Position numbers and translations under genes: made by a program. The notes beneath the pieces are model-generated. The model made no database searches. It saw only the letters and a program-made list of their open reading frames with translations, and was not told the DNA's origin. Positions 1 through 24,000 of a stretch of 24,000 bases of DNA are shown piece by piece (position 1 is the first letter of the stretch; each line of letters opens with the position of its first letter). Source of the DNA: Candidatus Heimdallarchaeota archaeon (GTDB lineage: Archaea > Asgardarchaeota > Heimdallarchaeia > Heimdallarchaeales > Heimdallarchaeaceae); the NCBI GenBank assembly GCA_030611665.1, contig JAUWPI010000018.1, positions 1 through 24,000 of the forward strand, written 5' to 3'.

Positions 1-255
1 AGCTCCTTCAATAAAGATTTTCTCTAATTCTCCTCTTTGCATTTCTTGAGCTACTCTCTCTCCTAATGATAACATTGCTGCAGTCATAGCTGCCAATCTA
101 GCTTCTTCAATTTCTTGAGGTAGCACTGATGCTATTGGTAATCCTTCTATTGATACAATCGCTGCACTTTCAATTTCTGGAACTTTTATCTTCAAATCAG
201 TTAATGTAGTCTTCAATTCGCTTGTTTTATTCTCAAAAGTTATTCCGAATGCCAT
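1..255 (-). CDS. Roadblock/LC7 (MglB-like) domain protein, N-terminal part; the gene runs off the left edge
   Basis: Absent from the ORF track because there is no stop in the window. Manual minus-strand translation from ATG (255..253) gives 85 open codons: MAFGITFENKTSELKTTLTDLKIKVPEIESAAIVSIEGLPIASVLPQEIEEARLAAMTAAMLSLGERVAQEMQRGELEKIFIEGA. The pattern 'AAIVS.EGLPIAS ... AAM.AAMLSLGERV ... GEL' is the typical Roadblock/LC7 signature. It looks paralogous to ORF 8256..8558. Confidence 0.75.
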   Translation of the reverse strand, partial: MAFGITFENKTSELKTTLTDLKIKVPEIESAAIVSIEGLPIASVLPQEIEEARLAAMTAAMLSLGERVAQEMQRGELEKIFIEGA

Positions 256-513
256 TTGGATTACCTATTTAATACTGGTCTTATTACAATTATAAATGCA
301 ACTATTACCGGTACGTTCTTCTCAACATTACTTTTAAATTTATTTGGTTGGGCAAAACATGCTTCTTCATACAATTTAGAGTTTTGTTACAATTGTTGAG
401 ACACAAAATCCCTTCTTTCTGCCTCTGTAGGTAGTTTCTTGAATATTTACAATTTTCTATGTATTTTTTCAATTTTTTCTCCAAGAACTGAAGTAAAAGA
501 GATAATTCAAAAT

Positions 514-1731
514 TTATACTAAAATCAGTTTCACTGTTTTTTCAATATATTCCTCAATTCTTTCCTCGACTGATTTAACTAAGGCGGTTACTTTCTCTTC
601 GATTTCTTCTTTTTCTCTCTCTAGCGATAAAGTGATTCTCTGTCGATCTATTGTGTAATTATTTATTTCTTCATTCAATTTTTTGATTCTTACGTCCATC
701 TTAAGTTCAGAGAACTTTCTGTTTATGGCTTCACTTTGGTTTATAAAGAATTTAGCTTTTTGTTGACTCTCATCTAAGCCATCGTTTAATATTTCTTCTA
801 TGTTTTCATAAGCTCTCTTCAGTTTCTCTTTTTTCATCTGAACAGCTGGACTAGCGCTTACTTCCTTAAGTATTCTTAGAGTGGCTTTTATACCTCTGTA
901 CCCGTCACCCTCTTTTACTAAAGTAGTCAAAGGATCTTTAATGAGTGATTTCATTATATCTTTATCATACTCATCAAGTTCTACTTTCTTAGATTCTGCA
1001 GCTTTTAGAACTTTGCTGCTTAGTTTTTTAATCTCTGAAATCTTATTTGAAATCAAGATTTCTATATGATCTAGCTCTTTTTTGTTTTTCACCAATTGAA
1101 GATATCCTGGATGATTTTTTAATTCATCTAATTCTTTCTGTTTCTTATCGACTATATTGGTAATTTTAGTAATATCATCCTCGTGAGAATTAATTTCTGT
1201 AACAATTTCCTTCTTGCGTTCAACAAAGTCAATAAGAATTTCTATATCATCAGCAACTTTTTCGTATTTCACAATTTCAGAATACGATACTAATGTTTTG
1301 TTTTCAAAAACATAAACATCTTCTTTAACACGTGTAAGAGCTCTGTCAAGATTCTTCACATTATTCTTGTACGATCGATCTCTTTTCAACCACGACAAAT
1401 ATTTTGCCAAAAGATTGGTGTACGTGTTTATCCTATTTTTAAAATCCCTATTTAGAGCATCTAATATGTTGTAAGTAACAGTGTCTGGTGATTCAAGATC
1501 TTCAAACATCTCAAGCGTCTTATTATATATTGTAGTCGCATAATTCTGGTAAACGTCAGGATCTTTTAGATCTGAATAATCAAATCTATGAGCAGCAGTT
1601 TTAAGCTCTTCAACGCGGTCTAATATTGACCTAACTTGTTTAATTGCTGTGTGCCTGTATTTTGAAACAGATGATGATATGCGATTATTGAACCAATCCA
1701 AAGTATCTTCCAAAGATTTGTTTTCAGACAT
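514..1731 (-). CDS. K/E-rich, predicted all-helical coiled-coil protein of unknown function
   Basis: Long minus-strand ORF. The track extends it to a TTG at 1788. I prefer the first in-frame ATG at 1731..1729 (MSENKSLEDT...), which is preceded by AGAAGGTTGA, a Shine-Dalgarno-like element. Long heptad-like stretches are visible (e.g. ...LSLEREKEEIEEKVTALVKSVEERIEEYIEK). I recognise no catalytic motif. Confidence 0.6.
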   Translation of the reverse strand: MSENKSLEDTLDWFNNRISSSVSKYRHTAIKQVRSILDRVEELKTAAHRFDYSDLKDPDVYQNYATTIYNKTLEMFEDLESPDTVTYNILDALNRDFKNRINTYTNLLAKYLSWLKRDRSYKNNVKNLDRALTRVKEDVYVFENKTLVSYSEIVKYEKVADDIEILIDFVERKKEIVTEINSHEDDITKITNIVDKKQKELDELKNHPGYLQLVKNKKELDHIEILISNKISEIKKLSSKVLKAAESKKVELDEYDKDIMKSLIKDPLTTLVKEGDGYRGIKATLRILKEVSASPAVQMKKEKLKRAYENIEEILNDGLDESQQKAKFFINQSEAINRKFSELKMDVRIKKLNEEINNYTIDRQRITLSLEREKEEIEEKVTALVKSVEERIEEYIEKTVKLILV

Positions 1732-1907
1732 TAACGTCAACCTTCTATTAGTTTTTGAAAATATACCATTATAATATTTTTCATTCAAGAAAAAAAACTA
1801 ATAAATGAATACAAACTTTTTGGTGAAACGAATGGTAAACGCTTAATTTTCTGAGATTCATACAAAAAAAACATAAAGCAGTCAAAGTAAAATCAAATCA
1901 TATACAA

Positions 1908-2327
1908 ATGACTCTATTCAAATTTCACTGTTATGGGCATAAAAATGTTAGTTCCAATCATGGAACTACTATAGAATTTACTACAGAATCTGATCTATCA
2001 ACTAAGGGTAATTGTATTTTGGCAGTAAACTCAACATGTAGTTTGAGAAATCTGCCTGATAATCTAAAAGAGAAAATGAAAATAGATGGACAAACGATTA
2101 CTGTGATATTAGAAGTAGGTCATCTACAAGAGAAAATAGCTGGGTATGGTAATTCAAAATTATCTTTTACAGATGAAAATGCCTTAATTATACGAAAAAG
2201 CTCGTTTGTCTGTTCTCGGACATTAATGATTAATTCTAACAAAGCTGCTTGTGATATATCACGGGATATTGTCATCTCTTTAACAAACCCAAATAATGTT
2301 CTGACTGTAATAATTCAAGTCGATTGA
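1908..2327 (+). CDS. DUF371-family protein (conserved archaeal protein of unknown function)
   Basis: The N-terminus 'FHCYGHKNVSSNHGTTIEFTTESDLSTKGNCILAVNS' fits my recollection of the DUF371 pattern (GH.N..a.H.tT.E.T....Lt..G.CI.gV). 'IIRKSSFVCSRTLMINSNKAACDISRDI' fits its second conserved block. Recognition is from memory only. Confidence 0.6.
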   Translation: MTLFKFHCYGHKNVSSNHGTTIEFTTESDLSTKGNCILAVNSTCSLRNLPDNLKEKMKIDGQTITVILEVGHLQEKIAGYGNSKLSFTDENALIIRKSSFVCSRTLMINSNKAACDISRDIVISLTNPNNVLTVIIQVD

Positions 2328-3388
2328 GGAATAACAACTACTTCTAAACAAGCATGAATCTCTCTTGGCGCACTTTCTCTTACTTTATGAAAATCGATTA
2401 TTTCCTTGATTTCCCAATCAAATTTCGCCAGCTCTTGTTTTAAATTACTCACTACTTTATCTTTTCCATCCTCAATCGCAACAAACTGGTAGAAGTGAAT
2501 TATTCCTCCCGGTTTTAGAATCTGGCACACTACATCTATATAGTCTTGAGAGTAACTTGGAAGGTTCATAATTATCCTATCAGCTTTTGGTAGAGAGCTC
2601 GCAAGTTCTCTACAGTCTCCATGAAGTGGTTTGATAAGTCCCTTTAATTTATTCAGCAACAAGGATTTTTTCAGACATTCAATGGCTTTCTGGTTTATAT
2701 CTATAGCATATATTGTTGAATTATGTTTTCGAGCAATATGTAAGGGAAAGGGACCTACACCAGTAAAAAGATCAATTATTACTTCACCTTCTTTTATTAA
2801 ATCAGCTACGCGTTTATGTTCGTGAACCAACCTGGGGCTGAAATAAGTCTCACAAGCATCTACAAAAATAGTCACACCATGTTCAAGATGGATAGTTTCG
2901 CATGTTTTTTCTCCTGCTATGAGTTCTAGCCCTCTAATCCTTAATTGACCAGAAACAGCTGAAGTTTTTCGGTATACAGTTTTGAGTGATGGAAATAATG
3001 AATGTAGTGCTTCTCCAATTTTTATCTTATATTCCATTACTTCTTCAGCGATATCTACAACAGCTATCTCTCCAATTACATCATACGCTTTAGGTAAGAA
3101 TTCATGCAAGTTCTCAGGAATATGTCTAGAAGATGCTTCATAGAGATTTTTTGGTTGAATATCTTTTTGAGTAAATCTATAACTATTCAACTCATATCCT
3201 TTTATGGTGGTTGAAGAAAGTAGTAGTTTTCTTGCTTCATCTTTGGAGAGTATTAAAGGAATTATTAAGTGATTTTCATCCCGCATAAAATCTAAAGAAG
3301 TATCAATGACACCATGTGATAGAAGTGTTTTCCTTAAAGTTTCAGCATTTTTGAAACGTATTTTAACTCCAATAGACTCTATTTGCAT
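2315..3388 (-). CDS. trm5: tRNA (guanine37-N1)-methyltransferase, Trm5/Taw22 (Met-10+) family
   Basis: 'YFSPRLVHEHKRVADLI' matches the fSPRL..E..R motif. 'VIIDLFTGVGPFPLHIA' is SAM motif I. 'IIMNLPSYS' is the NLP catalytic loop. A 357 aa length is typical of archaeal Trm5. Confidence 0.8.
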   Translation of the reverse strand: MQIESIGVKIRFKNAETLRKTLLSHGVIDTSLDFMRDENHLIIPLILSKDEARKLLLSSTTIKGYELNSYRFTQKDIQPKNLYEASSRHIPENLHEFLPKAYDVIGEIAVVDIAEEVMEYKIKIGEALHSLFPSLKTVYRKTSAVSGQLRIRGLELIAGEKTCETIHLEHGVTIFVDACETYFSPRLVHEHKRVADLIKEGEVIIDLFTGVGPFPLHIARKHNSTIYAIDINQKAIECLKKSLLLNKLKGLIKPLHGDCRELASSLPKADRIIMNLPSYSQDYIDVVCQILKPGGIIHFYQFVAIEDGKDKVVSNLKQELAKFDWEIKEIIDFHKVRESAPREIHACLEVVVIPQST

Positions 3389-3470
3389 TGACCTATACCA
3401 ATAAAGAAAGCTTTTAAGACTTATTTTTCCATACAGAAGATGTGCTGTGATTTAACTTAGTGAAAACAAG

Positions 3471-4430
3471 GTGCCCCAATTGATAAAAGCTATACTTGTA
3501 CTGAAGACAAATGGATCTTGTAGATATTATCGGATCTATGATGAAGAATGGGGTAAAGAAGAGAAAAATGTGGAAGTTGTAAGTTATATCACAGCAGTGA
3601 CTTCAATTATTGGTGAGTTTGGAGAAAAATCCCCCGAACTTATTGAATTTGGTGATAATGAGATTGTTTGTGAAGCAAAGGGAGAATATATCTTAACAAT
3701 TGTCAAAAATAAAGGAAAATTCGATAGACTGGCTGATAGAGTTAAGAAGAATTTCAGAGATAATTTTAAACCACTTCAACGAATCACTGAAAATCCTTTC
3801 TGGATTGAGGATGATGATTTTCTAGCAAAGGAAAGAGACGGCATATACAAATTTATGAGAAACCTGAATCTTATAATAAACGTTAGAACCCATCAAAATG
3901 GCACAGAAAGGAAAAATGTAATTGAAGATCCGTATAAAGATAAACCGCTAGTTATAAGAGACGTAGATTTATTGATAACTATAGAAACAGGTCAGCCGGT
4001 ATTCCTAATGCTAACACTTACCTTACCGTATGACGCAACTCTTTTCACAGCTTTCATGTCAGCAATTTTAGATTTAGGGACCGCCATCGGATTGGGAGAA
4101 TTAAATAAGATTGAAAGTAATAACCTAGTATTGTACGTAAGAAAGATAGGAAAGGCTTTTGCTGTAGTAATAACTCGAAATAAGGAAAACAGAATAGCAT
4201 ACAAACGATTCACAGAATTTGTTGCTGATCTATGTGATAATTGGTTGAATAAGGAAGGAATCGAAATAGATGAAGCATTCCAAGTATTTGAGGAAAGAAC
4301 TCAATTTGAACAAATTCTGAAACTGATTATTGACACTGAGACCTGGGAGAAACACATGATAAAAGAGTGGGAGAGGGAATACACTCAATTAAGAACAATA
4401 GAACAAGAACTTCGGTCATCGTTAACTTAA
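3471..4430 (+). CDS. Hypothetical protein with two tandem longin-like (beta-beta-alpha-beta-beta-beta-alpha) modules and a C-terminal helical tail
   Basis: GTG start; there is no in-frame ATG near the 5' end. Residues 4-95 are 'LIKAILVLKTNGSCRYYRIYDEE...VEVVSYITAVTSIIGEFG...ELIEFGDNEIVCEAKGEYILTIVKNKGKFDRLADRVKKNF'. Residues ~160-258 are 'LVIRDVDLLITIETGQPVFLMLTL..DATLFTAFMSAILDLGTAIG..ELNKIESNNLVLYVRKIGKAFAVVITRN..RIAYKRFTEFVADLCDNWL'. Both show the alternating hydrophobic pattern expected for longin/roadblock-type folds. The fold assignment is inference. Confidence 0.55.
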   Translation: MPQLIKAILVLKTNGSCRYYRIYDEEWGKEEKNVEVVSYITAVTSIIGEFGEKSPELIEFGDNEIVCEAKGEYILTIVKNKGKFDRLADRVKKNFRDNFKPLQRITENPFWIEDDDFLAKERDGIYKFMRNLNLIINVRTHQNGTERKNVIEDPYKDKPLVIRDVDLLITIETGQPVFLMLTLTLPYDATLFTAFMSAILDLGTAIGLGELNKIESNNLVLYVRKIGKAFAVVITRNKENRIAYKRFTEFVADLCDNWLNKEGIEIDEAFQVFEERTQFEQILKLIIDTETWEKHMIKEWEREYTQLRTIEQELRSSLT

Positions 4431-4433
4431 CCA

Positions 4434-6014
4434 CTATTTTTTTGGCGTTCTCTTCTTTTTGATTATTTTAAACCATATCAAAGTTAACGTAGCTACAAAA
4501 ATAACTGAGCCACCTACAGACAAACCAACAACAAGTCCTTTACTTAGAAATACATTGAAAGTTAAAATGTCACTTGAATCATCAAATTCAGTCTCATTTG
4601 AAAGATGTCCTGACTCATCCATCACAACGATTTCAACTGTATGTTCTCCAATAGATAGATCTTCTAGAACATAGCTAACTGTTAAGGGCTTCCAATATTT
4701 TGGAAAAGTAATCTCCTCTTCCTTTTTAATTTTATTATCAAGAATTATCTTGTAAGAACCATCAAATTCAGTTTTTGACCGAAAATTATACCATATGTCC
4801 CATTCGACTAATCTTTCTGTTTCAGACATGCTTTGGATTCTTGGTTTTGAAACAAAAGGAGCAAACCTTATTCGTTCAACTCTATAAGCACCAAATGTCT
4901 CCGATCCATCAGGGGCAAATGAAAGGTTCCAAGCTACATTACCTTCATCTGTAACTTCTACAATTCTCGCACCTAAATCGGTATTAGGATGACCGTGTGT
5001 ACCAAAAACCCCCAGACGATTATTATTAGGAAGTTTATCTGCATCACCCCACCAACCAGAATAGTATTCGGTTGGTGCAATCCACTCCCATGAAACATTT
5101 GCAGTCATTGTCTCTATATTGATTTTAATCTCCATTATTCTAGAATGAAAATTGGTTGCATCTGTCTGATTGTGTAAATCATTATCGAAATAAATGAAAG
5201 TATCATTAGATATTTTTTCCAATGCATGACCATGGTAGAAGAGTATATCTTTTTTCATACCTTGTAAGTCATACATTATAAAATCACCATACTCTCCAAG
5301 AGCCCAAATTATTTTCCCCGTTTTATGATTTATTTTATAGAAAGTATTTATATTTCTCAAGTTAAGATAGATTGAATCATCATCTTCATCATAAAAAACA
5401 GTATTTGAGTGAGTTACATCAGCTATTCCAGATTCCATATCAGAAAATGGACACCATTGAGAAATATAAACAAAATCCATTGTATCTTTTTCCCAAATAA
5501 TTTCGGCGTTTTGATTATATTCGACGATTTTATCGAAAAGATATTTTGTACCATTAATCTCGATTACATAGCATTTGAGAGTGAAATAAGTGTTGTTTGC
5601 ATAATTCATCTCATAATCGTGATGACCATAGAAGCCTAAAGTGGTGGTTATATTAGTATAAATATTCCATAGGTTAGCACCATTTCCATCTCCATATAAA
5701 ATGGTAGTGGAGTTGATAAATTCAGCAGCAAAATTAGCCAGAGCTCCTTCTGTATACAATTCTCGTTTTAAGTAAAGATTGCCGTCCAAGTCAGAAATTA
5801 CAAGAGTACGATTGATAATTTCATAATCAGCACTAGATTTTCTCTCAAAAATAAAGAGGTTATACCCCTCAAATCTTTCAGACTGTATGTTTTGATCTAA
5901 ATTAACACCATAATGATTTTGAATTGCAGTATTATTCGAAAATACTGCTAAATTAGGTAATATAAGAAGAATAAAAATAAGCAATATAAATCGTTTGAAT
6001 AGCTTAGGTGACAT
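4434..6014 (-). CDS. Secreted, C-terminally membrane-anchored beta-propeller protein, arylsulfotransferase (ASST)-like family
   Basis: N-terminal signal/anchor: 'KRFILLIFILLILPNLAVFS'. C-terminal TM plus basic tail: 'GLVVGLSVGGSVIFVATLTLIWFKIIKKKRTPKK'. ASST-like blocks: 'GHHDYEM', 'THSNTVFYDEDDDSIYLNLRNINTFYKINHKTGKIIWALG', 'FYHGHALEKISNDTFIYFDND'. At least 11 N-x-S/T sequons by my reading. Ends in TAG. Confidence 0.65.
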   Translation of the reverse strand: MSPKLFKRFILLIFILLILPNLAVFSNNTAIQNHYGVNLDQNIQSERFEGYNLFIFERKSSADYEIINRTLVISDLDGNLYLKRELYTEGALANFAAEFINSTTILYGDGNGANLWNIYTNITTTLGFYGHHDYEMNYANNTYFTLKCYVIEINGTKYLFDKIVEYNQNAEIIWEKDTMDFVYISQWCPFSDMESGIADVTHSNTVFYDEDDDSIYLNLRNINTFYKINHKTGKIIWALGEYGDFIMYDLQGMKKDILFYHGHALEKISNDTFIYFDNDLHNQTDATNFHSRIMEIKINIETMTANVSWEWIAPTEYYSGWWGDADKLPNNNRLGVFGTHGHPNTDLGARIVEVTDEGNVAWNLSFAPDGSETFGAYRVERIRFAPFVSKPRIQSMSETERLVEWDIWYNFRSKTEFDGSYKIILDNKIKKEEEITFPKYWKPLTVSYVLEDLSIGEHTVEIVVMDESGHLSNETEFDDSSDILTFNVFLSKGLVVGLSVGGSVIFVATLTLIWFKIIKKKRTPKK

Positions 6015-6126
6015 TTTATTGTTGAAATATTATACTTTCCTAACCATAAGAATTGTGGTGTTCTTATCCTTTTTTAAATTTCTAAAAGAAACAATGTTCT
6101 TCTTAAGATTTGGAAAAAAATAAACG

Positions 6127-6203
6127 TGGCGAGCCTGGGCGGATTTGAACCGCCGACCGACGGATTAAGAGTCCGCTGCTCTGCCTAACTGAGCCACAGG
6201 CCC
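6127..6203 (-). tRNA. tRNA-Lys (anticodon CUU) with genomically encoded 3' CCA
   Basis: The reverse complement is GGGCCTGTGGCTCAGTTAGGCAGAGCAGCGGACTCTTAATCCGTCGGTCGGCGGTTCAAATCCGCCCAGGCTCGCCA, which folds as a cloverleaf by hand. Acceptor: GGGCCTG/CAGGCTC with one G-U pair. D stem: GCTC/GAGC. Anticodon stem: GCGGA/TCCGT with loop CTCTTAA (anticodon CTT). T stem: GGCGG/CCGCC with loop TTCAAAT. Discriminator G, then CCA. No intron. Confidence 0.93.
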
Positions 6204-6223
6204 AATATTTCTCGCCGTTTCCT

Positions 6224-6243
6224 CTATTTTTGTATTTTTAATA
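6224..6243 (-). promoter_or_regulatory. Candidate TATA-box region for the tRNA-Lys gene
   Basis: The minus strand reads TTTATTAAAAATACAAAAAT about 21-40 nt upstream of the mature tRNA 5' end. This is compatible with an archaeal TATA element near -26. There is no independent support. Confidence 0.3.
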
Positions 6244-6315
6244 AAACTTTCGTTTACAATCCATTTCTTTTTGTCCTTGAGAACCTTTTTTAAATAAGTG
6301 TGAGTGATTTCTTTC

Positions 6316-6789
6316 ATGGATTCTACAGAAAAAACTTCTACTAATACTAAAACAGCTCTTTATCTAGGAGCGTTTTTAATCAGCCTTGTTGGTGGTATGC
6401 TTTTCTTTTTTGTTGAATTTGGTTAGTGGCAAGGTGCATATTCTTGGGGCTATGATTTTGCTCTTTATGGAGAATTCGTTCCTTGGTTTGGCAAAACCAT
6501 TCTTGTCTTACTTGGACTTGTTTATCTCTTTGTAGCCTTTGTTTCATTGTATAAACTTTATCCATTCTTTAAACTCCCCAAAGATTTTGAGAATACTCTA
6601 GAAATTTCCGCTATTATTGCTGCTATAACCGTTGTGGGTCTAACTGTCATTGTTGCAATTATTTTTGCTATTATGGTAAGTGAAGCAACAGATTGGGATT
6701 TTGGAACAACCTTCTATACAGGCCTCTTAGGCGGAATTGTAACAACAGCACTTCTCTGGTTTGCTAGAAAAATTGAACCTGCTGAATAA
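6316..6789 (+). CDS. Small 4-TM membrane protein whose frame is interrupted by one in-frame TAG at 6424..6426 (readthrough candidate, pseudogene or sequencing error)
   Basis: ATG at 6316 opens 36 codons (MDSTEKTSTNTKTALYLGAFLISLVGGMLFFFVEFG), ending in TAG. The same frame then stays open to TAA at 6787..6789. The ORF track reports only 6547..6789, starting at a TTG. The 40 codons between the TAG and that TTG contain no ATG, GTG or TTG, yet they translate to a clean TM segment (WQGAYSWGYDFALYGEFVPWFGKTILVLLGLVYLFVAFVS). Confidence 0.5.
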
Positions 6790-6794
6790 ATTGA

Positions 6795-6833
6795 ATGAAG
6801 AAAGTTGTAGACACCTTCTCTTTTTTTCTTCAT
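6795..6833 (+). terminator. Hairpin with a T-run downstream of the membrane-protein gene
   Basis: ATGAAGAAA (6795..6803) is the exact reverse complement of TTTCTTCAT (6825..6833). The 3' arm is embedded in a T7 run (6821..6827). The hairpin starts 6 nt after the TAA stop. The loop is long (21 nt), so stability is questionable. Confidence 0.3.
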
Positions 6834-6900
6834 GGATTATGGAAGAAGTTTCTTAAATTACTGGGTAAAACATATATAACAATACATTTTTCTTGATAAT

Positions 6901-7611
6901 ATGAAAATTGACAAGGATTCCTTCCGAATTGTGATTACTGGAGGTTCAAGTGGTATCGGTGAAGCCACTGCTTTTGAAATGGCTAAAGGAGGCCATCGTT
7001 TCTATTTAACTGGACGAAACGAGATAAGGCTCCAAAAGATAGTTGCTGAACTTCATTCCTTAGGTTGTGAAGCTTATTATGGTGTTGGAGATGTTTCTGA
7101 TGAGACAAGTGCTAGATTGATGTTTGATGAAATCAATCAAAAACTCGGAGGTGTGGACGTTTTATTTGCAAATGCAGGTGTTGGGCATTTTGGAAATCTT
7201 GAAGATCTAACTCTTGAACAATATGATGAGCAATTTAATACAAATGTTAGGGGAGTTTTTATTTGGATTAACATGGTTTTGCCACTGATGAAAGCACAGA
7301 ATAGTGGGCAAATAATTGTTACTTCATCAAACCTAGGGTTGAAAACAGCTGCTCGTTGTTCTCTTTATGCAGCTACTAAGCATGCTGTTCAAGCGATGGT
7401 TTGGTGCCTTCGAGAAGAATTAAAAGGAACTGGTGTTAAAGCTGCTACAATTAATCCTGGTTCAGTAGATACTCCATGGTTTGATGGAAAAGATGTTGTT
7501 AGATCTAAAATGCTCTCTTCAGCAGATGTTGCTGCTACTGTCCGATTGATTATTGATCAAAACGAAACAAGTGATATTGATCATATCCTTCTTACACCAG
7601 GAAGAAAATAA
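6901..7611 (+). CDS. Short-chain dehydrogenase/reductase (classical SDR)
   Basis: Cofactor motif 'ITGGSSGIGEATA' (TGxxxGxG), 'NAGVG', and catalytic 'S...YAATKHAV' (YxxxK). Length is 236 aa. Confidence 0.9.
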   Translation: MKIDKDSFRIVITGGSSGIGEATAFEMAKGGHRFYLTGRNEIRLQKIVAELHSLGCEAYYGVGDVSDETSARLMFDEINQKLGGVDVLFANAGVGHFGNLEDLTLEQYDEQFNTNVRGVFIWINMVLPLMKAQNSGQIIVTSSNLGLKTAARCSLYAATKHAVQAMVWCLREELKGTGVKAATINPGSVDTPWFDGKDVVRSKMLSSADVAATVRLIIDQNETSDIDHILLTPGRK

Positions 7612-7629
7612 TTGATTTGATTCTTCACT

Positions 7630-8196
7630 TTATACAGCATATACTTTCAATAACAGTACTTCTCTAGCTAAAGATTGGAAGCATCTTTTTACTCCAATAC
7701 CCTCTACTGCAATTGTTTCATATATTGGAATGTTTGTGCCTAAGTCTAAAGCATCTACCAATTCCCTTTTGTCCATTGCATCGGGAGCATCTCTCTTATT
7801 TAATGCAATAACGATTGGGATCTCTCCTCCAATCTTGTCTCCCATCTCCTTCTTCAATTCTTCTGCAGATTCTATATTATCAGCTAACATAGCTCTTGAT
7901 GAATCTGCAACAAATAATAATCCATCTACACCTTTCAAAACTAGAGATCTTTGGTGTCTGTGTCTTCTTTGCCCAGCAACTGTGTATATGTCTAGAATAA
8001 CAGAAGATGTTGCCATAAATGGGCTAAAATCAAAGTAAATTGTCCTTCCTGAAGGATCTTCAATGCTATTTAAACCCCCCTTCTTTATCCCAGTAACATC
8101 AGTATGTAGTCTTCTAAGTAATGTGGTCTTTCCGGAAAGGCTTGGTCCAACAAAAACCAGCTTAAAATGCATTTTTCCCGAAGCGTCTTTTCTCAT
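7630..8196 (-). CDS. MglA-family small GTPase (Ras superfamily)
   Basis: G1: 'GPSLSGKTTL'. Switch I: 'GRTIYFDFSPF'. G3 variant: 'IYTVAGQ', with T in place of D as in MglA. Also 'RSLVLKGVDGLLFVADS'. G4: 'LNKRD'. It lies directly downstream of a Roadblock/LC7 gene on the same strand. Confidence 0.85.
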   Translation of the reverse strand: MRKDASGKMHFKLVFVGPSLSGKTTLLRRLHTDVTGIKKGGLNSIEDPSGRTIYFDFSPFMATSSVILDIYTVAGQRRHRHQRSLVLKGVDGLLFVADSSRAMLADNIESAEELKKEMGDKIGGEIPIVIALNKRDAPDAMDKRELVDALDLGTNIPIYETIAVEGIGVKRCFQSLAREVLLLKVYAV

Positions 8197-8255
8197 CTTA
8201 CTTTGGCCTCATCACATATGTTGCGTGTTAGTATGGCATCTGGGTTATTTCTTCT

Positions 8256-8558
8256 TTATTTCCTTTTTTCTCGTAACACTATCAATACATACTCATTTTC
8301 AGGTGCAACTAAAATTTCACCATGACTTGTATCTAGTGTGAAGAAGTTTAAGTGACCTTCTTCTAGTTCTGTTACTACTGCTTTGGCACGGCCTACTAGT
8401 GAAGCAACAAGAGCAGAAACGTTTTCTCTCATTTCCATACTAAGGTTTTGTGTGCTTGATATTGGTAAACCATCATTACTAGTAATTATCACTCCTCTAA
8501 CTCCGGGATGTGATTCGAGAGATTTAAGCGTCTCTTCAAATTGTTTTTGTGATATCAT
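8256..8558 (-). CDS. Roadblock/LC7 (MglB-like) domain protein
   Basis: 'GVRGVIITSNDGLPISS...ALVASLVGRAKAVVTELEEGHLNFFTLDTSHGEILVAPENEYVLIVL' is the canonical Roadblock/LC7 pattern. AGGAG lies 9 nt upstream of the ATG. The gene ends 59 nt upstream of the GTPase gene. Confidence 0.85.
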   Translation of the reverse strand: MISQKQFEETLKSLESHPGVRGVIITSNDGLPISSTQNLSMEMRENVSALVASLVGRAKAVVTELEEGHLNFFTLDTSHGEILVAPENEYVLIVLREKRK

Positions 8559-8816
8559 TCTATAAACTCCTTTAATGCAGCTATCTTTTCGGTATCTTCT
8601 TTTTATAACTTATTAAGGCTGTTATATATTTAGGACATTGTGTTTTTAAAAACTTATGATAGTTTCTGCAATATCTAGGAAACACATTCATTTTTTACCA
8701 TTTTGATTGTGGACATGACATTAGGAAGTTTTACATCACTATTTTTCAATAAGATTTAATTAAAGATGCCCGTATAGTTTACATACTAAGAACAATTACA
8801 ATCGTGTTGTTAAACA

Positions 8817-9494
8817 ATGTCAGAGAATAAGGCATCACAAGAAAAGATTAAAGTTCTTTCAAGATTGAGATATCACAAGGTTGGGTTAACCGAGAGAATG
8901 AAACAAGCATTTCTAAATGTTCCTCGCGAAGAATTTGTTCTTCAAAAACATAGAGAAAGCGCTTATGTTGATACTCCTCTACCTATTCTAGCGGGACAAA
9001 CTATTAGTGCTATTCATATGGTTATGATTTATGTTTCTCCTCTCTGCACTGATCCCCAAATTGGAGATAAGGTACTTGAAATAGGTGCTGGGAGTGGGTA
9101 TAATGCAGCTATGTTTGCAGAAATGGTTGCTCCAGAGGGCTGTGAAAATCCAGGACATGTTTATGCCATAGAGATTGTACCTAAACTTGTTGAGTTTGCA
9201 AAAGAAAACATCGATAGAACAGGTTATTCAGATAGAGTTACTATCCTTGGAGGTGATGGAGGGATTGGTCTTCCTGAAAATGCTCCTTATGAAATTGTTT
9301 CTATCGCAGCTGCAAGTAAAAAGATTCCTCCTCCTCTTCTTGAGCAAGTTGCCATTGGTGGAAAAATGGTTTTACCAGTTGGTAGAAGTTTCTATCAAGA
9401 GCTTATTCTAATAACAAAGGAAAAAGATGGAAGTTTCTCTGAAAAGAATCTCGGAGGAGTTGCTTTCGTCCCCCTCACAGGAAAATATGGGTAA
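8817..9494 (+). CDS. pcm: Protein-L-isoaspartate O-methyltransferase
   Basis: 'AFLNVPREEFV', 'GQTISAIHMVMIYV', and SAM motif 'VLEIGAGSGYNAAMFAEMV', followed by 'VYAIEIVPKLVEFAKENI'. Confidence 0.9.
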   Translation: MSENKASQEKIKVLSRLRYHKVGLTERMKQAFLNVPREEFVLQKHRESAYVDTPLPILAGQTISAIHMVMIYVSPLCTDPQIGDKVLEIGAGSGYNAAMFAEMVAPEGCENPGHVYAIEIVPKLVEFAKENIDRTGYSDRVTILGGDGGIGLPENAPYEIVSIAAASKKIPPPLLEQVAIGGKMVLPVGRSFYQELILITKEKDGSFSEKNLGGVAFVPLTGKYG

Positions 9495-9559
9495 TTTCAT
9501 TAATCGAAAACAAGTTTTTAAATCTTAAAATATAATTGTCATCGCTAGGTTGTTAACAT

Positions 9560-10597
9560 ATGGGTGTAAAAAAAATCAGTGATTTGTTCAAAGGAACTCC
9601 GGTTGAGCTAGAACAATTAAGACAAAAGAAACTAGCTGTTGATGCGTTAAATATTATTTATCAGTTCTTGGCTTCAATTAGAGGATATGATGGTAGCCTT
9701 CTTTCTGATTCAGAAGGTTTTGTAACAAGTCATTTAACAGGACTTCTCTATAGAAATGCTCGGCTCTTAGAAATGGGAATTCAACTTTCTTATGTATTTG
9801 ACGGTAAACCTTCCAAGCTAAAACGAGAAGAAATAAAGAGAAGAGCTGAAGTTAAGCGCAAAGCAAGAGAAGAGTTGGAGGAAGCTTTGGAAAGAGGAGA
9901 TATGGAACGGGCTAAAACTGTAGCACAACGAACTAGTGTTGTTACTTCATCAATGATTGACGATAGCAAGAAGCTGTTGAGACTAATGGGTATTCCTGTT
10001 ATCGAAGCTCCAACAGAAGGGGAAGCTCAAGCAGCATATTTAGTTCAGAAGAAGAAAGTTTGGGCTGTAGCTTCTCAAGATTATGATAGTTTACTATTTG
10101 GATCTCCCATACTTGTAAGAAATCTAACTCTCTCAGGAAGAAGGAAATTACCAAGATCAAATCGATATATTACTGTAAATGTAGAGGTTTATCACCAACA
10201 TGAATTGCTTCAAGCTTTGAAGCTGACCAAAGAACAGTTAGTTGATATGTCCATACTAATAGGAACCGATTTCAATCCAGATGGTGTGAAAGGAATAGGA
10301 CCAAAAACTGCCTATAAATTTATAACTAAACACGGAAGATTGGAAGATGTTATTTCTAATGAAGAATCAGTTGTTCTTGATGTAGATATTGATGCTATCC
10401 GTGATATTTTCTTAGATCCTGAAATTAACGAAGACTACACTCTTGATTTCAAACCAATTGATGTAGAGGGTGTTACTGAATTCCTGTGTGAAGAACGTAG
10501 TTTCAATAAAGACCGCGTAGTAGGCACTTTGAACAAAGCTAGAAAAGGGCAAGATTCTGCTCTTAAGCAGAAAAGTTTAGATGCTTTCTTTAGTTAA
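9560..10597 (+). CDS. fen: Flap endonuclease 1
   Basis: N-domain: 'MGVK.ISDL...AVDALNIIYQFLASIRGYDGSLLSDSEGFVTSHLTGLLYRNARLLEMGIQLSYVFDGKPSKLK'. I-domain: 'EGEAQAAYL...ASQDYDSLLFG'. H3TH: 'LIGTDFNP.GVKGIGPKTA'. C-terminal PIP box: 'QKSLDAFF'. Confidence 0.95.
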   Translation: MGVKKISDLFKGTPVELEQLRQKKLAVDALNIIYQFLASIRGYDGSLLSDSEGFVTSHLTGLLYRNARLLEMGIQLSYVFDGKPSKLKREEIKRRAEVKRKAREELEEALERGDMERAKTVAQRTSVVTSSMIDDSKKLLRLMGIPVIEAPTEGEAQAAYLVQKKKVWAVASQDYDSLLFGSPILVRNLTLSGRRKLPRSNRYITVNVEVYHQHELLQALKLTKEQLVDMSILIGTDFNPDGVKGIGPKTAYKFITKHGRLEDVISNEESVVLDVDIDAIRDIFLDPEINEDYTLDFKPIDVEGVTEFLCEERSFNKDRVVGTLNKARKGQDSALKQKSLDAFFS

Positions 10598-10605
10598 GGT
10601 TTTTA

Positions 10606-11853
10606 ATGTTCATTTCATTCAATTCTTTTATCAAACTAGGTTCAAATAGAAATTTGTCAAAAGCGGAGCTTTCTCAAATATTAGACTCCCTAAGGATTGA
10701 ACAAGTCAAATATCAAGATTGGAAAGATTATATTCTCTTGAATTTAGGGAAAAATGCTCAGAAGAAACTTGTAAAAAAGCTAGAACAAACAGGGAGCATA
10801 ATCAAATTTGGTAATATTGAGTTCAAAGTTGGGGTTTCTGAAAAAAAAGAATTGAATGATAACCTAGTGAAAATTATTGATGGAATATTCATAAAATATC
10901 TCCCTAAGCGACAAAGGCAATTGAAATTGTCATTAAACATTCGAACCAATGATGAAACTCAAAAGTCAGAATTAAGTAAAGAAATGAGGAAAATCATACG
11001 TAATATTTCTCAAGAAAAGCGCTTACCTGTAAAAGTTCTACCCACGAAAAAAGTGGCTTATGAGCTTACCCCATTTGATTACAATAAAGAGAATCTTCCA
11101 TCAAGAGGCATTGAACTTAATTTATTTGTTATAAAATCAAAAATCTATTTTGGTCCTACAAGATGGGTAACTAATCCGTTTAAGGACATTAAACAGGATG
11201 AAGAACGACCCGTGCGTTTCTTCACCCATGGAACATCAATCAAATTATCTCGTACATTAGTGACATTAGCTAATATCCCGTTTGATGGTATAATGCTAGA
11301 TCCTTTTTGTGGTACAGGAACAATACTTATTGAGGGTTTAAAGCAAGGATTGAAAGTTATTGGTGTTGATAAAGATCAAAAATGTGTCCGCTCTTCAAAA
11401 ACAAATCTACATCATTTTTCTGAGAAGCATCCAAGTCGTGAGAAAATGAAAGATAAGTGGAGAGTTCACTTACACGATTCGCGGAAATTAACAGATGCTG
11501 TCAAGAAAAGAGTTGATGGTGTTGTTACTGAACCATTTTTGGGCCCTTTTTTCAAACGCTTACCTCAAATTGAGGAAGCACAATTCATAATGAAAAACTT
11601 AGAACGACTCTATACTCGAGTTTTAGCAGAATGTAAGAGTTTACTTAAAGATGGTGCTAGAATATTATTTATCATGCCCGAGTACAATTATTCTCTAAAA
11701 AGATCTGTTTACCCTAACATCAAATCAATTTGTGAAAAAGTTGGTTTGATATCTCTAGAGGAAAGCAAATTTTTCAATATAAAATTCCCCGTTGAAATAG
11801 GTAGAAAACATAATGTAATCGCAAGAAAATTATTTATTTTTAAAAGCAAATAA
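10606..11853 (+). CDS. SAM-dependent RNA (guanine-N2) methyltransferase, Trm11/TrmG10-like (UPF0020) family
   Basis: SAM motif I 'MLDPFCGTGTILIEGL' is typical of UPF0020/Trm11-type methylases. 'VVTEPFLG' sits where the (D/N)PPY-type motif IV is expected. The ATG lies 8 nt after the fen stop, so the two are probably co-transcribed. I could not verify the N-terminal 200 aa as a THUMP domain. Confidence 0.65.
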   Translation: MFISFNSFIKLGSNRNLSKAELSQILDSLRIEQVKYQDWKDYILLNLGKNAQKKLVKKLEQTGSIIKFGNIEFKVGVSEKKELNDNLVKIIDGIFIKYLPKRQRQLKLSLNIRTNDETQKSELSKEMRKIIRNISQEKRLPVKVLPTKKVAYELTPFDYNKENLPSRGIELNLFVIKSKIYFGPTRWVTNPFKDIKQDEERPVRFFTHGTSIKLSRTLVTLANIPFDGIMLDPFCGTGTILIEGLKQGLKVIGVDKDQKCVRSSKTNLHHFSEKHPSREKMKDKWRVHLHDSRKLTDAVKKRVDGVVTEPFLGPFFKRLPQIEEAQFIMKNLERLYTRVLAECKSLLKDGARILFIMPEYNYSLKRSVYPNIKSICEKVGLISLEESKFFNIKFPVEIGRKHNVIARKLFIFKSK

Positions 11854-11881
11854 AATAGGAAGAAGAAGTAAAAAGGTTGAA

Positions 11882-12820
11882 TTAAAACCTTAGTGTTATC
11901 TTAAGCGCCCCTTCCTTACAAGCGTCTATACATTCACCACAATTTGTACAAGCCTTATCTGTTATATTCTTGTCGTACGACAGTATTGATACTTGTACTG
12001 GACATGCTTTCTCACAATCATTACAACCACTTGTACATCTGTTTTTGTTTATTTTCAATCCCAGAATGCTGAATTTACTAAAGAACCCAAGTATAATTCC
12101 TGTTGGACAGAACCATCTGCAGTAGGCTCTTGGATACAAAGTTATCAAAACTAAAACAAATAGTAGTATAGCTAATCGTAAGAAGAATAAGAACTCCCAT
12201 TGACCTATCTCTGCACCAACAGATTCACCTTGAATTCCCCATTTAAGATAATAATAGAGCGTTGCGAAAATAGTTGATACAGGGTCAATAGTACTGAATG
12301 GCATATCTCTTCCTGCTCCCCAAGCAGTTTTTGTGTGAGGATCTGAGTTAGCCCATGAAGCACCGATAATAACTGACATTAATATTATGAAAACAACTAA
12401 TACTAATCCTACTTTTCCTAAGCTTTTGTTTGTAGGTCTTGAAACCTTTTTCTTTTTAATCGGGATATAACTGAACATATCTTGTGTTGCACCAAAGGGG
12501 CATATCCATCCGCATGTGGTTTTTCCGAAAATAGTACCCACAAGAATGAAGATTGAAATTGCAAGATAAGGGAACATTCCAAATGTTACTGCATATTGTA
12601 GAGCTTCAAACGCATTCCATACAGTTGAAAAAGGTCCTCCAGTAGGATATTCGATGGGTAATATCACTGCCATTCGACCTAAACCAAAAACTGCACCATT
12701 TATCAGTCCAAAACTTATAACTTGGACTAAAATCCTTGTTATTCGTATCCGGTGCTCGCTTATTGGACGAAGAGCTAATGAAATTTTATTCTTTTTTTGT
12801 TTTGTTGCCATAGTCATCAC
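11882..12820 (-). CDS. Membrane-bound polyferredoxin, NapH/MauN-like 4Fe-4S protein
   Basis: Multiple TM helices. Two membrane-proximal motifs: 'CGWICPFG' and 'CRWFCPTG'. The C-terminus carries 'CTSGCNDCEKACP' and 'CTNCGECIDAC' ferredoxin-type clusters. Confidence 0.8.
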   Translation of the reverse strand: MMTMATKQKKNKISLALRPISEHRIRITRILVQVISFGLINGAVFGLGRMAVILPIEYPTGGPFSTVWNAFEALQYAVTFGMFPYLAISIFILVGTIFGKTTCGWICPFGATQDMFSYIPIKKKKVSRPTNKSLGKVGLVLVVFIILMSVIIGASWANSDPHTKTAWGAGRDMPFSTIDPVSTIFATLYYYLKWGIQGESVGAEIGQWEFLFFLRLAILLFVLVLITLYPRAYCRWFCPTGIILGFFSKFSILGLKINKNRCTSGCNDCEKACPVQVSILSYDKNITDKACTNCGECIDACKEGALKITLRF

Positions 12821-12829
12821 TTCAATAAA

Positions 12830-13033
12830 TTAAGTAAATGGTGGTGGTCTTGGAAAACCTGTAGTGTAAGTATCTAGAAAGTCTATAATATTAGCTTCAG
12901 TAAATGTTTTAATAGCTGCATAGTGGTCTATCTGGTTTTGTACGATAGCGGTTAATAAGAAAATTAATCCAATAGACAAAAAGAATATCACGTATATCCT
13001 GCTTCGAGTGTTCATGATAACTGATGACATCAA
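12830..13033 (-). CDS. Small single-TM protein, hypothetical
   Basis: 67 aa with one hydrophobic helix (IYVIFFLSIGLIFLLTAIV). It ends 9 nt upstream of the NapH-like gene on the same strand. There is no homology evidence. Confidence 0.45.
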   Translation of the reverse strand: MMSSVIMNTRSRIYVIFFLSIGLIFLLTAIVQNQIDHYAAIKTFTEANIIDFLDTYTTGFPRPPPFT

Positions 13034-13121
13034 AAAAATTACGTATTAAAAACTTTGCTTTGAATATATCTTTAACTCACAAACATCTTGTCTTGGTCAA
13101 TAAAATCATCTTATTAATGAA

Positions 13122-13448
13122 ATGAGCATAATGCTTCTATCTATCAAAACTCATTTAAAGTTCAAATCTTCTATGTCCATTATGAGTTCAGACAAAATGT
13201 GGAAAGTCACACCTTTGAAATCTTGTATATTGACGATTTTAGAAAAAAGGGGTGGAGTACTATTAGAAGGTGATTTGGAAAATCCCCTCAGAGAGATGTA
13301 CGGCGATTTCAGTGACTCTGAGCTAAATAAGGCACTGATGACTCTTGAAAATCAGGGTTTGATTCACGTTAGCTGGATCTCAAAAACTCGTAGAAGAATA
13401 CACAAGATGACAAAGGATATGGACTTTTTAGCTGTTGGAGAAGATTAA
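13122..13448 (+). CDS. Small winged-helix-like protein, hypothetical
   Basis: 'CILTILEKRGGVLLEGDLENPL...SELNKALMTLENQGLIHVSWISKTRRRIHKM' reads like a helix-turn-helix plus a beta wing. The start is ambiguous, with several in-frame ATGs between 13122 and 13197. Confidence 0.45.
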   Translation: MSIMLLSIKTHLKFKSSMSIMSSDKMWKVTPLKSCILTILEKRGGVLLEGDLENPLREMYGDFSDSELNKALMTLENQGLIHVSWISKTRRRIHKMTKDMDFLAVGED

Positions 13449-13606
13449 GAATAGGAAAATCATAATTGTTTTGAATTGTCAAAATCACTTCATAGGTATT
13501 AAATACCCAAATCTCCAAATTATCTATGTGAAATGGGGAATAAAACAAACATTATAAAGTCCAAAGTTTAAGAAAAAACAAGCGTAAAAAATGGTCAAGA
13601 TTGTCT

Positions 13607-13612
13607 GAGGAG
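13607..13612 (+). promoter_or_regulatory. Shine-Dalgarno-like element for cdc48
   Basis: GAGGAG lies 5 nt upstream of ATG 13618. An ATTATAAA TATA-like element is at 13551..13558. Confidence 0.4.
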
Positions 13613-13617
13613 TTAAA

Positions 13618-15804
13618 ATGGCCGATAAAGAAATTACATTAAGAGTTGCTGAAGCAAAGCAACGAGACGTTGGAAGAGGCAAAGTACGTTTAGATAGTAT
13701 GGCAATGTCAAAAATTAGTGTTTCAACAGGTGACATTGTTGAAATTGTTGGTAAACGTTCTACTACTGCAGTAGCTTGGCCTTCCTACCCTGAAGATTTG
13801 AAAAAAGAAATAGTCCGCTGTGATGGTGTAATTAGGAGGAATGCAGGAGTTTCGTTAGGAGATAAAGTTGTTGTCAAAAAAGCAAAGGTAAGTGTTGCTA
13901 GACAAGTTACTTTAGCTCCTGAACAAATGTCAGTAAATATTGATTTTAGTTTCGAAAATTTTGTGAAAAGAAAGCTCCTTGGTCAACCACTTTCAAGAAA
14001 AGATACAGTCTTAATACCAATTCTTGGTAGAGCAATTCCTTTCAATGTTGTTACTACAGTCCCTTCTGGAATTGTAGTTGTTACTGAAAGCACACAACTC
14101 AAAGTAGCTGAAAAACCATTACTTGAAGGAGAAAAAACTGCTCCTAGCATTTCTTATGAAGATATTGGGGGCTTACACCAAGAAATCCTTAAGATTCGAG
14201 AAATGGTTGAACTCCCACTTAAGTTCCCACAGCTTTTTGAAAAACTAGGTATTGATCCACCAAAAGGTGTTTTACTTCATGGTCCTCCTGGCTGTGGAAA
14301 AACCTTAGTAGCTCGAGCCGTCGCAAATGAATCAGAGGCTCATTTCATTGTTATTAATGGTCCTGAAATTATGTCAAAGTTTTATGGAGAATCGGAACAA
14401 CGTTTACGAAGTATTTTCAAAGATGCTGAAGACAATTCTCCAAGCATTGTGTTCATTGATGAATTAGATGCAATAGCACCAAAACGTGAAGACGTAACAG
14501 GTGAGGTTGAAAGAAGAGTAGTTGCGCAATTATTAGCATTAATGGATGGGTTAATAGCTCGTGGTCAAGTCATTGTTATTGGCGCAACTAATCGTCCTAA
14601 CGCGGTTGATCCTGCTCTTCGTCGTCCAGGACGTTTTGATCGAGAAATCGAAATACATGTTCCAGATAGAGATAGTAGAGAAGAGATTCTTCTCATCCAT
14701 ACGCGTGGAATGCCTTTAACTCAAGATGTTGATTTGAAAGCATTAGCAAATGTTACCCACGGTTATGTTGGTGCAGATTTGGAAGCTCTAGCTCGTGAGG
14801 CTGCAATGAAAACTCTAAGAAGGGTTTTACCTTCTGTTAATCTTGTTGAAGGAAGTATATCTTCTGAAGTTCTAGACCAACTTGAAGTAACACATGATGA
14901 CTTTTTGTCCGGTTTTAAGGAAATTACTCCAACAGCAATAAGAGAAGTTTATATAGAATCGCCCAACGTCCCATGGACTGATGTTGGTGGTCTTGCTCAG
15001 GCAATTACTGATATTCGAGAAGCTATAGAATGGCCTCTTACACAAAAGGATTCTTTCAAAAGAATTGGTATCAAACCTCCAAGAGGGATATTGCTTTATG
15101 GACCTCCAGGTTGTGGAAAGACTCTTCTCGCAAAAGCCGTTGCTACAGAATCTGAAGCTAATTTCATCTCTATTAAAGGTCCTGAAGTGCTTTCAAAATG
15201 GGTGGGCGAAAGTGAGAAAGCTATTCGTGAAGTTTTCCGCAAAGCTCGACTTGCAGCACCTTCAATAATTTTCTTCGATGAAATTGATTCTTTAATTCCT
15301 GTGAGAGGAACGTCTTCGGATAGTAATGTTACAGAGAGGGTTATCAGTCAGTTATTAACAGAATTAGATGGATTGGAAGAGCTAAAGGATATAGTCGTTC
15401 TTGGAGCTACAAATAGACCCGATATAGTAGATCCAGCAGTTTTAAGACCTGGTAGATTTGACAGATTGATTTTTGTAAACCCTCCTAACCAAAAAGGTAG
15501 ATTGCAAATTTTCAAGGTTTATACTCGTGATATGCCACTCGCATCTTCCGTTTCAATAAAAGAATTAGCATCAGTAACCGATGGTTTTGTTGGTAGTGAT
15601 ATTGAAGCATTATGCAGAGAAGCTGGTATGCTAGCCCTTCGAGAAAGTTTTGAAATTGAAACTGTAACTATGACCCATTTCAATAATGCTCTTGAAAAAA
15701 TACATCCCACTGTTACACCTGATGTTATTAAATACTACGAAAAAATCAGCGAAAAGTTCAAGCGTCCAAGTCAAATTACAAGTCCAAAGATTGGTTACAC
15801 TTAA
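13618..15804 (+). CDS. cdc48: Cdc48/VCP/p97-type AAA+ ATPase (N domain plus D1 and D2)
   Basis: Cdc48 N domain: 'LRVAEA...[11 protein letters not shown]...GDIVEI.GKR.T.A'. Two Walker A motifs ('GPPGCGKT' twice). Walker B: 'IVFIDELD' and 'IIFFDEID'. SRH: '[18 protein letters not shown]' and '[20 protein letters not shown]'. The protein ends in ...KIGYT. Confidence 0.95.
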
Positions 15805-15929
15805 GTAGCACTTTCTACTTTTCTTTTCTTTTATGTTATAGCAAATTCCTTTATCATCTTGATATGATACTTAAAATAGATTTTTAAGCGCATTGAGGTA
15901 ATTATAATATTGTAGGGTTGTACAAATAT

Positions 15930-16781
15930 ATGATTGGATTCTACATAGTAAACAAGGATGAAATGGAAGTACTTTTTTGTCGTCCCCTTGCGATTCAAAA
16001 AGAGGATCAAGAGGTAGACGAGATAGTTAGATTTTTACTTCAATTTTACTCTGAAGCCGAAAAAAACCCCAACTTAGACGAACTTCAAGTTATGAAGTTT
16101 GGTAACACAAAAATTCTGTTTAAGTGTAAATACTCATTCTTATTTGTCTTACTTAGCCCTCCAAATTATTCAACGGAAATGATTTCTTCTCAATTGTTTT
16201 TCTTCATGAAACTTTTTTTAAATGCATTCGAAGTTAAAGACGAAAATAGTTCAACTGAATTCCTGAAAGAGTTAGAAGGGATTAAAAGACGTGAATTATC
16301 AGAATCACTTTCTCACTCCTTTTTGTTGTGGAATGTTTTGGATCTTCATATTGAGGATATTGATAAAAGGAATCTGGTAGAGGTGTTTGAAAACATCTTA
16401 AACTCTATCTGGATTGGGATAAAGAGCTATATAGAGGAAAGAAACACTATGAAAATTGAAGATTTTTATGAAAAGTTCAGTGAAAATTTACAAGCTTATT
16501 TAGAAGAAAATTATTCTTATCTAAAGGAAGTTTATTCTCTGACGCTTGAAGAAGGATTTGATATCAGTGATGTTGATACAAAGAAAATTACAACAAGCGA
16601 GATTAAGAGAGAATTTATTCACTTTCTTAAGTATATGCTAGATTGTTTACAAAAGGAGATGGGAGAAGAAGGATTTAGATACATAATTGCTCAGAGAGTA
16701 CCTGTAGCAATTAAAGTAGAATGGCAAAGGTTGGATGGATTAGGTTTGATTCAAGATATACTAGATGTGGTGTGGAGGTAA
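15930..16781 (+). CDS. Hypothetical protein with an N-terminal longin-like domain and a helical C-terminal half
   Basis: The track starts at TTG 15918; I prefer ATG 15930 (MIGFYIVNKDE...). The N-terminal ~100 aa are 'IGFYIVNKDEMEVLFCRPL...DEIVRFLLQFYSEAEK...LQVMKFGNTKILFKCKYSFLFVLLSP...MISSQLFFFMKLFLNAF', a beta-beta-alpha-beta-beta-beta-alpha pattern. The stop TAA (16779..16781) is 4 nt before the GTPase ATG. Confidence 0.6.
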   Translation: MIGFYIVNKDEMEVLFCRPLAIQKEDQEVDEIVRFLLQFYSEAEKNPNLDELQVMKFGNTKILFKCKYSFLFVLLSPPNYSTEMISSQLFFFMKLFLNAFEVKDENSSTEFLKELEGIKRRELSESLSHSFLLWNVLDLHIEDIDKRNLVEVFENILNSIWIGIKSYIEERNTMKIEDFYEKFSENLQAYLEENYSYLKEVYSLTLEEGFDISDVDTKKITTSEIKREFIHFLKYMLDCLQKEMGEEGFRYIIAQRVPVAIKVEWQRLDGLGLIQDILDVVWR

Positions 16782-16785
16782 AAAG

Positions 16786-17373
16786 ATGAATCAGTTACAA
16801 AAAATAATATGTGTTGGCTCAGCATTTGTTGGAAAAACTTCGTTAGCAAGAAGGTTTACACTAAATACCTTTATTCACAGCTACATTCCAACATTAGGTG
16901 TAAGTTGGTTAACAAAAACATTAACCTTTACGCCAGAGCAATTGAATGAGAATATGTTAAAGAAAATATACACAGACCCTGAAACTATCAGGCTATCTTG
17001 TTGGGATACGGGAGGGCAGGAAATGTTCACTTACCTTCGTCCAAAATACTATGTAGGTGCTACATGTGCGATTATAGTTTTTGATATTACTAATCAAAAC
17101 TCATTTGACGATGTGGATATTTGGACAAATGAAGTTCTTTCAAGAGTACCTGATATCCCTATTATTCTCAGTGGAAATAAATATGATTTAAAAGATGCTA
17201 GAGCAGTATCCCGTGATGATGCAATAGCTTTTGCTAAACTTCATCGATTTGATTATGTTGAAACATCTGCACTTTCAGCACATAACGTTGATAAACTATT
17301 TTATCATGCTGGACGATTGGGAAAGCAATTTAGCGAAGAACATCTTAAATTTAGAACAGAGTACATACTATAA
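16786..17373 (+). CDS. Rab/Ras-like small GTPase
   Basis: G1: 'GSAFVGKTSL'. Switch I: 'YIPTLGV'. G3: 'WDTGGQE'. 'YYVGA' resembles the Rab YYRGA motif. G4: 'GNKYDL'. G5: 'ETSAL'. GGAGG (16774..16778) lies 7 nt upstream of ATG 16786. The track's alternative start at 16765 would add MWCGGKK. Confidence 0.85.
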   Translation: MNQLQKIICVGSAFVGKTSLARRFTLNTFIHSYIPTLGVSWLTKTLTFTPEQLNENMLKKIYTDPETIRLSCWDTGGQEMFTYLRPKYYVGATCAIIVFDITNQNSFDDVDIWTNEVLSRVPDIPIILSGNKYDLKDARAVSRDDAIAFAKLHRFDYVETSALSAHNVDKLFYHAGRLGKQFSEEHLKFRTEYIL

Positions 17374-17387
17374 TAAAAACACCCTCC

Positions 17388-17395
17388 TTTTTTTT
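17388..17395 (+). terminator. Oligo-T tract downstream of the GTPase gene
   Basis: A T8 run lies 15 nt after the TAA stop. Archaeal RNA polymerase commonly terminates at oligo-T tracts. Confidence 0.4.
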
Positions 17396-17451
17396 CTACT
17401 TTCTTTTAATGAATAAAAATCTTTTATAATCATAAAAACTTGTATTAGCTT

Positions 17452-18612
17452 ATGAGTACTGAGTTATCAATTGTTTCTGAGTATACTTCAATCAATCTTG
17501 ATGAACCGCTATCAAAAGTGTTTGAATATTTTAAAGAAAATGTACGTGAAGTTCTAGTTTTTGACGAAAAAAGCGTCTTCTTTGGTTATCTTACAAAGAA
17601 GAATATAACAAGGCAATCTAGAATACAACCTAATACTAAAGTATCCAACTTACTCCAGAAAGTTCCAACTGTTAAGAGGAATTCCTCTGTTGATGATATA
17701 GCCAGAGCTCTTTTATCTGCAAAGATAAATACTGTTCCTATCGAAGACGAGGGAAAAATCATTGGTGTTTTTAGGGACATCGATGTCATCAGGGTCTCTG
17801 CTGCATTGTTTAAAGATAAAACTGTGAAAGATATGATGACACCAAATCCTATCTGTGTCAGTCCTGATACTACAGCAGCAAGGCTAATCGCAATCTCTAG
17901 GACAAATAATATTTCCAGAGCACCTGTAGTTGATGAAAACAATTACTTATTAGGTATTGTTAGTCCTCACGATATGGCTGAGCTTCTAATTCCTTCATTC
18001 CCCACTAAACAAACTAGGGGAGATAGGTCAGCTGTACAACATACTCCACTCGTAGCCCCTGTTAAAGATCTTATGACTGAAGAAGTGGTTAGTTGTAAAG
18101 AAAACGAGTTGGTTCTTGAAGCTATAAGTAAGCTATACAAATCCAATCACAAAACACTAATTATAATAAACGAAGAAAATCACCCTGTTGGAGTTTTAAC
18201 TACTACAGATCTTCTTGAAACTGTAAGCATCCCACCTCAGACTGAAGGATACTATGTAAGAGTAATTGGAGATGTTGATGATGAAGACATGGAACCAATC
18301 ATTGAGATGGGTGTAGATCTTGTTAAGAAATTTGCTTCTGTGATCGGTAATTCCGGACAATTATTTATTCATGCCAAATCTATTCCAAAGAAGAAGTTTA
18401 GAGGATTTGTTCTCTATCAGATAAGATTGAGAATATCCACAGACAAAGGTCATACCTATGTAGCTAAAGCAGAAGGTTATGGAGTTTACAGTGCACATGC
18501 CGTAGCCTTAGATAGATTAGAAAGAGAAATTATCTCTGAAAGAGAATTGGCGATACAATCTAGACAATCTGGGAGTGAAAGATACCTTCTTGATGAACTT
18601 GAAGAAGTCTAA
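17452..18612 (+). CDS. Four-CBS-domain protein with a C-terminal HPF/RaiA-like (S30AE-type) domain
   Basis: Four CBS-like repeats are visible (e.g. 'INTVPIEDEGKIIGVFRDIDVIR', 'ISRAPVVDENNYLLGIVSPHDMAE', 'HKTLIIINEENHPVGVLTTTDLLE'). The C-terminus (residues 266-366) is 'GYYVRVIGDVD..MEPIIEMGVDLVKKFASVIG..QLFIHAKSIP...LYQIRLRISTDKGHTYVAKAEGYGVYSAHAVALDRLEREIISE'. This parallels the beta-alpha-beta-beta-beta-alpha layout of E. coli HPF and its 'ASAEGQDMYAAIDGLIDKLARQL' block, recalled from memory. Confidence 0.75.
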   Translation: MSTELSIVSEYTSINLDEPLSKVFEYFKENVREVLVFDEKSVFFGYLTKKNITRQSRIQPNTKVSNLLQKVPTVKRNSSVDDIARALLSAKINTVPIEDEGKIIGVFRDIDVIRVSAALFKDKTVKDMMTPNPICVSPDTTAARLIAISRTNNISRAPVVDENNYLLGIVSPHDMAELLIPSFPTKQTRGDRSAVQHTPLVAPVKDLMTEEVVSCKENELVLEAISKLYKSNHKTLIIINEENHPVGVLTTTDLLETVSIPPQTEGYYVRVIGDVDDEDMEPIIEMGVDLVKKFASVIGNSGQLFIHAKSIPKKKFRGFVLYQIRLRISTDKGHTYVAKAEGYGVYSAHAVALDRLEREIISERELAIQSRQSGSERYLLDELEEV

Positions 18613-18733
18613 CCTTCTTATTTTCTTGATTTTCTTTAGCTATTTTTCTCCTTTTTTTGCACACATCCCTCTCGCATAGTTTAAAAATGGATTAATCAAA
18701 TTCATCTTAATCCTTACTTAGAGATGATTTGAA

Positions 18734-19789
18734 ATGAGCAATAAAGAACCAAGAAAAAGAAAAAGAAATTTCGCTATGCTAAACCGTGAAGTAATAAAAC
18801 CAGGTTACTGTGTTTCATGTGGAGGATGTGAAGCTGTTTGTCCTGTTTATGTTATTTCAATTGAGCAACTAAAACCTAAACTTGTTGGAGGCTGCATTTC
18901 TTGCGGAGCTTGCATAGATATATGCTTACGATTTAAGCAAAAAGTTGAACAACCAACATATCCTGTAGACGAGATTGGAACCATTTTGGAGATTTATACA
19001 GGAAAAACTAAAGATGAAGAAATTCACTCTAAATCGCAAAATGGTGGCATTGTAACTACTTTGCTCTTAACAGCTTTGAAGAAAGGAAAAATCGATAGTT
19101 CGCTGGTGACTGCTCATGGAAGTGATTTACTAAGTCCCATGCCAACTTTAGCACTTTCTGAGTTCGATATTCGAAAGTCATCAAAATCTAAATACACTCT
19201 TAATCCCGTTCTGATAAAACTCTCATCAATTAAACTAAGTAATAAGAAAAAAGTTGCCGCAGTTGGTTTACCTTGTCATAATGAAACTTTAACTAATATA
19301 ATGGATATGAAAAACCTTGGAGCAGATTTCAGAGTGAAATACAAAATAGGTCTGTTCTGCATGAGCTGCTATGAACCAACCGGCTTTCGCGATATTATAT
19401 CTAACAGTTTGGGTCTCTCTACATCCAATCTTACAAAAACCGATTGTGCCCGTGGAAAATTCTTCTTTGAACACCCCGATGGGACGACCGATATAAAAAT
19501 CAAAGAATGTGGTAGTGCAAAAGCAGAGGGATGCAAATACTGTAAAGACTTTGCAGCTGAATTTGCAGATATCTCAATTGGTAATATTGGTGTTGATGAC
19601 GATAGCAACATCATCCTAATAAGAACCAAAGCTGGAAAAGAGTTATTCGAGTTTGCTCTTAAAGACAATTTATTAGATGTAAAGAAAATTGATGAAAGTA
19701 AATGGGAAGAAACATTAGCTCCTGCAGTCAAATTATCATCATTAAAAAGAAAAGGAGCTAAAGCTTTAGCTCCCATAGAATCAGCATAA
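18734..19789 (+). CDS. Coenzyme F420 hydrogenase/dehydrogenase beta-subunit family protein (FrhB/FdhB/FpoF-like) with an N-terminal 2x[4Fe-4S] ferredoxin domain
   Basis: 'CVSCGGCEAVCP' and 'CISCGACIDIC' clusters. FrhB_N-like: 'SQNGGIVTTLLL'. FrhB_C-like: 'VGLPCH', 'GLFCM', 'CKYCKDFAAEFADISIGNIG'. Confidence 0.8.
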   Translation: MSNKEPRKRKRNFAMLNREVIKPGYCVSCGGCEAVCPVYVISIEQLKPKLVGGCISCGACIDICLRFKQKVEQPTYPVDEIGTILEIYTGKTKDEEIHSKSQNGGIVTTLLLTALKKGKIDSSLVTAHGSDLLSPMPTLALSEFDIRKSSKSKYTLNPVLIKLSSIKLSNKKKVAAVGLPCHNETLTNIMDMKNLGADFRVKYKIGLFCMSCYEPTGFRDIISNSLGLSTSNLTKTDCARGKFFFEHPDGTTDIKIKECGSAKAEGCKYCKDFAAEFADISIGNIGVDDDSNIILIRTKAGKELFEFALKDNLLDVKKIDESKWEETLAPAVKLSSLKRKGAKALAPIESA

Positions 19790-19824
19790 TTTCCACTAAG
19801 TTCAATCTATTTAGGGTGAATTAA

Positions 19825-20574
19825 ATGCACCATATTGAGATCATTCCATTGGAATTACCAATAATCACGGAAGGCGATGATATAGCTAGTCTTATTATTG
19901 ATTCCATTCAAAAAACAACAATTCAAATCACAGATGGTGACATAATAGTAATTGCTCATACTATAATTTCTAGAGCTGAAGGCATGGAGTTTTATCTTCC
20001 ATCCCTTAACCCTTCACCTGTCGCTGAATTGATTGCTAGAAGAACCGGCAAAGATTCCTCTCTTGTTGAGCTTATATTATCAGAATCTACAAAGATTCTA
20101 AAAGTAAAAAACAATATCATTATAACAAAAACCAAACAAGGATGGATTTGTGCTAACTCTGCAGTAGATCAATCAAATACCAAACCTAACTGTGCCGTGA
20201 CTCTGCCAATTGATTCTAGCAAATCAGCAACTTTCATTGGTAAGAAATTATCTGAAACCTATCAAAAAGATCTATCTTTGTTAATAGCTGATACTCATGG
20301 TAGGGCTCTAAGGCGTGGTGCAATCAATGTAGCAATTGGTTCCTATAATTTTTCAGTTATCGATGATGCAAAAGGAAGAGAAGATATTTTTGGTTACAAG
20401 CTTAAATCAACAGTTGTAGCTTTGGCTGATGAAGTGTGTTCGGCAGCTGAACTAGTTATGGGTCAAGCTGGAGAAATGATACCTGTTGTTATAATAAGAG
20501 GATTTAAACAACGATCAATTGTTTCGGATATCAGGGAACTTCAATTTGAAGATGACCGCAGATTATTTCAATAG
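19825..20574 (+). CDS. cofE: Coenzyme F420-0:L-glutamate ligase
   Basis: 'GDIIVIAHTIISRAEG', 'GWICANSAVDQSN', 'IADTHGRALRRGAINVAIG', 'ALADEVCSAAELVMGQAGEMIPVVIIRG'. GGGTGA lies upstream of the ATG. The gene ends TAG TAA, a tandem stop. Confidence 0.85.
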   Translation: MHHIEIIPLELPIITEGDDIASLIIDSIQKTTIQITDGDIIVIAHTIISRAEGMEFYLPSLNPSPVAELIARRTGKDSSLVELILSESTKILKVKNNIIITKTKQGWICANSAVDQSNTKPNCAVTLPIDSSKSATFIGKKLSETYQKDLSLLIADTHGRALRRGAINVAIGSYNFSVIDDAKGREDIFGYKLKSTVVALADEVCSAAELVMGQAGEMIPVVIIRGFKQRSIVSDIRELQFEDDRRLFQ

Positions 20575-20580
20575 TAAAAA

Positions 20581-20600
20581 CCTTAAACTGTAATTTAAGG
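20581..20600 (+). terminator. Weak AT-rich hairpin after cofE
   Basis: CCTTAAA-ctgtaa-TTTAAGG, a perfect 7-bp stem, lies 6 nt after the stop. No T-run follows, so function is uncertain. Confidence 0.2.
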
Positions 20601-20729
20601 CTCTGAAATCAAACATTAGCTAGATTGAGCTTAAACTAAACAAACGTTTATATTCTTCTGTTTTTTAACTAGCTTAGTTGTCTGAGCTTTGTCTCAGCTG
20701 TTTAGTTAAGACAAGAGAGGTGCTATTCG

Positions 20730-21452
20730 TTGTTTAAAGGGTTAAAGAAATCTAGTGCAGAAAAAGCCAATGAACATTTAGGAAAAGCACGTTTAGCTGC
20801 TCAACATAAGAAGTATGGTGAAGCATCTGAGTACGCTGAAAAAGCCATAGAAATTTTCAAACAAAACGAGAATAGAAAACAGATAGATTTGGCAAAAGCT
20901 TTATACTATGAATATCTTGGTTTGAATGCCATTAAATTTGATAAGGCACTAGAAGCAGCAAACTACTTGGGAAGATCAGGTGGCTTTTACCATCGCTTAG
21001 GTCTGATTACGGAATACCAGAGAATTTTCCATCAACAGGCAAAAATCTTGCGTGTAATTGCTGGACAACTTATGAAAGAAAAGCGTTTTGTTGAAGCAGC
21101 ATCTCATTTTGAACAAGCTGCAATGGCTTATCAACGAATAGATAACAAGGTTGAAGAACTTGATTGCAAAGCAAAATCATATATCTCTCGTGCTGCAGCA
21201 GAGAAAAACATTTCCGGAAGAAAAGTATTTCTTAAAAAAGCTGTTGAACTCATGGAAGAAAGAGGTTCTGATGAACCGGTCATTAAAGCTCATCTAGCTT
21301 ATTATAATGCTCTATTTGTTGAAGAAGAGAAACCTCAACTAGCTTTGAAATATTATTCTGAAGCCCTTCAAAATTATCAATTAGCAGGATCTCAAGGAAG
21401 AGTTGAAGAAGTTAAAGAGAAGATGACAACTCTTACAGAAAAATCAGGTTAA
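20730..21452 (+). CDS. TPR-like helical-repeat protein with SNAP (soluble NSF attachment protein)-like sequence blocks
   Basis: TTG start preceded by GAGAGGTG about 8 nt upstream. The protein is all-helical with repeated 'A..Y..A...Y' TPR-like periodicity. Four collinear blocks resemble alpha-SNAP as I recall it (see findings). Confidence 0.6.
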   Translation: MFKGLKKSSAEKANEHLGKARLAAQHKKYGEASEYAEKAIEIFKQNENRKQIDLAKALYYEYLGLNAIKFDKALEAANYLGRSGGFYHRLGLITEYQRIFHQQAKILRVIAGQLMKEKRFVEAASHFEQAAMAYQRIDNKVEELDCKAKSYISRAAAEKNISGRKVFLKKAVELMEERGSDEPVIKAHLAYYNALFVEEEKPQLALKYYSEALQNYQLAGSQGRVEEVKEKMTTLTEKSG

Positions 21453-21591
21453 TTGTTCCTTTGTATTCTTCTTTAGGTTTTAATCAGTAGTCAACTCGAA
21501 GATATGATGTGTCTTTTACGTTAGGTAATTAAAAGAAGGTTTAAAAGACAAAAAGAGAAAAAATAACAACGATTATTCAGAGGCCGTTAAA

Positions 21592-21840
21592 TTGGTAAAA
21601 ATACTACAAGCTCTTAAAATAACTTTATTCTATTTTGTTCCATTAACAATATCTATGGGAGCAATGCTTATTTCGTTATCATTAGCAGATTTGCGACAAG
21701 TGTCAGGAGGTATAGCCTACGCCAATGAGCCAATACCAGTGTTTGCACTGTTGGGTATCTTCGTAGCTGCGGCAATTATATTCATATTCTTCCTTTTCAA
21801 GGGAGTAGGCGACATAACAGAAGCAGCATTAATAGAATAA
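21592..21840 (+). CDS. Small 2-TM membrane protein, hypothetical
   Basis: TTG start with AGAGG about 9 nt upstream. Two hydrophobic helices: 'ITLFYFVPLTISMGAMLISLSL' and 'IPVFALLGIFVAAAIIFIFFLF'. A good terminator hairpin follows. Confidence 0.4.
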   Translation: MVKILQALKITLFYFVPLTISMGAMLISLSLADLRQVSGGIAYANEPIPVFALLGIFVAAAIIFIFFLFKGVGDITEAALIE

Positions 21841-21856
21841 AATCAGATGATTAGAA

Positions 21857-21882
21857 GAAGAACTAGTTCTTCAGCTTTTTTT
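21857..21882 (+). terminator. Intrinsic-terminator-like palindrome plus T7 tract
   Basis: GAAGAACTAGTTCTTC (21857..21872) is a perfect 16-nt palindrome. It is followed by AGC and then TTTTTTT (21876..21882). It starts 17 nt after the stop of the 2-TM gene. Confidence 0.45.
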
Positions 21883-22006
21883 ATTTTCCTAGTGATTATT
21901 TGATTCTCATAAAAGGTTTTAAGTGTTTAATATTACCAACCTCAAGCACGAAAATGATATATCTATCTAAATATGTTAACCTATAGTAGTATCAGAGTTG
22001 GGAACA

Positions 22007-23698
22007 ATGATTCATGTTTCAGCTAAGAAAAAAAAATCGGTTGCTTCAGTTGAAGATTTGTTTATCAATGAACCAATACACACACGCATCTTGAGTTTCT
22101 CAGCACTAGTAAAAATTGCTTCTTTAGTTATTTTAGCAGTTCTCGCTTATTTTCTAGTCAATATTGTTGTTCAATATGAAAACTCTCCTTATTTTCCAAT
22201 TCTTATAATTCTCATAATTACAGTGTTTTTCCTTTTTTGGGTAACTTGCCTTTACTTATTATTTAGTATAACAAGCACTCAACTTGAAACAAAATTATTC
22301 AAAAAACTCTTTTCTCTTCTATTGGTGATGGGGGTTCTTTCAGCTTATTTTGCTGTGGTCATAGAAAATAAGTCTTTTACTTTGGTATCCATTATTTCTG
22401 GATTTTTCTCGTCGATAGGATCATTTCCTGAAGTGTACAATATTGTATATTATATCTTCTACGTATTTATTATCCCTATAGTTGAAGAAATAGCGAAGAT
22501 TTTCCCCATTATTATCTTGCTAGGAAACTATGTAAGATTAAATCTCAACGCTAAACGATCGATTCACACAAGACTTACTCCCTCTTTCAGAATTTTTATT
22601 TTAATAGGTGGTTTTTTTGGAGCATGGTTTGACTTGTTTGAACAATTTCTTTCCTATTCTAGCTCTTCTTCACCTCAGACCATTATTGATTTCTTAATTC
22701 TTAAACGAAGCATCTACCCTTTACACACTGTAACAACTATGCTAGCTGCTGCAGGTTTAGGGCTGGCATTCTTATATCGCAACAAACTTCCAAAAATCAC
22801 GAGAGTAGCAATAGGTGTACTGTTTCTAACTCTAAGCATTTCTATCCATAGTTTGTGGAACTATAATACAAAATTTAATACAAATATGGAAACCATGTCA
22901 CTAATTTATTCAATTCTTGGGACCTTATCTTATGTTTTGTTTGGAATATTTGTTTTATTGGCACTTTTCTATGTTCCTAGCTTTTGTTCTAAATGTTTTA
23001 CTCAACACATTGGGAAGGAATGTCCAGATACTTCATCTCACTCCCATCCTTCAAAGGAAAATCTTGAGAAAAAGAAAAATACAGAACCTCTATATGATGA
23101 AAAAACTAACTTAATGGTATGTTCACAGTGTAGAACACCTGTATATACTGGAGAATTTTGTCTGAATTGTTGGTCCTTCCCTAAAATACAATGCCAAAAC
23201 TGCAATCAAGTACTGCCGTCGTTTACACGTATTTGTTGGTCATGTGGAACAGAAGTAGATGCATTATACGAAAAGATGAGTTCCTCCTCTCCACCATTTT
23301 TCGCATCAATCGCAGTTGGATTTACTCGTATTCTAGCTGTTGGGATGTTTATCAGTTTTATTTTTACATTTACAACTATGGAATATACAATGTCATTCCT
23401 TGGGTATACTTTATTCTTACTTTCAATTATAATAGCAATATTCGTAACTGTGTTTTGGTACAGATACAAAAGAAATAGAGTAAAATCTATTATAAGTTCA
23501 ATAAACCTTCTTTCAATTGTTGCAATATCAATAATTGTGACCTCTTTGTATATGATAGTTTTTTCATTACTTTTGATAATCTCTATCTTGCACATAGTCT
23601 ATGGAATCGTAGGTATGTTATGCACACTTACATTAGTTTCTGCAAGTGTTTACTTCCTATTAAAAACATCAAAAGGAGTGAGATTAATAGTTCTATAG
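22007..23698 (+). CDS. PrsW-like intramembrane protease domain fused to a zinc-ribbon loop and an extra C-terminal TM bundle
   Basis: The track starts at TTG 21998; ATG 22007 (MIHVSAKKKK) is preferred. The N-terminal ~330 aa are polytopic, with 'PIVEEIAKIFPI' (EExxK) and 'SIHSLWNYN' (HxxxN), as in PrsW/CPBP-type proteases. Then come 'CSKCFTQHIGKEC', 'CSQCRTPVYTGEFCLNC' and 'CQNCNQVLPSFTRICWSC' (CxxC-x10-CxxC ribbons). About 4 further TM helices follow. Confidence 0.65.
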   Translation: MIHVSAKKKKSVASVEDLFINEPIHTRILSFSALVKIASLVILAVLAYFLVNIVVQYENSPYFPILIILIITVFFLFWVTCLYLLFSITSTQLETKLFKKLFSLLLVMGVLSAYFAVVIENKSFTLVSIISGFFSSIGSFPEVYNIVYYIFYVFIIPIVEEIAKIFPIIILLGNYVRLNLNAKRSIHTRLTPSFRIFILIGGFFGAWFDLFEQFLSYSSSSSPQTIIDFLILKRSIYPLHTVTTMLAAAGLGLAFLYRNKLPKITRVAIGVLFLTLSISIHSLWNYNTKFNTNMETMSLIYSILGTLSYVLFGIFVLLALFYVPSFCSKCFTQHIGKECPDTSSHSHPSKENLEKKKNTEPLYDEKTNLMVCSQCRTPVYTGEFCLNCWSFPKIQCQNCNQVLPSFTRICWSCGTEVDALYEKMSSSSPPFFASIAVGFTRILAVGMFISFIFTFTTMEYTMSFLGYTLFLLSIIIAIFVTVFWYRYKRNRVKSIISSINLLSIVAISIIVTSLYMIVFSLLLIISILHIVYGIVGMLCTLTLVSASVYFLLKTSKGVRLIVL

Positions 23699-23707
23699 GT
23701 GAATAAT

Positions 23708-24000
23708 ATGGTAATTACTCAGCGCCCTCCCCTTCCTGTTGATCGTGGTCCAAAGGTTGAAGGAGGTACCCCTCCCCTCAAAATGACTTTAAGGGGTGTA
23801 ATGTTCAAATTAGTTTTTCCTCATTTGAAAAATAGAGGTAAACGTGAGTATATTACTAAACTTATCCTAAGAATCTCAACTTACATGGCAGTTGGATATG
23901 GTTTTTCAATATTTTTTGGTGTTCTTTATCATTTACTCCAAAAACTTTTCACCATAACTTCATTAATTTGGTCTCCTGATGCAATTTTAATTCTGCCATT
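23708..24000 (+). CDS. Hypothetical membrane protein, N-terminal part; the gene runs off the right edge
   Basis: Absent from the ORF track because there is no stop in the window. ATG 23708 is preceded by TAGGTGA and lies 9 nt after the previous stop. Translation: MVITQRPPLPVDRGPKVEGGTPPLKMTLRGVMFKLVFPHLKNRGKREYITKLILRISTYMAVGYGFSIFFGVLYHLLQKLF..., open to the window end with at least one TM helix. Confidence 0.5.
   Translation, partial: MVITQRPPLPVDRGPKVEGGTPPLKMTLRGVMFKLVFPHLKNRGKREYITKLILRISTYMAVGYGFSIFFGVLYHLLQKLFTITSLIWSPDAILILP

Follow-up and report, generated by a model that had tools for sequence, protein, structure and literature searches.

In eukaryotes, proteins that regulate Rab, Arf and Rag GTPases use the longin fold, and the known longin-type nucleotide exchange factors (GEFs) work as heterodimers. 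The tri-longin RabGEFs—Mon1-Ccz1 with Rab7, Fuzzy-Inturned with Rab23, and HPS1-HPS4 with Rab32/38—are one such group, and each is matched to a client Rab. The related roadblock fold is ordered differently, with a helix first (α-β-β-α-β-β-β), and among prokaryotic regulator-GTPase operons whose function is known, most are GAP pairs, mglBA being an example. In Asgard archaea, roadblock, longin and DENN genes that lie beside Rab-like GTPase genes have been described as candidate GEF modules, and one operon, in which a Rab-like GTPase gene accompanies those of a DENN protein and a LAMTOR1-like roadblock protein, has been put forward as such a module (Liu et al., bioRxiv 10.1101/2020.10.19.343400; Nature 2021). 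The general theme of a longin or roadblock regulator encoded with its GTPase is already known in Asgard archaea.

Here we describe a pair of adjacent genes found in a 24,000-nucleotide stretch of DNA (the window) from a Candidatus Heimdallarchaeota archaeon. The first, gene A (15930..16781, + strand), is an open reading frame for a protein of 283 aa with a longin domain predicted at its N-terminus and a helical domain at its C-terminus; the second, gene B (16786..17373, + strand), is identified by its open reading frame and a Pfam Ras match as a 195-aa Rab-like small GTPase. We think it moderately probable that A and B form a two-gene Heimdallarchaeaceae operon, in which a Rab-like switch is encoded together with a dedicated regulatory partner. 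The pair resembles the operon of Liu et al. in being a conserved Asgard cluster that joins a Rab-like GTPase to a longin/roadblock-type protein; it differs in having two genes rather than three, with no roadblock or DENN gene, in its restriction to Heimdallarchaeaceae, and in the C-terminal domain of A, which is all-helical whereas cDENN is α/β. An earlier note on this DNA had proposed the locus as a prokaryotic counterpart of a eukaryotic GEF-GTPase pair. The linkage of a longin gene to a Rab-like gene stands; however, the idea of such a pairing is not unprecedented, since Asgard longin/roadblock/DENN-GTPase modules have already been described.

Like MglB-MglA and the archaeal and Asgard Roadblock-GTPase pairs, the locus has, within one operon, a regulator gene followed immediately by the gene of a small GTPase. 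In contrast to those pairs, A is of the longin rather than the roadblock type and is three times longer, and B resembles Rabs, not MglA or Arf. The same window also holds a textbook regulator-GTPase pair, with a Roadblock gene at 8256..8558 (− strand) and an Arf-like GTPase gene at 7630..8196 (− strand). Two family assignments were considered for A and rejected. As regards Roadblock/LC7, the model of A opens with two strands, and A gives no Robl_LC7 match, compared with 1.4e-20 for the roadblock protein of the window; as regards DENN, there is no DENN, uDENN or dDENN Pfam match at E<=0.1 in 27 members, and past the longin domain the chain is helical and lacks an α/β core.

The junction between the two genes is tight. 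The open reading frame of A runs from 15918 (TTG) or 15930 (ATG) to a TAA stop at 16779-16781; alignments of homologues begin at MxGFYI, corresponding to strand β1 in the model; the ATG at 15930 is therefore taken as the true start and the length of 284/287 aa given in the earlier note is corrected to 283 aa. The ATG of B at 16786 follows the stop of A by 4 nt on the same strand, and a Shine-Dalgarno (SD)-like GGAGG (16774..16778, + strand) is embedded in the final two codons of A (TGG AGG, encoding W-R), 7 nt 5' of that ATG; the ORF listing and the sequence confirm these positions, which had been reported before. The same junction—stop, 2-6 nt, start—is present in all 26 Heimdall-type relatives' loci examined, where the start of B is preceded by TGGAG(G/A/T) or GGCGGTGA and an SD motif (GGAGG or TGGAGR) lies 7-11 nt 5' of the start. 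With both genes on one strand, a gap of a few nucleotides and an SD motif inside the upstream gene, the locus has the features of a translationally coupled operon. Thus A and B are probably translationally coupled, as the earlier note had held, and the arrangement is conserved; adjacency, the short gap and the ribosome-binding motif within the end of A together indicate that both proteins are probably made from one mRNA.

The flanks of the pair were compared by eye, upstream in 27 loci and also downstream. A conserved A/T-rich box, TTTTTAAG (15881..15888, + strand), lies 42-49 nt 5' of the start of A and is a candidate archaeal promoter element of the TATA/BRE type; a second TATA-like run, AATTATAATA (15900-15909, + strand), and a conserved GGGTTG (15915-15920, + strand) follow it. 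Both TTTTTAAG and GGGTTG recur in two clades with 57-88% protein identity in the comparison of the 27 upstream regions. On the other side, a run of eight T (17388..17395, + strand) begins 15 nt 3' of the stop of B, and T-rich tracts also follow B in the closest relatives; this candidate archaeal oligo-T terminator would end a two-gene transcription unit.

The linkage of the pair is equally regular. Starting from A, all 26 of the relatives' loci have B next to it, with a gap of 2-6 nt; an independent search starting from B gave 13 loci, of which 12 carry A, ending 8-10 nt before the GTPase match. No A gene is present in any of 19 loci that carry other small GTPases (<=43% identity), which argues that the association is specific. 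In one contig (L035), B is 97% identical, and the 96 nt that precede it contain no part of A. Among the homologues compared, the pair is confined to Heimdallarchaeota/Heimdallarchaeaceae. Synteny of the pair in relatives, which the earlier note had named as a check, was found even where the flanks are rearranged: L004 lacks the CDC48 gene upstream and has its downstream genes inverted, L009 and L010 likewise have inverted downstream genes, and the A-B pair is kept in each. In most loci CDC48, a CBS protein, an FrhB-like gene and CofE are also syntenic around the pair, so part of its conservation is simple shared ancestry. Pairwise divergences of A and B correlate with r=0.92, which is weak evidence because such a value is expected for any two genes sharing genomes. 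Further afield, a distant A homologue (P0072, 21% identical) lies 209 nt upstream of a different Ras/Rab-type GTPase in an unrelated neighbourhood, and an Atabeyarchaeia-type subfamily of A has no GTPase neighbour.

By sequence, B is a Rab-like small GTPase. It matches Pfam Ras at 1.2e-44 (152 bits; cutoff 21.6) and TIGR00231 small_GTP at 2.9e-24, and it carries the defining motifs of the Ras superfamily (GSAFVGKT, DTGGQ, NKYD and SAL), with G1-G5 intact and the catalytic Gln kept. Its best matches in the PDB are Rab6, Ypt1 and Rab5 (ARA7) at about 1e-29; the best 60 matches listed comprise 57 Rab/Ypt proteins (1e-29 to 5e-25), two Ran proteins (about 1e-25) and the crystallised Thorarchaeota Rab 7ezb (5.5e-25; Tran et al. 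2024, PMC10933270). These matches bear out the earlier claim that B is Rab-like rather than MglA-like—nor is it Arf-like—and the motifs on which that claim was based (WDTGGQE, YYVGA, GNKYDL and ETSAL) are all present. Aligned with Rab6, B shows RabF-like motifs LGVSW, RLSCW, MFTYLR, YYVGA and IVFDIT, with the motif positions largely kept. Orthologues share 61-96% identity, all come from Heimdallarchaeota and are named 'Rab family GTPase' at NCBI; the next match falls to 42%.

B nevertheless differs from eukaryotic Rabs in its P-loop, its interswitch hairpin and its C-terminus. The unusual P-loop GSAFVGKTS (16816..16842, + strand; residues 11-19) has Ala and Phe where Ras has Gly12 and Gly13, and in an alignment of 27 orthologues it is invariant save for GNAFVGKTS in L006. 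At the tip of the β2-β3 hairpin there is an insert of about 15-17 aa (16918..16968, + strand; residues 45-61; consensus TLTPEQLNENLTKxI), which is kept in 26 of 26 Heimdall-type orthologues and aligns to a gap both in Rab6 and in the GTPase of L011; judged by these alignments, the insert is lineage-specific. Switch II with G3 follows as DTGGQE (17005..17022, + strand; residues 74-79, with the catalytic Gln), G4 as NKYD (17176..17187, + strand; residues 131-134) and G5 as SAL (17266-17274, + strand). None of the 27 orthologues has a Cys for geranylgeranylation among its final 20 residues; their tail reads LKFRKEYIL, and the window protein ends in LKFRTEYIL.

Gene A belongs to a small family. 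It has 61 homologues with 42-100% identity, all 'hypothetical' and all from Heimdallarchaeota, and an exhaustive HMM search of 1.84 billion proteins returned 13 cluster representatives for the family and detected no eukaryotic homologue. No Pfam or NCBIfam family matches A above threshold; the protein had been suspected to lack an annotated family, and it does. The full-length AlphaFold2 model (pLDDT 80.2, pTM 0.72) has a defined two-domain arrangement. Its N-terminal domain (15930..16280, + strand; residues 1 to ~117) is predicted to have a longin fold: the elements run β1 β2 α1 β3 β4 β5 α2 (α3), with strands at residues 3-8, 13-19, 53-57, 60-67 and 70-76 and helices at 26-43, 82-99 and 105-115, and the five-stranded sheet lies between helices. 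This reproduces the ββαβββα pattern from which a longin domain had been proposed for the first ~100 aa. In a Foldseek search of the PDB, all 50 matches listed are longin or related roadblock folds, with probabilities of 0.98-1.00 and E values of 1e-4 to 4e-3.

The best structural matches of the longin domain are AP σ, the N-terminal domain of AP μ, ζ-COP and the longin SNAREs Sec22b and VAMP7: AP2 σ is matched at E=1.1e-4 with a target-normalised TM of 0.58, and the Sec22b longin at E 6e-4 with an rmsd of 2.7 Å over 99 columns. One Ragulator roadblock subunit, MON1A/CCZ1 and Fuzzy are also matched. In contrast to adaptor and coat complexes, there are no large adaptor subunit genes near A and no Pfam Clat_adaptor_s match. 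A longin-SNARE identity for A was rejected, as there is no SNARE, Longin or Synaptobrevin match and no membrane anchor, and the helices form a compact domain. The sole Pfam longin family matched by A family members is PF19036 Fuz_longin_1, the first longin of the tri-longin RabGEFs; it is matched in 23 of 27 members, with 17.4 bits for the window protein and 25.2 bits at best, below the gathering score of 26.1 in every case. Searches of solved structures by sequence, with A alone or a 27-member profile, gave nothing significant; the top matches, all sub-significant, were SLX1 (0.12), Tra1 (0.073), MON1A (0.29) and AP μ1 (0.34). Since PF19036 is below threshold and AP σ subunits rank structurally above MON1 and Fuzzy, any specific kinship with the RabGEF longins is tentative.

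The rest of A is a helical domain (16287..16778, + strand; residues 120-283, ending W-R), which is built of three helices (about 49, 19 and 42 residues), a β-hairpin and a pair of short helices at its end. Modelled separately with AlphaFold2 it reaches a pLDDT of 86.2 and a pTM of 0.81; its best Foldseek PDB match is a ferritin at E=0.19 (TM 0.25), so the domain is without a solved structural relative. Searches of Pfam and NCBIfam, and Foldseek on the C-terminal model, gave no other recognised domain in A, which also has no transmembrane segment. The most conserved motifs of A lie in this domain (SESLSHSFLLWNVLD.H..D.DKRN..EVFENILNS.W and EW.R), and conservation peaks in the α2/α3/long-helix region, off any known longin-GTPase interface. 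Invariant residues include R147, N148 and E151 in DKRN..E, and W265 and R267 in EW.R. The earlier description of a 'minimal' module is overstated, as about 60% of A is an extra conserved helical domain.

We propose that A would bind B directly. On B, the contact would likely lie on the switch/interswitch face, including the conserved β2-β3 insert; on A, it would probably involve the longin domain and the strongly conserved region where this domain meets the helical one. By binding in this way, A would set the nucleotide state of B, and the helical domain would connect the pair to another component. We tentatively favour a GEF-like nucleotide exchange activity of A on B, at a confidence short of even, because the only sequence affinity shown by the longin of A is with the first longin domain in the Fuz/MON1/HPS1 RabGEF subunits, and because a GAP-type motif is missing. 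Against this reading, a second subunit gene is not found nearby. In particular, no Ccz1- or Inturned-like gene lies beside A, and no paralogous second-subunit gene adjoins A in any locus examined; proteins of 335-337 aa near the Atabeyarchaeia-type homologues were considered for this role and rejected, having no informative Pfam match. In a more specific proposal, which we regard as unlikely, A would be the exchange factor for B and, as an archaeal protein with one longin, a relative of the catalytic first longin in the Mon1/Fuzzy/HPS1 RabGEFs. The sub-threshold PF19036 affinity, the presence of MON1A, CCZ1 and Fuzzy among the Foldseek matches and a Rab-like client gene are points of likeness between A and the tri-longin RabGEFs; these, however, have three longins where A has one, followed by an all-helical domain with one β-hairpin.

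A may instead be an effector, an adaptor or a stabilising subunit in a stoichiometric complex with B, with no catalytic role. The precedents are the SRX longin of SRα, which binds SRβ, and the helical Rab-binding domains that bind Rabs; long helical hairpins, as found in the C-terminal domain of A, are the usual Rab-binding elements of effectors. The two-domain model (pTM 0.72) fits a role of this kind, and an SRP receptor chain (7obq_y) is among the full-length Foldseek matches, although this match is weak (rank 43, rmsd 23.8 Å). Translational coupling may also suit 1:1 complexes better than catalytic regulators, but mglBA is a case of coupled expression of a catalytic regulator too. Nothing points to a downstream machine, A has neither a transmembrane segment nor another recognised domain, and we judge a non-catalytic role improbable.

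That A is a GAP or GAP co-factor for B, like MglB-MglA, FLCN-FNIP, GATOR1 or C9orf72-SMCR8, seems to us quite unlikely. The prokaryotic precedent of mglBA favours it, as do the invariant arginines of A (R120, R147, R250, R267 and R283) and the catalytic Gln kept in B, and one class of Heimdall longins has been proposed to be GAP-like (PMC12290439). However, the longin GAP subunits (FLCN, NPRL2, SMCR8/C9orf72) are marked by a GP motif, either in the β1-β2 loop or where β2 starts, and by a longin arginine finger (PMC12290439), and A fits neither feature. Its loop reads N-K-D-E-M in core members and S-G-R or P-G-G-R in distant ones, with no GP, and membership among these subunits was rejected; within the longin domain (residues 1-117) no Arg is invariant, with R18 replaced by K, D or F in divergent members. 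A gives no Pfam match to Folliculin, NPR2 or Robl_LC7, and Ras biochemistry suggests that Ala and Phe at the G12/G13 positions of B would impede an arginine finger of the classical kind.

Finally, it is very improbable that A and B are mere non-interacting neighbours in a conserved gene-order block: the similarly conserved CDC48, CBS, FrhB-like and CofE genes, the Atabeyarchaeia-type homologues and the L035 contig would agree with this, but the 2-6 nt junction and its embedded SD are kept despite lost or inverted flanks, the distant A homologue again lies beside a Rab-like GTPase in a different context, and the link of the longin fold to small GTPases is well documented.

Heimdall-type archaea are a group close to the ancestors of complex cells, and in Asgard genomes the small GTPases number in the dozens, as do the longin and roadblock proteins. 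The regulator-GTPase pair described here bears on the question of which Asgard regulator acts on which GTPase; operon analysis of GTPases has been named as an outstanding question (Dey et al. 2016, PMC4917890). The A-B pair is strictly conserved and predicted to be co-expressed, and since the two proteins, of 283 and 195 aa, are small and seemingly soluble, assays of binding, exchange and hydrolysis and a co-crystal are practical. The helical domain of A and the insert of B are new structural elements. GEF activity, if true, would place a longin-type Rab activator in archaea. If A were in fact a longin RabGEF, its helical domain and the insert of B would make up a GEF-GTPase interface of a new type, the tri-longin GEFs would have arisen through duplication of such a unit, and a cognate longin-RabGEF/Rab pair in archaea of the Heimdallarchaeia lineage would predate eukaryotes.

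The ORF table and the sequence place the stop of gene A (15930..16781, +; longin-like protein) at 16779-16781 (TAA) and the start of gene B (16786..17373, +; 195-aa Rab-like GTPase) at ATG 16786, with GGAGG at 16774-16778 inside A's final two codons (TGG AGG)—positions that match those in an earlier note. That note described the pair as coupled and proposed a minimal GEF-GTPase module; the observation is confirmed, whereas the interpretation is supported only in part. Alignments of A homologues open with M-x-G-F-Y-I, strand β1 of the A model, so we take ATG 15930 as the true start of a 283-aa protein. A conserved TTTTTAAG box, found by comparing regions upstream of A, and a T8 run downstream of B would fit a separate two-gene transcription unit. 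The window has a G+C content of about 34%, and its genes—including archaeal CDC48, an FrhB-like protein, CofE, and roadblock and small-GTPase genes—indicate an Asgard archaeon as the source.

The linkage of A and B was followed through 26 Heimdall-type loci found via A: six contig look-ups of divergent cluster representatives, a second contig belonging to one of these six, and 19 species-representative genomes. A B orthologue directly follows A on the same strand in 26/26, with a stop-start gap of 2-6 nt. The TGGAG(G/A/T) preceding B is supplied by A's terminal W-R/S codons; three loci have GGCGGTGA and a GTG start in its place. The pair is kept in L004, which has inverted downstream genes and no CDC48 upstream, and in L009 and L010, where the downstream block is inverted. 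A separate collection of metagenome contigs scanned with B gives a similar picture: the A gene ends 8-10 nt before the B match in 12 of 13 B-orthologue loci, and lies near other small GTPases in none of 19. Tight, probably translational, coupling and synteny in relatives are both supported. One of the 12 loci, L038, carries an A gene split over two overlapping frames (698-982 and 906-1529, within 698..1529), either by frameshift or by sequencing error. The sole exception, L035, has a 97%-identical B, but only 96 nt of contig lie upstream of it, and these do not encode A's end; positions 1..96 hold unrelated, repeat-like sequence (…aacatccaacatcgaacgtccaacgtccaa…), which may reflect either faulty assembly or a genuine rearrangement. 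In one Heimdallarchaeota MAG, the A-B pair is followed after about 2.2 kb by a second, B-related GTPase (L022 7680..8183; phmmer E=1.9e-54).

NCBI data include the exact A protein (P0001), whose relatives carry the label Candidatus Heimdallarchaeota or Heimdallarchaeaceae. A scores above threshold with neither a Pfam nor an NCBIfam family, and the 61 homologues from a word-indexed search (42-100% identity) are all unnamed and all from Heimdallarchaeota, in line with the suggestion that A is an unannotated family. It is also a small one, since an exhaustive HMM search with A found only 13 representatives among 1.84 billion cluster representatives. AlphaFold2, with 36 sequences in the alignment, models full-length A at pLDDT 80.2 and pTM 0.72; residues 1-117 follow the longin order β-β-α-β-β-β-α-α, and the remainder is nearly all helical. 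All 50 PDB hits listed by Foldseek are longin or related roadblock folds, including AP σ subunits (E=1.1e-4), the Sec22b longin domain (rmsd 2.7 Å, 99 columns), ζ-COP, the VAMP7 longin domain, MON1A/CCZ1, Fuzzy, and one Ragulator (roadblock) subunit. The longin domain proposed for A's first ~100 aa is therefore well supported as a predicted fold. Among Pfam families, A resembles only PF19036, which describes the first longin domain in FUZ, MON1, and HPS1; it is matched by 23/27 A-family members, the best at 25.2 bits (cutoff 26.1), and the window protein scores 17.4 bits. The 27 members match none of the other longin, roadblock, DENN, folliculin, or adaptin families in Pfam. These below-threshold sequence scores are suggestive of a specific kinship with RabGEF longins. 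The C-terminal domain, modelled alone (residues 120-283), reaches pLDDT 86.2 and pTM 0.81; its top PDB match has E=0.19, and it thus has no solved relative. Conservation in A peaks from about residue 70 to 165, a stretch that runs from the final longin strand through α2 and α3 to the middle of the long helix.

B is a Ras-superfamily small GTPase (Pfam Ras, 1.2e-44). Its top solved relatives are Rab6, Ypt1, ARA7, Rab5, and Rab11 (~1e-29 to 1e-26), followed by Ran (1e-25) and a crystallised Thorarchaeota Rab (5.5e-25); the NCBI pipeline names its orthologues 'Rab family GTPase', which agrees with its first description as Rab-like. Every G motif is intact and the catalytic glutamine is kept. B is distinguished by its P-loop, by a conserved 15-17-residue insert at the β2-β3 hairpin tip, and by a C-terminus (LKFRKEYIL) that has no cysteine in the orthologue alignment. 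The P-loop, GSAFVGKT, has Ala and Phe where Ras has Gly12 and Gly13; GSAFVGKTS (16816..16842) is found in nearly all orthologues. Among Rab-like GTPases, a bulky Phe in place of Gly13 is unusual; it might alter how B's hydrolysis is stimulated. Orthologues are 61-96% identical and the next database protein only 42%, marking a discrete orthologous group; those named all come from A's lineage, Heimdallarchaeota/Heimdallarchaeaceae.

From gene anatomy, predicted folds, intact GTPase motifs, and conserved linkage, we infer that A binds B and controls it; a dedicated partner or regulator pair, in general terms, is somewhat favoured. A would contact B directly and govern either the nucleotide state of B or how B is coupled to other components. 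That A is the GEF of B is a tentative reading: the catalytic core of RabGEFs is usually a longin platform, A has sequence affinity only to the Mon1/Fuz/HPS1 LD1, and B, the client, is Rab-like. A role as stoichiometric effector or scaffold would fit the tightly coupled expression and A's long helical domain, but is rather unlikely. A GAP role is slightly more doubtful still: the GP motif in the β1-β2 loop that marks FLCN, NPRL2, SMCR8, C9orf72, and a class of Heimdall longins (PMC12290439) does not occur in A, nor does its longin domain have an invariant arginine. Given the conserved linkage, it is very improbable that the two proteins do not interact.

Distant A homologues have other surroundings. 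P0072, 21% identical in the locus alignment and like A in length and motifs, lies among genes unrelated to those around A-B, with a different Rab-like GTPase 209 nt downstream. This GTPase (L011 5038..5619) has no β2-β3 insert, and its polybasic tail, KKPKKVSKKKKKKTKTR, could permit membrane binding without a lipid anchor. A second distant subfamily includes Candidatus Atabeyarchaeum deiterrae; its members P0071, P0076, P0077, and P0083 (L031 3830..5822; L033; L034) are without a GTPase neighbour. None occurs in four neighbourhoods with gene content readable on both sides (L031-L034), nor downstream in L002 and L003, two contigs that carry P0071 and have a short or truncated upstream side. Genes that recur near these homologues encode NikR, a P-type ATPase, and a 335-337-aa protein that is unannotated and has no informative Pfam match.

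In the window, a 728-aa archaeal CDC48/p97 AAA ATPase (13618..15804, +) ends 125 nt upstream of A, as it precedes A in most Heimdallarchaeaceae loci (L001, L005-L010; not L004, L011). The block after B (17452..20574, +)—a four-CBS-domain protein (17452..18612), an FrhB/FdhB-like F420-dependent subunit with a ferredoxin domain (18734..19789), and the CofE F420 γ-glutamyl ligase (19825..20574)—is conserved along with the pair, at times inverted.

The pairing of a small GTPase gene with one for a roadblock or longin protein has long been known, as in MglB-MglA, and a classical case lies on the opposite strand of the window (7630..8558, -): a Roadblock/LC7 gene (8256..8558; Pfam Robl_LC7 1.4e-20, LAMTOR5 8.8e-6), then an Arf-like GTPase 59 nt downstream (7630..8196; Pfam Arf 4e-14, SRPRB 6.6e-7). 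In L004, the gene directly upstream of A-B encodes an Arf-like GTPase that shares this Pfam profile and is likely the orthologue. Liu et al. described 130 roadblock/longin and 94 small-GTPase orthologous groups in Asgard archaea, together with a conserved operon that joins a Rab-like GTPase to a LAMTOR1-like roadblock protein and a DENN protein; they proposed this operon as a GEF module (bioRxiv 10.1101/2020.10.19.343400). Tran et al. solved structures of Asgard Rab, roadblock, and TRAPPC3 proteins and stress that GTPase and regulator genes in MK-D1 lie mostly outside operons (PMC10933270). Our literature search found no paper on the A family, nor on an Asgard homologue of Mon1, Ccz1, or Fuzzy. 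A lacks a defining feature of each of the tri-longin GEFs, DENN proteins, longin GAPs, and roadblock proteins, and belongs to none of these groups.

The A-B locus is of a known kind, the regulator-GTPase operon, here an Asgard longin with a Rab-like GTPase; it differs from known examples in A's combination of a longin and an unclassified helical domain, in B's interswitch insert, and in the strictly conserved two-gene coupling. To a specialist in Asgard cell biology it is no surprise, yet it is a clean, experimentally tractable cognate pair that could reveal directly whether archaea have a longin-type Rab activator.
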